64,000 nucleotides of DNA from Candidatus Latescibacterota bacterium (GTDB lineage: Bacteria; Krumholzibacteriota; Krumholzibacteriia; WVZY01): the NCBI GenBank assembly GCA_963791045.1, contig CAWBQK010000017.1, positions 256,001 to 320,000 on the forward strand, written 5' to 3'. The translations under genes and the position numbers were made by a program. Positions 1 to 64,000 of this stretch are shown here, one piece after another (the stretch's first letter is position 1; every line of letters starts with the position of its first letter). A model generated the notes under the pieces. That model had not been told where the DNA came from and did no database searches. It saw nothing but the letters and a program-made list of their open reading frames with translations.

Positions 1-2584
1 CGATGTTTTTGATTTTGAGTTCAAAGGCCGCCTTCCTCTCGTCTTCTTCAGTTCGCATTACGACTTCCAGCAGACCCATATAGTTCCTTCGCTGATTTCT
101 GAATACACGGCGGGGTTCACCGATCTTGCCAAGGGGCGAATCGCGATACCTTTTGCAGGGACGTTGTGGGAATTCCGGCACGTGATACGTCATGAGATGG
201 TTCATGCGTTCATGCTCAAGAAATTGACCGCGGTAATGTCCGAGCACGGCAAGGTCGGGAATATGTACCCGCCTCTGTGGTTCGTGGAGGGTTTGGCGGA
301 ATACATTGCGAATCCGCAAGGCGACACGCGGAGTCACATGTTTCTCAGGGACGCGATGATCCACAACCGGCTTCCCGATTTGTTGAACATATGGCGGATC
401 GAGGGAAGTTTCCTGATGTACAAACAGGGCGAAGCGATCGTCAGGTACATAGCGGACAATTTCGGCGATGAAGCGGTCGTGCAGATTCTCGAGAACTGGT
501 GGCACATAGATAATTTCTCGTTGATTCTCAAGCAGACAATAAATATGGACCTTCTCGAGTTAAATGACGCCTTCTTCAAGTCGATGAAGCGGCGGTACTA
601 CCCCTCGATTCTCTACAGCCAGTTTGTCCCCGACCTCGGAGATCAGATAACGGAGCGACATACCTTCCACTCGCGCCCGACGGCCGGCCGGACGCCGGAC
701 GGGGATATCGCCGTTTATGCCACGGGCGCCTACGACGGTGTGATCGCCGTGGTGAAGTTCGACCGTGACAAAAATGGAAAACTGCGGAGAAAGATCCTTA
801 TCGAAGGAAGCCGTTCGACGGAGTTCGAATCGATACCCGCCTTCAGGAGCAAGCTGGAGGCGCGGGGCGACACGTTAATGTTCATATCGAAGCGGCAAGA
901 AAAGGACGCCATCTATTTTTGGAATACGGAGCGAAAGCGGATCTTTGGGATGTTTACGTTCGACGGCTTGAGCGTGATTTCTTCGCCCACGCTGTCCCCG
1001 GAGGGGGAGCGGATCGTATTCAGCGCGATAGACGAGACCGGTCAGATGGACCTTTTTCTCTACGATATCCCGGAAGACACGCTGGAGCGCCTGACCGACG
1101 ACACGTTTGCCGAGCAGGATCCCGATTTTCATCCGACGTCGAACCGCGTGATATTCAGCTCGGATAGATGCCGGAGTTCGAGCGGCGCCAACCAGGGTAT
1201 CTACATGGTCGATGTTTTCACCGGACGCATCACGCCGCTTACCTGCGGAGCGGGGAAGGACGCGTATCCCGACTGGGCGCCCGACGGTGGTTCGTTTCTG
1301 TTCTCATCCGATCGCGACGGCGTTTACAACATCTACGAGTACCACATGGACAGCCAGACCATCACAAAGCAAACCGGCGTGTTGGGGGGCGTGACGATGC
1401 CGTCCTTCCTCCCCGATCAATCGGGCTTTGTGGCGAGCGCGTATTACGAAGGCGAATATCACATCTATGATTTCCCGTTGAAATCGGGAAAGGGTCTGAG
1501 CGAGCGGGTTGTGGCCTATGACGAAGATGCCACGGGGCCGAACTGGAGACGCCGCCCGGCGGAAGATTTCACTTACACAACGGAAAACTATAAACAAAAA
1601 CTTGGAATCGATTTTGCGGGGGCGGGTGTCGCAATCGACCCCAACTTCGGGACGATCGGTAACGGCGGTCAGATAGTTCTGACGGACATCCTCGGCAACC
1701 ACCAGTATTACTTCTTTTTCGGCAACTCGTCCGACGGAATGGAGGACTTTTTCAAGCGGCTGAACTTTGGCGGGCAGTATGTCAACCTCACACACAGACT
1801 GCACTACGCGCTGGGTGCATTTCATCTGAACAGTTACGTGCGCGACAACCTGCTTGGGTATCGCGCGGAAAAGCGAGTTGGCGCGTCGATCGGGTTGAGT
1901 TATCCCTTGAGCCTGTTCACGAGGATCGATGCCTCGGTAGTGGGCCGGTATATCGAGAGGGAAACGGCATATTCGCAGATCGGGCTTCAGAAAAGCTGGG
2001 TCGCGACGACATTTATTTCGCATGTCGTCGACAAGACGTTGTGGACGATCGGCGGGCCGCTCAAGGGATGGCGATATTACGTCACGGTGGGACACACGGC
2101 CGACTTCCAGAACCGCGGGTTTGAAAACACCGTTCTCCATTTCGAGGTGCGAAAGTACTTCAAAGTCACCGACCGGATTGTCCTCGCACACCGGTTTCTG
2201 ACGAGAAACACTTATGGGAGCGACTTCGAATTGTTCTATCTTGGGGGCCCGTGGGACCTGAGGGGGTATAATTTCCGCGAGTTTATGGGAAGGTCGACCT
2301 ACCTCATTAACAATGAGTTCCGGTTTCCCCTGATCGACCGTTTTGCCCTTGGACTTCCGTTTGGGACCATCGAAACGCCCCGTTTCCGCGGATCCTTCTT
2401 CTTCGATATGGGTATGACCAGCCGCTGGATCATCAATACCGACTGGCTGGGTTCGTTTGGGGCCGGGGTGGAATTGAACCTCGGATACGCCCCGGTCATA
2501 CGTGTGAACTTTACACGGGCGACGGATTTCAGTACCATATCCGACATTACGAAGTACGAACTTTTTATCGGCTACAACTACTGA
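1..2584 (+). CDS. Omp85/BamA-TamA family outer-membrane protein with N-terminal zinc-peptidase-like domain and PD40/TolB propeller repeats (5'-truncated)
   Basis: Frame is open from position 2; RHEMVH plus WFVEGLAEY gluzincin-like motifs; PD40 repeats (PTLSPEG, PDFHP, PDWAPDG); barrel motif LGGPWDLRGY; aromatic C-terminus FIGYNY. Confidence 0.8.
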   Translation, partial: DVFDFEFKGRLPLVFFSSHYDFQQTHIVPSLISEYTAGFTDLAKGRIAIPFAGTLWEFRHVIRHEMVHAFMLKKLTAVMSEHGKVGNMYPPLWFVEGLAEYIANPQGDTRSHMFLRDAMIHNRLPDLLNIWRIEGSFLMYKQGEAIVRYIADNFGDEAVVQILENWWHIDNFSLILKQTINMDLLELNDAFFKSMKRRYYPSILYSQFVPDLGDQITERHTFHSRPTAGRTPDGDIAVYATGAYDGVIAVVKFDRDKNGKLRRKILIEGSRSTEFESIPAFRSKLEARGDTLMFISKRQEKDAIYFWNTERKRIFGMFTFDGLSVISSPTLSPEGERIVFSAIDETGQMDLFLYDIPEDTLERLTDDTFAEQDPDFHPTSNRVIFSSDRCRSSSGANQGIYMVDVFTGRITPLTCGAGKDAYPDWAPDGGSFLFSSDRDGVYNIYEYHMDSQTITKQTGVLGGVTMPSFLPDQSGFVASAYYEGEYHIYDFPLKSGKGLSERVVAYDEDATGPNWRRRPAEDFTYTTENYKQKLGIDFAGAGVAIDPNFGTIGNGGQIVLTDILGNHQYYFFFGNSSDGMEDFFKRLNFGGQYVNLTHRLHYALGAFHLNSYVRDNLLGYRAEKRVGASIGLSYPLSLFTRIDASVVGRYIERETAYSQIGLQKSWVATTFISHVVDKTLWTIGGPLKGWRYYVTVGHTADFQNRGFENTVLHFEVRKYFKVTDRIVLAHRFLTRNTYGSDFELFYLGGPWDLRGYNFREFMGRSTYLINNEFRFPLIDRFALGLPFGTIETPRFRGSFFFDMGMTSRWIINTDWLGSFGAGVELNLGYAPVIRVNFTRATDFSTISDITKYELFIGYNY

Positions 2585-2621
2585 TTCCCGATACAAAACC
2601 AGACCAGGAACGGAGACAAAG

Positions 2622-4335
2622 ATGCGGTGGAGCAAACTGTACCTGCCGACGTACAAGGAAAGTCCAAGCGACGCGGAAATACCGAGTCACCAACTGATGG
2701 TACGCGCGGGTCTCATCAAGAAACTCACATCGGGTGTTTACACATTTCTGCCCGTGGGTTTCAGGCGATCTAAGAAAATCGAAAAGATCGTGCGCGAGGA
2801 AATGGATGCGATCGGATGCCAGGAGATCCTGATGCCGATTCTCCATCCGGCGGAAGTTTATGAAGAGACGGGACGATTCGACCACTTCGGCCCCGAGCTG
2901 TTCAAACTCACCGATCGCAAGCAGCGTGTTCGCCCTTGGACCCACGCACGAAGAGGTCGTGACCGATCTCGCCCGTAACGAGATCAGGAGTTACCGGCAG
3001 CTGCCGCAGATTCTCTACCAGATACTGACGAAATTTCGCGATGAGATACGCCCGCGTTTCGGAGTCATGCGTGCGCGGGAATTTATAATGAAAGACGCTT
3101 ATAGTTTTCACGACACACACGAATCGCTTGAGGAAACCTACAAGGAAATGGCGCGGCGTACGGCCGCATTCTCGACAGGTGCGGGTTGGCCAACACGATG
3201 GTTGAGGCGGACGCGGGCGCGATAGGTGGCGACGTCAACCACGAGTTTGTTGTCTTTGCGGACGCGGGCGAAAGCGAGATATTTGCGTGCGAGTGCGGGT
3301 ACACGGCGAATTCGGAGCGGGCCGAGAGCCTGGGTTCGAAAGCCGATAAAGGCGAGGAAGCGCTTCCCCAGCCCCAACTCGTCGAAACACCCGGCCAGAA
3401 AACGGTCGAGGAGGTCAGTGGTTTTCTTGGAGTCACCCCGGCCCACCTCGTCAAAACACTTCTCTTCAAATCCAGGGAGCATGTCGTTGCCGCTCTCGTC
3501 CCCGGCGACAGAACGCTCAACGAAACCAAACTGATGAAACTTCTGGACGATCCATTTATCGAGCCTCTGGACGAGGAAGAAATTAAGAACCTGACCGGCT
3601 CGGACGTGGGGTTTTCGGGTCCGGTTGGACTTCCCGTTGGAACCAGGATTATCGCCGACCCGTTGCTCGAACGCGTATGATGGGATGGTGGTCGGCGCCA
3701 ACAAAACCGACGCGCATCTTCGCGGGGTCAAGATGGGTCGTGATTTCCAGCCGACGGAGACGGCGGATATCACGCTCGTGGAAGCGGGCGACACGTGCAA
3801 AAGGTGCGGGAAGTCGCAGGTGGCCATGCGGCGCGGCGTCGAATTGGGGCACATATTCAAGCTGGACAAGAAGTACAGCAAGAGCATGAAGGCGACTTTC
3901 CTCGACAAAGAGGGAACCGAGTGCGAGTTCATCATGGGGTGCTACGGGTTCGGTGTGTCGCGGGCCGTCGCGGCGGCGGTCGAAGCCCATCATGACGAAC
4001 GCGGAATTGTGTGGCCGAAGGCGATTGCGCCCCTGCACGCGATTATTCTCCCGATCGCCGTGGGCGACGAGGGATTGATGGCGACGGCCAACTCCGTGTA
4101 CGACGAGCTGCGCGCGGCTGGCTGGGACGTTCTTATGGACGATCGCGACCTGCGTCCCGGTGTGAAATTCAAGGATGCCGACCTCGTGGGTATCCCGATA
4201 CGGATTACGCTTGGCGAGCGGAACCTCAAAGAGGGCAAGATCGAAGTGTATTATCGGCAGGAGGATCGGTCCGAACTCGTGGCGCGCGACGAAGTCACGA
4301 AAGTGCTCGAGGAATATTACGGCGACGAGAAATAG
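2622..4335 (+). CDS. proS: Proline--tRNA ligase, split by three frameshifts (~2925, ~3155, ~3672)
   Basis: Consecutive ORF pieces give [25 protein letters not shown], editing domain, [29 protein letters not shown]. Confidence 0.93.
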
Positions 4336-4342
4336 AAAAAGA

Positions 4343-4388
4343 GGCGGCCGGCGTCTTCCAACCGTTGTGTTGAAATCAGCCGGCCGCC
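4343..4388. terminator. GC hairpin between convergent proS and rpsT; probable rpsT (possibly bidirectional) terminator
   Basis: GGCGGCCGGC(4343-4352)...GCCGGCCGCC(4379-4388); adjacent AAAAA reads as a U-tract on the - strand. Confidence 0.65.
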
Positions 4389-4413
4389 ATGAGCCGAATC
4401 AATAACAGCAGAT

Positions 4414-4674
4414 CTAAGCTTTTGCGCCCGTATCCGCTCCGGCCTTTGCCGCACGCGATTTGAGACGAGCCGCCTTGTTCGGATGAACGATTCCGCGCTT
4501 CGCCGCTTTGTCCAGCACCGACTGGATCTGGCGGTTGGCCTCGTCCCGTTTCTCCTCGGGCATCGCTTTGATTGTCTTCAAAGTGGATTTCAGGGTACTC
4601 TTGGCCGCGCGGTTCCTTATCTGCTTCTTGAGATTGGTTTTGACGCGCTTTTTGGCCGATTTATGTTGTGGCAT
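4414..4674 (-). CDS. rpsT: 30S ribosomal protein S20
   Basis: KSAKKR...N..RN...KS and LDKAAKRGIVHPNKAARLKSR motifs. Confidence 0.97.
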   Translation of the reverse strand: MPQHKSAKKRVKTNLKKQIRNRAAKSTLKSTLKTIKAMPEEKRDEANRQIQSVLDKAAKRGIVHPNKAARLKSRAAKAGADTGAKA

Positions 4675-4754
4675 TTTCTAATCCTCCCAAATAGAATCGG
4701 ATAAATATAGACTGGGAAATTAACACGCGATCGACCCCGAGTCAAGGGAAAGCT

Positions 4755-5651
4755 GTGGACAATGAACTGGATACGGCGCTGGACGAATTTCTCGACTACC
4801 TGGTGAGCGAGAAAGGCCTTCTCCGAAACACCGTTGAATCCTATTCGAGAGACCTCCGGACCTATCTGGACTCCCTTGAAAAACGAGATATTTCCTCGGC
4901 AGGTAGGATCGACGTTGAAGCACTTGAGCTTCATATGGTCAGACTATCTCGCCGGGGGCTCGCGCCGGCGTCGAGGGCGCGGGCGCTCTCGGCGATTCGC
5001 CATTTCCACAAGTTCTTGATGCGGGAAGGCTCGGCGGAGACGGATGCGTCGAGCGAGATTTCCCGTCCCAAAAAGCCGAAAAGGATACCCAAGGTGCTTA
5101 CCGTGGAGCAGGTCGAGCGCCTTATCGACGCCCCGCAAGACGATGCGCCGGGCATAAGGGACAAGGCGATGCTCGAGCTGGCGTACGCGGCCGGTTTGAG
5201 AGTCTCGGAGCTTTGCAACCTGTTATTCGAGCAAATAGTGGAGGAAGAGCGGGTGCTTGTCGTCCAGGGAAAGGGTAACAAACAGAGGGTTGTCCCGTAC
5301 GGGAAGCACGCTGCGAGGGCGCTCGCCGTGTACCTGTCGACGGCGCGGCCCGAATTGGCGGGAAGCCGGGTTAGTCCGTATGTGTTCCTCAACAAACACG
5401 GAAAGCCGATCTCCCGGGTTGGGTTCTTCAAACGCTTCCGGCAGCACGCCCGAGCGGCCGGAATCCAACGCGAGGTGAGTCCGCACGTTCTTCGCCATTC
5501 GTTCGCCACCCATCTTCTTGAGGGTGGGGCGGACCTGCGTTATGTCCAGGAACTTCTGGGGCACTCCGACATATCGACGACACAGATCTATACGTCGGTG
5601 GACACCCGTCATCTGATAGAAGTCCATCGCGCGTTCCATCCGCGCGGGTAA
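4755..5651 (+). CDS. xerD: Tyrosine recombinase XerD
   Basis: GLRVSEL, GKGNKQRVVP, HVLRHSFATHLL, LGHSDISTTQIYT, terminal HPRG. Confidence 0.92.
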   Translation: MDNELDTALDEFLDYLVSEKGLLRNTVESYSRDLRTYLDSLEKRDISSAGRIDVEALELHMVRLSRRGLAPASRARALSAIRHFHKFLMREGSAETDASSEISRPKKPKRIPKVLTVEQVERLIDAPQDDAPGIRDKAMLELAYAAGLRVSELCNLLFEQIVEEERVLVVQGKGNKQRVVPYGKHAARALAVYLSTARPELAGSRVSPYVFLNKHGKPISRVGFFKRFRQHARAAGIQREVSPHVLRHSFATHLLEGGADLRYVQELLGHSDISTTQIYTSVDTRHLIEVHRAFHPRG

Positions 5652-5728
5652 GAGGCGCGGGGCCGGGGGAAGCGGATGGATAAACCCCGCCATTTGGCGA
5701 GGGGAGGGGCTTCGCGGGCCGAGACTCC

Positions 5729-5758
5729 TTGACACCCGGCAAAGAGACCGAATAGAAT
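5729..5758 (+). promoter_or_regulatory. sigma70-type promoter upstream of scpA
   Basis: TTGACA-18 nt-TAGAAT. Confidence 0.55.
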
Positions 5759-5795
5759 CGGGCGGATTTTCGCAAGAGAAAGGGACAAATCAAAC

Positions 5796-6779
5796 TTGAG
5801 CGACTCACGCGGCAACTCTTATAAAGCGGAACTCGAGGGAATCAAGGCCCCCCTCGGGGTCATCCTCTATCTTATCAAGCGGGACAACATAGATGTCTAT
5901 GACATCCCGATTGCCAAGATCACAAAAGACTATCTCGAGTATCTCGACCTGATGGAGCAACTCCAGATCGATCTTGCCGGTGAGTTTTTTGTTCTCGCCG
6001 CGTCATTGATGCGTATCAAAGTGCAGATGCTTCTCAGGCGGGATGAGGATTCCGATGATCCGCGCGAAGAGCTGGTTCGAAATCTCCTCGAATACAAAAA
6101 GATGTTGGAAGCCGCGAAGTCATTCAAGGATCTCGAGAGCGAACGTCTCAAAGTTTTTAAGCGGCCCGTGCCCGACGAAGAGAAGGAACTCAAGACCGAA
6201 CCTGTTTTCGAGCTCAGCTTGTTCGAGATCATGCGGGCGTTCCGCGAGATCATGTCCGAGTTCGAATCGCAGACGGTCAGGGAGATCATCCCCGAAGAGT
6301 TTACAATCGAAGAGAAGATTGAAATCATCCTCGAGCGCGTCTCGGAAGGACGCCAGGTAACGTTCAAGGAACTGTTTTCCGGGAGTTCGTCAAAACTTGA
6401 AATAGTCGTGACGTTCATCGCTATTCTCGAGTTGGTGAAACGCGCTTTCGTGAAGTGCAGACAAGAAGTGTCGTTCAACGAAATCTGGATTTATCAAGCG
6501 GACCCGGACGAGTCCGGCGAATCCGAAGACGGTGAGTCGAACGACGCGTCCGGTCTCGATTCTCTCGATCAGGAATATGGCACGGCGGCGCCACGTGCGG
6601 TAGCAACGCCTGTTTCAGTGCCCGCGGCGACAACCGAAGTCGAACATGCTACTCCGGCCACCCCGGACTCTCTCGATTCGGAACCGGTCGCGCCCCCGCC
6701 GACGGAAGAAGGCCATGAACCCGAGCCCGAGAGTCCCGATGACACTTCCGCGGAAGACGTCCGTCGAGATAACAGTTGA
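5796..6779 (+). CDS. scpA: Segregation/condensation protein A with acidic C-terminal tail
   Basis: LYLIKRDNIDVYDIPIAKIT..YL, IVVTFIAILELVK motifs. Confidence 0.92.
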   Translation: MSDSRGNSYKAELEGIKAPLGVILYLIKRDNIDVYDIPIAKITKDYLEYLDLMEQLQIDLAGEFFVLAASLMRIKVQMLLRRDEDSDDPREELVRNLLEYKKMLEAAKSFKDLESERLKVFKRPVPDEEKELKTEPVFELSLFEIMRAFREIMSEFESQTVREIIPEEFTIEEKIEIILERVSEGRQVTFKELFSGSSSKLEIVVTFIAILELVKRAFVKCRQEVSFNEIWIYQADPDESGESEDGESNDASGLDSLDQEYGTAAPRAVATPVSVPAATTEVEHATPATPDSLDSEPVAPPPTEEGHEPEPESPDDTSAEDVRRDNS

Positions 6780-6823
6780 TTAGCAATACATTCACGCACA
6801 GTCCCGGAGGGCACTAGATCCGA

Positions 6824-7756
6824 ATGGATATCAAACACCTCGATGATATCGTATTAGCCGTTTTATTTGCCTCGGACGAGGCGCTCAATTCAACCCGAAT
6901 CTGTTCGGTCCTCGATGACGTATCGCCGCAAGAGGTACGCGAATCACTAAAAAGACTCGAGTCGAGTTTCGGAGCGGAAGATTCCGTGATTCGTCTCGAG
7001 AAAGTGGCGGGCGGACATCAGTTGTCGACGAGCCCGCGCTTTTCGGAATACGTGGCCAGACTTTACAGGGGCCGGCGGAAGCAGCGTTTGTCAAAGGCGG
7101 CGATGGAAACTCTGGCTATCATTGCCTACAAACAACCGGTGACGCGATCCGATATCGAAGTCATTCGTGGTGTGGGATGCGGCGGGGTTGTGACAACGCT
7201 AATGGAAAGAACACTGATCCGTATCGTAGGGAAGGCAAAGGTTCTCGGTTCGCCTTTCCTGTATGGAACCACGCAGGAGTTCCTCGAGTATTTAGGTTTG
7301 AATAGTCTCAAGGATCTCCCGAGTCTGGAAGATCTCGAAGCCCTGCTCACAGAGGGTGCGGAAGCGGAGGCGACAGAAGAAAGTGGCGATCTGCTTGCCG
7401 GCGGAGAGATGCAAGAGACAGAGCTGGAAGATCAGGATCTCGACGATGAGGTCGCCGCAGATGACAAGCCGGTGGATGTTGAAATCGACGACGACCAGGT
7501 GTCCGGAGTGGACGAGGGGGAAGTTGTTCCCGACGAGGGCGAACAAGAGGATCAGGAACCCGAAGGCTCCGATGGCGCGGAAGATCAAGAAGACCAAGAA
7601 GAGCTGGAAGAACCGGATGAGCCGGACGCCATCGAGCCCGATGTTGCCCCAATAGACGGCGAGGAGCCCGAATTTGAGTCCGAACATACCGAAGAAGCGG
7701 AACCCGAGGAAACCTTCGACCCCGTCGACGAAAAGCGAGAAACCGCGCGAGAGTGA
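6824..7756 (+). CDS. scpB: Segregation/condensation protein B with long acidic tail
   Basis: LSKAAMETLAIIAYKQPVTR, LYGTTQEFL..LGL.SLKDLP. Confidence 0.95.
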   Translation: MDIKHLDDIVLAVLFASDEALNSTRICSVLDDVSPQEVRESLKRLESSFGAEDSVIRLEKVAGGHQLSTSPRFSEYVARLYRGRRKQRLSKAAMETLAIIAYKQPVTRSDIEVIRGVGCGGVVTTLMERTLIRIVGKAKVLGSPFLYGTTQEFLEYLGLNSLKDLPSLEDLEALLTEGAEAEATEESGDLLAGGEMQETELEDQDLDDEVAADDKPVDVEIDDDQVSGVDEGEVVPDEGEQEDQEPEGSDGAEDQEDQEELEEPDEPDAIEPDVAPIDGEEPEFESEHTEEAEPEETFDPVDEKRETARE

Positions 7757-8483
7757 GGAAATACGTCTCAACCGCTTTCTTGCGATGCTCGGCGTGGGAG
7801 CGAGACGCACGTGTGATGACATCGTGAAATCGGGCCGCGTCAAAGTGGACGATCGCGTCGTCCGCGAGCCCGGAATGCGAGTTGTCCCGGGTGTTCACAG
7901 GGTCAGCCTCGATAACACCGTTCTCGAGAAACTCCCGTATCCGGTCGTGCTCGTGCTACACAAACCCATCGGTTATGTGACGACCGTATCGGATCCTTCC
8001 AATCGTCCCACGGTCCTCGATCTGTGCAAAAAATACGCCCGTAAAAAGCGGCTTTTCCCGGTGGGGCGGCTCGACATCAATACCTCGGGCGTGATCCTGC
8101 TGACGAACGACGGAATGTTGTGTTATCGTTTGACTCACCCACAGTTTGAAATTCCAAGAGTGTATACCGCGAAGGTGCGGGGGGTCGTCGACGAGCGTAG
8201 ACTTCGACGTCTGAACAACCAGGCCGCCGGCGATCGCAGGAAAGCGGACGAGGGACGGGCCGTCGAGTATATCAGCACAAGCGGCAAAGTTTCGACGCTC
8301 AAGATTACATTGAAGGAAGGACGAAACCGGCAGGTGAGGAAGATGTGCGAAAACGTTGGACTGCGCGTGGTCCAACTCAAAAGGGTGCAATTCGGTCCCG
8401 TCTCGGTGAGAAAACTGCCACTGGGAAGCGTGCGGCCGCTGGAGAAAAGAGAGATTGAGAAACTGATTCGACTTATGTCGTGA
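7674..8483 (+). CDS. rluB: rRNA pseudouridine synthase (RluB/RsuA family)
   Basis: S4 domain RLNRFLA, GRLDINTSG, EGRNRQVRKM; TTG start with GAGGAG 7 nt upstream. Confidence 0.88.
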   Translation: MSPNIPKKRNPRKPSTPSTKSEKPRESEEIRLNRFLAMLGVGARRTCDDIVKSGRVKVDDRVVREPGMRVVPGVHRVSLDNTVLEKLPYPVVLVLHKPIGYVTTVSDPSNRPTVLDLCKKYARKKRLFPVGRLDINTSGVILLTNDGMLCYRLTHPQFEIPRVYTAKVRGVVDERRLRRLNNQAAGDRRKADEGRAVEYISTSGKVSTLKITLKEGRNRQVRKMCENVGLRVVQLKRVQFGPVSVRKLPLGSVRPLEKREIEKLIRLMS

Positions 8484-8497
8484 CAGGAGGGATGGGA

Positions 8498-9604
8498 ATG
8501 GATCTGGACAAGCTTGCGAAGCCATTTTTGAAAGACCTTCGGCCGTACAGTCCGGGGAAACCGATCGAACAGGTTATGCGCGAGAGAGGAATAACGGTAC
8601 CGCCGATCAAACTTGCCTCGAACGAGAACCCTTACCCGCCCTACCAAAAGATACGCGATGCGATGGTTGCGGCAATCGATGACGTCAATCGTTATCCGGA
8701 GTCGGGATCGCCGGTGCTTACAGACGGCATCGCGGCGCTGTGGGGGGTCGATCGTGAGGAGATTTGTATCGGTAACGGCACAAATGAAATCATCGATCTA
8801 CTGATACGCGCGTTCGTCGATACCGGCGAGAATACCGTCTTCTCGTCTTTGAGCTTCGCGATCTATAAGCTGATAAGCATGCAATGCGGCGTCGGGGGAA
8901 TCGAGGTTCCGTGCTTGGACTACAAACACGATCTTCCCGCTATTGCCGCCGCGGTGACCCCCGCGACAAAGATTGTGTTTGTATGCAACCCGAACAATCC
9001 GACGGGCACCTACAACACGACACCGGAGATCGAGACATTCCTCGGCCAGGTCCCCGAAGACGTCCTGGTGGTCGTCGACCAGGCCTACCTCGAATATGTG
9101 ATGTGCGAAGACTACCCCGATATTGTCGCGCTGAGGAAGAAGCACCCGAATATCGTGTCGCTCAGAACATTCTCGAAGGTGTACTCGCTCGCCGGACTTC
9201 GAATTGGCTATGCGATCGCCGACAAAAAAGTCATCGGAATTCTTAACAAGATGAGGCAACCGTTCAATGTCAACCGCATGGCGCAGGCGGCGGCGTTGGC
9301 CGCACTTGATTGCCGTGACGAGTTGGCGGATTACACGATCGAGAACGCGAGGGAACGCGAAAAGGTGCGAAACGCAATCCTCGGACTTGGCTGCGAGTGC
9401 CCGCCGACGCAGACGAACTTTTTGTTTGTCATCGTCAAGGGGCTCAGCGGGAATGCGTCGAGCAGACTCGAAGACCTTGGAATCATCGTGCGTCCGATGG
9501 GCCAGTTCGGTGGTTCTGACAACTCCTTCAGGGTCAACATGGGAACACCAAAAGAGAATGACCGGTTTATCGAAGGCTTCCGCAAGATCATGAGTGAAGG
9601 GTAG
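8498..9604 (+). CDS. hisC: Histidinol-phosphate aminotransferase
   Basis: KLASNENP, CNPNNPTG, DQAY, RTFSKVYSLAGLRIGY. Confidence 0.92.
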   Translation: MDLDKLAKPFLKDLRPYSPGKPIEQVMRERGITVPPIKLASNENPYPPYQKIRDAMVAAIDDVNRYPESGSPVLTDGIAALWGVDREEICIGNGTNEIIDLLIRAFVDTGENTVFSSLSFAIYKLISMQCGVGGIEVPCLDYKHDLPAIAAAVTPATKIVFVCNPNNPTGTYNTTPEIETFLGQVPEDVLVVVDQAYLEYVMCEDYPDIVALRKKHPNIVSLRTFSKVYSLAGLRIGYAIADKKVIGILNKMRQPFNVNRMAQAAALAALDCRDELADYTIENAREREKVRNAILGLGCECPPTQTNFLFVIVKGLSGNASSRLEDLGIIVRPMGQFGGSDNSFRVNMGTPKENDRFIEGFRKIMSEG

Positions 9605-9652
9605 AGGTGCGGGGATGATTTCTCCTTATTTTTGGAAACGGAAACGCACGGC

Positions 9653-11026
9653 ATGAAGCGGCCAGACAGCGCGGAAGACATCCTGCAGCGAATCGTCATA
9701 TCGCTGGACGGCCCGGCGGGATCGGGGAAGACCACGACGGCTCGCGAAATCGCCGCTGCGCTCGATTTGCTCCATATCGACACGGGGGCGATGTACCGGG
9801 CGGTTACGTGGAAGGCTCTCAACGATGGAGTTGATCCTGAAGACGAGCCCAGCGTGACGTCCATTGCGACGGCTATCCAACTTGATTTTCCGGACGGAGA
9901 TGACGGAAACAAACGTGTCATTGCGGACGGCAACGACATAACCGGTGCGATACGCACGCTCGAGGTGACAAAAAACGTATCGGTTGTCAGCTCGTATGCC
10001 GGCGTCCGGAGGGCGATGGTCGGCCTGCAGCGTCGGTTGTCGGAGACGGGTGGCGTCGTGCTCGAAGGGCGGGATATCGGCAGTGTGGTTCTACCGTCGG
10101 CGCACGTCAAAGTGTACCTCGACGCGTCGACCGATGAGCGCGCCGAACGACGGCGCAAGGAACTCGCACAAAAGGGTATCGAAGAACCCTTCGATGCCAT
10201 ACGCGCCGATATCGAGAGACGCGATCACTTCGATTCGAACAGGGAACACAGCCCGCTTAAAATTCCCGTGGGAGCGCATATTGTCGATACGACCTCGCTG
10301 TCCATAAGTGAACAGGTGGGCAGGGTCGTTGATATCGCAAAATCCACGGCGGCGGCGCTGTTCGAACTGGCGGCGAAGCCCGGACAGAGGGCCGAGCTAA
10401 CCAGGAAGGCCTTTCACTACGAGTTGATCCGCCGATTCGCCCTCGTGTGCGCCAAGCTTCTTTTCGGGCTCCGGATCCAAAAGAAGGACGAGATTCCCTA
10501 TGTGGAGAACTTTATCTACGCCTCGAACCACAAGTCGAATGCCGATCCGCCTGTTATCGCGGGAACCGTGACCCGTGAGCTGGCCTTTGTCGCCAAGCGA
10601 AAGCTGTTCAAACTGCCGCTGCTCGGGGCCCTGATCCGGTCTCTCAACGCGTTTCCGACCCGAAGGGACATGTTCGACCGGGGTGCAATGGAGCATTGCC
10701 TGTCGGAACTCAACAGGGGACTGAGTCTCCTGATTTTCCCGGAGGGACACCGGATACGGGGCGAGGACCTTGGGCCCGGAAAACCGGGAATTGGCTATAT
10801 AGCTCTGAATTCAGGAGTTGCCGTCGTTCCCGTCTTTCTCTCCGGTACCGGCAATCTCAAATCTGCCTTTTTGCGCCGGCCGCGTATCACGGTCATCCAC
10901 GGGCGCCCCATCAGGCTCGCCGACCCTTCCAAAATCGATCCGACCTCGGAGAACTGCCGGGAATTCACCAATATGGTGATGTGCGCGATCGACGGGCTGC
11001 GTGAGGAATACGAGCGGGGCCGATAG
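9653..11026 (+). CDS. cmk: Cytidylate kinase fused to 1-acyl-sn-glycerol-3-phosphate acyltransferase
   Basis: DGPAGSGKTT, DTGAMYR, EGRDIG, then NHKSNAD and FPEG acyltransferase motifs. Confidence 0.9.
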   Translation: MKRPDSAEDILQRIVISLDGPAGSGKTTTAREIAAALDLLHIDTGAMYRAVTWKALNDGVDPEDEPSVTSIATAIQLDFPDGDDGNKRVIADGNDITGAIRTLEVTKNVSVVSSYAGVRRAMVGLQRRLSETGGVVLEGRDIGSVVLPSAHVKVYLDASTDERAERRRKELAQKGIEEPFDAIRADIERRDHFDSNREHSPLKIPVGAHIVDTTSLSISEQVGRVVDIAKSTAAALFELAAKPGQRAELTRKAFHYELIRRFALVCAKLLFGLRIQKKDEIPYVENFIYASNHKSNADPPVIAGTVTRELAFVAKRKLFKLPLLGALIRSLNAFPTRRDMFDRGAMEHCLSELNRGLSLLIFPEGHRIRGEDLGPGKPGIGYIALNSGVAVVPVFLSGTGNLKSAFLRRPRITVIHGRPIRLADPSKIDPTSENCREFTNMVMCAIDGLREEYERGR

Positions 11027-11163
11027 ACGGACCCCCTCTTGTCCCAGTCCTATCGGCAAAATCATCCTATTTATACTTTTCATTTGCATTTATCAGGATT
11101 CGGGATTATTATTCTCGGGTCATTTTTATGACAAAAATCTACTGTAAAGGGGGAATTTTTTTT

Positions 11164-13377
11164 ATGGACGTTACCGGTATGGGGTCCCCTGAGACCCCAA
11201 GAGACGAAGAAATAAAAAAGATGGGGGGTGATACGTCACAAGAAGAGGTGGCGACAGTAGCCGCCGCGACCACCAAGAAGGGTGGCCGAGGCCGTCGCTC
11301 GCCTGTTTATGCGGATTTTGAAGAGCTGGATAGGGAAATGGCCGTCAAGGAATCGGAAGGCGACCAGAGCGAGTCCGGTTTGGCTCTGATCAAAGAACTT
11401 GACAGTATGGTTAGTACGTTTACCGAAGGCCAGATTGTCAAAGGTTCGATCACGGAGATAAGAGAAAACGAGATCATAGTTGATGTCGGATTCAAGAGCG
11501 AGGGAACGATACCCGTTTCCGAGTTTCGTGATTTTGACCAGATTACTCCGGGTGATCCCGTCGACGTGTTTCTCGAGAAACTCGAGAACCAGGACGGCCT
11601 CGTCGTGCTTTCGAAAGAGAAAGCGGACTTCTTTAAGGTCTGGGATGAGATCAAAGATGGCTACGACGATGGCAGTATCATGGAAGGCCGTGTAGCGCGT
11701 CGAATCAAGGGAGGTCTCGTTGTGGATCTCCTCGGTGTGGACGCGTTCTTGCCCGGAAGTCAAATTGCCCTCAGGCAAGTACCAAATCTTGATGATCTGA
11801 TCAGCCAAACTTTAAGTTTCAAGATCATCAAAATCAACAAACGCAGACGAAACATCGTCGTTTCGCGACGGATTGTCCTTGAAGAACAGCGTGAAGAGCA
11901 GAAGAAAACTCTTCTCGGCGAACTCGAGGTCAGCCAGGTCCGCGAAGGTGTCGTCAAGAACATTACCGACTTTGGCGCGTTCGTCGATCTCGGTGGTGTA
12001 GACGGACTTCTTCACCTCACGGACATGACCTGGGGCCGCATCGGCCATCCGTCCGAAGTCGTTTCAATCGGCGATCAGATCAATGTTAAAGTGCTCGACT
12101 TCGACAGTGAGAGAGAAAAGATCTCACTGGGTCTCAAGCAGCTCACGCCACATCCGTGGGACGGCGTCGACGAACGTTATGTCGTTGACGAACGCGTTCA
12201 CGGTCGCGTGGTAAGCATCACCGATTATGGTGCGTTCGTCGAACTCGAGAAGGGTGTCGAAGGACTAATTCACATTTCCGAGATGTCATGGACACGGCAT
12301 GTGAAACATCCTTCCAAGCTCCTCTCCATCGGCGAAACGGTCGAGGCCGTCGTACTCAAAGTCGACAAAGAGCATCAGAAGATCTCGCTTGGTCTCAAGC
12401 AAATCGAACCGGATCCGTGGAGCCTTATCGAAGGCAAATATCCCATAAGCACGCGGTTGACCGGAAAAGTCCGGAATCTCACAAACTTTGGGGCATTTGT
12501 TGAAATCGAAGAGGGCATCGACGGTCTGCTTCATATTTCGGATATGTCGTGGGCGAAACGTGTTCGTCACCCGAGCGAAATGCTCAAGAAGGGCGACGAG
12601 ATCGATGTCATCGTTCTCGATATCAGCCAGGACAAAAAGCGGATCAGTCTTGGTATGAAACAGCTGCAGGATAATCCTTGGGATTCGCTCGCCACAGAGT
12701 TTGCCGTCGACACATCGGCGGAAGGCAAAGTGACGAGAATTCTCGATAGGGGCGCGGTTGTCGAACTGCGTTCGGACGTCGAGGGATTTGTCCCCGTGGG
12801 GCAGATGGGCAAGCCCGATCTGAAGCACCCCGAGGACTGTTTCTCGGTTGGAGATACCTTGCCGCTTAAAGTGATCAAGATCGATCCGAAAAACAAACGA
12901 ATCGTTCTTAGTATCGGGGCATATCTCAAGGGCCTGGAGGTCGAAGAGGTTGAGGCTTTTCACGAACGTTATCCGGTAACGGAACGTCCGGAAGAGGAAG
13001 CCTCTGAAGCTGCTGATGGAGAAGCCGTGGAAGCATCTGAAGCGTCAGATACGGCGAAATATCCGGAAGCGGCTGATGACTCCGGGGATGTCGCAACGGA
13101 AGCGGCCGGGGACGCCCCCGAAGCCGCGGCCGCCGAGACTGCTGAAACATCCGCCGAGGCGGAGACGCCTGAAGCGGAATCGGCAGAATCAGCCGATCCG
13201 GCACCGGCGGAAGCAGTCGAAGCCTCGGAGACGGCGCCTGAGGCCGTCGAAGAAGAAGCGACTCCTGAGCCCGTAGAGACCGCGGAGGCGCCCGCCGAAC
13301 CGGAAGCGGCCCCCGAAGCTGCGCCGGAAGAAGCCGCTGCCGATGAGCCCGAAGAAGAGGAGAAGAAAGAGCCCTAG
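11164..13377 (+). CDS. rpsA: 30S ribosomal protein S1 with N-terminal extension and Ala/Glu/Pro tail
   Basis: Six S1 repeats (DFGAFVDLGGVDGLLH etc.). Confidence 0.96.
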   Translation: MDVTGMGSPETPRDEEIKKMGGDTSQEEVATVAAATTKKGGRGRRSPVYADFEELDREMAVKESEGDQSESGLALIKELDSMVSTFTEGQIVKGSITEIRENEIIVDVGFKSEGTIPVSEFRDFDQITPGDPVDVFLEKLENQDGLVVLSKEKADFFKVWDEIKDGYDDGSIMEGRVARRIKGGLVVDLLGVDAFLPGSQIALRQVPNLDDLISQTLSFKIIKINKRRRNIVVSRRIVLEEQREEQKKTLLGELEVSQVREGVVKNITDFGAFVDLGGVDGLLHLTDMTWGRIGHPSEVVSIGDQINVKVLDFDSEREKISLGLKQLTPHPWDGVDERYVVDERVHGRVVSITDYGAFVELEKGVEGLIHISEMSWTRHVKHPSKLLSIGETVEAVVLKVDKEHQKISLGLKQIEPDPWSLIEGKYPISTRLTGKVRNLTNFGAFVEIEEGIDGLLHISDMSWAKRVRHPSEMLKKGDEIDVIVLDISQDKKRISLGMKQLQDNPWDSLATEFAVDTSAEGKVTRILDRGAVVELRSDVEGFVPVGQMGKPDLKHPEDCFSVGDTLPLKVIKIDPKNKRIVLSIGAYLKGLEVEEVEAFHERYPVTERPEEEASEAADGEAVEASEASDTAKYPEAADDSGDVATEAAGDAPEAAAAETAETSAEAETPEAESAESADPAPAEAVEASETAPEAVEEEATPEPVETAEAPAEPEAAPEAAPEEAAADEPEEEEKKEP

Positions 13378-13405
13378 ATCACAAAGGGATATTCTTCACT
13401 GTGTC

Positions 13406-13466
13406 ACTGTCCCCATGACGCTCCGCGGTTTTATAGCCAAGGGTTCGTTCATGGGGACAGTTTTTT
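13406..13466 (+). terminator. Long-stem intrinsic terminator after rpsA
   Basis: ACTGTCCCCATGA...TCATGGGGACAGT 13-bp inverted repeat followed by a T run. Confidence 0.75.
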
Positions 13467-13565
13467 ATGGCAGGATTGCTCGTTTCATCCCATGATTTTG
13501 AGGCTTGACGGGCTTTTCAAAACAATCCATGATTTAGCCAGTTGTTTTAAAAGGAGGCGAATCGA

Positions 13566-13880
13566 GTGTGGCTTATCAGAAGCGTCATTATCCTGGTTGG
13601 TGTCATCGCTTTTTTGTGGTTGGGAATGAACAACGCAGACCAAAGCGTTGATTTCAGGTTCTTTAACAAGACCTATCCCGCGCTGTCCGTGAACCTTTTG
13701 ATGCTGATGATTTTTGCGGCGGGAATGGTGTTCTCGTTCCTCATCTTCATCTTTAGCGAATTTCAACTGCGGCACACCATCAGCCGGAAGCAAAAAGAGG
13801 TCGTTCGTCTTCAGCGTGAGCTTGCCGCATTGCGGAACCTGCCGCTTGAGGAGGGGGAGTTTGAGAGAACCGACGGATAA
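13566..13880 (+). CDS. lapA: LapA-family small membrane protein
   Basis: Two hydrophobic helices with N...V..F, C-terminal coil LAALRNLP; upstream of a LapB-like gene. Confidence 0.75.
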   Translation: MWLIRSVIILVGVIAFLWLGMNNADQSVDFRFFNKTYPALSVNLLMLMIFAAGMVFSFLIFIFSEFQLRHTISRKQKEVVRLQRELAALRNLPLEEGEFERTDG

Positions 13881-13928
13881 TCCGACGGCCGTTCTCCACC
13901 CGGTATCACCCTCTTTGTGGGGAGTTAT

Positions 13929-15014
13929 ATGTTTTCATTTCGAAGAAAAAACCGTCCCACGTCGGACGAAGCCTATATCACGGCGTTGAAGCGGATGATC
14001 GATGGCGACCAGGAGAGTGCCCTGTCGTCGCTTCAGACGGCGGTACGAAGCGGGCAGGCGCGTACGGACGCCTATATCCGTCTGGGGAACCTGCTCCGCT
14101 TGCGCGGTGATGTTAACAAAGCCGTGCAGATCCATCAAAGTCTCACCGTGAAGACCGATCTCACGAAAGACGAAAAGGTTGAGTTGTTTCTCAATCTCGC
14201 CGAAGACTACGCGGCGATGGGCAATTCGGAAAAGTCCGCCCGGACGCTCGAGACGGCTGTCAAGACGTTGAACATAAAAGACCCTGCGGTTTTCCTGAAG
14301 ATCGCCAAGCAGTATCATGTGCTCGGTGAATTGGAGAAAGCGTACGACGCTTTGAAGGAAGCGTTGAAATACGGAGGAATTGGCGACCGCGAACTGGCCT
14401 TGTTTCTGGCGACGGCGGCGGGCGACCTGATCGAAAAGGAAGACAACAGGGAAGCAAAGAAAGTCCTGGCACGCGCTCTGAAACACGACGCGAACTGTGC
14501 GCCGGCACAGGTATTGGCCGGCGATCTTGCCGAGGCGTCGGGTGAAATTGACGAAGCGATCGAGAGGTGGCGTCAGGCAGCCCTGCTCTCACCCCAGCTC
14601 GCTCCGACCGTTCTCGGTAAGCTCGAAACCGTCCTCTACGACAAGGGGCGTTTTGGCGAAATTGAGAAAATTTACAACGACGTCCGTAACGCGAGGGGAA
14701 GCGACGAATCGGCGAGCCTCGGAATCGCGGCGTTCTATAAAAAGCAGGGACGCGGAGACGAAGCCATTCAGCATCTCGAGGACTATTTGACGGTATTCCC
14801 GGAATCGGCAAGAGGGCGCCTTCTGCTCGCGTCCTTGTACGCCAAGTACAGGGATCCGGACGCCCTGGAGCGCTTTCTTGACGAGTCGATAAAGGACTCG
14901 ATTGAGCATCGTCCCTATGTTTGTCAGGTTTGTCAGTATCAATCAGAATCGATTCGATGGCACTGTCCGCGGTGCAACGCGTTTGACTCTTTCTCAACCG
15001 ACCATGAAATTTAA
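13929..15014 (+). CDS. lapB: LapB-like TPR protein with C-terminal rubredoxin-like domain
   Basis: LGNLLRLRGDVNKAVQIHQSL, TPR repeats, YVCQVC...WHCPRC. Confidence 0.8.
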   Translation: MFSFRRKNRPTSDEAYITALKRMIDGDQESALSSLQTAVRSGQARTDAYIRLGNLLRLRGDVNKAVQIHQSLTVKTDLTKDEKVELFLNLAEDYAAMGNSEKSARTLETAVKTLNIKDPAVFLKIAKQYHVLGELEKAYDALKEALKYGGIGDRELALFLATAAGDLIEKEDNREAKKVLARALKHDANCAPAQVLAGDLAEASGEIDEAIERWRQAALLSPQLAPTVLGKLETVLYDKGRFGEIEKIYNDVRNARGSDESASLGIAAFYKKQGRGDEAIQHLEDYLTVFPESARGRLLLASLYAKYRDPDALERFLDESIKDSIEHRPYVCQVCQYQSESIRWHCPRCNAFDSFSTDHEI

Positions 15015-16032
15015 AACCGCACTTTTAGCGCTGTTTGTTTTGTTCGCCGTATCGATGGCGGTCGCGCCCGTGCATGCGGATCGATTCGACGATGTTCGCC
15101 GCGAAATGTCCAAGATGCGTTATGACGCGGCTGAGGCCGCTCTCGTGGACATTGCGCGGGCCACTGAGGGGGACGACAAACAAGAAGCGCTTTTTCTCCT
15201 CGCCGGACTCAAACAATCGGTTTCCGAAGCCGAGATTATCTACCAGGAAGTCATCCGCATCGACGATTCGAACGACTGGGGCGTCGCGTCACAGGTTGAG
15301 TTGGCCAAGATTCAATACGCGATTGGAAATTACAACGAGGCGCTCGAAATGCTTGGCGAGTCGGGGGCCTGCCGCAAATCGGATGAGGCCTGTTATTTCC
15401 AGGGATTGTCCGCGGTGATGGTCAAGAGGTTCGACGTCGCCGAGGAATCGCTCTCGAAGGTCAAAAGCGGCAAGTTCAGGCCGTGGGCCTTCCTTTCGCT
15501 TGCCGAGGTCGAGATGGCGCTCGACAACGCCGACGAAGCATGTCGAAAGTACCGATCGATGGCGCGTTCGCAGATCAGCCCCACGGCTATGTACCGCTAC
15601 GGCGAATGTCTCGAGAAGCAGGGAGACGCCCCCGCGGCGACGGAGATTTTTGAAGAGATCGTGGACAATTTCGAGAACACGCCCGAGGCGCTTCTCGCCA
15701 CCGAGAAACTCAATATTATTCGCAGGGCTTCAGAACCGCCTCCACCGGAAGAGGCAGACTTGTCCCCGGCGGAAACGGAGGAGTTCACGCCTCTCGCCAC
15801 GGGATACACGCTTCAATTTGGCTCGTTCCAGGACCGGGCCAATGCCATCAAGCTGTCTTCACGATTGAAACGCGAATTGCCGGGCGTTCGAATCGACAGT
15901 AATCTGTTAAATTTTAAAGAAATACACCGTGTGCGGTTTGGATACTTTCGTAGTCGTGCGGACGCCCAGCGAAGAGCTGACGAAATCTCAAAACAAGTCT
16001 CCGAACCCTGCACAATAATGACCCTTCCTTGA
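15004..16032 (+). CDS. Secreted TPR protein with C-terminal SPOR domain
   Basis: Signal peptide MKFKTALLALFVLFAVSMAVAPVHA; YTLQFGSFQDRANA...HRVRFGYF. Confidence 0.8.
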   Translation: MKFKTALLALFVLFAVSMAVAPVHADRFDDVRREMSKMRYDAAEAALVDIARATEGDDKQEALFLLAGLKQSVSEAEIIYQEVIRIDDSNDWGVASQVELAKIQYAIGNYNEALEMLGESGACRKSDEACYFQGLSAVMVKRFDVAEESLSKVKSGKFRPWAFLSLAEVEMALDNADEACRKYRSMARSQISPTAMYRYGECLEKQGDAPAATEIFEEIVDNFENTPEALLATEKLNIIRRASEPPPPEEADLSPAETEEFTPLATGYTLQFGSFQDRANAIKLSSRLKRELPGVRIDSNLLNFKEIHRVRFGYFRSRADAQRRADEISKQVSEPCTIMTLP

Positions 16033-16042
16033 GACCGGAATC

Positions 16043-18745
16043 ATGAGTGAAATTTCGCCTTTGATGGCGCAGTACAGGGAGATCAAATCCCGTCACGAAG
16101 ACTGTGTTCTGCTTTTTCGTGTTGGTGATTTCTACGAGACGTTCTACGAGGATGCCGTGGAAGTCGCGCGAATCCTCAATATTGCCCTGACTACAAGGGA
16201 CAAGAATAAGCCGAACCCCATCCCGCTGGCCGGGGTTCCATTCCATGCGGCTGAAACATATGTTACGCGGCTCCTTTCCGCGGGCAAACGGGTGGCGATC
16301 TGCGAGCAGGTCGAGGATGCGTCTAAGGCGAAAGGTCTCGTGAAAAGGGACGTCGTCGAAGTACTGACACCGGGCACCTCGATGAACAACGATTTCCTCA
16401 AGGTGAAGGAAAACAACTTTTGCCTCTCACTCTGGGTCGATGAAGGACGGGCCGGGGTGGCCCTCGTCGATGTGAGTACGGGGGATTTTCTCGCCGGTGA
16501 AGAGCAACTTGACCTTGTCCAATATCTCATCCAGGGAAAAAGGGTGACTGAAATCGTCTGTCCGCGCGACGTCGACCGTTCGGTGATCGGGCCGCTATCG
16601 GAGGTCATCGGGGATCCAGTGGTTACGCGTCTCGATGAGGCGATATTCGGGAAGGATGCGGCCGAGTCGGCGATCGACGTCCAGTTCGGGGATGACGGGG
16701 TAACCGCACTCAACAAGGTGGGGTCGCTTGGTGTCCGAGCGACCGGGATACTCCTCTCGCATTGTCAGTCGCTCCGGGAAGGAGCAATGGCCCAGGTTAC
16801 AAAGGTCGACACCCTCGGGCACGTCGAGTTCCTGGCGCTCGACGAGGAGACTATTCGCAACCTTGAGTTGTTCGAACCGCTATACGGCGCAGACACTCGG
16901 GCGACACTCATCCGTTTGATCGACAAGACCCTGACGCCGATGGGCGGACGGGAGATTCGTGGATGGCTACAGAAACCGCTCTGTCACGTTGAAATGATTG
17001 ACGAACGCGTTGAAGCCGTCTCCGAAGTCTATGGCGGCACGCGGCTCCAGGAATCGCTCATGACAATCTTGCGCGGGGTGCAGGATATTCAGCGTGTCGG
17101 CGCGAGGATATCGGCGCGCAAGGCCATCCCGAGGGAATTTCACACGCTCAGAGAATCGCTCGAGCGGATTCCGGAACTGTTAACCATTCTCAACGGATGC
17201 CGTTCGGGACTCCTCGTGCGAACGGCGGATGAACTGCTCGATCACCGCGATATAGTCGATCTGATTGCGGAATCGATTGTCGAAGAACCGCCGGGGCATT
17301 TGCGCGACGGTGGTGTAATTCGGCAGGGATACTCGGAGGAGCTCGACGGACTTCTGGTCCAGAGCGCGGATGCCAAGAAATGGATTGCCGGACTGGAAAA
17401 ACGCGAACGCGAACGTACCGGGATCGGGAGTCTCAAGGTTGGTTTTAACAGGGTGTTCGGATACTACGTCGAGGTATATAAGTCGCATCTTGACTCGGTT
17501 CCGGCCGACTATGTCGCCAAGCAAACTTTGATGAATTCGGAGCGTTACTACACCGCGGCGCTCAAAGATCGCGAACAAATGATCCTCGAGAATGACGAGC
17601 GGCGGATTGCCTGCGAACAGAAAATCTATGACGAACTGTGCGAGAGGATTTCAAAAGTGCTTCCGCTGCTCCAGGCGACGGCACGTGCAGTTGCCCGCGT
17701 GGATGCCATTCAATCGCTCTCTGCGGCGGCCCGGCAGCACCGTTTCAAGCGGCCGGTCGTCGATGATTCGAGAGTTCTCGAACTGGTTGGAAACAGACAT
17801 CCGGTTCTCGAACAGGTCGTATCCGAGGCGTTTGTACCGAACGATCTCCAGTTGGATTCGGACACAAAGCAATTCGCGTTGATCACCGGACCGAACATGT
17901 CGGGGAAGAGCACGTTTTTGAGGCAGGTCGCGCTCACTGTTGTGCTTGCGCAAATGGGCTCGTTCGTGCCGGCCGAGCGGGCACGGATCGGACTCGTTGA
18001 CAAGATTTTTACCCGGGTTGGAGCGACCGATCGTCTCAGCCGGGGTGAGTCGACGTTTCTTGTCGAAATGAAGGAGACGGCAAACATTCTCGAGCAGATG
18101 ACCGACAGAAGCCTCGTTCTTCTCGACGAGGTGGGAAGGGGGACGAGTACCTATGATGGGCTCAGCATCGCCTGGGCGGTAACCGAGTTTATCCTCCAGG
18201 GAGTCAAGGGACGCCCCAAGACACTTTTTGCGACACATTTTCATGAGCTTACGCAATTGCGGAACGCGTACCCGCGGCTGGTGAACCTTAAGATCACAAT
18301 AAAGGAGTGGGAAGGCGGCGTTGTTTTTCTCCGCAAAGTGATTCCTGGTACAAGCGACAGGAGTTACGGTATTCACGCGGCTCGCGTCGCCGGGCTTCCT
18401 GCTTTGGTTTTACGGAGGGCGGAAGAAATCCTCAAGTCTCTGGAGCTACGGCGGAATCTGCTGCGGCAGGGGGTGTCGCTCGAAAATGCGGACAACCCTC
18501 AGATTTCTCTTTTCCAGGCGGATCCCGGTGCGGGGTGGGAACTCGATACCAACAACGCTGATGGCGGTCGAGGGCACGCTTCTGAAGGAGACACGCCGAC
18601 CGGCGCGTCAAAGACTTCGGACGGTGTTTTGGACGAGCTAAAGATGATCGCCACTCTCGTCGACGCATTCGACATCGATGGATCCACGCCGTTCGATGCG
18701 CTCCAGTTTCTCAAAAGCCTCAAGGACCGGATGGCGAACCGCTGA
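16043..18745 (+). CDS. mutS: DNA mismatch repair protein MutS
   Basis: GDFYETF, TGPNMSGKST, DEVGRGTS, FATHFHEL, SYGIHAA. Confidence 0.97.
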   Translation: MSEISPLMAQYREIKSRHEDCVLLFRVGDFYETFYEDAVEVARILNIALTTRDKNKPNPIPLAGVPFHAAETYVTRLLSAGKRVAICEQVEDASKAKGLVKRDVVEVLTPGTSMNNDFLKVKENNFCLSLWVDEGRAGVALVDVSTGDFLAGEEQLDLVQYLIQGKRVTEIVCPRDVDRSVIGPLSEVIGDPVVTRLDEAIFGKDAAESAIDVQFGDDGVTALNKVGSLGVRATGILLSHCQSLREGAMAQVTKVDTLGHVEFLALDEETIRNLELFEPLYGADTRATLIRLIDKTLTPMGGREIRGWLQKPLCHVEMIDERVEAVSEVYGGTRLQESLMTILRGVQDIQRVGARISARKAIPREFHTLRESLERIPELLTILNGCRSGLLVRTADELLDHRDIVDLIAESIVEEPPGHLRDGGVIRQGYSEELDGLLVQSADAKKWIAGLEKRERERTGIGSLKVGFNRVFGYYVEVYKSHLDSVPADYVAKQTLMNSERYYTAALKDREQMILENDERRIACEQKIYDELCERISKVLPLLQATARAVARVDAIQSLSAAARQHRFKRPVVDDSRVLELVGNRHPVLEQVVSEAFVPNDLQLDSDTKQFALITGPNMSGKSTFLRQVALTVVLAQMGSFVPAERARIGLVDKIFTRVGATDRLSRGESTFLVEMKETANILEQMTDRSLVLLDEVGRGTSTYDGLSIAWAVTEFILQGVKGRPKTLFATHFHELTQLRNAYPRLVNLKITIKEWEGGVVFLRKVIPGTSDRSYGIHAARVAGLPALVLRRAEEILKSLELRRNLLRQGVSLENADNPQISLFQADPGAGWELDTNNADGGRGHASEGDTPTGASKTSDGVLDELKMIATLVDAFDIDGSTPFDALQFLKSLKDRMANR

Positions 18746-18881
18746 TCATCACCCCGAAAGATCCCTTCCTGTTTCCCATTACACCCCAAAATGGTCTGTG
18801 ATTTGCTATCATAAGGGAAACGGACTTACGGGCGACCGCGCCCGGACTTAAACTATATTCATAGGTGTACAGCGTAACCTT

Positions 18882-21218
18882 ATGGCAGAGCACCTGATAA
18901 GGTGTGGTATAATTGGTGGACAGGAACCCGACCTGCCCATCCTGAGCGCGCTTCACAATGCGAAGCGTGTCGATATTGTATTCATTTACGACAAGGATCA
19001 GACCGCCGTCGGAATCGAAATCGCCGAAATACTTGGCATCCCCCGCTATCACACACCCGAACATCTAGCCGGCGCCACCGATATCGAATGCGCCGTGGTT
19101 GCGGAGCCCCGTGAAAAACACAACGCGGAAATCGCGCTGTTGACGCGAACCGGCTGCAAAATACTGAACCCCTCCGAGGCTCTTCAGCAGCTCGCCCATA
19201 TCGACCCCGCGTTACCGGTGTCGGAACCTGACGGTTCCGCGAGGCAATCGATCGACGATACGTTTGTCGCGCTCGAGAGACTTTTTGATCGCAAGGAGCT
19301 TTTGAAGTTCCTTCTCGAAGTGGCGACACAATCTACGTCGAGTTCGGCGGGATCGATAATGTTGTACTCCCCGGAGACGCGCGATCTCTTCATCGCATAC
19401 GCGGTTGGCTTGAGCGATCGAACCGTCAAACGCACCCGGCAAAAACTGGGGCATGGTGTGGCGGGCAAGGTCGCTCAAACAAGAAGCCCGATGCTTCTCG
19501 GGTCGGCCGGTGATCTTGGAAACTATCCTCACGAACGAGACCGGGTTGATATAGGAACGGCGATCTCCGTTCCGTTGTTGTGGGGCGAGCGGCTACTCGG
19601 CGTGCTGAACGTATCGGTCGATCAGGACGCGCGGCAGCACGACGAAAAAGACCTCGAAACACTAAAATTGCTTTCACGTCGAATTTCACACGTTCTTAAT
19701 CAATCCCTCAAGCTCGATGAAGTTCAGATACGGCATCAGGAGTGGCGGTTTCGCTCAACCATGGGGGAGATCGCCCTCAAACCAATATCCACCCAGGAAA
19801 AGTTTGCCGTCTTGTCGAAATACCTCTCAGAACTGATGGGGGCCGAGACGGTCGAGATTTATCTGAACACGACAGAAGGGGACTGGTTCGTGTTGGGCGG
19901 ATCGAACCGGCTTCTCTCTCCGACCGATAAACGGGTGAGGATTCAAAGGGGCGCGCTGAGCCGCGCGTTTCTCGACAACCGAGCGATCGTCCTCAAGGAA
20001 GGCGCAGGAGACGGAGGTGGGGACGCTCTTCAAGCAGTGGCGAGCGCCGTGTTCTGTCCGCTGGGGACTACTGAATCGCTGGGAGTTATCGTATTTGAAT
20101 TTACGGAACAGTATAGACTCGATGAGTTTTTGACGGTAAAAGACGCGATCGTTCACGAAATCTCCCGATTCCTGGCCTCAGAAACACGCGAACGAAAACT
20201 GACACGCGAACTCCGCGCACTTCGCATGATTTCGGACGCGGCGCCGGCCGTGCTGGGCTGCCGCACTATCAAGTCGCTCGTCGACACGCTCGCGTCGACC
20301 GTTGCCGTGATTCTTGAGAGTGAACGCGTGTCGGTACGCCTTGCGGAAAACCTCGGAGCGGACACATACCTCGAAAGCACATTCGGCGTACCGAAGGAAA
20401 TTCTCATCGAGTGGAGAGGCGACGACAAGGAGAGGTTCGACACTCTTGAGCGTGACAAAAAGTCATTTTCCACCGCTTTTTTGAGTTTCGATCCCCGGGT
20501 GATGGAAGCCGGAGCGGAACGTGTTCAACAGCGGCCCGGGAATGCTCCCGGCTATCGCTCCGCTCTCGCGTTCCCCGTGACAAGCACCGACGGGTTTCTC
20601 GGCGGGATCATTGCCTATGACAAAAACGCCGACGATCCGCTTGAAGATGCGGTGTATTCGGAGCTCGATCGGAAGATCCTCGAAAACATCGTTGGCCTGG
20701 CCGAGCCTGTACTGGACGCGATTCTGCGCCGTCGTCCGGTGGCGAAAGCGGGTGAGACGGTGGCGTTTGAAAGTGTCATTGGGGAGAACTACGATCGCTT
20801 GAAGGAGCTCTGCGACAACGAAATCTCCAGGGCCGACCGCTATCACAACGCGTTCACTTTGGTGCTATTCCGGGTCGATCCAATGGACGCTCTCTTCGAA
20901 TCAAATCGCGAACAAGCGCTTGCCTTGTCCGAGGACATGGGGCAAGGTCTCAAAACCCGAACCAGAAAAACTGATTTTGGAGCCTGGATAAAACCAGGCA
21001 CATACGCGATTCTAACTCTCGACGGTGGGCGCCGAATCCGCTTCCTTATATCCCGCGCGGTTATGTATCTCGGGAAGGACTTATCCACACTCGAAGGATA
21101 TCCCGCGGAGGCGAAGAGGATCCTTGTCGGCACCGCCGGCTATCCGGGAAAGTCTAAATCGGCCGACGAAATGGTCGCCGAAGCGGAAGCCTCGCTCAAA
21201 CCCTTCCAGCCGGAATAG
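18882..21218 (+). CDS. Multi-GAF signalling protein with N-terminal Rossmann-like domain and degenerate GGDEF domain
   Basis: GHGVAGKVA...SVPL..LGVLNV GAF motif; EISRADRY and RKTD present, GGDEF replaced by KPGTY. Confidence 0.7.
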   Translation: MAEHLIRCGIIGGQEPDLPILSALHNAKRVDIVFIYDKDQTAVGIEIAEILGIPRYHTPEHLAGATDIECAVVAEPREKHNAEIALLTRTGCKILNPSEALQQLAHIDPALPVSEPDGSARQSIDDTFVALERLFDRKELLKFLLEVATQSTSSSAGSIMLYSPETRDLFIAYAVGLSDRTVKRTRQKLGHGVAGKVAQTRSPMLLGSAGDLGNYPHERDRVDIGTAISVPLLWGERLLGVLNVSVDQDARQHDEKDLETLKLLSRRISHVLNQSLKLDEVQIRHQEWRFRSTMGEIALKPISTQEKFAVLSKYLSELMGAETVEIYLNTTEGDWFVLGGSNRLLSPTDKRVRIQRGALSRAFLDNRAIVLKEGAGDGGGDALQAVASAVFCPLGTTESLGVIVFEFTEQYRLDEFLTVKDAIVHEISRFLASETRERKLTRELRALRMISDAAPAVLGCRTIKSLVDTLASTVAVILESERVSVRLAENLGADTYLESTFGVPKEILIEWRGDDKERFDTLERDKKSFSTAFLSFDPRVMEAGAERVQQRPGNAPGYRSALAFPVTSTDGFLGGIIAYDKNADDPLEDAVYSELDRKILENIVGLAEPVLDAILRRRPVAKAGETVAFESVIGENYDRLKELCDNEISRADRYHNAFTLVLFRVDPMDALFESNREQALALSEDMGQGLKTRTRKTDFGAWIKPGTYAILTLDGGRRIRFLISRAVMYLGKDLSTLEGYPAEAKRILVGTAGYPGKSKSADEMVAEAEASLKPFQPE

Positions 21219-21334
21219 TTTTCAACAGATATTATCTTCTGGGCGGGCTCCACAAGGGGCCTCCCGTTGCCAAACGCATACCCTCATGTTATGTTTGGGT
21301 CGCCAATCACCCCCCAGCCAGATCAGGAGCAGGT

Positions 21335-23185
21335 ATGTCTGTTATAAAAACGCTTCCCGAAGCGGTGGCGCGGCAGATTGCCGCCGGGGAAGTCGTCGAA
21401 CGTCCCGCATCGGTCGTTAAGGAACTCATCGAGAACGCTCTCGATGCGGGTTCCCAAAGTTTGTGGGTCACGACGGCGGGAGCGGGAGTCGATCTTATCG
21501 AAGTGCGTGACGATGGACGCGGGATGTCGCGTGAAGACGCCATGATGGCGCCGAGAAATTTCGCGACGAGCAAGATCGAAAGCGCGGACGAACTGTTTCG
21601 CATCGAGACGTTCGGTTTTCGCGGCGAAGCATTGGCCGCGATTTCAGCCGTGTCAAAGCTCAACATCATCACCAGCGATCGTGACGACGGGGAAGGTTGC
21701 CGGGTGACGGTTGAAGGGAAGTCCGATCCTACCGCCATGCCGGCTCCTCACGAACGGGGCACGACTGTTCGAATAGAGAACTTGTTCTTTAACACGCCTG
21801 CGCGCAAAAAATTCTTAAAAAGTGAAATTACCGAACGGCGCAGAATACTCGAGACAATTCTGGGGTTTGCATTGGTGTCTCCTTCTCTCGAACTGCACTA
21901 CACAGACGACGGACGCAGGGTCCTCGACCTCGTCCCGATGGCCACCTGGGAAGAGCGTGTGGCGGCCATAATGGGCGGCACCACAATGACCCACATGGTC
22001 GCCGTCGAAGCCGATGAACGTCCGATGAGAGTGTCCGGTTTTGTGAGCTTGCCTACCTATACGCGTTCCAACAGGAACCACCAGTATTTTTATGTGAACG
22101 GCCGGCTCGTTCGTGAGAAGACGATCATGCGCGCCGTCCAGGAAGCGTACAGAAACGTTATACCATTTAAACGTTTTCCAGCCGTGGTTCTGTCGGTTGA
22201 GGCTCCGTACGAGGATGTCGATGTGAACGTGCATCCCACAAAGCTCGAAGTTCGATTGAGTAACGAACGAAGGGTGTTCGACATCGTCCGGCGCGCGATT
22301 AAACAATCGCTGACGGCAAGCTCCGAGGAGACTCTCGAGGTCGGCTATGCCAGTACGGGGACGGGGGAAGGCAAGTCGTTCGAGGTTATTGACGGCGGCG
22401 CAAGCGCGAATCCCAGATCGCTTTTTTCCGGTGTCCGCGAGGAAACGATGGATGGGGATGCCGCGCAATACAAGGCTCGGGTCCGCGATGCGGTCGATTC
22501 GTATCTCGATGACGGCCGGCCTCCACAGAATCTCGGTTCAAAGCTCTCACTCCAGAACGACGACGAGGTCAGAACGCCGGCGCCGGGGGGCAAGCCCATT
22601 GACGAACGCATCCAGGCGGACGACGCACTATTTTGGCAGTTCAATAATTCGTACATATTTATTCAGGTTCGCGGCGGGATAGTTGTTATCGATCAGCACG
22701 CCGCCCACGAACGCATTATTTTTGACACGAGCAAGCGGCAGCTCCAGAGCGAGATTCCCGTATCACAACAAATACTGTTTCCGATCACGCTGGAACTATC
22801 GATGTCAGAACTCGAAGTGTTCCGTTCGACCAAGGACATCTTCCGAAAACTGGGATTTCACCTCGAGCCGTTTGGAGGGATGAACATCCTGGTCCGGGGG
22901 TATCCCCAGGGATTGAAGAACTGGTCCGAAGGACGCCTGCTTCGACACATTTTCGACGACATTTTGAACGACAAAGTTCCCGGCAATAGCCACGCGGATC
23001 AGATGATCGCGAGTTTTGCGTGCAGAAGCGCCGTAAAAGCGGGGCAAAAACTGAGCGTCGATGAAATGAAAATGCTGGCCGACCAATTGTTCGCCGTCGA
23101 GAATCCGTACTCATGTCCCCACGGCCGGCCGACGATTCACAGGTTATCTCTAGAGGACATGGAGCGTTGGTTCTCCCGCCGATAA
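21335..23185 (+). CDS. mutL: DNA mismatch repair endonuclease MutL
   Basis: IAAGEVVERPASVVKELIENALDA, GFRGEAL, DQHAAHER, CPHGRP. Confidence 0.97.
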   Translation: MSVIKTLPEAVARQIAAGEVVERPASVVKELIENALDAGSQSLWVTTAGAGVDLIEVRDDGRGMSREDAMMAPRNFATSKIESADELFRIETFGFRGEALAAISAVSKLNIITSDRDDGEGCRVTVEGKSDPTAMPAPHERGTTVRIENLFFNTPARKKFLKSEITERRRILETILGFALVSPSLELHYTDDGRRVLDLVPMATWEERVAAIMGGTTMTHMVAVEADERPMRVSGFVSLPTYTRSNRNHQYFYVNGRLVREKTIMRAVQEAYRNVIPFKRFPAVVLSVEAPYEDVDVNVHPTKLEVRLSNERRVFDIVRRAIKQSLTASSEETLEVGYASTGTGEGKSFEVIDGGASANPRSLFSGVREETMDGDAAQYKARVRDAVDSYLDDGRPPQNLGSKLSLQNDDEVRTPAPGGKPIDERIQADDALFWQFNNSYIFIQVRGGIVVIDQHAAHERIIFDTSKRQLQSEIPVSQQILFPITLELSMSELEVFRSTKDIFRKLGFHLEPFGGMNILVRGYPQGLKNWSEGRLLRHIFDDILNDKVPGNSHADQMIASFACRSAVKAGQKLSVDEMKMLADQLFAVENPYSCPHGRPTIHRLSLEDMERWFSRR

Positions 23186-24111
23186 TGAATCCAGACCAAA
23201 AAGCGATTGCCATAATGGGCGCCACCGCCACGGGCAAGTCCGATCTCGCCATCGAACTTGCCGGGTGTTTTGATGGTGAAATCATCTCAATGGATTCAAG
23301 ACAGGTCTACCGCGGGTTCGACATAGGAACGGGAAAAGTCACCGCGGACGACGTGCGGCGCGTACCCCACCATCTGATTAACAATCTTGATCCCAACGAA
23401 GTCAACAGCGCGGGCGCGCACGTGTCTCGAGCGCTCGACGTTTTTGGGCGTATCCGCACGCAGGGAAAGATCGGATATTTTGTCGGTGGTACGGGATTAT
23501 ATTTCAGAGCGCTGTTCGATGGTTTGATTTCTCTCGACGCGGACGCAGAAGAAAGAGAAGCCCTCCGCAAACGCCTGGACGAAAACACGACCGACGAGTT
23601 ATTCGATGAGCTCACGAAGGTTGATCCGGATCGAGCCAGGGATCTGGCGAAGGCGGATCGTGTGAGAATCCTCAGATCGCTCGAAATCTACCATGCCACA
23701 GGAAAACCGCATTCCGAACATATTGCCGGCCAGGAAAAACCGGCGCGGTGGCCTGGTTTGAAAATAGTCTTAACCATGCCGCGTCTGGTGCTCAGGGCGG
23801 CGATTGCGCGCCGTACACGCCTTATGTATGAGAAGGGGTGGTGCGGTGAGGTTCGCGCCCTGCTCGAAGCGGGAGTAGGCCTGGATTCGCCCGCAATGAA
23901 CGGACTTGGGTATGGCGTGATCGGACAATCCATCCTCGACGGCGGGGATCCGGAATCGACTGTGGACCGGGTCATCACGCTCACACAACAATTTGCCAAA
24001 AGACAAGAAACCTTCTTTCGGAGCGTCCAGGATGCCGTATGGGTGGATGTTGTGGCCCAAAGCCCCCTCGAACGGGTCAAGCCGCTTATCCAACGCCATT
24101 TGGAGCTTTAA
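23185..24111 (+). CDS. miaA: tRNA dimethylallyltransferase
   Basis: GATATGKS, DSRQVYRGFDIGTGK, VGGTGLY, FAKRQ.T. Confidence 0.95.
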   Translation: MNPDQKAIAIMGATATGKSDLAIELAGCFDGEIISMDSRQVYRGFDIGTGKVTADDVRRVPHHLINNLDPNEVNSAGAHVSRALDVFGRIRTQGKIGYFVGGTGLYFRALFDGLISLDADAEEREALRKRLDENTTDELFDELTKVDPDRARDLAKADRVRILRSLEIYHATGKPHSEHIAGQEKPARWPGLKIVLTMPRLVLRAAIARRTRLMYEKGWCGEVRALLEAGVGLDSPAMNGLGYGVIGQSILDGGDPESTVDRVITLTQQFAKRQETFFRSVQDAVWVDVVAQSPLERVKPLIQRHLEL

Positions 24112-24118
24112 TTATAAC

Positions 24119-24147
24119 TTGACATAAAAATGCTAACATGCTACAAA
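24119..24147 (+). promoter_or_regulatory. Promoter for tRNA-Gly
   Basis: TTGACA-17 nt-TACAAA with TG extension, 20 nt before the tRNA. Confidence 0.55.
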
Positions 24148-24166
24148 GACTTACGTTATTAAACGA

Positions 24167-24242
24167 GCGGGCATAACTCAGCTGGTAGAGTGTCAGCTTC
24201 CCAAGCTGAGAGTCGCGGGTTCGAATCCCGTTGCCCGCTCCA
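24167..24242 (+). tRNA. tRNA-Gly(CCC)
   Basis: GCGGGCA acceptor stem, TCAGC-TTCCCAA-GCTGA anticodon arm, GGTTCGAATCC, CCA end. Confidence 0.97.
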
Positions 24243-24257
24243 ATTCATCTAATACAT

Positions 24258-25040
24258 TTGCCAGTCCCTTTCTCAAGAATAACCACCCTCCAGGTGATCG
24301 CCCTTACCGTGTCGATTCTCGCCGGTTGCGGCTCGCCGCGGTCTACAGTGGACGACAAGTCGACTGTCGAACAAGGCGTCGCGTTATACATCGCCGGCGA
24401 TCACGCTGGCGCCGAGTTATTGTTTCTTGAGGTTCTCGACAACCCGGAGTCCGACGAAGATCTGGTAACGGCGCATCTTTACCTCGGCCGGATCTATCTC
24501 GAGGCGAACGAATACCAGAAAGCGGCTGATGTGCTTTCCGCGGGCAGGGCGCTTGGCGGAGACGTTCGGTTTGATGAGTACTTCGAAATAGCGGCGAGTC
24601 ATTTACGCGCGTCATCCTCGCAGATCATTCAGGAGGATGTTATTTCAAGGGGACAGCTTGCCGCGTTACTGATGGACATGTTTGGCGATGTCCTCGATCG
24701 GGAAATGAGAGCGGGGACGCGAGAGGAATCCGACACGACGCACTGGGCTGAGGGTTGCGTTCATTTCGCCGAAACGACCGGCGTCATGAAAAAACTTCCC
24801 GATGGGAGTTTTCATGAGGATGCAAACGTGACGCGTCCGGCGTTCTTTATGGTCGTCGCGAGGCTTGCCCATCTGCTTGGCCTTGAAGATGGTGTTGAGG
24901 CGGAAGCGTTTCCGGGAGGGTTCCGCGAGGCGGTTGTAACGCTTGACGCTGAGAACACAACGAGCGGCAACGAAGGTTATGTTTCGGGACGGGAAGCATT
25001 ATCCGTCCTGGGTATCGTGGCGCGGGCCGCGGGTATTTGA
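24258..25040 (+). CDS. Lipoprotein with TPR and SLH-like domain (start uncertain)
   Basis: LAGC lipobox; HWA...GVM...DGSF...VTR motif resembling SLH. Confidence 0.65.
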   Translation: MPVPFSRITTLQVIALTVSILAGCGSPRSTVDDKSTVEQGVALYIAGDHAGAELLFLEVLDNPESDEDLVTAHLYLGRIYLEANEYQKAADVLSAGRALGGDVRFDEYFEIAASHLRASSSQIIQEDVISRGQLAALLMDMFGDVLDREMRAGTREESDTTHWAEGCVHFAETTGVMKKLPDGSFHEDANVTRPAFFMVVARLAHLLGLEDGVEAEAFPGGFREAVVTLDAENTTSGNEGYVSGREALSVLGIVARAAGI

Positions 25041-25067
25041 AATTAACTCGAAGGACAAAAAGATCAC

Positions 25068-26378
25068 ATGAAAGCGCCTGCCAGTGTAGCAATCGTCGGA
25101 CGTCCGAACGTGGGCAAATCGACGTTATTCAACCGGCTGACACGATCGCGGTCGGCGCTTGTTCATCCCGAGCCAGGGGTGACCCGGGATACTCAGCGGG
25201 GAAGCTGTGATTGGAATGGTATACCCTTCGAGGTGATCGATACGGGCGGTTTGTTCTCGGGTAAAGAGGATGATCTCGCGCTTGAAATCGAGCGCCGGGC
25301 CATGAATGAAGCGCTCAATGCGGACGCAATGATTTTTGTTACCGATTCCGGTTCCGGGATCACAACAGCGGACTACGAGGTCGCCGAAAAACTCCGTGAA
25401 GTGAAGGTGCCGATCATTCTCGCGGCGAACAAGTCAGAGAAGAAGAAAGACCTTCATGCGGCGAATGAATTTTTCGAGCTTGGGTTCCCGATCGTATGCG
25501 CGATAAGCGCTCTGCATGGAGACGGAGTGGGAGACCTGCTTGACGAACTCGTGTCGCACCTTCCAAAGCGGAAGGCGGCGAGCGTCAACAGGGATCTCAA
25601 GCTCGCGCTGGTGGGATGCCCGAACGTGGGCAAATCGAGTCTGATCAACCGTCTCGTTGGTTCCGATTCCGCGATTGTTGATCCGCGGCCTGGGACAACG
25701 CGCGACAGCATTGACACGCTTGTGAAATGGCACGGTCGGGATTTGGTGCTCGTCGATACGGCGGGGATCAAACGAAAAAACCGCACCAAAGACGGGTTGT
25801 CCGCGATCACCGCCTTGAAGAGCATCGATGCGATTTCGCGTGCGGAGATAATCGGTTTGGTTCTGGACGCGTCGAGAGAGATATCGAACCAGGACGTCAA
25901 AGTGGCGAGCTATGCCCACAAGGCGGGCAAAGGAATAATGATTTGCGTCAACAAGTGGGATCTGGTTGACAAGGAAACGGGCACGGCGGACACATTTGAA
26001 AAAAGAATCAGACGATCTCTTCGCTTTATCGGATACGCGCCGATGATGTTTGTCTCGGCCCTCGAAGGCCAGCGGGTGAGCAAAATATTCGACCTCGCGT
26101 GGCGGATAAAGGAATCCCGTGAGAACAGGGTAACGACCGGCGAGCTCAATCGTTACATTGAGGAGTTGATTTCCAGAACACCACCACCGGCGTACGGCGG
26201 TGGAAACGGACGGATTTATTACATCTCGCAGGTCGATACCGCGCCGCCGGTGTTCAACTTGTCGGTCAACAGGAGCGACTTCTTCAGCCGGTCGTATCTG
26301 AGATTTCTCAACAACAAGATTCGAGAAACTTACGGATTTGAGGGAACGGTAATCCGAATAAAACTCAGGGATCACTAG
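25068..26378 (+). CDS. der: Ribosome biogenesis GTPase Der/EngA
   Basis: Two G-domains (GRPNVGKS, GCPNVGKS; DTGG, DTAG) plus KH-like C-terminus. Confidence 0.97.
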   Translation: MKAPASVAIVGRPNVGKSTLFNRLTRSRSALVHPEPGVTRDTQRGSCDWNGIPFEVIDTGGLFSGKEDDLALEIERRAMNEALNADAMIFVTDSGSGITTADYEVAEKLREVKVPIILAANKSEKKKDLHAANEFFELGFPIVCAISALHGDGVGDLLDELVSHLPKRKAASVNRDLKLALVGCPNVGKSSLINRLVGSDSAIVDPRPGTTRDSIDTLVKWHGRDLVLVDTAGIKRKNRTKDGLSAITALKSIDAISRAEIIGLVLDASREISNQDVKVASYAHKAGKGIMICVNKWDLVDKETGTADTFEKRIRRSLRFIGYAPMMFVSALEGQRVSKIFDLAWRIKESRENRVTTGELNRYIEELISRTPPPAYGGGNGRIYYISQVDTAPPVFNLSVNRSDFFSRSYLRFLNNKIRETYGFEGTVIRIKLRDH

Positions 26379-26381
26379 TCA

Positions 26382-27026
26382 ATGGGCCAGGGTTATTTCA
26401 TAGATCTGTCAGCCGTCGCACTGGTCGGTTATCTGGTGGGCGCGATTCCGTTCAGTTATCTGGCGGGAAAAGTGTTCGCTGGACTCGATCTAAGAGAGCA
26501 TGGCAGCGGCAACCTCGGAGCGACCAATTCGTTCCGTCTCCTTGGACCGAAGATAGCCATCGGGGTTCTGATAGGAGATGTGGCGAAGGGGTTCTTGCCG
26601 GTTTATTTTGCCGCCCAGATAGCGCCGGAGAATGTTGTGCCCACCAATTGGTTGATGCTCGTCGGAGCATTCTCTGCGGTTTTGGGCCACATGTTTTCGC
26701 CCTACGTGAAATTCAGCGGCGGAAAAGGTGTGGCGACGGCGACCGGGGCCTACCTGGCGCTCGCCCCCGCCGCCATTGGGATTTCGGCAGTAATTTTCTT
26801 TCTAGTATTTGCGGCAAAGAGGATCGTCTCGCTGGCGAGCATGGCCGGCGCCGTAACGCTGCCTGTCGCGATCTATGTTCTCGACTGGACGGGCGTGGTC
26901 CCATCGCACTCGTCGCTTTTTATCGTGTCGGTTCTCGTCGCGATTGTGATGCTTGGGAAACACCACAGCAATATAAAGAGGCTGCTTGCGGGCGAGGAAC
27001 CCGCGTTGCAAAGGACCAGGCGGTAA
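26382..27026 (+). CDS. plsY: Glycerol-3-phosphate acyltransferase PlsY
   Basis: GSGNLGATN, GHMFS..F.GGKGVAT, KH.SNIKRL..GEE. Confidence 0.95.
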   Translation: MGQGYFIDLSAVALVGYLVGAIPFSYLAGKVFAGLDLREHGSGNLGATNSFRLLGPKIAIGVLIGDVAKGFLPVYFAAQIAPENVVPTNWLMLVGAFSAVLGHMFSPYVKFSGGKGVATATGAYLALAPAAIGISAVIFFLVFAAKRIVSLASMAGAVTLPVAIYVLDWTGVVPSHSSLFIVSVLVAIVMLGKHHSNIKRLLAGEEPALQRTRR

Positions 27027-27030
27027 TTTG

Positions 27031-28083
27031 ATGTCGAACGATCTGAAAATATGTGTGCTGGGGGCGGGGAGCTGGGGGCTTACTCTGGGGCTCCTTCTGG
27101 CGGAGAATGGACACCGCGTGACGATGTGGGAGTTCAATCCTAAGTTTGCGGAGGAATTGAGGACGGCGAGAGAGAGTAAACAGTTTCTGCCGGGAGTTCG
27201 GATTCCACAGAGCATCCCGATCGAGACGGATCTGTCGTTGGCGCTCACCGGCGCGGATCTCGTCCTGTTCGTGGTCCCGAGCCACGGCGTGAGGGAAACG
27301 GCGCGGGCCGCGGCGCGCGTATTTGATTTCGACAAGGGAACGCTCGTTGTAAATGCCGCCAAAGGTCTTGAAGAAGGATCGCTAAAAAGAATGAGCGAAG
27401 TCCTCGACGATGAACTTCCCGTCGACGCCGATAGGATTCTTACGCTCGCGGGGCCGAGTCATGCCGAAGAAGTGAGCCGGCACATGCCGACCTCCGTGGT
27501 CGCGGCGGGGAGCGACGGCGATAATGCGCGCAAGATCCAGGAAGTGTTCTTTAGACCGTATTTTCGTGTGTACACCAACTCGGACATTATCGGGGTTGAG
27601 ACGGCCGTATCGATCAAGAACGTAATTGCGATCGCTGCCGGAGCGTGCGACGGACTCGGGTACGGCGACAATACGAAGGCGGCACTTCTCACGCGCGGCA
27701 TGGTGGAAATTACACGGCTCGGCGTGGCGCTTGGAGCCAGGCGTGAAACGTTTTTTGGTTTGGCGGGCATCGGCGATCTTATTGTGACGGCGCTGAGCCG
27801 CCACAGCCGAAACCGGCATGTCGGACAAAAGATCGGCGAAGGACAGAAGCTCGACGAAATCCTTTCCGAAATGGTGATGGTTGCCGAGGGCGTGCGAACA
27901 ACGAGGGCGGCCAACGAACTTGCAACAAAACTTGGTGTGGAAATGCCTATCACCCGGGGTGTATACGAGGTGTTGTTTGCCGGGGCGGATCCACGAGAGG
28001 GAATCAATCAGTTGATGAATCGTCCGCCGCAGGATGAAATGCGGTGGATGGAATCGAGCCAAACGAAAGGGGGGCGACAGTGA
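27031..28083 (+). CDS. gpsA: NAD(P)H-dependent glycerol-3-phosphate dehydrogenase
   Basis: [30 protein letters not shown]. Confidence 0.96.
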
Positions 28084-28478
28084 GGTACAAGACCGGTTCG
28101 GCCAAGATGTATTATTCGATCAGCGAAGTGGCTGATATGACCGGTGTCAAGGCCCACGTGCTCCGGTATTGGGAGACCGAATTCCCAAGCCTCCGGCCCA
28201 AAAAGAACCGGGCGGGGAATCGGAACTACCGTCCGAAAGACATCAAGGCCATTCTCGTGATTCGCGATCTTCTCTACAAAGAAGGATTCACGATCAGCGG
28301 CGCGCGAAAAAAACTACAGGAGCATTACGGGAATCCGGATCCTCTTATCAACCAGCTTCAGATCCCGTTTGCGGATCCGCAGGCGCGTCAGATTCTGACC
28401 ACCATAAAAAATGAACTGCAGGAGCTGCGGGATAAGGTTTCCGAATCAGTCGAAGAGAAAAAAGTCGATTCCGCTTGA
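28080..28478 (+). CDS. MerR-family transcriptional regulator
   Basis: YYSISEVA...[23 protein letters not shown]. Confidence 0.9.
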
Positions 28479-28516
28479 AACAGCCTCGACCATGAATTAA
28501 AGTACCCGAATAAGGT

Positions 28517-28594
28517 CGGGGCGTGGCGCAGTCCGGTTAGCGCACTAGTCTGGGGGACTAGTGGTCGCTGGTTCAAATCCAGTCGCCCCGACCA
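28517..28594 (+). tRNA. tRNA-Pro(GGG)
   Basis: CGGGGCG stem, CTAGT-CTGGGGG-ACTAG arm, GGTTCAAATCC, ACCA end. Confidence 0.97.
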
Positions 28595-28653
28595 TTTTCG
28601 TTGACGCAGATCCCTCCCTCGGCGCCTGTCGAAGTTCGACCACCGATGTTCGA

Positions 28654-29505
28654 ATGATCAGTTACCTCTCTTATAACGTTGGCTCGTTTTTCGCCCGGCA
28701 TTTGCCGCCGCCGCTTTCCCAATCGATTACCAGGACGATAGGCCTCAATTTTTGCCGCCTTAGACCGGGGCTCCGTGAGAACGTCGCCCAAAACCTCCGC
28801 ATCGTTCTCGGAGATGAAGCGACGGATAGAGAGATCGACCGGCTGTCGAGAAATGTTTTTGTGAATTTCAGCCGAAGCATCTATTGTTTTCTGCGGCTGC
28901 CGCACATGCGTGATAGCGAACTGGCGCGCTGCTGCGATGTGAGTGAAGCGACGGAAATGGCCGCTGATTTCAGAGGCAATGGCGGCTTTGTGCTGGCCGG
29001 CCCGCATGTGGGCGCGTGGGAAATCGGCGGAGCGTGTCTGAGCGCGAGAGGAATCGGGATTCATACCGTGGCGTTCGAACATCCGTCGCGGGCGGTCACT
29101 CGTTTCTTCGAAGATCGTCGGAAGGGAATGGGTATCGCTTGCCACCCGATCGGAAAGTCATTCAACGTACTGGCGCAGGCGCTCGAACGGGGTAAGTGTG
29201 TCGCGCTCCTTGTGGATCGGGGCTCCGGGCGTGGCGAGAAGAAATACTCGTTGTTCGGCCATCGAATCGGACTTCCCAGCGGGCACGCGGCGCTTGCCGT
29301 CCGTTGTTCGGTTCCGATCGTCACTGCGGTTTGTGTTTTCGCTGGAGACGACAAGCTTAAACTCGAACTCAGAGGACCCTACTATCCGGACAGCTCGCTC
29401 GGCGACACGGCTGCCGTGGATGACTTAATCGAGAAATGTCGCCTCGACACCGAGGGGTTCATCAGGAAATATCCCGAGCAGTGGTTTAACTTTCGGCCAA
29501 TTTGA
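28654..29505 (+). CDS. LpxL/HtrB-like lipid acyltransferase
   Basis: H.GAWE motif, VALLVDR, IRKYPEQWF. Confidence 0.82.
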   Translation: MISYLSYNVGSFFARHLPPPLSQSITRTIGLNFCRLRPGLRENVAQNLRIVLGDEATDREIDRLSRNVFVNFSRSIYCFLRLPHMRDSELARCCDVSEATEMAADFRGNGGFVLAGPHVGAWEIGGACLSARGIGIHTVAFEHPSRAVTRFFEDRRKGMGIACHPIGKSFNVLAQALERGKCVALLVDRGSGRGEKKYSLFGHRIGLPSGHAALAVRCSVPIVTAVCVFAGDDKLKLELRGPYYPDSSLGDTAAVDDLIEKCRLDTEGFIRKYPEQWFNFRPI

Positions 29506-29518
29506 AGGCGGTGGGCGT

Positions 29519-30214
29519 TTGCAAAGCAACCTCCAGACAATTATCGATCAGACGGCTGTCGTGATCCCCGCGTTTAACGCGGAACGTTTCATTGCGGATG
29601 TTGTCCAACGCGTCTCGGAAATTGTTCCCAAGGAACGGGTCATCGTTGTAGATGACGGGTCGATGGACGAGACGGCGAATGCTGCGCGCAGCGCCGGCGC
29701 CGCGGTGCTTGATCATGAGGAGAACCAGGGGAAGGGAATGGCCCTACACACGGGGATACTCGAAGCGGCACGATTGGGTATGGAATTCGCCATCACACTC
29801 GATGCCGATGGACAACACAATCCCACGGAGATAAACGCTTTCGTCGAAAAGCAGGCCCAGACCGGCGCGGACATAATCGTCGGCGACCGCATGTCGGACA
29901 GGAAGGATATGCCCGGCATCCGGATTTTTGCCAATACCGCGACCTCATGGTTTTTGACCCTGAGAACGGGAACGCCGATCCCCGACTCCCAGAATGGTTA
30001 CAGAATGATCAGAACCTCCCTTTACAAAAGCCTCAAACTCAAAGCGAAAAGATACGATGCGGAGAGCGAGGTCCTCATCAGGGCGGCGAAGGCGGGCGCA
30101 AAGATCGAGTCGGTTCCAACCGAGACGATATATGGGACAGAGGTGAGCAGTGTCAATCCGGTCATCGATACACTTCGCTTTTTAAGGATGGCGGTAAAAA
30201 GTATATTTTGGTAG
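29519..30214 (+). CDS. GT2 glycosyltransferase (DPM synthase-like)
   Basis: VIPAFNAE, VDDGS.D, DADGQH, DSQNGYR. Confidence 0.9.
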   Translation: MQSNLQTIIDQTAVVIPAFNAERFIADVVQRVSEIVPKERVIVVDDGSMDETANAARSAGAAVLDHEENQGKGMALHTGILEAARLGMEFAITLDADGQHNPTEINAFVEKQAQTGADIIVGDRMSDRKDMPGIRIFANTATSWFLTLRTGTPIPDSQNGYRMIRTSLYKSLKLKAKRYDAESEVLIRAAKAGAKIESVPTETIYGTEVSSVNPVIDTLRFLRMAVKSIFW

Positions 30215-30256
30215 TATCGCCGAATTCGTAAAAGAGGCCGGTTAATCCGCACTGGA

Positions 30257-31018
30257 ATGGACCAATTGAGCAAAACGCTGTTTATAACAAACGATGACGG
30301 GTACGACGCAAAGGGCATACAGATCCTGGCGGCAGCGCTCGAAGGGGCCGGGGATCTGTTCGTCGCCGCGCCGGCATCCGAACAGAGCGCGAGCAGTCAC
30401 TCGCTAACCGTGCGGCAGCGGATTGCCACGTCCAAAGTAAAAGAAAACCATTACAAAATCGCGGGTACTCCGACGGACAGCGTTCTTCTCGGTGTTCACG
30501 CGCTTCTCGGGCGCAAACCCGATCTCGTGATTTCAGGGATAAACCACGGCCCGAATATGGGTGAAGATGTTTCTTACAGTGGAACGGTGGCCGCTGCGAT
30601 TGAGGGTACGATGCTCGGTGTTCCGTCGCTGGCCTTGTCGTCGCTGCAGCGTTCTCTTTCGAGCGCGGATGAGATCGGAAGGATAGCGAGGGTCATTGTT
30701 GATGGAGCGCTTCGAATCGGGTTGCCGGAGAACTGCCTGCTCAATGTCAATATTCCGGATCCGGATGTTGCCCCGATAAAGGGTGTTCGCATCACCAAGC
30801 TGGGGTCGCGCGCCTACGACAATTTGCTGAAAGCGGAAAAAGGCGATGACGGGAATATCTATTACACAATAGGCGGTGACGATCCCGTGTGGAAGATCGA
30901 TGACGGCACCGATATTGCCGCGGTAAGGACGGGCTATGTGTCGGTCACTCCGCTTCACCTCGACATGACCGATTACAAGTCGATCGTGGAGATGGAGCAG
31001 TGGAGGATCGAACTGTGA
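30257..31018 (+). CDS. surE: 5'/3'-nucleotidase SurE
   Basis: TNDDG, GTPTDSV, SGINHGPNMG, YSGTVAAA. Confidence 0.96.
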   Translation: MDQLSKTLFITNDDGYDAKGIQILAAALEGAGDLFVAAPASEQSASSHSLTVRQRIATSKVKENHYKIAGTPTDSVLLGVHALLGRKPDLVISGINHGPNMGEDVSYSGTVAAAIEGTMLGVPSLALSSLQRSLSSADEIGRIARVIVDGALRIGLPENCLLNVNIPDPDVAPIKGVRITKLGSRAYDNLLKAEKGDDGNIYYTIGGDDPVWKIDDGTDIAAVRTGYVSVTPLHLDMTDYKSIVEMEQWRIEL

Positions 31019-31692
31019 CCCCCAACAACTACCACATCGCCCGCGAGAGGATGGTTCGAGAGCAGCTCGTGACGAACGGTATATCGAACCCAAAAGTTCT
31101 AGACGTGATGCTCAGGGTTCCGCGGCACCTCTTTCTCGACAGCGACCTGGGTCCTCAGGCCTACAGCGATCATTCGTTTCCGATAGGGTATTCGCAAACC
31201 ATGTCCCAGCCGTTTATGGTGGCTTACCTTTCCGAACAACTGTGTTTGACGGGAGAAGAAAAGATACTTGAGATCGGGACGGGATCCGGTTACCAGGCCG
31301 CCGTCCTCGCCAGTCTGGCGAAACATATCTATACGATCGAGAGGATAGGGCCGCTGGCCGAAAAAGCGAAAACCGCCTTGGAAAAACTCGCGATCTTCAA
31401 TGTCGAGATGGCCGTTGGCGACGGGAGTCACGGGTGGCCTGAATTCGGGCCTTTCGATCGAATATTAACGACGGCGGCCGCAACGGAAGTGCCGCATGCG
31501 TTGGTTATGCAACTCTGCGATGGTGGTGTATTTCTCGGGCCGGTTTTCAATGAGGCCGGGGAACAGGAGATCGTGAGGATGACGCGGCGCGGGGATGATT
31601 TCAAAATTGAACGGTTGCGGGAGTGCACATTCGTACCGCTCATCAGCGACGAGAATACTGAGGAACTTCAAAACGACGGGAATATTGTCTAA
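31015..31692 (+). CDS. pcm: Protein-L-isoaspartate O-methyltransferase
   Basis: VPRHLF, QTMSQP, LEIGTGSGYQAA, FVPL. Confidence 0.95.
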   Translation: MTPNNYHIARERMVREQLVTNGISNPKVLDVMLRVPRHLFLDSDLGPQAYSDHSFPIGYSQTMSQPFMVAYLSEQLCLTGEEKILEIGTGSGYQAAVLASLAKHIYTIERIGPLAEKAKTALEKLAIFNVEMAVGDGSHGWPEFGPFDRILTTAAATEVPHALVMQLCDGGVFLGPVFNEAGEQEIVRMTRRGDDFKIERLRECTFVPLISDENTEELQNDGNIV

Positions 31693-32192
31693 TGTCGGAA
31701 AAACTCGCCGCTCTCTTCTCGAGCTCTCCGCATTTACTTGTCACAATTATCCTGGCGATGGCGCCCGTGTCGGAACTCCGGGGCGCAATCCCGTACGCCA
31801 TCACTATTGGTAACATGCCCTGGCAGGAAGCATATATCATCGCGGTGATAGCGAACTTTATCCCCGTCATTCCGATCCTGATCCTTGTGGGTCCATTGTC
31901 TGAATACCTTCGGCGCTGGCGTTTGTTCGACCGCTTCTTCGTGTGGTTCTTCGCCCGTGCGCGGAGAAAGGGCAAGCTCATCCAGCGTTTTGAAGTGATC
32001 GGCTTGATGCTGTTCGTGGCCATCCCGCTCCCGGTCACCGGGGCCTGGACAGGCTCAGTCGCGGCATTTCTGTTTGGCGTCCCCAAGCGGGTGGCGGTGC
32101 CGGCCATTTTCGCCGGAATCTGCATCGCAGGCGTCATCGTGACGCTCGCTTCGCTGGGAGTCATCAGTTTCTGGGGTATTGCGACCCACTAA
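31692..32192 (+). CDS. COG2426-type small multidrug-export-like membrane protein
   Basis: PVSELRGAIP and FVAIPLPVTGAWTG motifs. Confidence 0.85.
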   Translation: MSEKLAALFSSSPHLLVTIILAMAPVSELRGAIPYAITIGNMPWQEAYIIAVIANFIPVIPILILVGPLSEYLRRWRLFDRFFVWFFARARRKGKLIQRFEVIGLMLFVAIPLPVTGAWTGSVAAFLFGVPKRVAVPAIFAGICIAGVIVTLASLGVISFWGIATH

Positions 32193-32344
32193 CGGACATT
32201 TTCTCGGATTATCTGCTCTCCAGCGAAGTTACCGGTTGATAATCCAGGAAAAAGTGTTATTCTGTCTTCAGAATGCCCGGGGGGGGAGGAGTCGATCGAC
32301 AACTGGTTGTCACGCAGGGTGTTAAAAGAATGATCTCAAGGGTT

Positions 32345-32422
<78 letters not shown>

Positions 32423-32546
32423 TTTTTATTTCACCCGTATTTCCCGTGACGATTCGAAACCACCGGCGCTTTGGCCTCCTTCAGAGAACCCATCCCGCCA
32501 GGCGGTTTTGACCAGATGTTGACCGGCCGAAACGGGGGGTACGGAC

Positions 32547-33353
32547 ATCGCTGAAGACTACGACATTCAGACCCGCTACCTGCAGGAGATCAACAGGTAC
32601 ACTCTGTTGACACCTGAGAGCGAACGCGCTGTCGCAAAAAAAGTATGGGAAGGCGACGAAGCGGCAAAACGTGAACTCATCAACGCCAACCTCAGACTCG
32701 TAGTAACCATCGCCAAAAGATATGTCGGGCAGGGACTGAGCTTCCTCGATCTCGTCGAAGAGGGAAATCTCGGATTGATTCGTGCGGCGGGGAAATTCGA
32801 TTACAACAGGGGCTTTCGTTTTAGCACATACGCATCGTGGTGGATCAAGCAATCTATCACCCGGGCCATCGCCAACCAGGCGAAATCGATTCGCATTCCG
32901 ATTCATATTTATCAACTGATCAACAGGTATCTTCGTGTTGAGGATCGTTCGGGCGCAAACGCTTTTACAGAAAAAGATGCCAGTGAGACGCTGGGGATCA
33001 GTATCGGCAAGGTCCGGCTGATCAAGAATCTGATTCATGGGATCCGTTCGGAAGAGCTTACGATTACGGTCGAAGCGCTCCAGAAATTGTCAACGGATGT
33101 CCGCCACAACGCCACTCCCGAAGAACTCGTAACGGTCCAGCTCGAGAACGAAGAAGTTGCGGCTGTGATTGAAAAGCATCTGAGCGCGAGGGAGCAGGAG
33201 ATACTGAAAATTCGTTATGGACTCGAAGACGGAACACCCAAAACGCTCGCCGAAACAGGGCGAATCATTGGGGTATCACGGGAGCGAATCCGGCAGATCG
33301 AGAAGCGCGCACTCCAGAAACTCAAATTGATGATGCTGGGGGGAAAGGACTGA
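32547..33353 (+). CDS. Group-2 sigma70 factor (RpoS-like by synteny); proposed ATC start
   Basis: Region 1.2 YLQEI, ANLRLVV.IAKRY, FSTYASWWI, region 4 SRERIRQIE; lies between surE-pcm and apt. Confidence 0.85.
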   Translation: MAEDYDIQTRYLQEINRYTLLTPESERAVAKKVWEGDEAAKRELINANLRLVVTIAKRYVGQGLSFLDLVEEGNLGLIRAAGKFDYNRGFRFSTYASWWIKQSITRAIANQAKSIRIPIHIYQLINRYLRVEDRSGANAFTEKDASETLGISIGKVRLIKNLIHGIRSEELTITVEALQKLSTDVRHNATPEELVTVQLENEEVAAVIEKHLSAREQEILKIRYGLEDGTPKTLAETGRIIGVSRERIRQIEKRALQKLKLMMLGGKD

Positions 33354-33358
33354 AGAAT

Positions 33359-33880
33359 ATGTCAGTACATTTGAAGAATCATATCCGCGACATTCCAGAT
33401 TTCCCCCATGAGGGTATCCTGTTCAGGGACATCACCCCGCTTCTTCTCGACCCGAGCGCGTTTCGTGAGACCGTAGACTTGCTGTGTGCACGATACGAAG
33501 GCAAGGGCATAGACAAATTCGCCGCCATGGAATCACGCGGTTTCTTCTTCGCGTCGCCTCTTGCATATAAACTCGGGGTGGGGCTAGTGCCACTTCGTAA
33601 ACCGGGCAAGCTTCCAGCCGAGACACTGTCTGAGTCGTATGCGCTAGAATACGGCGAGGCATCGCTTGAGATCCATAAGGACGCGATCAAACCGGGCGAC
33701 CGGGTTGTCATCGTCGACGACCTTCTCGCAACGGGCGGGACGGCTGCGGCGTCGGTTGCGCTCGTCGAAAAACTCGGTGGGGAAGTAGTGGAAATCGCGT
33801 TTGTGATCGAGCTCAACGCCCTGGGAGGGCGGGCGAAGCTGGGCGAGACGCCGATGTTTTCGCTTTTGTCGTACGACTGA
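33359..33880 (+). CDS. apt: Adenine phosphoribosyltransferase
   Basis: PDFP..GILFRDITP, RKPGKLP, VDDLLATGGT. Confidence 0.97.
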   Translation: MSVHLKNHIRDIPDFPHEGILFRDITPLLLDPSAFRETVDLLCARYEGKGIDKFAAMESRGFFFASPLAYKLGVGLVPLRKPGKLPAETLSESYALEYGEASLEIHKDAIKPGDRVVIVDDLLATGGTAAASVALVEKLGGEVVEIAFVIELNALGGRAKLGETPMFSLLSYD

Positions 33881-33912
33881 TCCGGTTATTCTATTCCCAC
33901 ATATTGCTTCAT

Positions 33913-34060
33913 GTGCCCCCGTGCCCTTCGCGAGAATTTGACAGCTCAGGGTCGGTGGCTTTATTATAGCCTTTCATTGAGGTGCCCCCGTACCCTTCGC
34001 GGAAATTTGACAGCGCAGGGTCGGTGGCTCTATTATAGCCCTTCATTAAGGTGCCCCCGT
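33913..34060 (+). repeat. Tandem 69-bp direct repeat (2 copies plus start of a third), each with a promoter and the tRNA 5' end
   Basis: GTGCCCCCGT starts at 33913, 33982, 34051; units ~90% identical; each has TTGACA-18-TATTAT. Confidence 0.9.
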
Positions 34061-34129
34061 AGCTCAGGTGGATAGAGCACCGGTTTCCTAAACCGGGTGT
34101 CGGACGTTCGAGTCGTCTCGGGGGCACCA
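34053..34129 (+). tRNA. tRNA-Arg(CCT)
   Basis: GCCCCCG stem, CCGGT-TTCCTAA-ACCGG arm, GTTCGAGTC, ACCA end. Confidence 0.96.
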
Positions 34130-34260
34130 AAGTTTTCGCTGCATTGCCTCGATCGATTAACCCCCTATAGAATTGACTTTTAGAGGTGTTTATGGCACAA
34201 TAAACAAAGCTGTCACTTCTAGGTATGTTTGTCCAGCCCGCGATGAACAAGGGGGGTAAC

Positions 34261-36732
34261 GTGCAATACTGCCAACGCTTCGCGCTGATTTTTCTACCCG
34301 TTATTTTAATTCTTCTCACACCTTTCCCAGTGTTTCCGGCCGAACCAACCGCAGGGGATCTTGCAAAGATCGAGATATCGCCGAACGCTTCCGGTGATAT
34401 TTGGAATTTTGAACCTCGCGGGCGGTGGGCTTATGGCCCGTGCCAGGCGATATCCGTTGTAAGCGGATTCGCCACCGTCGCCAATGGCGCCACTTTGCAG
34501 TTTTGGGATCTCAGGAGTCCACTCTTTCCCGTGATGTACGGGGAGGTGGCGCTGCCCGCCAAAATTGAAGCGATTGATTTTGACGGAATCTGGGCGTACG
34601 TCGCCAATCACTCCGGTGGCTTGCAGATCGTGGATACAGGTGATCCAAATAACCTGGAAATATACAGCAGCCTTCCAATTCCTTTCTGGGCCATGGATGT
34701 TGAGTATGACAGTGGCTATTTGTATGTAGCGGCTGATGGTGCGGGGCTGCGAATCATTGATGTGTCCAATCCCAAGTTTCCTGCGGAAGTCGGGTTTTAC
34801 GATACGGCGGAACGGGCGGTTGGTGTTGCCTTCGCATATAACCACGCATTTGTCGCGGATTATGCAGGGGGACTGCGCGTAATCGATGTTTCCAATCCGG
34901 CCACACCGACCGAAGTGGGGTTCTACGACACGCCCGGCCAAGCGATCGATGTGTTTGTTTGGAACGAAATCGCGTATGTGGCCGATTTCTCGCAAGGATT
35001 GATTGCCCTTGATGTCTCGACCAAGTCAAACCCACTCCTGTATGGCAGTTTTCATGAAGGCGGACGCAACGCGTGGGATATACAGGTAGCCGGTCAGGTA
35101 GCCTATATTTCTAACGAATATGGCGGGCTCGATGTAGTGGACGTTTCGAACAGCGGGACCTTTCCGTTGATCCACAATTATAACCCCGGTGGCCGCATGT
35201 ATGATATCTATCTCGAAGGTACCGAGATTTTTGCTGCCTGCGATCACGATGGAGTGAAGGTCATCGATGTCGCGGGGACTCCGCCCAGTTTGGTGGGAAC
35301 GACAGATACACGGGATTTCACTTATGGAGTGGACTATTACAACGACCATATTTTTGTTGCCAACGCGGAGGATGGGCTTGTCATCATAGATGTCTCCGAT
35401 CCTGACAACCCGACGGAAGTGGCAGTTTACGACACGCCCGGTGAAGCACAGGATGTTTGGGTCAATGGGACTCCCGGCTATGTGTGTGATGGCTACGGCG
35501 GGTTGCTGCTATTGGATGTGTTTACTCCCAGCACCCCGGGCTTTGTCGGCTCATATGATTCTCCCGGCTTTGCATCGGCTGTTTACAAGAGTGGTAGCTA
35601 CGCCTACCTTGCAGACGGGTCCGACGGGCTTCGCATTGTCGATGTCGGGATCCCTCCCTCGCCCTGGGAGGACGGATATTTTGATACAGTCGGGCAAACC
35701 GAGGATGCAATTGTAAAGGGAAACTACGCGTACGTCGCTGATGGGCCCGAAGGTATCCGCGTTATCGATATCAATCCACCGGGCTCCGCTTCTGAAGTGG
35801 GGTTTTATGATTCGCCGTCCGGGTGGGCATCTGCCGTCGATATTATCGGAGACTATTTGTTTGTGGCCAACGGATCGGGCGGACTTGTAGTGCTCGATAT
35901 TAGTACGCCGACCACGCCAACTCTGGTCAATTCTATTGTGGGTGGATGGACGGGCGCTGTGGACCTCGTAATCGATGGGGATTATGTATATGTCGGAGAT
36001 CGACAACAAGGCATCAAGGTGTATTACATTGTCGATCCGACCAACCCGCTCTTTGTCGGTGAATTCGAAAACTACGATTGGTTAGAAGCGATAGCCGTCC
36101 ACGGTAACAGGGTCTTTATGGCGGAGAAGCACACTGGTGTGTCGATTCTCGATTTTATATCGCCTCCAACGCCCACTCTGGTACAGGCGTTTGACGCGCA
36201 GGCCATCGGCAGCATGGTGGAACTGCAGTGGGAGGTTGTGTCGGATGATGTGCTCAACGGGTACCGGATCTACAGGAGCACACGGGGCAGTGAAGCCCAG
36301 TCCATCAACGCGTTGGGGTTGATTCCTCCCGATGTGAATTTCTATGCGGATGGCGATGTTGAACCCGGGAATAAATACGAATATATGCTCGCCGTTGTCC
36401 TCGATGATGGAAGAGAGATACACTCGCAGCAAGTCGAGGTCGCAGTCGTTGCGGCCGCTCTTGTGCTCGACCAGAATTATCCCAACCCATTCAATCCGGT
36501 GACGACGATCTCATTCACCTTGCCGTCGGCCCAACAAGTTTCTCTATCGGTCTTCAATGCGGAAGGAAAGCTTGTTCGCACGCTGATTGATGAGACCCTT
36601 AAGGCCGGTTTCAAACAGCAGTCCTGGGACGGTCGGGATGCCGCGGGCGCGCTGGTAAGTTCCGGTGTCTACTTCTACAGACTAACTTCGGGCAAACAAA
36701 ATTTGACACGAAAAATGGTGCTCCTGAAATAG
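34261..36732 (+). CDS. Secreted LVIVD-repeat beta-propeller protein with FlgD-Ig/T9SS-like C-terminal domain
   Basis: Signal peptide; many AYVAD..GL.IIDVS.P..P..VG.YD repeats; QNYPNPFNP...WDGRD..G..VSSGVYFYRL...KMVLLK. Confidence 0.88.
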   Translation: MQYCQRFALIFLPVILILLTPFPVFPAEPTAGDLAKIEISPNASGDIWNFEPRGRWAYGPCQAISVVSGFATVANGATLQFWDLRSPLFPVMYGEVALPAKIEAIDFDGIWAYVANHSGGLQIVDTGDPNNLEIYSSLPIPFWAMDVEYDSGYLYVAADGAGLRIIDVSNPKFPAEVGFYDTAERAVGVAFAYNHAFVADYAGGLRVIDVSNPATPTEVGFYDTPGQAIDVFVWNEIAYVADFSQGLIALDVSTKSNPLLYGSFHEGGRNAWDIQVAGQVAYISNEYGGLDVVDVSNSGTFPLIHNYNPGGRMYDIYLEGTEIFAACDHDGVKVIDVAGTPPSLVGTTDTRDFTYGVDYYNDHIFVANAEDGLVIIDVSDPDNPTEVAVYDTPGEAQDVWVNGTPGYVCDGYGGLLLLDVFTPSTPGFVGSYDSPGFASAVYKSGSYAYLADGSDGLRIVDVGIPPSPWEDGYFDTVGQTEDAIVKGNYAYVADGPEGIRVIDINPPGSASEVGFYDSPSGWASAVDIIGDYLFVANGSGGLVVLDISTPTTPTLVNSIVGGWTGAVDLVIDGDYVYVGDRQQGIKVYYIVDPTNPLFVGEFENYDWLEAIAVHGNRVFMAEKHTGVSILDFISPPTPTLVQAFDAQAIGSMVELQWEVVSDDVLNGYRIYRSTRGSEAQSINALGLIPPDVNFYADGDVEPGNKYEYMLAVVLDDGREIHSQQVEVAVVAAALVLDQNYPNPFNPVTTISFTLPSAQQVSLSVFNAEGKLVRTLIDETLKAGFKQQSWDGRDAAGALVSSGVYFYRLTSGKQNLTRKMVLLK

Positions 36733-36971
36733 ACTCGCGAACCGTAGACTTATACGCTCACTAGCACGAACCCACGGTACTTCCATTAGAATTCGTCCGG
36801 GTGGTGGTGTATGCGTCCTGGCTGATGCCGTCCCTGCATCTCCCATCAGATGGGCCCCCTTCATTCGTTGTTTTGACAATGATCTGCTTTCTCTGTTAGA
36901 TTCTCTGATACTTATCCGCCTGCGTGACAGTGACCGCATCTGTCAGAATAAACCCGCAAGGAAAGCATGGA

Positions 36972-39101
36972 ATGATCGGTCGGCGAATAAAACAATACGA
37001 CATCGTCGAGGAAATCGGCGGCGGTGGAATGGGCGTTTTATACAAAGCCCTCGACACCAGGCTCAAACGCCACGTCGCGCTCAAATTTCTCCCACCCGAG
37101 TTGACGAGAGATCTTGCCGCGAAGGAGCGGTTTATCCGCGAGGCCAGGGCCGCGTCAACCATTCAACATCCCAATATCTGCACCATCCATGAGATCGACG
37201 AGACCGATGACGGCCACATGTTCATCTGTATGGAATTTTACGAAGGGGAGACGCTCGGCGAGAGGCTTTCACGAGGGCCGCTCGAGGTGGACGAGGCAGT
37301 CCGTTTTGTGATTCAGGCCGCGCAGGGACTGGCAAAGGCACATGAAGCGGGGATGGTTCATCGCGACATCAAACCGGCCAACATAATGGTGACCGGTGAC
37401 GGCCTGGTCAAAATACTCGATTTTGGTTTGGCGAAACACGGCGGCGCCTCGATATCGAAGAAAGAACCCACCGCCGGTACCGTCATGTACATGTCTCCCG
37501 AACAGGCCAGCGGCTCCGGTGTCGATGGGCGTTCGGACATCTTCTCACTCGGCGTGGTTCTCTATGAACTTCTTTCAGGTGACGCGCCATTCAAAGGCGA
37601 CAACGACGCCGTAATAATGTACTCGATCGCGAATCTCGATCCCGCCTCTCTGACGACAATTCGTGAAGACGTATCGTCCAAGCTAGACCGGGTCGTTTTC
37701 AAGGCTCTCGAGAAGGACAAGGCGCGACGATACCAGGTCGTCGACGAGTTTCTGGCGATGCTCAAAGGCTGGTTGCGGGCGCATGAGACCGGCCAAGGGG
37801 AAGAGGAGCCCGGGCAGCCGTCGATTGCCGTCCTTCCATTTGCAAACATGAGTACAGACAAAGACCAGGATCACTTCTGTGATGGGATGACGGAAGACAT
37901 AATTAACAACCTTTCGCAAATCGCGGGGCTTCGCGTCGCTGCGCGCACGTCGTCATTTGCATTTAAAGGAAAGCGAAAGGATATACGTGAGATCGGCCAA
38001 CATCTTGGGGTGGAGACGATTCTCGAGGGTGGCGTGCGCAAGGCGGGGAACCAGTTAAGGATTACCGTACAACTCATCAATATCGAGAATGGCTATCAGA
38101 TGTGGTCGGAGCGTTATGATCGTGATTTCGAGGACGTCTTTGCCGTACAAGATGAGATCGGCCGAAACATCGCGGGCGCCCTGGAAGTGCAGTTGACCGA
38201 ACGAGACGAACGGGTCCTGCAAAAAATCCAGACTCGCGACGCCGGCGCCTACGATTTCTACGTGCGGGGCAGAGAGAGTTTTCATCGGCTCGGATTGAAG
38301 CCGCTCGAACGCGCGCGAAATCTCTTCACCAGTGCCTTTATTACCGACCCCGAATATGCCCTGGCCTATTGCGGTCTCGCCGACTGTCACTCGGTTCTTT
38401 ATCTCTATTTCGACAACGACAAGACAAATCTGGAGATTGCGCTCACGGCGAGCAAGAAAGCTCTCGATCTGGCGCCGGACCTCGCGGAATCTCACGCCTC
38501 GCATGGCCTCGCTGTCACATGTGACAAACGTTATGACAAGGCGGACGAAGAATACGCTAGAGCCATCGAACTCTCTCCAAGGCTGTTTGAAGCGTATTAC
38601 TATGCCGGGCGGACGCATTGGGTGCGGGGGGACCTGGAAACGGCCGTGGAGTACTTTATCAAAGCGAGCGAGGTGAGACCCGAGGACTATCAGGCGCTGC
38701 TTCTGGCGGCCAACGCGTTCAAAAGCCTGAACCGTCCGACGGAATTCGAAGAATTGTGCCGCAGGGGGCTCGCCGTAGCGGAAACACACCTCGAATACGA
38801 GCCCGATGATACACGGGCATGGTATCTGGGCGCTCAGGCGCTGATGTGCCTTGGGGAGCGTGCCAAGGCCGTCGAATGGGTTCAACTCGCCCTGGCCCTG
38901 GAACCGAGCGATTCGCTCACACTCTATAACTCGGCCTGTGTGTACAGCGAGGCCGGAATGCTCGACACGTTCTTTGGCTACTTTGAGCAGGCGATGAGCA
39001 GTGGGTTTCTCATGAGGGCATGGATAGAAAACGATCCCTACCTTGACAACGTCAGACAGGAACCCCGATTTCAAGAACTGGTCGACAAAATGCCCTCCTG
39101 A
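36972..39101 (+). CDS. Hanks-type Ser/Thr kinase with TolB-N-like domain and TPRs
   Basis: IGGGGMG, VALK, HRDIKPAN, DFG, YMSPEQ; SIAVLPFANMS; TPR tail. Confidence 0.92.
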   Translation: MIGRRIKQYDIVEEIGGGGMGVLYKALDTRLKRHVALKFLPPELTRDLAAKERFIREARAASTIQHPNICTIHEIDETDDGHMFICMEFYEGETLGERLSRGPLEVDEAVRFVIQAAQGLAKAHEAGMVHRDIKPANIMVTGDGLVKILDFGLAKHGGASISKKEPTAGTVMYMSPEQASGSGVDGRSDIFSLGVVLYELLSGDAPFKGDNDAVIMYSIANLDPASLTTIREDVSSKLDRVVFKALEKDKARRYQVVDEFLAMLKGWLRAHETGQGEEEPGQPSIAVLPFANMSTDKDQDHFCDGMTEDIINNLSQIAGLRVAARTSSFAFKGKRKDIREIGQHLGVETILEGGVRKAGNQLRITVQLINIENGYQMWSERYDRDFEDVFAVQDEIGRNIAGALEVQLTERDERVLQKIQTRDAGAYDFYVRGRESFHRLGLKPLERARNLFTSAFITDPEYALAYCGLADCHSVLYLYFDNDKTNLEIALTASKKALDLAPDLAESHASHGLAVTCDKRYDKADEEYARAIELSPRLFEAYYYAGRTHWVRGDLETAVEYFIKASEVRPEDYQALLLAANAFKSLNRPTEFEELCRRGLAVAETHLEYEPDDTRAWYLGAQALMCLGERAKAVEWVQLALALEPSDSLTLYNSACVYSEAGMLDTFFGYFEQAMSSGFLMRAWIENDPYLDNVRQEPRFQELVDKMPS

Positions 39102-39218
39102 TCCGGTCCCACCATCACCTACAGGGTGCAACATGACAGGCACTTACGTCATCCACTTAAAGTGAGTCGGATTGAGTTTCCGTTTCATTATCGGCGAATC
39201 CAACGTTGGCCAATCCTA

Positions 39219-39234
39219 TGGCATCGGTATTGCA
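39219..39234 (+). promoter_or_regulatory. sigma54 (-24/-12) promoter
   Basis: TGGCATCGGTATTGCA with exact GG-N10-GC spacing, ~105 nt before ATG 39339. Confidence 0.7.
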
Positions 39235-39338
39235 CGTATGACTCGCGTGCAGTCTGCTGGCTGCCCAAATCAATTTTTTGCATCACTTCAGCGGCCAAAC
39301 ACCTGATGAAAGCCCCAAACTGTAATGGGAGGGACAAA

Positions 39339-40334
39339 ATGATAAGCCCACGGTTCACCCATTTTGCCAGATTAGGTGTATTGGCAATAATGCTCCTCGC
39401 TCATTCGGCCTGCGGCGGCGACAACGAAAGCAACGCGGTTGTCGAAGAACATGACGGGGCTGAAATCATGGCCCTTGCCGCGGGCATCCAGTCCGCCGTC
39501 CAAGACGACGACCAGACCGCTTTCGAAGGACTGTTTACTTCTCCATCGGTTGCCAAACCGATATGGAAGAGGCTGACCAATATGAAATGGAATGACGGCG
39601 AGTTCAAACTGGAACAGTTGACGAATTTCCCGGAATTCGAAAGAGCAACACCGAACGTTCATATTGAGAAGCTCATCGTACACGCCTGGTTCGACCTCAA
39701 TCCCTCTCCCGGAAATGGGGGAGAAGTGTACGAAACAACATGGGAAATGGCCAGGGCCGAGGCTGGCTGGAGGTTGTCGGGCCTGAGAATAGACAAGGCG
39801 CACATGTCGTACGGCGACCTCGTTCGCGAACTTCGGAGAATGGATCAGTTCAGTTTCAACGCGTTGAAAATGGACTGGGAAGACTACGGCGATCCCTCGG
39901 CGCTCCTCGTGCGTGCCCTTGAGGCGATGGAAAGCGACGACGTGGCCGCACTCAAACTGTGCACGGTAGATGGCGCGTTGTTCCAGGCTTTCGAAAACAA
40001 TATCGAAATGCCCACGGTTTCCAACGGGAATACGCCCTCTGGCCGTTCGAATCGGAAACAGTCCGCCAAGTATCTCGAAGAACAAGTACAAGGGCTCAAA
40101 AAGGCCTCGGAAATGCTCGGTATGACCGTCGACGATCTCATTCCTCTAATCACCGCCTACAGGATAAACGGAGTGCCATCGAAGTGCACCAAAATCAGAT
40201 TGTTGATTCGCTTTGAAGGCGACGTGGCAAACGCAGGGGTCACCAGTTTTGACGTAGGATGGACGGCCGCTTATGTGTTGCGGAAGTGGCTGGCGGAATA
40301 TGTCGGCGTCGAAGCCATCAGGGGTTGGAGCTGA
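39339..40334 (+). CDS. Hypothetical lipoprotein
   Basis: GGAGG RBS; hydrophobic signal ending in HSAC-GG; no family recognised. Confidence 0.65.
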   Translation: MISPRFTHFARLGVLAIMLLAHSACGGDNESNAVVEEHDGAEIMALAAGIQSAVQDDDQTAFEGLFTSPSVAKPIWKRLTNMKWNDGEFKLEQLTNFPEFERATPNVHIEKLIVHAWFDLNPSPGNGGEVYETTWEMARAEAGWRLSGLRIDKAHMSYGDLVRELRRMDQFSFNALKMDWEDYGDPSALLVRALEAMESDDVAALKLCTVDGALFQAFENNIEMPTVSNGNTPSGRSNRKQSAKYLEEQVQGLKKASEMLGMTVDDLIPLITAYRINGVPSKCTKIRLLIRFEGDVANAGVTSFDVGWTAAYVLRKWLAEYVGVEAIRGWS

Positions 40335-40422
40335 TTTCACAAATTTAGCGTAGAAAAAGGGCTTGATTGTCTGTTTTTCCCACAGTTTTCTGATTTCCCT
40401 CGATAAACATATAAAGTGGGTC

Positions 40423-40451
40423 TTGAAACTTTCGCGCGGGGCGATTATAAT
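40423..40451 (+). promoter_or_regulatory. sigma70 promoter upstream of parA-like gene
   Basis: TTGAAA-17 nt-TATAAT. Confidence 0.65.
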
Positions 40452-40604
40452 CCCGCCGCGTAGCGGAAAACCGCATTCCAATCGGTCAAAACGGATTGCG
40501 GCAAGCGGGGGACCTTCGACCACCACGTGGGGCGTCATCCGTCAAACAATCTTCGATAACAAGTGTCTGTTGTCACAATAATCTCTCAGGGAAGGCAGCA
40601 TCAA

Positions 40605-41447
40605 ATGGAAATCATCGCGGTCATCAATCAAAAGGGCGGGGTAGGCAAAACAACGTCCACGGCGAACATCGGTTCCGGTCTTGCGATTCTTGGGAAGAAA
40701 GTTCTTCTGGTTGATTTGGACCCACAGGCGCATCTGGGCCAGGCAATGGGCCTTGGGAACGGCGGCTTCGAGTATACGATTTACAATGTGCTTCGCGGAG
40801 ACGTGGATGTGGCGGATGTCCTGGTAGAGAAAGAACTCGGAGCGCGAATAAGTCGTGCCGACGACAATCAGGGGAACGGAGCCGCGGGGACGAGCGAAGA
40901 ATCGAGATTATGTGTTTCGATGGTGCCGTCGAGCATCGATCTTTCCGGTGTGGATATGGAGTTCGCGGCACGCGAAGGGCGGGAATACCTGCTGAGAAAC
41001 GCACTGGAGAAAGTCGATGGACGGTTTGATTACGCTTTGATCGATTGCCCGCCGAGTCTCGGCCTCCTGACGCTTAACGCGCTGACCGCGGCGAACAGTG
41101 TGCACATTCCGGTTCAGACGGAGTTCCTGGCGTTGGACAGTCTTGACAAGCTTCTGGACACGATCGACCGCGTGAAGCAGAACTGGAACCCTGGGCTCTC
41201 GGTTGGCGGGATCATAGCTACGCGTTTCGACGGACGCAAGGTACTCAACCGTGACGTGGTGTCGAAACTCAAGGAAAACTTCGGACCGCTTTTGTTCGAA
41301 CGCGTTATTCGGGAAAACATCGCGCTCGCCGAAGCGCCCAGCTACGGCGTCGACATTTTTTCTTACCGGCCAAAAAGCTATGGTGCTGAGGACTATTTGA
41401 GGCTCTCCGAGGAGATTCTCGAGAGGAGCGGGAGGTATGGGCACTAA
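40605..41447 (+). CDS. Orphan ParA/Soj-family ATPase
   Basis: NQKGGVGKTT, DLDPQ, IDCPPSLG..T.NAL.AA, LAEAPSYG. Confidence 0.92.
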   Translation: MEIIAVINQKGGVGKTTSTANIGSGLAILGKKVLLVDLDPQAHLGQAMGLGNGGFEYTIYNVLRGDVDVADVLVEKELGARISRADDNQGNGAAGTSEESRLCVSMVPSSIDLSGVDMEFAAREGREYLLRNALEKVDGRFDYALIDCPPSLGLLTLNALTAANSVHIPVQTEFLALDSLDKLLDTIDRVKQNWNPGLSVGGIIATRFDGRKVLNRDVVSKLKENFGPLLFERVIRENIALAEAPSYGVDIFSYRPKSYGAEDYLRLSEEILERSGRYGH

Positions 41448-42219
41448 GAGGTCGCGGATGGGCATGGATCCGTTGAGTTGGATTCTCGATGACGAGAAAT
41501 CCACACGGACGGGCCCGCGCCCAAGACCACGGCCGGTCGATTCGAGCCATACCGATATTCTTGAAATTCGCGACAGACCGTTGAGCCAGGTTGTCGCCAA
41601 TTATCTCGCCTGTCCGGTCTGCGGCACCGCCGTGCGTGACACCGGTGAAGACGCGCGTCCGGACTGCCCGTCCTGTGATAACAATCTTGCCGAGGGCCGG
41701 TTCTTCTTCAAGCGGCCGATTCACACCCTGGTTGATTTGATTCAAACGGCGTTTTCCCTGGAGCGCACTCTGCCGGGAGAAGGCGGATCGCCCGGCGTAT
41801 TCTCCAACTTCGATCAAACCGTTGCCTGTTTGTTGTTTTTTACGCGATTAAGTGACGTGGCTATCGACCATCTCCTGCGGGGTATCCTTCGGAGTCAGAA
41901 TCTCCCACCGCATGTCTGCAAGCGGCTGCTCAGCGATCACGCGGACTATCATTCGCGCGTGGGCAGGCTGTTTCCGACACTCACGGGCAAGACCTGGAGG
42001 GGAGCGATCGAAACACTCGCGTCGGAGGGGGGACTCGAGTACGTCGAGACCGCGATTTTTCGTCAGCGCGCGGCCACCACTCTCGAAGCGTTCCTGCAAC
42101 TTGGAGAACTTCCGGAAAACGGACACGAGGTAAGCGCCACCTGTGTTTTAAGGATTTCCCCGCTCCTCGATCTTCACGCAAATCTTCATAACCGCTTCGT
42201 GGCCGGGACCACGCCGTAA
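41437..42219 (+). CDS. Hypothetical protein with zinc ribbon, coupled to parA
   Basis: CPVC-x12-CPSC; overlaps the 3' end of parA by 11 nt. Confidence 0.65.
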   Translation: MGTKRSRMGMDPLSWILDDEKSTRTGPRPRPRPVDSSHTDILEIRDRPLSQVVANYLACPVCGTAVRDTGEDARPDCPSCDNNLAEGRFFFKRPIHTLVDLIQTAFSLERTLPGEGGSPGVFSNFDQTVACLLFFTRLSDVAIDHLLRGILRSQNLPPHVCKRLLSDHADYHSRVGRLFPTLTGKTWRGAIETLASEGGLEYVETAIFRQRAATTLEAFLQLGELPENGHEVSATCVLRISPLLDLHANLHNRFVAGTTP

Positions 42220-42277
42220 TCGACGTCGGACCCTCGTTTTCAGGCCCTCGTAGACTTAATATTTTTGTCTTATGGGC

Positions 42278-42306
42278 TTGCAAACTTATTGATATTGAAT
42301 TATCAT
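42278..42306 (+). promoter_or_regulatory. Promoter with overlapping Fur/Zur-type operator
   Basis: TTGCAA-17-TATCAT; near-palindrome TGATATT-GA-ATTATCA (42290-42305). Confidence 0.65.
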
Positions 42307-42341
42307 GTACAACGGTAGTTCAACCATGGGGGGGGTAAAAA

Positions 42342-42716
42342 ATGCCAGCGCGACGTAACACTCAGCAACGCGCGGCGATTCTCGATGCCCTTGAAGAAAT
42401 TGGCCGGCCGCTCACCGCTGAAGAGATTCACGCGGAGGCGAAGAAACGTGCCCGAGGCCTGGGAATCGCCACCGTTTATCGAAATTTGAAGACGATGATC
42501 GGCGAGGAGAAACTCGCGATCGTTGACCTTCCTGGAGAACCGTCTCGTTACGAGATCGCCGGGAAAGCGCACCATCACCACTTTGTTTGTGATCTGTGCG
42601 AACGTGTGTTTGAGATCGAAAACTGTTCGTCAAATGTCCTGGAGATGACACCGCGAGGATTCCGTCTCGACCGCCATGAGGTAATACTCTACGGCCGCTG
42701 CGCGGATTGCCTTTAG
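42342..42716 (+). CDS. Fur-family regulator, probably Zur
   Basis: T.QR.AIL, ATVYRNL, HHHHFVCDLC, C-terminal GRCADC; heads znuACB. Confidence 0.88.
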   Translation: MPARRNTQQRAAILDALEEIGRPLTAEEIHAEAKKRARGLGIATVYRNLKTMIGEEKLAIVDLPGEPSRYEIAGKAHHHHFVCDLCERVFEIENCSSNVLEMTPRGFRLDRHEVILYGRCADCL

Positions 42717-42729
42717 ATCTTCTCGAAAG

Positions 42730-43668
42730 ATGTCACAACTCACCGCCAGACTATTATATTCCGCCATCGCCCTGGCGATCTTGTTCGCGATTTGTCCGGT
42801 CGAAAAGGCGGGCGCCGGACCGCCCCAGCAGCAGGGAACCGGCATGTTGACGTGTACCGTCAGCATTCTGCCGCAGAAGTATTTTGTTGAGAGGATTGCC
42901 GGCGAGCATGTAGTTGTTGATGTGATGGTCGGTTCAGGCCAGTCGCCCGCCACATACGAACCCACGGGTCGGCAGCTTTCGGCTCTGTCCGATTCGCGCC
43001 TGTATTTCTCGATCGGAGTCGCGTTCGAACAAACGCTTTTGCCGCGAATTAAAAGAAGTTTTGAGGGCGTCGATGTGATCGATTCGTCCGCGGGAATTGA
43101 ACGCAGAAGAATGGCGGAGCACACCCACCATGGAGATGGGGAAGACAGCAACCGTGATCTCGGCGTCGACGATCCGCATGTCTGGCTTGCCCCGGACAAC
43201 GCCATTCGGATCGCGGAGAACATACGTTTTGCCCTGTGCAGACACGATCCGGCGAGGACGTCAATATACAATCGAAATTTTGAAGCGCTCAAGTTGGAGT
43301 TACACCAAACAGACATCCTCGTCGCTGAAATTCTTTCCACCCATTCGGGACAGGAGATTTTTGTATTTCACCCCGCATACGGCTATTTCACCGATGAATA
43401 CGGACTGATTCAAGTGCCCATCGAGGTAGCGGGCGGCACGCCCGGACCCAGGCACCTCGCCGGAATTATCGATCACGCGAAAGCTGAGTCAGTGTCCACC
43501 ATTTTTGTCCAGCCGCAATTCTCACCGTCCTCCGCCCAGACCATTGCGCGGACGGTCGGCGCGGAGATACACACATTGGATCCGCTCGCTGAAAATTACT
43601 CCGAAAACCTGGTTATAATGGCGAGAAAGATCGCGGCGGCGCTGCCGACACGCACGGCGAAGGAATAA
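42730..43668 (+). CDS. znuA: Zn/Mn ABC substrate-binding protein
   Basis: SPATYEPT, His-rich loop, DPHVWL, FHPAYGYF, LDPL. Confidence 0.88.
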   Translation: MSQLTARLLYSAIALAILFAICPVEKAGAGPPQQQGTGMLTCTVSILPQKYFVERIAGEHVVVDVMVGSGQSPATYEPTGRQLSALSDSRLYFSIGVAFEQTLLPRIKRSFEGVDVIDSSAGIERRRMAEHTHHGDGEDSNRDLGVDDPHVWLAPDNAIRIAENIRFALCRHDPARTSIYNRNFEALKLELHQTDILVAEILSTHSGQEIFVFHPAYGYFTDEYGLIQVPIEVAGGTPGPRHLAGIIDHAKAESVSTIFVQPQFSPSSAQTIARTVGAEIHTLDPLAENYSENLVIMARKIAAALPTRTAKE

Positions 43669-43693
43669 TCTGAAACGCATTGTGGGAGCCGTA

Positions 43694-44446
43694 ATGACGA
43701 AGGAAATTGTTATCGCCGTCCGGGATGTCGACTTTTCGTACGATCGTCACAATCTCATTCTCGAGGGCGCGACTTTTGACATATTGAAACACGAGTTCGC
43801 CGCTGTGATTGGCCCAAATGGTGGTGGGAAAACTACCCTTCTCAAACTGATACTGGGTCTGATTGAGCCTTCAAGGGGGACCCTCCGGGTATTTGACGGC
43901 CGGGTGGCCAACGCAAGACGACGAATTGGGTATATGCCTCAATATCCGCGGCTCGACCATGACTTTCCCGTCACTGTTATGGATGTTGTTCTTATGGGGC
44001 GTTTGGGACAGACGAGGGTTATGGGTCCATTTCGGCGAACGGACATCGAAGCAGCCGAGGCAGCGCTTGAGGAGACAAGCTGTTTCGACCTGAGAAATCG
44101 TCCATTCTCGGCTCTTTCGAGCGGACAGCGGCAGCGAATCTTGATCTCGCGAGCACTGGCGTCCGACCCTGAGCTTCTCATGCTCGACGAACCGACATCC
44201 AATCTCGACCCGTCCGTCCAGGACGATATACAGGATCTCCTTCACACTCTCAACGAAAGAATGACAATCATTGTCGTCTCTCATGATGTCGCGTTTGTGT
44301 CCAAGTATGTAGAGAAGGTAGTTTGCGTGAACAGGACGGTGGCTCTCCACCCGACGTCGGAAATGAAGGGTGAACTGATAACAATGCTTTATGGAAACGC
44401 GGATGTGCGGCTTGTGGATCATGAGCATCATTCGCACGACGGCTGA
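43694..44446 (+). CDS. znuC: Metal ABC transporter ATPase
   Basis: GPNGGGKTT, LSSGQRQR, LDEPT, His-rich C-terminus. Confidence 0.88.
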   Translation: MTKEIVIAVRDVDFSYDRHNLILEGATFDILKHEFAAVIGPNGGGKTTLLKLILGLIEPSRGTLRVFDGRVANARRRIGYMPQYPRLDHDFPVTVMDVVLMGRLGQTRVMGPFRRTDIEAAEAALEETSCFDLRNRPFSALSSGQRQRILISRALASDPELLMLDEPTSNLDPSVQDDIQDLLHTLNERMTIIVVSHDVAFVSKYVEKVVCVNRTVALHPTSEMKGELITMLYGNADVRLVDHEHHSHDG

Positions 44447-44470
44447 CACGCCCGGGGGCGATTAACCACA

Positions 44471-45358
44471 ATGCTAGATTTCATACATGCGGTTGCGAGT
44501 CACGCGTTCATGCGTAACGCGCTGATAGCGGGCGTTCTTGCAAGCGTCGCGTGTGGTGTTATAGGCACTTATGTGGTTACGCGACGAATATCTTTGATTG
44601 CGGGAAGCCTGGCACACTCCGTCCTGGGGGGGATGGGTGCCGCCTACTATTTTAAGACGGTTAACGGATGGACCTGGCTTCACCCATTGCACGGCGCGGT
44701 GGTGGCGGCATTACTTGCGGCCGTGATTATCAGTCTTGTGAGAATGTATGGACGCGAAAGAGAAGACACGGTGATCTCCGCGTTGTGGGCGATCGGGATG
44801 GCCATCGGGGTCATGTTTATTGTGAGGACGCCCGGATACAAAACTGATCTTATGACCTACCTTTTCGGAAATATTATAATGGCGGACGACCGGGCGATCC
44901 AGCTGCTGGTGATACTCGATGTGCTGATCGTTGGGGTGGGGCTGCTGTTTTATAAACAGCTTCTCGCCGTATGTTTCGACGAAGAATTCGCCAAACTTCG
45001 CGGGGTAAGCATCGGGTTCTTTTATACGCTTCTCTTGTGTCTTACGGCGCTAACCATCGTAACACTTATTTACGTGGTCGGGATCGTCATGGTTATCGCG
45101 TTGATGACCCTTCCCGTCGCGATAGCGGGGAAATTTTCAAAACGTCTCCTGCAAATGATGATTCTGGCATCGCTGTTGAGCGCACTGTTCACGACGGGCG
45201 GTCTCGCGCTCAGTTACGGGCCGGACCTTCCCCCCGGCGCGACGACCATACTGCTCGCCGGGGCGGTTTATGTGCTGGTCAATTTGGCGGTATTTGCACG
45301 GGGAAGGCTTGGGGCCCGTTTCCAACGTGGCAAACGGACTCAAGATGGGTTAGATTAG
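44471..45358 (+). CDS. znuB: Metal ABC transporter permease
   Basis: LAHSVLGG, YLFGNI, FDEEFA..RG motifs. Confidence 0.88.
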   Translation: MLDFIHAVASHAFMRNALIAGVLASVACGVIGTYVVTRRISLIAGSLAHSVLGGMGAAYYFKTVNGWTWLHPLHGAVVAALLAAVIISLVRMYGREREDTVISALWAIGMAIGVMFIVRTPGYKTDLMTYLFGNIIMADDRAIQLLVILDVLIVGVGLLFYKQLLAVCFDEEFAKLRGVSIGFFYTLLLCLTALTIVTLIYVVGIVMVIALMTLPVAIAGKFSKRLLQMMILASLLSALFTTGGLALSYGPDLPPGATTILLAGAVYVLVNLAVFARGRLGARFQRGKRTQDGLD

Positions 45359-45371
45359 TATTTGAGTTATT

Positions 45372-47504
45372 ATGTGGTCTATTACGCAAGAAACCATACG
45401 AATTCTGAATGAGTCCGCGGGCTATCTCCTTTTTGGATTTCTCCTTGCCGGACTGCTCAACGTTCTCCTCAACCGGTACCGCCGTATCACCGGCATCCTG
45501 TCGGCGCCCGGTCAGAAGCCTGTATTCCTCGCCGCTATTCTTGGCGCTCCGCTCCCACTGTGTTCATGCAGTGTTCTTCCAACCGCGCTTACGCTCAGAA
45601 AGCAAGGCGCGAGCAAAGGGGCCACCGCGTCCTTTCTCATTTCCGTGCCGGAAACCGACATCATTTCGATCGTCCTCACCTATGCGTTGTTAGGCCCCGT
45701 CCTTGCTATCGCGAGGCCTGTGTCCGCGGTGATTACGGCGATTGTCACCGGGATAGTCATCAACGCGGTGGAGGCACGGTCAAAAGACATCTCGTCTGCG
45801 CCCTCGACTAACAAAAAGGGCGGGAGCGACGGTCAGAAAGAGAACGGGCTCGAACCCAAAAAGAGTGCGGCGCCGAAATCTGCTGATTCGCCGCCCGGCG
45901 GACACTGGCTGGTCAGAGCGCTTCGCTTCGGGTTTGTCGAGATGTTCGACGACATCATGGGCCAACTTTTTATTGGTATCATTATCGCCGGCGCAATTGT
46001 TGCCTGGTTCCCGTCCCTCAACGTTCAGGAGATGGTCGGTTCCTCGTTCCTCACGTACTTCGTGATGCTGGGAGTAGGCATTCCGGTTTACGTCTGCGCG
46101 ACGGCGTCAACACCGGTGGCCGTGGGGTTGATCGCCGGTGGCGTGAGCCCTGGGGCGGCACTCGTCTTTTTGCTCGCGGGTCCCGCGACAAACATCGCAA
46201 GCCTCGTGGTCCTCAACCGCCAGTTTGGCAAAAAGATCCTGGCGGCATACCTGGTTTCCATTGGAATCGTGAGCCTCGCTTTCGGAATTGCTCTCGATTG
46301 GTTGATCGGACCCGATTACTCCGTCAGGCACCTCGTCATGGATCCTCTTGCCGAGGCCGGTGCTGGTAAAGTCCAGATCGCCGGAACGATTCTCCTCCTC
46401 TTTCTTGTCGGGCTCAGTTTTCGCAGAACCGGAATATTGAAAACGTGGGTGATCTCGGCTTCAAAAAGATTCAGGATCTCGGTGCCCCCGCGGACGGTAG
46501 TGATATCGCTCCTGGCCGTACTGGCGCTCGGTTATCTCTGTAGCGGATTGTTCGTGGTGGATCCTGGAGAAAGAGCGGCGGTGAAGCGATTCGGAAGGAT
46601 AACCAACGGATATCTCCAGCCGGGGCTACACTATCGATGGCCGTTCCCGTTTGGAGTCGCGGATGTCGAATCGGTCACGCTTCTGCGCAGAGTCGAGATT
46701 GGCTTCAGGTCGGATCAGGGCGACTTCATGGCGCTGTCCGCGGAGGATGAGGGCCCGTTCGTTTCGGAGGCGTGGATGCTCGCGGGCGACGAAAACATCG
46801 TCGATGCGCGTTGCGCCGTCCAGTACCAGATCATAGATACTGAAGAAGCCTTTGGGAACTTTGTATACGGTGTCAAGGACAAGACGGCCCTGGTTAGAAA
46901 CGCCGCGGAGTGGGCGCTGAGAAAATCCGTTTCGACCAGGGGAATCGACTCGCTTCTCACCGTCGATCGCGGCGAAGTAGAACACGAAATTAAAACCATC
47001 TTTCTGCAGAGCCGTCTCGATGCGTGCGCCTCGGGCGTGCGGGTTGTGGATGTGAATCTCGAGTCGGTTCACGCACCGGCCCCGGTACACTGGGCCTTCA
47101 GGGATGTAGCCAGCGCCGTGGAAGACCAACGACAGAAGGAAAATATTGCGCGGGAATACTGGGAGCGAACGACGCTTGGCGCCGAGGGGGAAGCGTCGGG
47201 TGTCCTGTCGCAGGCGGACGGCGAGGCGATCGAGCGGGTGCAGAGGGCGATGGGGGACGGTTACGCGTTCGATGCCCTGCGGAAGGTTTACACTCAAGCG
47301 CCCGAAGTCACGGAAATTCGTCTCTATCTCGAGTGGATGGACAGGTTCCTCCCCGGGATGAACAAATACGTGGATCTCATGCCGAGCGGCCGCGGCGGTC
47401 GCGATGTTTGGCTTCGCATGGGACGGGATTCAAAAAAGGGAGCCGAAGGAATGATTAAGGAATTCGAGCTCCCCTGGTCAAGCGATCGGGAGGATACGCA
47501 GTGA
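45372..47504 (+). CDS. DUF318/SO_0444-type metal permease fused to an HflK-like SPFH domain
   Basis: PLPLCSCSVLP, FLISVPET, YVCATASTP, FLLAGPATN; then PGLHYRWPFP, MLAGDENIV, V..AFRDVASA, RLYLE. Confidence 0.85.
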   Translation: MWSITQETIRILNESAGYLLFGFLLAGLLNVLLNRYRRITGILSAPGQKPVFLAAILGAPLPLCSCSVLPTALTLRKQGASKGATASFLISVPETDIISIVLTYALLGPVLAIARPVSAVITAIVTGIVINAVEARSKDISSAPSTNKKGGSDGQKENGLEPKKSAAPKSADSPPGGHWLVRALRFGFVEMFDDIMGQLFIGIIIAGAIVAWFPSLNVQEMVGSSFLTYFVMLGVGIPVYVCATASTPVAVGLIAGGVSPGAALVFLLAGPATNIASLVVLNRQFGKKILAAYLVSIGIVSLAFGIALDWLIGPDYSVRHLVMDPLAEAGAGKVQIAGTILLLFLVGLSFRRTGILKTWVISASKRFRISVPPRTVVISLLAVLALGYLCSGLFVVDPGERAAVKRFGRITNGYLQPGLHYRWPFPFGVADVESVTLLRRVEIGFRSDQGDFMALSAEDEGPFVSEAWMLAGDENIVDARCAVQYQIIDTEEAFGNFVYGVKDKTALVRNAAEWALRKSVSTRGIDSLLTVDRGEVEHEIKTIFLQSRLDACASGVRVVDVNLESVHAPAPVHWAFRDVASAVEDQRQKENIAREYWERTTLGAEGEASGVLSQADGEAIERVQRAMGDGYAFDALRKVYTQAPEVTEIRLYLEWMDRFLPGMNKYVDLMPSGRGGRDVWLRMGRDSKKGAEGMIKEFELPWSSDREDTQ

Positions 47505-48391
47505 AAACAATCGGAAGCGCGGTTTTATTTGTGGTCCTGATGGTTCTCATCGGAACCGCGCTATTTTTTGTCGATGAGACCGAATATGCCATCGTCCTTC
47601 GGTTCGGGCAGCCGACCCAGACGATCACATCAGCCGGGCTAAAAGCCAAATGGCCATGGCCCATCGAGAATGTTGTTCGGTTTGACCGTCGTCTTATGGT
47701 GTTCGATGTTCCCGCCGTGGACGAACCACCTCGCGAATTTCTTACGCTCGATAAGAAGAACATCGAGGTGTCGAGTTATACCTGCTGGCGGATCGATGAC
47801 CCCCTCCATTTTCTGCAAACGGTAGGGGACCGCGAAGGCGCGGAGGCCTACATACGCGACATTGTTGTTTCCGAAAAAGGAAAGCTGCTCGGCAGAAACA
47901 ATCTTAGCGCGCTGGTCTCCGTGGTGCCGGAGCAAATTCGACTGGACTCGATAGCCGCGGAGATTCGAAACACCTGTAACGACGTCGCGATGAGAGAATG
48001 TGGGGTTCGCGTCATCGATTTTCGAATGAAGCGGATCAATTACCCCGAGCAAAACCGCAATAGTGTTTTCGAGCGGATGAGAGCCGAGCGCAAACAGATC
48101 GCGACGCGTTACAGAAGTGAGGGCGAGAAAGAGGCAAGCCGCATCCGCGCGGAAGCCGACCGGCGCCGAATGGAGATTCTCGCCACGGCGACACGAACGG
48201 CCCTCGAAACCAAGGGAAACGGGGAAGCGGAAGCGGCACGGATATACAACGAGGCGTACGGGAAGAACCGGGAGTTTTACCAGTTTTTGCGCACGCTGGA
48301 ATCGTATGAAACCTCGATGGACGAGGGCACGACGATTTTGCTTCCATCGTCTATGAAGTACCTGAGAACACTTCTCGATCCGGTTCGGTGA
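47501..48391 (+). CDS. hflC: HflC-like SPFH protein
   Basis: LTLDKKNI, FERMRAER.QIA..YRSEG, EFYQFLRTLESY. Confidence 0.88.
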   Translation: MKTIGSAVLFVVLMVLIGTALFFVDETEYAIVLRFGQPTQTITSAGLKAKWPWPIENVVRFDRRLMVFDVPAVDEPPREFLTLDKKNIEVSSYTCWRIDDPLHFLQTVGDREGAEAYIRDIVVSEKGKLLGRNNLSALVSVVPEQIRLDSIAAEIRNTCNDVAMRECGVRVIDFRMKRINYPEQNRNSVFERMRAERKQIATRYRSEGEKEASRIRAEADRRRMEILATATRTALETKGNGEAEAARIYNEAYGKNREFYQFLRTLESYETSMDEGTTILLPSSMKYLRTLLDPVR

Positions 48392-48422
48392 CAGACCGTC
48401 GCATGAGTGGGATTGTGTTTTC

Positions 48423-49358
48423 ATGCCGGACAGAAACATGAACGATACAAAATACGAGAATATACAACGAGGGTTGGCGGGTCGCCGGAAGTATGGCTGG
48501 ATTGCGCTATCTGTGGTCCTTGTGTGGTTGGCGACCGGGTTTTATACCGTGGATTCGAATCAACGCGGCGTCATCACGCGTTTTGGCAAGGTTCGGGGTA
48601 GAACGCCCCCCGGAATTCACTATGCGCTTCCACGACCCATCGATCGTGTGTTTACCCCGGCAACGACTGAGGTCCGCAGGATCGAAGTGGGGTTTCGCTT
48701 GAAAGGAGAGTTGTGGGCGGAGAAACGCCGTTCGGATATGCTCACCGGGGACCAGAATATCCTCAAGGTTATGATGGTTGTGCAGTATAAAATACGCGAG
48801 CCGGAGAAATATCTCTTCGATGTTTCGGAGCCGGATTGGCTTGTCGAGCGCGCGATCGAGTCGGCGATGTCCGCGTACATATCTCGTGTGTCCGTGGATG
48901 ACGTTCTTACCACCGCCAAGGCCGAGATCGAGATACGCACCGTCGAAGGCGCCCAAGCATTGCTCGATCACTATGGTGTTGGCGTGTCGCTCCTGACGGG
49001 CAACCTCCAGGTGGTTTCGCCGCCAGTGCCGGTCATCGAGGCGTTCAACGATGTGGCGCGCGCGAAGAAAGACAGCGAACGCACGATTGAAGACGCTCGT
49101 GTATATTCGAACGAGATCATTCCAAGATCCGAAGGGGAAGCGGAAGGCATCACGAATGCTGCCGGCGGTGCTTACGAGATGCGTGTCAAACAGGCGCATG
49201 GACACGCAAAACGATTCAACGATCTTCTCGTGGAATACAACCGTGATCGTAGTCTCACCAAACAACGATTGTACCTGGAAACAGTGGAGAGGGTTCTGTT
49301 AAAAACAAAAGTGGTAATCGTTGATGACAGTTCGACCGTCACCATCATCGAAGATTAA
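48423..49358 (+). CDS. hflK: HflK-like SPFH protein
   Basis: GVITRFG, PGIHY, MLTGDQNI, PP.PV.EAFNDV.RA, RLYLETVE. Confidence 0.88.
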   Translation: MPDRNMNDTKYENIQRGLAGRRKYGWIALSVVLVWLATGFYTVDSNQRGVITRFGKVRGRTPPGIHYALPRPIDRVFTPATTEVRRIEVGFRLKGELWAEKRRSDMLTGDQNILKVMMVVQYKIREPEKYLFDVSEPDWLVERAIESAMSAYISRVSVDDVLTTAKAEIEIRTVEGAQALLDHYGVGVSLLTGNLQVVSPPVPVIEAFNDVARAKKDSERTIEDARVYSNEIIPRSEGEAEGITNAAGGAYEMRVKQAHGHAKRFNDLLVEYNRDRSLTKQRLYLETVERVLLKTKVVIVDDSSTVTIIED

Positions 49359-49434
49359 TCCCGCCGTCACGCCCCATCAGATGCGCGTACCTCGTCCAGC
49401 CCTTTCCAATGTATACTATCGCTGATTCGAGGAT

Positions 49435-49569
49435 AAAAAAAACGAGAGTACTAGCCCGATGCCAACCGTGTCGCTTAACGCCCATCAGAGGCCCATGCGG
49501 CAACCGCTTCGCTAAAGCATTATAGCTTGAGAGCAGAGGGCTCACGCGAAGGTTCGGGATACTCTCGTT
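49435..49569 (-). ncRNA. Candidate structured small RNA (~135 nt, 6S-like rod)
   Basis: Perfect promoter immediately upstream; 10-bp closing stem AACGAGAGUA/UACUCUCGUU; internal stems; U-run at the 3' end. Confidence 0.65.
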
Positions 49570-49575
49570 AGTAAT

Positions 49576-49605
49576 ATTATACTCGGGCATCGTTTCGACT
49601 GTCAA
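49576..49605 (-). promoter_or_regulatory. Consensus sigma70 promoter
   Basis: TTGACA(49605-49600)-18 nt-TATAAT(49581-49576) on the - strand. Confidence 0.8.
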
Positions 49606-50034
49606 CCCCCCGGCCTAAATTTTTGGAATCCATAACCTGTTAATTCACAGTCCGTTGCACAGCCCATTTAACCTTTTTTCGACATCAAGGGGTTGCTGTA
49701 ACACGCTGATATACAACGCGTTGTGGTGGTGTACGAACTTGCGTTTTTATAATGGGTTGAAAGGGGGGCTTGATGTGAAATCCAACCAAGATACGGGGGG
49801 AGCATCTTGAGAGGGGTGAAAACGGTGTTCCCGGTTGCTAGCAATCTATGGCCGACCAATCGGGAACACCGAAGAAAATCACCTTCTCAGCCACCACAGT
49901 AGGTCGATGAGGTAAATCCTCTGCATGTTGCACCCCCTTGTAAGGGTAGGTTGACTTACCTGCTACCGGGCGATATTTTGGATTGCTCAATATGTCGCAC
50001 AGCAAAAAGCGTTCCGTGTGCGGTGTGGCGGGAG

Positions 50035-52527
50035 TTAAGCGTTTTTATATCTGACAATTACATTTGTTATGTCATCGTGTTGCTTGCCGTCCCCAAAGGC
50101 CAGAATCGTTGCAAATAGCGAATCCTGCAACCGTCCGAGCGGCAAGTTCCGGTTCGCTTTGAGAAATCGGATCAGACGGTCCTCGCCATACTCCTCGTCG
50201 GTGGGGCTGGCCTGCTCCGTGACTCCATCGGTGTAAAGAAAGAGAATGTCGCCGGGGTCGAGACGAACTCTTCCTTCTGTATAGACGTGGTTGCTATCAA
50301 TGCCGAGAATCAGTCCGCCTTCGCCCAGCCTGTCGGCGAACTCCGTCTTCAAAAGGATCGCGGGGCAGTGACCTGCATTGCAAAAAGAAAAGGTCGAGTC
50401 GATCATATCGATGATGCCGTAAAAGAACGTGGTGAACAACTCGCTCTTTGCGTTTGCACACAGATGCTTATTGAGTTCGCCGACGACATCACTGGGATTC
50501 ATCCGATCGCGCACGGCTAGGTTCTTGAACACTGCCTGGAGCGATGACATCAGCATTGCTGCGGGAACGCCTTTGCCACTGACGTCCCCGATGGCGACGC
50601 CGATACGGTTCGCGTCGAGCGCGAAATAATCAAAGTAGTCACCGCCAACCTCGACGGAGCTGACCATTTTGCCGGCGAGATCCAATTGGGAGTGATGGGG
50701 CGGTTTCTTGGGGAGAAGATCGAGTTGGATTTCTCTCGCGAGCATAACCTCGTTTTTGAGGCGTTCCTGTTGGATCGAAGCCTCGTGAAGATCGGCATTC
50801 TCCAGCACCAGCCCAAGATGTTCCGACAAAGTTTCGAGGAGCTCGGAGTCAGTTTGAGTGTAGAGCAGACCGGAACGTTTTTTTCCAAGTATGATGAGTC
50901 CAAAGAGAGCGTCCGCCGAACCCACGGGAAGACACACGGCGGCTTGTGTCGAGGCGAGAAACCCCAACGAGGGGCCATCCAGATATCTTCTTTCCCACGT
51001 GTTGTCCAGGTATTCGACCATGAGCGGCTTTCGGTAACGGCTCAGGTACCTGCCGAGAAGCGATCCTGTGGGAAACGTTTCAGGAAATTTCGCCCCGTTT
51101 GAATTGTCGGTATCGAGAGCGAGACGCCCGTCTTCCTGGTCGTACCGATAGAAAACAAAATAGGACGCCTTGAGAAGGGAGCCTATACGGTTGGAAAAGT
51201 GATCGAGGATCTCGGACGATTTGATTTTGTGTGAGATCTCCCTGTTGAATTCCACAACTTCCTGACGGTAATCGTATTCACCACGGAAAAACAAACGATC
51301 GACAACGCCCTGGACGATCTGGCGCGCGGGGGCAAAAATAACGGCAAGAACAAGGACCGTAATAACGGAGAAGTAAGTCGGGTCGAGCTTGAATTCGGTC
51401 GTAAAGTAGTCGCCAAGAAAACGAACGACACCGTAATACGCGGCTATAATGACACCGGTGAGAAACGCGTACACAATGCTCTTTCTCACCACAATGTTGA
51501 GTTCGATTGCGCCATGCTTGAGGATTGCGTACGCAAACGACACCGACACGAACGCGAGACCCAGCGAGCAAACAAATTCCCATGTCGTGTATGTCCCCGG
51601 CATGATCTGACGCCACACGATCATGGAAAGGAAGGGAAGCATCCCGACTATGGTTCCACCGATTGCAATACGAAGTTTTTGCCGCTGCGCCACCGTAGAC
51701 GATCGGTAATTGCGGACAAATACAACCATGGAAGCCACGAGGTACGCCGTAATGTAGAGAGTCGATATCGACAGAATAAGGGTGAGAACAACGGTCGGAG
51801 TGTGGTCAAAATAAAAATTGCGTATCGCGAAAACACAACTTATCAAATAGATGAGGGTCGGTATTGTGTAGATCAGCAGAGCACGGCGGATAAGCTCGCG
51901 TTTGCCGGGCGGGCGGAGCCGATCGGGAAAAACGAGAAAAAAGTGAAGAAAGACCGCGGGAAAAAATATCATTGCCGCGTCGTCGAATAGCTCACCGGCG
52001 ATCTGCAGAAACGATATGTCGAATACGGGCCTGTCTCCGAGAAGATAACAAATGATAATCGAAGTGAGGGCGAAGGTGATGCCGATGGTATCCGTCCGGC
52101 GGAGCAATACGAGAAGACCGGTCAAAAGAAATGTAAACCCAACGAGAACCAGTCCGAAGCGGCGGTGAACGATCGATGAGGGGATAGTAACGTATTCGAC
52201 CTCGACGGTGAATTCTTCGCCGTTCCTTTCCAGGACATATTCGGTCGGCTCGAAGGAGCCGTTTTTTCTGACGACAGATCTGAGGTGTTTGTAGTTACGG
52301 ACGGGCACGCCGGCGACGGAGATGATTTCGTCATTGAGTTCGATGGGTTTTTCTGCGTTTGGGCCCTTTGAATTGATGTTCTGAACTGTGAGATTCAGCG
52401 TCTCGATCCCCGAATATGGGGTATTTATAAGGTCGCGCGACCCGGGAAACTGGAGAAAAACCGTCAGGAGCACCAGGAGCAGGACAGGGAATCGGAGGTA
52501 CCGGTGGTGGAGCGGTGCTTGACGCAT
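50035..52527 (-). CDS. Membrane PP2C/SpoIIE (RsbU-like) phosphatase with PDZ and GAF domains
   Basis: VGGDYFD, GDVSGKGVPAA, CNAGH, YTDGVTE, DDIT; multiple TM helices; PDZ-like NDEIISVAG. Confidence 0.9.
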   Translation of the reverse strand: MRQAPLHHRYLRFPVLLLVLLTVFLQFPGSRDLINTPYSGIETLNLTVQNINSKGPNAEKPIELNDEIISVAGVPVRNYKHLRSVVRKNGSFEPTEYVLERNGEEFTVEVEYVTIPSSIVHRRFGLVLVGFTFLLTGLLVLLRRTDTIGITFALTSIIICYLLGDRPVFDISFLQIAGELFDDAAMIFFPAVFLHFFLVFPDRLRPPGKRELIRRALLIYTIPTLIYLISCVFAIRNFYFDHTPTVVLTLILSISTLYITAYLVASMVVFVRNYRSSTVAQRQKLRIAIGGTIVGMLPFLSMIVWRQIMPGTYTTWEFVCSLGLAFVSVSFAYAILKHGAIELNIVVRKSIVYAFLTGVIIAAYYGVVRFLGDYFTTEFKLDPTYFSVITVLVLAVIFAPARQIVQGVVDRLFFRGEYDYRQEVVEFNREISHKIKSSEILDHFSNRIGSLLKASYFVFYRYDQEDGRLALDTDNSNGAKFPETFPTGSLLGRYLSRYRKPLMVEYLDNTWERRYLDGPSLGFLASTQAAVCLPVGSADALFGLIILGKKRSGLLYTQTDSELLETLSEHLGLVLENADLHEASIQQERLKNEVMLAREIQLDLLPKKPPHHSQLDLAGKMVSSVEVGGDYFDYFALDANRIGVAIGDVSGKGVPAAMLMSSLQAVFKNLAVRDRMNPSDVVGELNKHLCANAKSELFTTFFYGIIDMIDSTFSFCNAGHCPAILLKTEFADRLGEGGLILGIDSNHVYTEGRVRLDPGDILFLYTDGVTEQASPTDEEYGEDRLIRFLKANRNLPLGRLQDSLFATILAFGDGKQHDDITNVIVRYKNA

Positions 52528-52751
52528 ATCAAGGCCTCCTTCCGCCCATCGGCGGCACGGCCACGGGTGTGATTTTCGATAACCGAAACGAGCTTGGGTG
52601 CCGCCGCCGCCGCTGTCAATACGTTTTTGGGAAGAGTGGCGGCAGGGGCCGGATGAGTGGACGCAGAGGACAAAACGCTTGCCTAGAGGGCACGGTTGTG
52701 ATAGTTTACCATATTATGTCTAAGTTACCGAATTAAGGGGGCTTATAGCGA

Positions 52752-53420
52752 ATGGCATCTCAGAGAAGAATTAAAAAGAAACGACTCAAGGAAGATCAAC
52801 TCGTCACCATCACCGTGAAGGCGACGCGGCTCGTCCAGGAGTATTTTACCCAGGTTATTATTGGGGTTTTGGTTCTCGTCGTAGCAGTGGCGGCGATTGT
52901 ATTTACCTCTCATACGCGGCGAAACGCCGCTCGCGACTCGGAAGCCGAATTCTCGGTCGCCATGAGCCAGTATAACGCCCGCGACGTGGACGGCGCCGCG
53001 ACGGCGTTCGAGCATATCGCGGATCGATATGGCGGATATCGAGCCGGCAAACTTTCGTACTACTTTCTTGCCAAGTCACTCCTCGCGAACAAACGGTACG
53101 AAGATGCCCTGGCTGCGTTCGACGAATATATCGGAAAAGCCGATGGCAATGCGCCATTTCGGGATGCTGCCGTCATTGGCAAAGCCATGTGCCATGAAGG
53201 CCTCCATAATTTCACCGCCGCGGCGGAACTTTTGGAACAACTTTCGCAAACAATTGTTCCGGAAGATCCCCGTCGTCTTGAAGTGCTTTTCCAGGCGGCG
53301 AACGATTACGGTAAGGCCGGAACTCGGGAAAAGGCCATCGAGTTGTTCCAGGTCGTCGCTGACGAGGCCACAGGGCCTCTCAAGGACCGGGCATCGGTAT
53401 CCGTGGCCATTCTCGAATAA
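52752..53420 (+). CDS. YfgM-like membrane-anchored TPR protein
   Basis: LKEDQL N-terminus, single TM helix, TPR helices. Confidence 0.75.
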   Translation: MASQRRIKKKRLKEDQLVTITVKATRLVQEYFTQVIIGVLVLVVAVAAIVFTSHTRRNAARDSEAEFSVAMSQYNARDVDGAATAFEHIADRYGGYRAGKLSYYFLAKSLLANKRYEDALAAFDEYIGKADGNAPFRDAAVIGKAMCHEGLHNFTAAAELLEQLSQTIVPEDPRRLEVLFQAANDYGKAGTREKAIELFQVVADEATGPLKDRASVSVAILE

Positions 53421-53435
53421 GCGCGAGGATCCATC

Positions 53436-53819
53436 GTGACAGAATCCCTCAGGAACGACGAAGTCGAAACCGCACTTCTTGCCGATCACGAGCGTTGGTA
53501 CGCCGCGGCGGGATACCTGTTCTTTCTCTGCTTTTTCAGCCTCTGGAAGGGAAGAGAGAGCGATTTTGTCCAGTTCCACGCCAAACAGGCGTTTTTGCTC
53601 TTCCTGGCGGAGTGTGTGTGCCTCATCGGCATCCTGGTCGTCGACCGAACCGTTGGCAGGCTGCCATTTCTCGGGCTATTAATCGTTATACTTCTTCAGA
53701 TCGTGGTATATCTCGCGGCGTTGCTTCTCTCCGTCATGGGATTTGTCAAAGCACTCTTCGGTGAGCGCTGGATTATGCCGTTCTTCGGCGTGTACAGCCA
53801 CAAAGTTCCGCTCCTCTAG
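53436..53819 (+). CDS. DUF4870-like membrane protein
   Basis: FVQFHAKQA, G..KA..GE...P motifs. Confidence 0.75.
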   Translation: MTESLRNDEVETALLADHERWYAAAGYLFFLCFFSLWKGRESDFVQFHAKQAFLLFLAECVCLIGILVVDRTVGRLPFLGLLIVILLQIVVYLAALLLSVMGFVKALFGERWIMPFFGVYSHKVPLL

Positions 53820-53915
53820 ACCTGTATTGCGAACAACGATAAATACTTAAGGGACTGTTCTCAGGAAGGGAAAGGACAATTCGGCCTTTGAGGATCGCCT
53901 TAAACACGACTACGA

Positions 53916-53943
53916 GTGGCGTATAAGATATATTATGTTAACT
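53916..53943. other. dif site (XerCD chromosome dimer resolution)
   Basis: GTGGCGTATAA-GATATA-TTATGTTAACT versus E. coli GGTGCGCATAA-TGTATA-TTATGTTAAAT; intergenic between convergent genes. Confidence 0.85.
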
Positions 53944-53998
53944 AGGACATATAAGATAAAGGGCGAACCCGGAATTTCATCCATAATCCGCCCATTTA

Positions 53999-56510
53999 CT
54001 AAAGGATGATATTGACCAGTTTGTTCTTTACGGTGATCACCTTCCGCGGCGTTTTATCCCCGATCAGTTCCTTGATACGTTCGTGCTGCAAGCGCCGCCG
54101 CCTCGAGTTCCGCCTCGGGTATGTCGGCGTCCATGTCGATCCGCGCCCTGATCTTGCTGTTGATCTGCACGACGAGCGTGATCTGCTCCGCCGCCGCGTA
54201 TTCCGGAATCGACACCGGAAGCTCCGCGCGGAAAACGCTATCAGTGTGGCCGGCGCGCTCCCACAATTCCTCACATAGATGTGGCGTCATGGGCGCCAAC
54301 AGCCGGACCAGCACATAGAACGCATTTGCAAAAACATCCCCGGCCGGTGTGTCCGGATTGACCTTTCCGGCGTCCGCGAATGAGCTCATCATGTTGGTGA
54401 GTTCCATTGCCGCACTGATGGCCGTGTTGAAATGGAAATTATCCGCCAGGTCTTTTCTGACCTTATCGACGGCCCAGTGCGTCTTCCGGAACAGCTCTCG
54501 CCCATCATCGTCTAGCGAGTCGTAGTCAATTGCGATTTCGCGCGCACCCTCGAGAGCTTCGATATTGGCCTCAAAGAGCCTGTAGACGCGGTTTAGAAAA
54601 CGGTTGCAGCCCTCAATGCTGTCATCCCGCCATTCGGTGTCTCTTTCCGGCGGTCCGGCAAACAATATATAGAGACGCATCGTATCCGCGCCGAATTTCT
54701 CGATAATCGGGTCGGGACTGACGACGTTGCCTTTGCTCTTGGACATTTTGACGCCGTCTTTGCAAATCATGCCTTGCGTGAATAAACGCTCGAACGGCTC
54801 GGTGAATTCCAGCAATCCTATCCGATTCAGGAATTTCGTAAAAAATCTGGCATATAACAGATGTAAAATGGCGTGTTCTACCCCACCGATATATTGATCG
54901 ACAGGTAACCACTTATTTACCAATGGCTTATCGAATACGTTTTCCGTGTCTCCCGGGCTGATATATCGGAGGAAATACCAGCTCGAATCCACAAACGTGT
55001 CCATTGTATCCGTATCCCTGGAGGCCTTTTTACCGCATTTGGGGCAATCTACGGCCACATACGACTCAACCCCCGCCAAGGGGCTTTTGCCGTCCCCACG
55101 GGGCCTGAAATCGATGTCATCGGGAAGCAGCACGGGCAGATCCGCCTCGGGAACGGGCACCACACCGCAATCGGCGCAGTGGATCATCGGGATCGGAGTG
55201 CCCCAATATCGTTGCCGCGACACGAGCCAGTCCCTGAGCCTGTAATTGATCGTTCGTTCGCCGATACCATCTTTTTCGGCGCGGTCGGCGATTCTGTTGA
55301 AAGCGTCGTCGCTGTCAAGACCGGAGAATTCACCGCTGTTTATGGTGTCGCCCTTGCCCGGATAAGCCGCTTCGGGAAACGGTGTGTCGCCATCCTTGGG
55401 CCGGATGACTTCCGTGATTTCCAACTCATATCGTTTGGCAAATTCGAAATCCCGTTCGTCGTGCGCCGGCACTGCCATGATCGATCCCGTACCATATTCG
55501 ATGAGGACATAAGGCGCGAGATAGATGGGAATCTCATGACCCGAAAAAGGATTGATCGCAAACCGGCCGGTAAAGAAACCGGTTTTGCGTGGTTCGGTCC
55601 TGGTCCTGCCGCTGAGTTTTTCCGTGCGTTCGACATCGATAAATTTCCGGGCCTCGTCTTCCCTGCCCGTACCTTCGAGAAGCGCGTCCACTCCCGGGTG
55701 TTCGGGAGACAAAACGAGAAAAGTGGCGCCAAAGATCGTGTCCGGACGAGTTGTAAAACAAACAAACTCCTCCGGGCTTTTCGCCGAGCCGTCTTCGATG
55801 GGTTTGACCGGGAAACGGATCTCAAGACCTTCACTCCTGTCGATCCAGTTTCGCTGCATCGCGAGAACACGTTCGGGCCATGACTTGAGTGTGTCAAGGT
55901 CTTCGAGGAGCGCGTCGGCGAACTCCGTAGTCTTGAAGAACCACTGTTCCAAAAACCGCTCATCGATTTCCGCCCCGCACCGTTCGCACGCGCCGCCAAC
56001 GACCTGTTCGTTCGCGAGCACCGTCTGGCACGAAGGACACCAATTGACCGAAGCAGCCTTGCGATACGCGAGTTCTTCTTTGAATAGCTGAATGAAGAGC
56101 CACTGGGTCCATTTGTAATATTCGGGATCACACGAGGCAACCTCGCGCGTCCAATCGTAAACCACGCCCCATCGGTAGAATTGTTCTTTCATGCGCGCGA
56201 TGTTGTCGCGTGTCCACACAGATGGATGAATGTCATTAGTCAGCGCGGCGTTCTCAGCGGGCAGACCAAACGCGTCCCAACCCATTGGCGCGAGGACATC
56301 GTATCCTTCCATCATTTTGAGACGCGCGAGCGCATCGCCGATGACATAGTTCCGCCCGTGCCCCACGTGGAGATCGCCCGACGGGTACGGATACATCATA
56401 AGACAGTAGTATTTCTTGTCCGCGCTGGACAGATCCACCGCCATGAGTTTGTCGTCGGCCCAGCGTTGCTGCCATTTCTTTTCTATGTTTTGATGCGGAT
56501 ATTTAGACAT
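53999..56510 (-). CDS. leuS: Leucine--tRNA ligase, one frameshift near the 3' end (~54090)
   Basis: HVGH, GWDAFGLPAEN, SRQRYWG, KMSKSKGN; terminal KVITVKNKLVNIIL lies in another frame. Confidence 0.95.
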
Positions 56511-56532
56511 GGAATACGCCACCCGTGATTCG

Positions 56533-56772
56533 TTAACTGTCTGCTGGATTGAGATTGGCGATCACGTGACACTCATCACCAAGTTCATCAACTTCGATGT
56601 AGGAAGCCCCCAACGATTCGAAGTATGCTTTGAGTTCTTCGACGGCGGGTCCGGCGCTGACGATAACCCGGATCCACTCGATTTTTTCCTTTGCGATCGC
56701 GCTCTCCACCATCATCCTGGGGCCCGGTGAAGATAGACCCTTTGCGTTAATTTTTACTTCATCCGTTCGCAT
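56533..56772 (-). CDS. TusA/SirA-like protein lacking the active-site Cys
   Basis: INAKGLSSPGP aligns with the xDxxGLxCPxP motif; size 79 aa. Confidence 0.6.
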   Translation of the reverse strand: MRTDEVKINAKGLSSPGPRMMVESAIAKEKIEWIRVIVSAGPAVEELKAYFESLGASYIEVDELGDECHVIANLNPADS

Positions 56773-56828
56773 AGCACCCCGCCGGACCCATTGGTCCGTT
56801 GTTTAGTCGAGACGTTTATGATGGGAGT

Positions 56829-57158
56829 CTACAAGAGGTTCTGAATCGCCTGGTCAATTTTGTCCTCGGTCTGGACACCTATCATCTGGTTCGTGATGGT
56901 GCCTTCCTTGAAAAACAACAACGTCGGAATGCTCCTGACCGCGTATTCAGTCGGCATTGACTTTTCCTCGTCAACGTTCATCCGGAGAAACTTGATCTCC
57001 GTTCCATACTTCTCGGCCATCTTCTCGAGGATTGGATGCACCAGTTTGCATGGGTGGCACCACGGCGCCCAGAAATCGATCACAACTGGAACGGCGGAGT
57101 GACGTACTTCGCTTTCAAAACTGGTGTCGTTCACATCGCGTACGCTGTTGCTGGTCAT
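56829..57158 (-). CDS. trxA: Thioredoxin
   Basis: DFWAPWCHPCK, VRSIPTLLFFKEG. Confidence 0.93.
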   Translation of the reverse strand: MTSNSVRDVNDTSFESEVRHSAVPVVIDFWAPWCHPCKLVHPILEKMAEKYGTEIKFLRMNVDEEKSMPTEYAVRSIPTLLFFKEGTITNQMIGVQTEDKIDQAIQNLL

Positions 57159-57269
57159 CGTGATAGCACGTTCCTTTAAAGCTGGGGATTAAGTGCATCC
57201 GAACCTTGCGAGCTTTGCGAGCCTGGGGATTTCTTCCTGGGTTGCAGTAGATTTATATACGCAATTGCC

Positions 57270-58313
57270 TTACAGGGCAAGCGTTTTTCTCTCGATGGAG
57301 GCGACGAGAGCGGTATCGAGGACGCTGAGACCCTGGAGCCCCGTCGACTTGAGTTTGACGTCCGCCCATCGCAAATTGGTGAGATAGATTTTGAGGTCGT
57401 CCGAATCGAAGGCCCTCGCCTGGCCAATGAGTTGGGTCAGCTGGTAGGGGCTTACCCGGCCGGCCATCCGGTTTGTGACGTCGCGCGGGGTAACTCCTTT
57501 TTCGGCGAGCAGCGAAGTGATGTGGAGGAGCTGAAGAACGCGCCGGAGAATCATCGCAAGGACAAAAACAGGCTCTTCCCCACCTTCCACAATCCGGTGC
57601 ATCCTTCGGACCAGGGTGGCCGTATCTTTTTTTCCGAGCTGATCGAGGAACGCAAACAGGTTTTCCGTCCGGTACTTCCCGACGACTTCGCCAACGAGAT
57701 CCCTGTCGATAACCGTCCCCGATTCGACGCTCATCATTATTTTTTCGATTTCATTGGCGAGATCGATAAGACTCGTCCCCACCGAATCGAGAAGGACCTC
57801 GAGTGCGTCGGGATGAATGGTGTAGCCCTCACGGTGCAGCCGGCCCTTGACGCGGTCAATAGTCTCGTCATCGGAGAGGTGTTGAAAACGAAATGACAAT
57901 CCTTTGTCGTCGGCGATCTGCTTGAACTTTTTAATCCGGGCGGTGTCGAGTCTGTCCTGGGCGGTTTCGGCCACGAATATAACGGTGTCGGAAAGCCCCA
58001 CGAGACGTTCGAGCACAAAATCCTTGTTTGCCGTTGTCAGCGCCTCGGTTTTTTTCAGGATTACCATTCGTCGTTCGTTGAAAAGCGGAAACGAACTGAT
58101 GCGTTCGTTAAAAGAGTCGCGGTCGAAATCATCTCCGTGAAAAATATCCAGGTTGAACGCGCGGTTCTGTCCGGAGAGACGAGCCTCGATCAGCTCGCCG
58201 ATAAACTCTTTTTTCATGAATTCTTCCGGGCCGTGCAGAAAGTAGACCTGGTGGTTTGAGCCCGTTTTGAGCTGCTCAAAGAGTTTCTTGTAGAGTTGAA
58301 GTGTGCGTCCCAT
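57270..58313 (-). CDS. holA: DNA polymerase III delta subunit
   Basis: YFLHGPEEF, SFPLFNERRMV, L.NEIEK, D.KLKSTG. Confidence 0.88.
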   Translation of the reverse strand: MGRTLQLYKKLFEQLKTGSNHQVYFLHGPEEFMKKEFIGELIEARLSGQNRAFNLDIFHGDDFDRDSFNERISSFPLFNERRMVILKKTEALTTANKDFVLERLVGLSDTVIFVAETAQDRLDTARIKKFKQIADDKGLSFRFQHLSDDETIDRVKGRLHREGYTIHPDALEVLLDSVGTSLIDLANEIEKIMMSVESGTVIDRDLVGEVVGKYRTENLFAFLDQLGKKDTATLVRRMHRIVEGGEEPVFVLAMILRRVLQLLHITSLLAEKGVTPRDVTNRMAGRVSPYQLTQLIGQARAFDSDDLKIYLTNLRWADVKLKSTGLQGLSVLDTALVASIERKTLAL

Positions 58314-58325
58314 CGTCCCGCCGCA

Positions 58326-58826
58326 TTACCAATCCGAGACCGTAAGGCTCAGTATCCTGTCGGTGATTTCTTTCAGAGATTCCGTAAGCGCGTCGTCGTA
58401 TGTAAAACCCGGCTCTTGTGACCCCGCGAAATATGATCCATCGCCCTTTATCGTCTTGTTCTCCCAGATCGCGGAGTTCGTCATCCGGTTGAACAACGTG
58501 GCCTGAAGGGTTACGACAACGTGATATTCCTCGGCATTGAGCTCGGTATTAAAAGAAAACGGCCGGTTGACAAATCCAACAAGAGTGCCTTCCAGTACGG
58601 CGTCGGCGTTGCCTTCATCGGTAACACTCAGCGTGTTGTCTTCGATGAGTAGCCGCACTATCGTTTCCGTAACGAAGATCTCGATGTTGGGTTCCGAAGT
58701 CTTGTTCTCGAAGAACAACACCGCGATCGACTTGATATCCTTGGCCGTCTTTGATTTCGTGCTGTAGTATCCGCACCCCGTATTGACGAGAAGCACAACG
58801 CAGAGTGCCGCCAGGTAAATTCTCAT
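58326..58826 (-). CDS. lptE: LptE-family lipoprotein
   Basis: TGC-GY lipobox, FENKT.EP, ADAVLEG, terminal W; adjacent to holA. Confidence 0.75.
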   Translation of the reverse strand: MRIYLAALCVVLLVNTGCGYYSTKSKTAKDIKSIAVLFFENKTSEPNIEIFVTETIVRLLIEDNTLSVTDEGNADAVLEGTLVGFVNRPFSFNTELNAEEYHVVVTLQATLFNRMTNSAIWENKTIKGDGSYFAGSQEPGFTYDDALTESLKEITDRILSLTVSDW

Positions 58827-60250
58827 TCGCCGGAGTCTTCCTTCTCGTCGCCGAGGTCGTAGGCCTTCATCCGGTAACGGAGCTTATCCCGCTTCAGGTT
58901 GAGCAGTCTCGCCGTCTGGCTTTGATTCCAACGGGCTTGTTCCGACGCCTTCACAATCATTTCGCGCTCGACTTCAGCCACCATCTGTTCGAATTCGATA
59001 CCGTCTTCGGGGATGGGTTGGGACAACAGCTGGTCGATGCGCTTGCCGATACTGCTGTCTTCCGGGCGCAGTGTGGAAAACGGCAGGTGCTCCGCCTTGA
59101 GCACGGTGTCGTTCTCAAGGAGAACGATTCGTTCGATGGTGTTCTTGAGTTCGCGGATGTTTCCCGGCCAGTGGTAGTCGTACATCAATTGCTGCGCGCC
59201 CTCGTTAATATCCTCAAAGGATTTGTGGAACTTCTTATTGAAATGGTTGACAAAGTACTTTGTAAAACCGAGCAGGTCTTCTTTGCGTTCGCGCAGCGGC
59301 GGCACGAAGACCGGCACGACCTTCAAGCGGTAGTACAGATCCGCCCGGAAGCGATTTTCCTCGACCTCGGTCTTGAGATCACGGTTTGTCGCGCTGACTA
59401 TCCGCACACTGACGTGTATATCGGTGGTGCCGCCGACGCGTCGGAAAACCATCCTTTCCAGGACACGGAGCAATTTCACCTGGATGGTAAGACTCATTTC
59501 GCCGATTTCGTCGAGAAAGAGCGTCCCACGGTTGGCCAGCTCGAGGAGGCCCTGCTTCTGTGTCTTCGCATCGGTGAACGAGCCTTTCTCGTGACCGAAC
59601 AATTCGCTTTCAAGCAGCTGCTCGGGAAGCGAGGCACAGTTGATATCCATAAAGGGCTTATCGGCGCGGTTGCTGAACTTGTGAACGAGTCGGGCGATCA
59701 TTTCCTTTCCGACTCCGCTCTCGCCTTCGATCAACACTGTGGTCGTGTCGCTCGTGGCGACCTGCTGAACCATCTCGTAAACTTTTTTCATCGACTTGCT
59801 GTCGCCAAGGATGTACTCGAAACCTTCGCCGATATCCATCTGGCGTTTGAGCTGAAGAACCTCGCGGCTGAGTCGCCGGCTTTCGAGCCCCTTTTTCATG
59901 ATCATGAGCAGCTGGTCGAGGTTGATCGGCTTGCTGACAAAATCAAAAGCGCCTTCCTTCATCGCCTGGACCGCGGTTTCGATATCGCCAAAAGCCGTGA
60001 TCATAACCACGCAGATCTCGGGGAATACCGCCTTGATCCTGTGGAGGACCTCGATACCGTCTATGTCCGGGAGTTTCAGGTCAAGAAGGATGAGATCGGG
60101 AATGACTTTCTTCGCGACCTCAACGGCTTCGAGTCCGTCTTTAGCCGTGTGGGCTTCGTAGCCTTCCTGGACGAGTGTTTTCTCGAGAAAAAATCGAATC
60201 GAGTCCTGGTCATCGACTAGAAGGATGACTGACTTCGCTGGAGTCTCCAT
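58823..60250 (-). CDS. sigma54-dependent response regulator (NtrC/AtoC family)
   Basis: Receiver domain, GESGVGKE, GSFTDA, WPGNIRELKN, Fis-type HTH. Confidence 0.93.
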   Translation of the reverse strand: METPAKSVILLVDDQDSIRFFLEKTLVQEGYEAHTAKDGLEAVEVAKKVIPDLILLDLKLPDIDGIEVLHRIKAVFPEICVVMITAFGDIETAVQAMKEGAFDFVSKPINLDQLLMIMKKGLESRRLSREVLQLKRQMDIGEGFEYILGDSKSMKKVYEMVQQVATSDTTTVLIEGESGVGKEMIARLVHKFSNRADKPFMDINCASLPEQLLESELFGHEKGSFTDAKTQKQGLLELANRGTLFLDEIGEMSLTIQVKLLRVLERMVFRRVGGTTDIHVSVRIVSATNRDLKTEVEENRFRADLYYRLKVVPVFVPPLRERKEDLLGFTKYFVNHFNKKFHKSFEDINEGAQQLMYDYHWPGNIRELKNTIERIVLLENDTVLKAEHLPFSTLRPEDSSIGKRIDQLLSQPIPEDGIEFEQMVAEVEREMIVKASEQARWNQSQTARLLNLKRDKLRYRMKAYDLGDEKEDSGE

Positions 60251-62309
60251 ACTGAACCTTCTCTATTGGGAGATAGACGCTGAAAACCGACCCTTGGTCT
60301 TTTGTGCTTTCTACAAACAGGTAACCGCCGTGGCGCTCGATGAGGCTGTGAGACACGTATAAGCCGAGGCCTGTTCCTTCGTGTTTCGTCGTATAAAATG
60401 GCTCAAAGATCTTGCTCTTTTCCTCTTCCGTAAACCCAACCCCTTCATCCACGACTTCGATAATAACGAAATCACGATACTCGTCAAACAAAACATCGTT
60501 GACGTCATCGGGGAACCGGACGCGAACCTCGACCTTGCCGCCGTTCTCGCTCGCTTCGACGGCGTTTTTCAGAAGGTTTATCATTACCTGTGAAATCCTG
60601 TCCGAATCCGCCATTATCGGCCGGGTATTCTCCGGTATATCGGATTGAACGACAATTCCCTTCTTTTCGGCCGTGTCCTTTACGCTCGATATTCCGTTGC
60701 GAACTATCGTGGCCACGTCCGTCGGATGCTGTAGGAGCTCTTTTACCTGTATGACGTTCAGGATATCGCTGATGAGCCTGTCGATCCTGTTAACCTCGCT
60801 GAGGATGAACGCGATGTTGTCGTTGTGCTCGACCGCGATCCCACCAGCTCGTTTCAGATATTCGAGTCCGGCAACGATGCCGGTCAGCGGGTTTCTAATC
60901 TCGTGGGCCATGCTCGACGAAAATCGTCCCAAAGCGGCGAGTTTGTCGAGATGTATGATTTTCTCCTCCATGCGCTTGATACGCGTGATATCGAGGAAAA
61001 CCGCAATGGTGCCCTGGATCCTCTTCTCCTCATCGACGAGAAGTGAGGTGTTGAGCATGATGGGAAGCTTGCTGCCGTCTTTCTTGACGAGCAATACTTC
61101 CCTCTGGAATACCTTTTCTCCACGTCCCAGTGTTCGCGTAACCGGGCCCGCGGTCTCCCCGACCTTCTGGTCGACGATTATCTCGTCGATTAGCATTCCC
61201 TTTAGTTCTTCCCCGCGATAACCGGTTAGGCGTTCGGCCATTTCGTTGACGAGGAGGATTGTACCCTGCACATCGGCCGTGATGAGTCCGTTCATCATGC
61301 TGTTGATAACGTCGTCTCGAAAACTTTCTTCATACTGAAGCTCGGTGTAGAGCTGCGCGTTTTCGAGAAGAGTGCTGATCTGGAGTGCCAATGTTTCGAC
61401 GGCGACCAGGTCCACCTGACTGAGAACAGCGGCTTTGAATCCGTCGGTGACACCAACGACACCGAGCACGGGCAAGCGACCGCACGAGGGGCAGATGCCA
61501 TCTTCGGCGGATGACGGATCGGGTGATGGCGTCAGCGTCATCGCGCTCTTACGCAATCCATCCGGTTCGTTCTTGAGAAGACAATCCTCGGCTTTCCAAC
61601 AGTGCTGCGAAAACGTGCTCTTCACCATCGGTACGATAAGATAGGATTTCATCGTACTGTCCTCAAAGATCGGATCGTTCGCCGTCATCCCGATGGGGTG
61701 CATCTCCGCGTCTTTTATGAGTACGGGTTTGCGGGTCACAATAGATTTGCGGATTATTCCCTCGAGGTCCTCGAGCTTTACCGTACGTTCTTCCTGTTTG
61801 GTCTCGCCAAAAGCCTCTCGAAATGTATACAAATGGAACGCCCGCTTCTCCTGGTCGAAGATCCCAACGAAAATCTCCTTGAACCCAAGGCCTTTGGCCA
61901 AAAAGCTCTGGACCGAGTCAACAATTCTCGGTTCGTTCAAAGATGAAATGATGGTCAGGCTGATCTCTTTGAGACTGAGCAGCTGAATGTTCTTCTCGAC
62001 GAGCTGGTAGCACTTCTCTTCAAGTTCAGCGGTGACATCCTTGAGTGTGGTGATGAGAAGTTCGTCGATGTCTCTCGACTTTATGTGGTCCGAGCTCGGA
62101 AGACTCTCTATCTGCGCGGCGCGGGCGCTATCGACGATCGATCGATAGCGCGCACGTTTCAAGCGGTTGGCGACCCAAAGATGCGCCAGCGACACCAGAA
62201 AGGCGATCGGAATGAATATCCAGGGACTGAGTAAACTCGCAAGAATGGCGAGCCCCGCCGTGTATATACACACGTGGACCACGATTTGTCTTTTTGATAG
62301 AAATAGCAT
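60210..62309 (-). CDS. Membrane GAF/PAS sensor histidine kinase
   Basis: AHEIRNPL, NLLKNA, DEGVG, FYTTK..GTGLGL. Confidence 0.92.
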   Translation of the reverse strand: MLFLSKRQIVVHVCIYTAGLAILASLLSPWIFIPIAFLVSLAHLWVANRLKRARYRSIVDSARAAQIESLPSSDHIKSRDIDELLITTLKDVTAELEEKCYQLVEKNIQLLSLKEISLTIISSLNEPRIVDSVQSFLAKGLGFKEIFVGIFDQEKRAFHLYTFREAFGETKQEERTVKLEDLEGIIRKSIVTRKPVLIKDAEMHPIGMTANDPIFEDSTMKSYLIVPMVKSTFSQHCWKAEDCLLKNEPDGLRKSAMTLTPSPDPSSAEDGICPSCGRLPVLGVVGVTDGFKAAVLSQVDLVAVETLALQISTLLENAQLYTELQYEESFRDDVINSMMNGLITADVQGTILLVNEMAERLTGYRGEELKGMLIDEIIVDQKVGETAGPVTRTLGRGEKVFQREVLLVKKDGSKLPIMLNTSLLVDEEKRIQGTIAVFLDITRIKRMEEKIIHLDKLAALGRFSSSMAHEIRNPLTGIVAGLEYLKRAGGIAVEHNDNIAFILSEVNRIDRLISDILNVIQVKELLQHPTDVATIVRNGISSVKDTAEKKGIVVQSDIPENTRPIMADSDRISQVMINLLKNAVEASENGGKVEVRVRFPDDVNDVLFDEYRDFVIIEVVDEGVGFTEEEKSKIFEPFYTTKHEGTGLGLYVSHSLIERHGGYLFVESTKDQGSVFSVYLPIEKVQYGDSSEVSHPSSR

Positions 62310-62426
62310 AAAAACCTTATCGCAAGTCTACAACCGTCGAAACCCCGGCGTCAAGACAACGAACGCGTCGACCGCGACCCGGCGTGTTCGTGTATTATAT
62401 GTCATATCAATAGGTTGCGAATCCAG

Positions 62427-63608
62427 TTACAAAACGAGGTACTCGGGCGCTATGCCCATACCTCCGAGGGTCGCCTCAATCTCGTCTTTATAGACAGGAT
62501 TTACGATGATCACGGTATCCGGTTTGATGTCCGCCAATCGCTCCGGAGCCACAATCTCCTGTCCGGCGCCGGCAATGTACATCCCGTGCTTTTTCGGATT
62601 GATGTCCACGACATGCTCGATAAAACCGGTCGACGCGAACAGATTCAAGAACGTAATTCCCTTCGATCCGCCGCCCCACACAACGACTTTCTTATCGGAC
62701 GACTCAAGTTGTTCGAGCGTGCGCCGCCATTGCTCTACGTATGCTCTATAGCCGCGGGTGAAACGGTCGATGACCGTTCCCATCGAGGGCTTCGGCGGGT
62801 TTACGGGCAAGCTCCCGGTTTTCGACACTCGCCCACCGCCGACCCTTGCTTCGATACACAAAAACTGACCGGAGAAGGTCTCATAAGTTTTGTCGACATC
62901 AAACCCGGCACGCTCGAAAACAAACCGGAGCGAACAATCGGTAAAATATGCGGTGTGCTCGTAGATGATGTCCCAGATAAACAGATTCTCAAGTGTGTAC
63001 AAGCCGTTCGGAACTTCAAAGAAGATCGGAATGCCGGGACTGGCATCAAGCGATTGGCGCAACGGCCCCAGCATCGTCATGGGGTCCCAGATGTGTTCCA
63101 GCGTATGACGTGAGCACAAGAAATCAACGCCCACGTCGGAATACGCGTCCGAAAAGTAATCTCGTATGATGCGAACGCCGGTTGGTTGATCCACAAGACT
63201 GTCATCGGGTGCGCTCGGATCAAATCCGTAACCTTTGTTATTCCCACGCTCGCAAATAAGGCGAAGGAACGTCCCATCGCCACACCCCACTTCGACGATT
63301 GACTTTTCGCGAAGATCAAAATCGTCAATTAGACGATCGGTGAGTTGTTCCGCATACGACCGAAAGACGGTCGAATGGTGGAGGGCGTTTTCGTACCCTT
63401 CTCCGTACTCCAGTTTTTGGGGATCAAAAGCCGTGTTGACGATCATGTCGCAGACACCACACACACCGAGGATGATATCGCCCCTCGGGCATCCCAGCGC
63501 CTCCTCGTGAGAACGGTACAAAAAGTTAATTTGTGTCGGAGTATTCCGCGACTCATAAATAATCGTCTGGTCACCGGAACCACATACAGGACACTTCGAA
63601 GCAGTCAC
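62427..63608 (-). CDS. NDP-hexose C-methyltransferase-like SAM-dependent methyltransferase
   Basis: N-terminal CPVC/CGVC, EVGCGDG, HTLEHI, YEH..YF, WGGGSKG, VDINPKKHG. Confidence 0.85.
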   Translation of the reverse strand: MTASKCPVCGSGDQTIIYESRNTPTQINFLYRSHEEALGCPRGDIILGVCGVCDMIVNTAFDPQKLEYGEGYENALHHSTVFRSYAEQLTDRLIDDFDLREKSIVEVGCGDGTFLRLICERGNNKGYGFDPSAPDDSLVDQPTGVRIIRDYFSDAYSDVGVDFLCSRHTLEHIWDPMTMLGPLRQSLDASPGIPIFFEVPNGLYTLENLFIWDIIYEHTAYFTDCSLRFVFERAGFDVDKTYETFSGQFLCIEARVGGGRVSKTGSLPVNPPKPSMGTVIDRFTRGYRAYVEQWRRTLEQLESSDKKVVVWGGGSKGITFLNLFASTGFIEHVVDINPKKHGMYIAGAGQEIVAPERLADIKPDTVIIVNPVYKDEIEATLGGMGIAPEYLVL

Positions 63609-63634
63609 TTTGCGTTACTCCCCAACAGCGTGTG

Positions 63635-64000
63635 TCAAACGGTCATGATTCTGGGTGTGACACCCATGCCCGAAATCATCGTCGAGATCTCATCCTTATA
63701 GACGGGATTCATCACTATGACGGCATCAGGTTGATATTCGGCGACGAATTCGGGCGGCATGATCTCTTTTACCACGCCGGCTATGAATTTGCCGTGACGC
63801 CGGGGGTTGATATCGACAACACCGGCGATCTCCTCGTCCACGCCCAACGTCGTAAGAAACGCCACACACTTCGATCCCGATCCCCAGATAACGGGCCGTT
63901 TTCCAGACGATCCAAGCTCGGTCAGTGTGCGCTTCCAGGCTGCGCGTTGATCGGCGATTCCGGCCGCGAATCCATCCACCCACGCCTCGAGCGTGTCAAC
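63635..64000 (-). CDS. Second C-methyltransferase paralog (5'-truncated by window edge)
   Basis: WGSGSKC, VVDINPRRHGKFIAG, MNPVYKDEI, similar to the neighbouring gene. Confidence 0.8.
   Translation of the reverse strand, partial: VDTLEAWVDGFAAGIADQRAAWKRTLTELGSSGKRPVIWGSGSKCVAFLTTLGVDEEIAGVVDINPRRHGKFIAGVVKEIMPPEFVAEYQPDAVIVMNPVYKDEISTMISGMGVTPRIMTV

Follow-up and report, generated by a model that had tools for sequence, protein, structure and literature searches.

A metal carrier fused to an HflK-type SPFH protein, with its own HflC- and HflK-type partners, behind znu-like genes in a Latescibacterota bacterium

FtsH is, to our knowledge, the only structurally defined client of HflK and HflC. 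The clients of stomatin, prohibitin and flotillin are debated, and how SPFH cages act on their clients is a standing question. The E. coli HflK/HflC-FtsH assembly, of which we compared PDB entries 7VHP/7VHQ, 7WI3, 9CZ2 and 9PAW, is built from two paralogues, K and C. Other SPFH proteins come with partners that are not proteases: aquaporin 1 is bound to endogenous human stomatin in PDB 9ZD2, SLC transporters are named among stomatin-associated proteins in one preprint (bioRxiv 10.1101/2025.08.30.673307), and E. coli QmcA is paired with the NfeD protein YbbJ (PDB 8Z5G). As to metal transport, Shewanella oneidensis needs SO_0444, annotated as a Cu/Zn efflux protein, to grow under stress from ZnSO4 or CuCl2 (PMC3219624), and Cys-Ser-Cys is given as the most conserved motif of the SO_0444 family (bioRxiv 10.1101/2022.07.06.499078). 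The mycobacterial scaffold PacL1 is encoded beside the exporter CtpC, which, according to PMC9374683, it stabilises and clusters in high-molecular-weight membrane foci.

The locus described here lies in a stretch of 64,000 nucleotides, analysed as a whole and called the window below, from Candidatus Latescibacterota bacterium (GCA_963791045.1, contig CAWBQK010000017.1, positions 256,001-320,000 of the forward strand). Seven genes follow one another in one direction: a Fur-family regulator, znuA, znuC, znuB, a 710-aa fusion (F), an HflC-type gene (C') and an HflK-type gene (K'). Their features, in window positions, are:

42278..42306, + strand: sigma-70-like promoter TTGCAA-17-TATCAT, 5' of the fur-family gene (9/12 consensus matches)
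42290..42305, no strand assigned: imperfect 7-2-7 inverted repeat TGATATT-GA-ATTATCA over the -10 hexamer, a candidate Fur-family operator read from the sequence
42342..42716, + strand: Fur-family regulator, 124 aa, probably Zur-like (PF01475, 83.1 bits)
42730..43668, + strand: ZnuA-type substrate-binding protein with a His-rich loop (PF01297, 204.8 bits)
43682..44446, + strand: ABC ATPase of ZnuC/AztA/MntA type (PF00005, ABC_tran, 92.9 bits)
44471..45358, + strand: ABC-3 metal permease of ZnuB/AztB type (PF00950, 220.8 bits)
45372..47504, + strand: whole 710-aa fusion gene F (ORF)
45372..46430, + strand: F residues 1-353, SO_0444/ArsP-type carrier (NF033936, structure models)
46431..46547, + strand: F residues 354-392, Arg/Lys-rich linker with an amphipathic helix, then an HflK-type membrane anchor (model and translation)
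46548..47504, + strand: F residues 393-710, HflK-type SPFH domain, long coiled-coil helix and C-terminal strands (PF01145, TIGR01933)
47501..48391, + strand: HflC-type paralogue C' (TIGR01932, 208.3 bits, cut-off 134.4)
48423..49358, + strand: HflK-type paralogue K' (TIGR01933, 225.7 bits, cut-off 159.4)

The gaps between the ORF calls are 13, 13, 24, 13, -4 and 31 nt in order, and bear out the co-directional, closely spaced arrangement reported in the earlier note. Within the overlap of four nucleotides, the GTG start of C' runs into the stop of F (GTGA), and a GGGAGG Shine-Dalgarno sequence lies 7 nt upstream of that start. This spacing and the lack of terminator-like sites between the genes suggest that all seven are co-transcribed. 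The stretch under study begins, at 42278, with the first hexamer of the putative promoter; in the relative G010, the region upstream of fur keeps this hexamer and the second one with its flank, the remainder having diverged. The inverted repeat, which we take to resemble a Fur box, was not reported by a repeat search with a 6-nt seed, and its 7-2-7 pattern, with one mismatch, is also present in G010. A search of the window against Rfam returned four tRNAs and nothing else.

The regulator and the binding protein look zinc-type from their sequences. Against solved relatives, the regulator scored 62.8 bits with M. tuberculosis FurB/Zur (2O03), 61.3 with Campylobacter Fur and 57.9 with S. coelicolor Zur, a narrow margin, and no NCBIfam equivalog was above its cut-off for it, the best (PerR and Fur) all being far below. 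For the ZnuA-like protein, the best solved relative was Synechocystis ZnuA (1PQ4), at 185.8 bits and with the His/acidic loop aligned, as against 47-53 bits for Mn-type proteins; no NCBIfam equivalog cut-off was reached here either. NCBIfam scores of the ABC ATPase (MntA 170, AztA 155 and ZnuC 115 bits) and of the ABC-3 permease (AztB 152 bits) each fell below cut-off. The label of a Zur-type operon given in the earlier note suits the binding protein; the regulator is probably Zur-like, on a narrow margin.

F begins with a metal carrier. Residues 9-346 align with profile positions 2-347 of 351 of NF033936, the SO_0444 Cu/Zn efflux transporter (333.1 bits, cut-off 300), and this part also matches PF03773 (ArsP_1) at 157 bits. 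Both cysteine motifs named in the earlier note, CSCS and YVCATAS, are present in the translation, the first as PLCSCSV at residues 60-68. Across 106 aligned full-length fusions including that of the window, conservation of the motif cysteines is 99-100%, and that of the Cys-Ser-Cys pair, a likeness to SO_0444 together with the profile score, is 99%. A Cys/His-rich central loop, found in 79 of 105 fused relatives, is absent from the window's carrier, whose loop has no Cys and one His. Because Foldseek on the whole F model returned SPFH matches only, the permease was also modelled separately. This model (pLDDT 84.7) has two inverted halves, whose broken helices bear PLCSCS and YVCATAS, and after them a ninth membrane helix. 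Its nearest fold match was ArsB (10tp_A, Z 12.4, 271 aligned, rmsd 5.8), and the 13 best matches (Z 12.4-8.3, the next at 5.4) were all elevator-type carriers of the ArsB, DASS, AbgT, TRAP and CNT kinds, where a Z below about 13 between helical bundles may reflect a common arrangement only. A 2020 paper (PMC7176098) instead assigns ArsP to the TOG superfamily and gives it a 4+4 topology.

The remainder of F is of HflK type. Residues 394-661 match TIGR01933 (hflK) at 153.9 bits, narrowly below the cut-off of 159.4, and PF01145 (Band_7) is matched at 50 bits, above its cut-off of 23.6. No stop codon separates the permease and SPFH parts, and the frame is open throughout, so that the joining of a metal permease to an HflK-type SPFH domain in one 710-aa ORF, as first read, holds up with its domain boundaries placed by the two profiles. 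In the model, helices at 355-367 and 373-390 connect the halves, the second being a single anchor helix; by the positive-inside rule, the linker would be cytoplasmic and the SPFH part outside. The best Foldseek matches of F were E. coli HflK chains from FtsH-HflK/C cages (9cz2_XA, 4.3e-14; 7vhq_E; 7wi3_B), and the order in the model, carrier, basic linker, HflK-type anchor, SPFH domain, coiled coil and C-terminal strands, fits a cage subunit.

The trio of F, C' and K' invites comparison with each of the systems above. As in E. coli HflK/HflC, the genes are adjacent, C' and K' score above the cut-offs of the HflC and HflK models with F just below that of HflK, and in F, too, the anchor leads into an SPFH domain, a long helix and C-terminal strands. 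In contrast, there are three paralogues, in the order F-C'-K', where E. coli has two, in the order K-C, and one K-type subunit carries an N-terminal metal carrier of nine helices. SO_0444 is unfused and has, according to PMC3219624, a predicted ZntR-type regulator, whereas the carrier here is fused to HflK and stands behind a Fur-family regulator and ZnuABC. Stomatin cages likewise combine an SPFH ring with a polytopic transport protein and not a protease, but stomatin is a homo-oligomer on the cytosolic face with non-covalent clients, while the trio comprises three HflK/C-type paralogues, predicted to be periplasmic, with the client fused. PacL1-CtpC is alike in concept, pairing a membrane scaffold protein with a metal exporter; PacL1, however, is a small protein of the DUF1490 and not the SPFH kind and forms its foci independently of flotillin, and there is no fusion. 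SPFH-NfeD pairs share a dedicated membrane partner encoded by a neighbouring gene, and 8z5g_A was among the Foldseek matches, but the partner NfeD is not a transporter, there is one SPFH paralogue, and nothing is fused.

The earlier note had called for a search for this fusion and its neighbourhood in other genomes, and the search was positive. PF03773 and PF01145 occur together in 118 of the best 120 database matches (36-59% identity, from many assemblies and phyla) and in 116 of the best 150 clusters at 50% identity, 105 of which are at least 600 aa long; a relative with 58% identity (G012) has the full-length fusion architecture. A fused gene was present at 25 of 80 genome loci, and in all 24 that had downstream DNA it was followed on the same strand by an HflC-type and then an HflK-type gene, so that the HflC and HflK noted beside the window's fusion are regular companions. 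Other flanking genes were not conserved. This includes the znu genes, linked to 6 of 26 fused loci: of the neighbourhood first described, the F-C'-K' order recurs, and the znu/Zur link drops out as part of the module. A literature search outside subscription journals brought up no paper that describes a permease-SPFH or an ArsP/SO_0444-HflK fusion, and none among the papers listed that treats both SO_0444 and SPFH; the permease::HflK fusion with its own trio is a widespread and apparently undescribed design.

Carriers of the SO_0444 type are not the only ones fused in this way. All ten longer relatives of K' (10/10) proved to be P1B heavy-metal ATPases fused to HflK, and an HflC-type and then an HflK-type gene followed at 47 of the 48 such loci with enough downstream DNA. 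To judge from these genes, a second, unrelated exporter family is built to the same design. In a further family (P0124 and relatives), HflK is preceded by a membrane domain of about 320 aa. Two of nine members matched Pfam Cation_efflux weakly (25.9 and 28.8 bits), and a profile of 25 members gave HflK/HflC matches only among solved structures; CDF would be a tentative identity for this family.

We propose, with a probability of roughly 60%, that metal exporters are tethered by an SPFH ring or cage of their own, made up of F, C' and K'. The carrier is joined, by a C-terminus predicted to be cytoplasmic, to the membrane anchor of the HflK paralogue, and on the periplasmic side the three proteins would together build a ring or cage like that of HflK and HflC. 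The cage around a metal transporter suggested in the earlier note is thus supported in part. C' would alternate with K-type subunits, and since F would take some of the K positions, several carrier copies would be kept at the transmembrane fence of the ring, making a metal-transport platform with a tethered client. The direction of transport is probably outward, since the two transporter families with such fusions both consist of exporters; zinc and copper tolerance is known for SO_0444 itself alone. Because the module is joined here to a znuACB operon presumably under Zur-like control, it is probably made together with the zinc-uptake proteins. As a counterpoint, neither the neighbouring Zur-like regulator and ZnuABC nor joint control of an exporter and a zinc importer by a Zur-like repressor fits easily with a role in detoxification.

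A different use of the same parts, which we consider unlikely although it fares best among the alternatives, would be a variant FtsH-HflK/C holoenzyme, in which FtsH inside the cage degrades or quality-controls the tethered carrier upon metal or damage. The SPFH parts are true HflK/HflC relatives with FtsH-HflK/C chains as best structural matches, and the genome does have an ftsH, on another contig. Its absence from the window, as first noted, is confirmed, and the window's own contig gave two weak AAA matches only, both outside the window. Across the fused loci, no FtsH-like protein was found among 78 flanking ORFs scanned, and no ftsH link was seen at the trio loci.

Descent bears on this reading as well. 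In a tree of 91 SPFH rows, F (26/26 rows, support 100/97) and K' (26/26 rows, 100/97) each form a clade, the two are sisters (90/80), and the C' rows form another with one extra copy (96/99). The F clade falls inside an HflK-side clade of canonical K, F and K' (100/100), and the canonical HflK and HflC of E. coli, of the window genome and of three more fusion-bearing genomes lie outside the trio clades. The window genome has its canonical hflK-hflC pair elsewhere, adjoining kefFC (283.8 and 255.8 bits), and so, of five other fusion-bearing genomes examined, have three; these pairs speak against the trio being the FtsH partner. No separate canonical pair was found in the other two (G041 and G043), so the trio could be the only HflK/C there. 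The comparison with other hflKC copies suggested earlier thus gives the trio lineages of its own, and because the fusion is conserved and these lineages are distinct from the canonical pair, neither an erroneous fusion nor a set of sole, canonical copies describes the locus. The window genome also has single stomatin-like SPFH genes elsewhere.

An Arg near a reported FtsH periplasmic-domain contact points both ways, being present in 5/5 canonical HflK rows and 17/26 F rows and gone from K' in 26/26; these column counts are a weak hint only, as the numbering is mismatched (the paper's HflK Arg191 is Ala at 191 in the E. coli translation used, with Arg at 193). We know of no precedent for the fusion of a substrate to the modulator of its own protease. 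The tethering cage that we favour may be independent of FtsH.

Still more doubtful is a reading without a joint cage, in which the SPFH part would act in cis, on the carrier of its own chain, by stabilising it or sensing lipids or the state of the membrane, and C' and K' would be a separate HflK/C-like pair merely sharing the operon. Such a role would suit the finding that the permease also exists unfused in close relatives, in one case within the same fur-znuACB-permease operon but with SPFH genes absent: on the gene content of these relatives, the permease can do without the SPFH part. Fused permease domains, moreover, do not form one clade (AU p 3.7e-5), and since the permease also occurs unfused, the scaffold is an accessory and not a requirement. 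The faster evolution of the SPFH part of F (mean pairwise difference 0.67, against 0.56 for C' and 0.63 for K') also fits action in cis. The trio, however, is never apart when F is present (24/24, and 47/48 in the ATPase form), the stop of F overlaps the start of C', and F retains the coiled coil and C-terminal strands that make the cage wall and cap in HflK. Pairwise distances of the three correlate (r 0.79-0.84, reached by 0 of 2000 permutations), as those of genes sharing genomes would too.

An assembly or gene-calling error joining two genes, which the incomplete assembly (completeness 80.9%, contamination 5.8%), an ftsH that appears split between frames in it, and the short, low-depth contigs of four other public runs (bridging znuB/F at 45244-45394 and F/C' at 47394-47556 and 47480-47630, with no cover of the fusion junction at 46374-46655) might suggest, is already refuted by the open reading frame and by homologues with the same full-length architecture (the 118 of the best 120 matches, the 105 full-length clusters and G012).

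The tethering ring or cage of F, C' and K' may also be taken further, to a tentative and rather unlikely form: the three-paralogue assembly would be an FtsH-independent metal nanocompartment, with exporters of at least two unrelated families, SO_0444-type carriers and P1B ATPases, tethered to its wall and zinc or copper pumped into an enclosed periplasmic lumen or membrane patch. If true, bacterial SPFH compartments would gain a new class, set apart by its covalent clients; the compartment would serve protected metalation of exported proteins or sequestration, and here it would be turned on alongside zinc uptake.

Whatever its form, the client here is written into the gene, as a metal carrier fused to a cage subunit with two dedicated partners, in more than a hundred clusters from many phyla. 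As a three-gene system, it makes the role of a scaffold directly testable, by setting carriers that have the SPFH part against carriers that lack it, a contrast that relatives already provide naturally. The trio also connects SPFH scaffolds with the homeostasis of zinc and copper in bacteria, and it suggests FtsH-independent uses of HflK/HflC-type cages.

The window was placed at G000:C17:256001-320000, G000 being its own genome. Seven consecutive ORFs lie on the plus strand with spacings of 13, 13, 24, 13, −4 and 31 nt, so the co-directional array with small gaps described in the earlier note is confirmed, as is its claim that a permease and an HflK-type domain share one ORF:

42342-42716, plus strand: Fur-family regulator (PF01475, 83 bits)
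42730-43668, plus strand: ZnuA-type binding protein (PF01297, 205 bits)
43682-44446, plus strand: ABC ATPase (ABC_tran)
44471-45358, plus strand: ABC-3 permease (221 bits)
45372-47504, plus strand: 710-aa fusion F (NF033936 plus Band_7/HflK)
47501-48391, plus strand: HflC-type protein C' (TIGR01932, 208.3 bits, cut-off 134.4)
48423-49358, plus strand: HflK-type protein K' (TIGR01933, 225.7 bits, cut-off 159.4)

The frame of F is free of stops from end to end and contains the motifs PLCSCSV and YVCATAS. Residues 9-346 pass the model for SO_0444 Cu/Zn efflux transporters (NF033936, 333.1 bits, cut-off 300); over residues 394-661, Band_7 scores 50 bits and HflK 153.9, narrowly below the cut-off of 159.4. 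The GTG start of C' overlaps the F stop, with GGGAGG 7 nt upstream of it. A sigma-70-like site (TTGCAA-17-TATCAT) starts at 42278, and an imperfect 7-2-7 inverted repeat overlaps its second hexamer; both are kept 5' of the fur gene of a relative, G010, where the surroundings have diverged. Terminator-like sites are fewer in the region than in shuffles (6 vs 9.3), and those on the plus strand all fall within coding sequence. The ZnuA-type protein best matched Synechocystis ZnuA (185.8 bits, His-rich loop included), and the best match of the Fur-family regulator, by a narrow margin, was M. tuberculosis FurB/Zur. Judged from its sequence, the operon context of F points to zinc.

Upstream of the operon lie a Ser/Thr kinase of 725 aa that has TPR repeats (36924-39101, plus strand), a ParA-like ATPase and two ORFs without a family, and downstream, convergent with it, an 830-aa PDZ-GAF-SpoIIE phosphatase (50035-52527, minus strand); we saw no connection between these signalling genes and the metal operon. 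The 676-nt gap between the convergent genes (49359-50034) holds, within 49432-49605, a perfect leftward sigma-70 consensus on the minus strand (TTGACA-18-TATAAT, 12/12). The 5' end of the predicted ~135-nt transcript pairs with its 3' end, followed by a run of eight U; its fold z-score (−0.35) was not significant and it matched no Rfam family. It is a candidate small RNA, antisense to nothing annotated.

The permease::HflK fusion is real and common. Both PF03773 and PF01145 were found in 118 of the 120 best matches to F (36-59% identity, ~670-790 aa), whose source names are Latescibacterota, Phycisphaerae, Planctomycetota and Krumholzibacteria assemblies. Among representatives at 50% identity, 116 of the 150 best clusters carried both parts, 105 of those being at least 600 aa long. 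Across an alignment of 106 full-length fusions, the window's F among them, the motif cysteines are conserved in 99-100%. In 79/105 fused relatives the central loop carries two or more Cys or three or more His; that of the window's F has no Cys and one His.

In the structure model of F (pLDDT 76.5), two similar halves have broken helices at both Cys motifs, and the central loop (143-175) is disordered. A ninth membrane helix (333-353) leads into a basic linker, which includes an amphipathic helix (355-367), and then comes a single anchor helix (373-390); the SPFH domain (393-567), a long helix (573-659) and C-terminal strands complete the chain. The model's best Foldseek matches were E. coli HflK chains of FtsH-HflK/C complexes (9cz2_XA at 4.3e-14, 7vhq_E, 9paw, 7wi3_B), followed by stomatin, prohibitin, QmcA, erlin and flotillin. 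A model of the carrier alone (pLDDT 84.7, pTM 0.84) came closest to ArsB (Z 12.4 over 271 aligned residues) and then to Pho90, YdaH, INDY, TRAP, DASS and CNT carriers, with 13 chains at Z of at least 8.3 and the next at 5.4; this hints at an elevator-type carrier, the Z scores being within the tool's warning range for helical bundles. The positive-inside rule would place the linker and the C-terminal end of the carrier in the cytoplasm, and since the N-terminus of HflK is cytoplasmic too, the SPFH part of F would face the periplasm.

We then considered which part of the neighbourhood is conserved, using a survey of one genome per species (80 loci). The fused gene was present in 25 loci. In each of the 24 whose contig extends downstream, the next two genes on the same strand are of HflC type and HflK type, in that order; the contig of the 25th is just 1632 nt long. 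ZnuABC-like genes adjoin 5/25 fused loci (upstream in L019 and L067, downstream in L051, L054 and L059) and 3/55 unfused ones. The conserved unit is the F-C'-K' trio, not the znu operon: of the neighbourhood set out in the earlier note, the other fused loci share the trio and mostly lack the znu adjacency. Pfam searches of 78 of the 131 picked flanking ORFs found neither a further conserved neighbour nor an FtsH-like gene; the trio of L027 is followed by a ZIP transporter, and three related loci have an Fe/Mn superoxide dismutase nearby. Of 40 genomes related to the window's, G012 alone carries the full fusion (58% identity), with its own trio and no adjoining metal genes; at least 17 others have an unfused homologue of the permease (48-61%). 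One of them, G010, of the same genus as G012, shows the gene order of the window, fur-znuA-znuC-znuB-permease, but its permease (377 aa) is unfused and SPFH genes are absent. One in-frame TGA is reported in that permease gene (L112, contig 1, 2952428-2953552); the accessible part of one preprint says that the SO_0444 family includes selenocysteine (Sec-Ser-Cys) members (bioRxiv 10.1101/2022.07.06.499078). Another unfused permease gene (L055, 1524-2585, Geopsychrobacteraceae) is split into ORFs of 154 and 139 aa and is probably broken.

For the SPFH parts we built a tree of 91 rows, comprising F, C' and K' from 24 loci, the window and G012, the ordinary hflK-hflC (canonical) pairs of G000, G012, G042, G044 and E. 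coli, an extra HflC-type copy and, as outgroup, two stomatin-like singles; three long-branched rows from a second trio of G043 were excluded. With support given as ultrafast bootstrap/SH-aLRT, F formed a single clade (26/26 rows, 100/97), K' another (26/26, 100/97), sister to F at 90/80, and C' with the extra copy a third (96/99). That copy (L085, 2643-3623, Burkholderiales) lies two genes 5' of a trio and groups with the trio's own HflC-type gene (93/89). All canonical rows fell outside the three clades, in agreement with a quick 94-row tree. Pairwise distances of F, C' and K' correlate (r 0.79-0.84; 0/2000 permutations as high), which at the sequence level shows them travelling together, as is also expected of genes sharing genomes.

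An unrooted tree of 79 permease domains, from which ten rows with match envelopes below 250 residues were dropped (including fused L020, L026 and L067), had fused and unfused forms interleaved, with 12 changes, at least five of them forced by well-supported branches. Forcing the fused domains together cost 423.6 log-likelihood units (AU p 3.7e-5), and the nearest domain to the window's was the unfused one of G010 (61%). Exchange of domains between fused and unfused forms is possible. The simplest reading would be a single old fusion after which the SPFH genes were lost repeatedly, because the SPFH part of F has a single origin and unfused permeases are nested among fused ones.

The earlier note would be refuted if these were the genome's only, canonical hflKC copies; the trio is not the sole HflK/C set of its genome. 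Of eight Band_7 matches in G000, trio included, two are an adjacent hflK-hflC pair on contig 11 (283.8 and 255.8 bits) beside kefF-kefC; the rest are two stomatin-like singles and a TPR protein. The ftsH gene lies ~150 kb from that pair, ahead of folP (L098, contig 11, ~409684-412294), and is read in two to three frames: its main part (profile positions 76-464) and its C-terminal part, continuous with the folP frame, are in different frames, and the N-terminal 75 profile positions had no match. The split is probably an assembly frameshift error. Among five other fusion-bearing genomes, G012, G042 and G044 have a separate pair and none was found in G041 or G043; two adjacent Band_7 genes on contig 27 of G043 were rejected as a canonical pair, having no match to the HflK/HflC queries.

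P1B ATPases export metals, and a search for longer relatives of K' returned 10/10 matches to P1B heavy-metal ATPases fused to Band_7 (868-1113 aa). Four were scanned: each exceeds the TIGR01525 cut-off of 346 (532-561 bits), and two exceed that for HflK as well. The SPFH parts of these ATPases group together, outside the F clade, at SH-aLRT 91, with the deeper order lacking resolution. On metagenome contigs, 62 of 76 loci had a complete ATPase::HflK gene; where 1.9 kb or more of downstream sequence was present, 47/48 continued with genes of HflC type and HflK type, in that order, and the 48th had the HflK type plus an HflC-type match within an overlapping ORF skipped by the filter. A third family is represented by P0124 of G043 (698 aa), in which a ~320-aa membrane domain without a family precedes an HflK-type part; genes of HflC type and HflK type come next:

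G043 contig 77, 120059-123207 (L136, L145): P0124, then HflC-type and HflK-type genes

This is a second, different trio of a genome that also has locus L026. Band_7 was also present in 116 of the 120 best matches to the P0124 membrane domain, which has many relatives in Planctomycetota. The CDF family is at most a weak candidate for this domain: Cation_efflux matches were weak and confined to 2/9 members, and searching solved structures with a profile gave no CDF match.

Among known systems, E. coli HflK/HflC with FtsH comes closest; the trio differs from it in its three paralogues, fused transporter, separate descent and absence of an ftsH link. As far as the accessible parts of the sources describe them, stomatin cages on channels and transporters are alike in concept (PDB 9ZD2; bioRxiv 10.1101/2025.08.30.673307) and mycobacterial PacL1-CtpC metal efflux platforms resemble the trio (PMC9374683), which is a member of neither. 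The proteins are already in databases, labelled for example "SO_0444 family Cu/Zn efflux transporter" or "HflK protein", and the fusion design is without description in the literature searched: we found no paper on a permease-HflK fusion, and the searchable parts of reviews and surveys of prokaryotic SPFH proteins and the ArsP family do not mention one (PMC2636767, PMC7176098).

That HflK paralogues are fused to exporters of two unrelated kinds, in each case with an HflC-type and an HflK-type gene dedicated to the fusion, argues that the SPFH set serves its fused transporter. F, C' and K' would build a single HflK/C-like ring or cage, in which C' would alternate with K-type subunits and F would occupy part of the K positions; several carriers would thus be kept at a fence of membrane anchors. 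Because plain K' is constantly beside F, we speculate that the K positions are mixed, perhaps spacing the bulky carriers. The scaffold may contribute stability, a lipid environment or an enclosed space in the periplasm for the metal that is exported. SO_0444 of Shewanella was needed for growth under ZnSO4 or CuCl2 stress, with complementation, according to the part of the report available (PMC3219624). An exporter co-regulated with a zinc importer is a poor fit to detoxification; compatible readings would be zinc delivery to the periplasmic side when the metal is scarce, or a carrier also able to import.

Follow-up and report, generated by a model that had tools for sequence, protein, structure and literature searches.

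The window analysed here is the whole 64,000-nt stretch of DNA, and the features of the locus described below are collected in Table 1. On the minus strand, behind a gene encoding a PDZ-GAF-SpoIIE phosphatase of the PP2C type, lies the gene of a small RNA with a promoter of its own; the spacer between the two holds a second conserved unit with a promoter-like element, a mini-ORF and a terminator-like hairpin, and an SPFH/Band-7 gene runs towards the RNA from the other side. Because this downstream gene is convergent, no same-strand gene follows the RNA. Three consecutive SPFH/Band-7 genes occupy positions 45372-49358 of the plus strand, the first of which is fused to an ArsP-type permease domain, and four tRNA genes of the same strand are found within 10 kb of one another (24167-24239, 28517-28591, 32345-32419 and 34053-34126).

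Table 1 Features of the small RNA locus and its surroundings (positions counted from the first letter of the window)
Feature	Position	Strand	Details
PDZ-GAF-SpoIIE (PP2C) phosphatase gene, next upstream same-strand gene	50035..52527	-	Pfam SpoIIE, E = 9.9e-51
Second conserved unit, in the spacer between phosphatase gene and RNA	49823..50015	-	sigma54-like promoter 50015-50002
Strong Shine-Dalgarno and 15-codon mini-ORF MQRIYLIDLLWWLRR	49926-49879	-	
Hairpin with conserved stem, then UUUU, terminator-like	49871-49823	-	fold z = -3.68
-35 hexamer TTGACA, the RNA's own promoter	49600..49605	-	invariant in 30/30 aligned f1/f2 homologues
-10 hexamer TATAAT	49576..49581	-	18-nt spacer to -35
Small RNA, ~128-135 nt, A49569 (+1) to U tract	49435..49569	-	homologue matches and metatranscriptome contigs
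Rod, 5′ arm	49540..49569	-	P1 49569-49560, P2 49558-49554, P3 49551-49548, P4 49546-49543, P5 49541-49540
Apical domain	49478..49536	-	P6 (49536-49531 with 49483-49478) closes the three-way junction
Apical hairpins			P7 49526-49511; P8 49507-49497
Junction strand J8/6 (AUGGGCCUCUGAU), 13 nt	49484..49496	-	predicted single-stranded; near-invariant GCCU
Rod, 3′ arm	49441..49474	-	P5 49474-49473, P4 49470-49467, P3 49466-49463, P2 49459-49455, P1 49450-49441
U8 tract, intrinsic-terminator tail directly 3′ of the P1 3′ strand	49435..49442	-	
Convergent SPFH/Band-7 gene downstream of the RNA	48423..49358	+	Pfam Band_7, E = 1.1e-21

The initial annotation had proposed a perfect sigma70 promoter on the minus strand with a predicted +1 at 49569, exactly the first base of a 10-bp terminal stem that runs into a U tract, and all of these elements are present in the sequence at the positions listed, with six bases between TATAAT and A49569. 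The exact arrangement TTGACA-N16-18-TATAAT has its sole instance in the 64-kb window here, and 0/100 dinucleotide shuffles give any; the 3.66-Mb assembly contains five, the RNA promoter among them, and the reversed control contains none. In an alignment of 30 sequences, the commonest base has a share of 1.00 over the -35 hexamer, 0.49 over the spacer, 0.93 over the -10 hexamer and 0.78 over the RNA body, from +1 exactly to the U tract, with 0.35 upstream of -35, 0.35 between -10 and +1, and 0.40 downstream of the RNA. Conservation is confined to the hexamers and to the interval from +1 to the U tract, indicating that selection acts on the promoter hexamers and the transcript. BLAST and covariance-model matches in relatives likewise start at +1 and end at the U tract, and TTGAC is found in the expected promoter window of 67/67 genome copies and 36/36 unique metagenome copies. 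Two families depart from this layout: f6 has a TGCTAa-type -10 in place of TATAAT, and the RNA of f5 lacks a U tract of its own and has a separate terminator hairpin in common with a convergent tRNA gene. The shared terminator of the f5 loci (L149-L166, L177, L191) is bidirectional and consists of an A-run, a stem and a U-run.

The 171-nt stretch comprising promoter and RNA is present as a single copy in the genome to which the window belongs (all other matches have E>3), and searches with two covariance models, R1 and R2, never returned more than one match in a positive genome. It had also been suggested that the element holds no credible ORF. An 86-codon ORF at 49345-49605 does overlap it and has no Pfam match; stop codons interrupt 36 of 54 homologues in the frame set by the first base of the RNA match, and indels of one and two bases separate the RNA copies of close relatives. 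The RNA locus is not a protein gene.

The distribution of the RNA was followed by sequence and by covariance models. A DNA search of 41 related genomes gave strong single matches in 11/12 genomes of the window's own family (f1) and in 20/23 of the sister family (f2), and a single chance-level match in the other five families represented. Model R1, built from f1 and f2 sequences and run on 151 genomes, produced full-length matches in f1 (11/12), f2 (20/23), f6 (10/12) and f5 (14/35) and none in f3 (0/43), f4 (0/7), f7 (0/10), f8 (0/7) or f9 (0/1). With R2, built from 50 sequences of f1, f2, f5 and f6, the positives were f1 8/9, f2 15/17, f6 10/10, f5 26/33 and f3 1/60, and none were obtained in f4 (0/5), f7 (0/9), f8 (0/6) or f9 (0/1). 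The copy in the window scores 135 bits (R1) and 122.9 bits (R2), a match that is built in because this copy belongs to the training set; members on which R1 was not trained score 28-79 bits and share promoter and gene order with the family. Four weak matches (E 3.6e-5 to 5e-3) lie on the reverse strand, which is due to the near-symmetry of the rod, and the loci concerned (L022, L023, L027, L030) were for this reason left out of the R2 and 67-sequence alignments. At E<=1, no match was obtained in ten outgroup genomes from other phyla, chosen via their phosphatase loci.

Divergent forms of the RNA were observed beyond these four families. The single f3 match of R2 retains promoter, rod, P4 and P6 and carries a different insert in place of P7/P8; by BLAST this form occurs in 5/61 f3 genomes, at another genomic place than the mini-ORF. 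In f8, one genome (G048, locus L275) contains a divergent RNA missed by R2, with a TTGACA/TATAAT promoter, the rod, P4 and GCGAAGCG and with no GCCUCUG, so that the absences in f3, f4, f7 and f8 hold for these models only. At another f8 locus (L276, G068) the mini-ORF hairpin is followed directly by a tRNA with no RNA between them, as if it had been deleted. A pattern scan of metagenome contigs yielded 61 stretches, 43 of which are true members (R2, E<=1e-6; 36 unique), and the remaining 18, by eye unrelated coding sequence, were dropped. The core search pattern also matches a conserved coding stretch in unrelated metagenome contigs (L203, L204, L212, L213, L216, L226, L237), showing that the core motif alone is not specific. 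Altogether, more than 100 distinct copies with the same boundaries were collected, and the homologue search that the initial annotation had recommended placed the RNA in four families. The RNA is a one-copy gene that is vertically conserved in four families of the Krumholzibacteriia.

The first ten bases of the RNA (49569-49560) can pair with 49450-49441 and are followed, after the 3′ strand, by U8. Folding of the single sequence gives a minimum free energy of -51.3 kcal/mol (z = -2.61), and 4/200 shuffles fold equally well; the single-sequence fold energy is only modest evidence by itself, and the comparative evidence is the strong part. RNAalifold, applied to the MAFFT alignment, returned no more than P1, P4 and small hairpins, and its covariation term was close to 0; the structure was therefore built by hand and then tested. 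Numbered from the first base of the RNA, its helices are P1 1-10/120-129, P2 12-16/111-115, P3 19-22/104-107, P4 24-27/100-103, P5 29-30/96-97, P6 34-39/87-92, P7 44-59 and P8 63-73, and the pairs kept among homologues are CCCGA/UCGGG (P2), CUUC/GUUG (P3), the almost invariant CGUG/CACG (P4), GC/GC (P5) and CUGCUC/GGGCGU (P6). All of the inner pairings originally listed exist as strings in the sequence. CCCGA/UCGGG stands as P2, whereas the registers AACC/GGUU, UCGC/GCGA and GCCC/GGGC are not kept in homologues.

In the unfitted MAFFT alignment A1 (29 f1/f2 sequences), 34 pairs are 92.0% paired versus 32-53% with slid partners, 9 of the 34 have changes on both sides, and the covariation score is reached by 0/500 shuffles. 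For 67 R2-aligned sequences, 39 pairs are 86.0% paired versus 68.6% in shuffles (0/500 reach the value) and 32-52% with slid partners, and 30/39 pairs, those of P6 included, have changes on both sides; this alignment is fitted to R2, which inflates the pairing in P1-P5, P7 and P8. P1-P5 are 87-91% paired in this model-fitted alignment of 67 sequences, with changes on both sides in 23/25 pairs. P6 is absent from the covariance model, and 5/6 of its pairs still have changes on both sides among the 67 sequences; in divergent members both P6 strands are replaced by wholly different, complementary sequences. Most of P8 does not vary (GC/CG), although 28 sequences show G-C to G-U, and P7 is poorly kept in f6. 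Paired changes on both sides, which the initial annotation had asked to be looked for, are present in the alignments, and the comparison supports a predicted bulged rod (P1-P5) that ends in a three-way junction (P6-P8) at its apex.

Among 64 members of the four families, 26 of 135 positions are at least 95% identical, and ten of these 26 are unpaired in the model, namely A42, A62, the UUGC loop of P8 and the GCCU of J8/6 (G78, C79, C80 and U81). Within the apical junction, the predicted P7 has a rival in an alternative P7′ (G44-C79, C45-G78, U46-G77), which is 94% paired, with CG, UG and UA at its third pair. Of two further candidates, P6-B (GCUC with the first GGGC) was rejected, being 75.8% paired, below shuffles, with 0 changes on both sides, and a P9 hairpin (GCCU/GGGC) shows no covariation, equals shuffles and is unsupported. 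Neither of these two alternative pairings of the J8/6 strand has changes on both sides, and by eye no hammerhead core, 11-nt GNRA receptor or kink-turn/loop-E fits consistently across families. Taken together, the own promoter, the P1-P5 rod, the invariant P4 (CGUG/CACG), the P6-closed junction and the junction motifs GCGAAGCG, UUGC and GCCUCUG define the new family.

The position of the RNA in the genome is fixed on its upstream side. The nearest upstream same-strand ORF encodes a SpoIIE-domain protein in 25/26 loci from four families and ends 315-540 nt before the RNA in these 25 loci; the one exception (L155, 1/26 loci) is probably an artefact of ORF choice. These assignments come from flanking ORFs run against Pfam (51/76). 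The neighbouring phosphatases are 47-69% identical within the order and ~30% beyond it, and the RNA core of ~35 near-invariant bases exceeds the adjacent protein genes in conservation. On the downstream side the neighbouring gene varies from genome to genome and is encoded on the opposite strand in 18/26 loci; most f5 loci have a convergent tRNA there, and 5/7 f6 loci and one f5 locus have a convergent gene of the sigma-70 family. The sigma-70-family proteins (L143, L148, L150, L158 and L165 in f6, L154 in f5) have ~270-330 aa with regions 1.2, 2 and 4, and the order at these loci is phosphatase, mini-ORF, RNA and facing sigma factor.

In homologous loci the mini-ORF has 15-17 codons and ends in (I/L)DL(L/F)WWLR. 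Its peptide motif lies upstream of the RNA in 49/52 genome copies and in 30/31 metagenome copies with at least 450 nt of upstream sequence, and D(L/I)(L/F)WWL(R/K) occurs about once per genome in 163/201 genomes of the class. The mini-ORF is more widespread than the RNA (f3 77/84, f7 8/10, f8 6/8) and stands without it in 8/8 f3 and f7 loci examined and in one f8 genome. Its product resembles a small membrane-type protein that has escaped annotation, and its tandem Trp codons, with the terminator behind them, also recall an attenuator leader. A role of the RNA as type I antitoxin of the mini-ORF was rejected, since duplex energies at 9 loci are no better than with shuffled RNA (z -1.5 to +0.9) in a crude test with 15 mononucleotide shuffles per locus.

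Of the sampled words of positions 49250-49800, 8-12% were present in four metatranscriptome runs, which belong to three studies. All eight assembled contig pieces (8/8) map inside 49435-49570, and the flanks have none; one contig of 88 nt, with a depth of 18, is 100% identical over 49465-49552, and another stops at 49557 and continues directly with adapter sequence. Contig X2 (record 6), which comes from a relative, extends past +1 into the TATACT box of the promoter region, and DNA in the library or read-through may thus explain it. As these are assembled contigs, not reads, they give a hint of expression, and the 5′ and 3′ ends are predicted ones.

A comparison of region 49300-50100 with Rfam 15 (4227 models) gave no match to the element at E<=10, in agreement with the earlier suggestion of a possibly new class, and only a chance match to mir-194 (E = 1.9) upstream of the RNA. 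Over the whole window, the gathering score of Rfam was reached by tRNAs. At E<=1, 12 divergent loci matched solely the convergent tRNAs and, below threshold, Plastid-ycf2 in three cases, all three sitting on tRNA genes. An architecture like that of 6S RNA, possibly miniaturised, had been put forward at first, together with a check against the 6S and SRP models of Rfam, and both models do find their RNAs elsewhere in this genome. RF00013 (6S) has no match at E<=10 in 49300-50100, and a canonical 6S RNA is encoded on contig C6:15203-15379 (58.1 bits, above the cut-off) as well as in 4/5 near-complete relatives carrying the new RNA; RF00169 (small SRP RNA) has no match in the element, and the canonical small SRP RNA lies on contig C7:60059-60159 (74.7 bits). 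With canonical 6S and SRP RNAs encoded elsewhere in the genome, the idea of a miniaturised 6S RNA is not supported. The new RNA resembles 6S RNA as a stand-alone gene with a strong sigma70-type promoter, paired ends and a long bulged rod, and is likely abundant and stable, but it has ~130 nt instead of ~180 nt and an apical three-way junction instead of the central bubble. Within P1-P5 the comparative structure shows nothing but small internal loops, and a large two-sided central bubble is absent; what had been taken for such a bubble is the three-way junction, and the UAUAAU (49524-49519) said to lie in it is the variable, non-conserved loop of the P7 hairpin, so nothing mimics an open promoter. 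With 4.5S/SRP RNA it has in common the small, hairpin-like, housekeeping-type form with paired ends, but RF00169 does not match here and the genome's canonical copy is at another site.

Bacterial Y RNAs such as YrlA, which act with Ro (Rsr), are of similar size and combine a terminal stem formed by both ends with a structured upper module. In contrast to these, no tRNA-like T-arm is seen here by eye, no Rfam Y-RNA matches the element or the 12 divergent loci, and the Ro/TROVE protein (PF05731) was found neither in the own genome (0/1, 81% complete) nor in relatives (0/5, 91-96% complete), with the controls matched. Hfq (PF17209) likewise gave 0/1 and 0/5, with matches in the control genomes, and an Hfq-dependent sRNA was discarded on these 6/6 genomes. 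According to the Rfam, TROVE and Hfq results, the RNA is not a 6S, SRP or Y RNA, and an Hfq-type sRNA is unlikely. Known ribozyme and riboswitch families are without Rfam match in the element and the 12 divergent loci, and a regulated same-strand gene downstream, as expected of a riboswitch or leader, is not kept, the next gene being on the opposite strand in 18/26 loci. Further parallels are orphan structured ncRNA motifs known from comparative genomics, for instance raiA, Acido-Lenti-1 and Chlorobi-1. The new RNA is lineage-restricted, stand-alone, structured and supported by covariation as they are, but it has no sequence or structure similarity to any of the 4227 Rfam 15 models, is confined to the Krumholzibacteriia and has an unusually fixed place behind the PP2C phosphatase gene and the mini-ORF. 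It is a new family within a known kind, the lineage-restricted stand-alone structured small RNAs.

The boundaries of the gene, its single copy, its vertical conservation, its covarying fold and its lack of coding potential are established by these comparisons, and we regard a real functional ncRNA of a new family as very probable. The stand-alone ncRNA anticipated in the initial annotation is borne out by the single copy, the conservation from +1 to the terminator together with the promoter hexamers, and the covarying structure. In the explanation that we favour, an independent sRNA gene of a new family encodes a stable protein-binding RNA. Transcription would start at about 49569 from the consensus sigma70 promoter and end at about 49435-49442, at the P1 3′ strand and U8, the 5′ and 3′ ends pairing as P1; the transcript would fold into the bulged rod P1-P5 with the apical junction of P6, P7 and P8, in which the joining strands and the loop of P8 hardly vary among four families. 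The RNA may then serve as an abundant scaffold, decoy or cofactor, with the invariant junction (A42, A62, the UUGC loop and GCCU) as putative binding surface and the end-paired rod shielding it from nucleases. Paired termini are also found in other stable RNP RNAs, and the paired ends, the junction bases that are invariant and unpaired across families with proteins diverged to 30-50% identity, and the missing Hfq (6/6 genomes) fit a protein-binding RNA best. A stress-signalling or transcription factor would be the first candidate for the partner, because the RNA lies behind the GAF-PP2C gene and, in f6, opposite a sigma-70-family gene. Several points weigh against the explanation: the gene order may be plain inheritance, the mini-ORF of f3 and f7 stands without the RNA, the f3 form of the RNA has another genomic site, and the C/U-rich single strand would suit a base-pairing seed as well. 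Granted a functional RNA, the protein-binding mode itself has slightly less than an even chance in our estimate, and for the whole explanation, mechanism included, we arrive at a probability of roughly 0.45.

The main rival is a trans-acting base-pairing sRNA in which the C/U-rich strand of J8/6 (GGCCUCUGA) would act as seed against purine-rich ribosome-binding sites and block translation. The predicted unpaired state and near-invariance of J8/6 are consistent with it, as are the own promoter, the terminator with U tail and the solitary position of the gene with varying downstream neighbours. Its 5′ end would however be locked in P1, and ~35 core bases outside the putative seed are equally conserved, while conservation far beyond the seed is unusual for seed-type sRNAs; with no Hfq in 6/6 genomes and a complementarity to the mini-ORF mRNA no better than in shuffles (9 loci), we consider base pairing unlikely.

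More doubtful is a narrower version of protein binding, in which the RNA would be a subunit or regulator of a stress-signalling module and bind the GAF-PP2C (RsbU/SpoIIE-type) phosphatase, partner-switching proteins or an alternative sigma factor. If true, it would constitute a new RNA input into sigma-factor partner switching, specific to the Krumholzibacteriota, and a functional parallel to the structurally unrelated 6S RNA.

Covarying helices around a three-way junction whose unpaired bases are invariant could also form the pocket or active site of a ligand-binding or catalytic RNA, either an orphan riboswitch-like aptamer or a ribozyme, and with the U tract directly after P1, stabilisation of P1 could in principle control termination. 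There is, however, no gene to control, as the next gene is variable and in most loci on the other strand, no known ribozyme or riboswitch family matches, and the junction is by eye unlike a hammerhead core, which makes such a function improbable. Distinctly improbable, too, is a second, miniaturised 6S-type RNA that would sequester the RNA polymerase holoenzyme, perhaps with an alternative sigma factor. The rod with paired ends and the strong promoter would suit it, and so would the sigma-70-family genes opposite the RNA in f6 and f5 and the upstream phosphatase, as PP2C phosphatases of this type serve in sigma-factor partner switching; against it stand the canonical 6S RNAs beside the unmatched RF00013 model, the variable UAUAAU, the small internal loops and a length ~50 nt below that of typical 6S RNA.

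The proximity to the mini-ORF (49/52 genome and 30/31 metagenome copies) and to the phosphatase gene (25/26 loci) could also reflect a cis-acting part of the upstream unit, such as an element that stabilises the transcript of the sigma54-driven mini-ORF or of the phosphatase gene, or a 3′ product processed from it. This is very improbable, as the -35/-10 hexamers of the RNA are the best-conserved bases of the locus, a terminator-like hairpin lies between mini-ORF and RNA, and loci with the mini-ORF alone exist in f3, f7 and one f8 genome. A functionless chance hairpin or mobile repeat, to which the single-sequence fold z of only -2.61 would point, has a negligible probability given the compensatory changes and the more than 100 distinct copies with the same boundaries, and the MITE with many copies that the initial annotation had weighed, like any dispersed repeat, is ruled out by the single copy and the gene order kept across four families.

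Full-text searches, as far as the accessible text of the literature extends, found no report on ncRNAs of Krumholzibacteri* or Latescibacteria, and the Krumholzibacteriota are an uncultured phylum. The RNA described here has one of the five strongest-looking promoters of its genome and occurs as a single copy in the majority of genomes from at least four families. The promoter, the single copy and the conserved core are the marks of a housekeeping-grade RNA, not of a lineage-private regulator. Its constant location downstream of a PP2C phosphatase gene and a conserved mini-ORF provides a concrete and testable hypothesis. With more than 100 sequences, clear boundaries and support from covariation, the family could be submitted to Rfam and would improve the annotation of MAGs.
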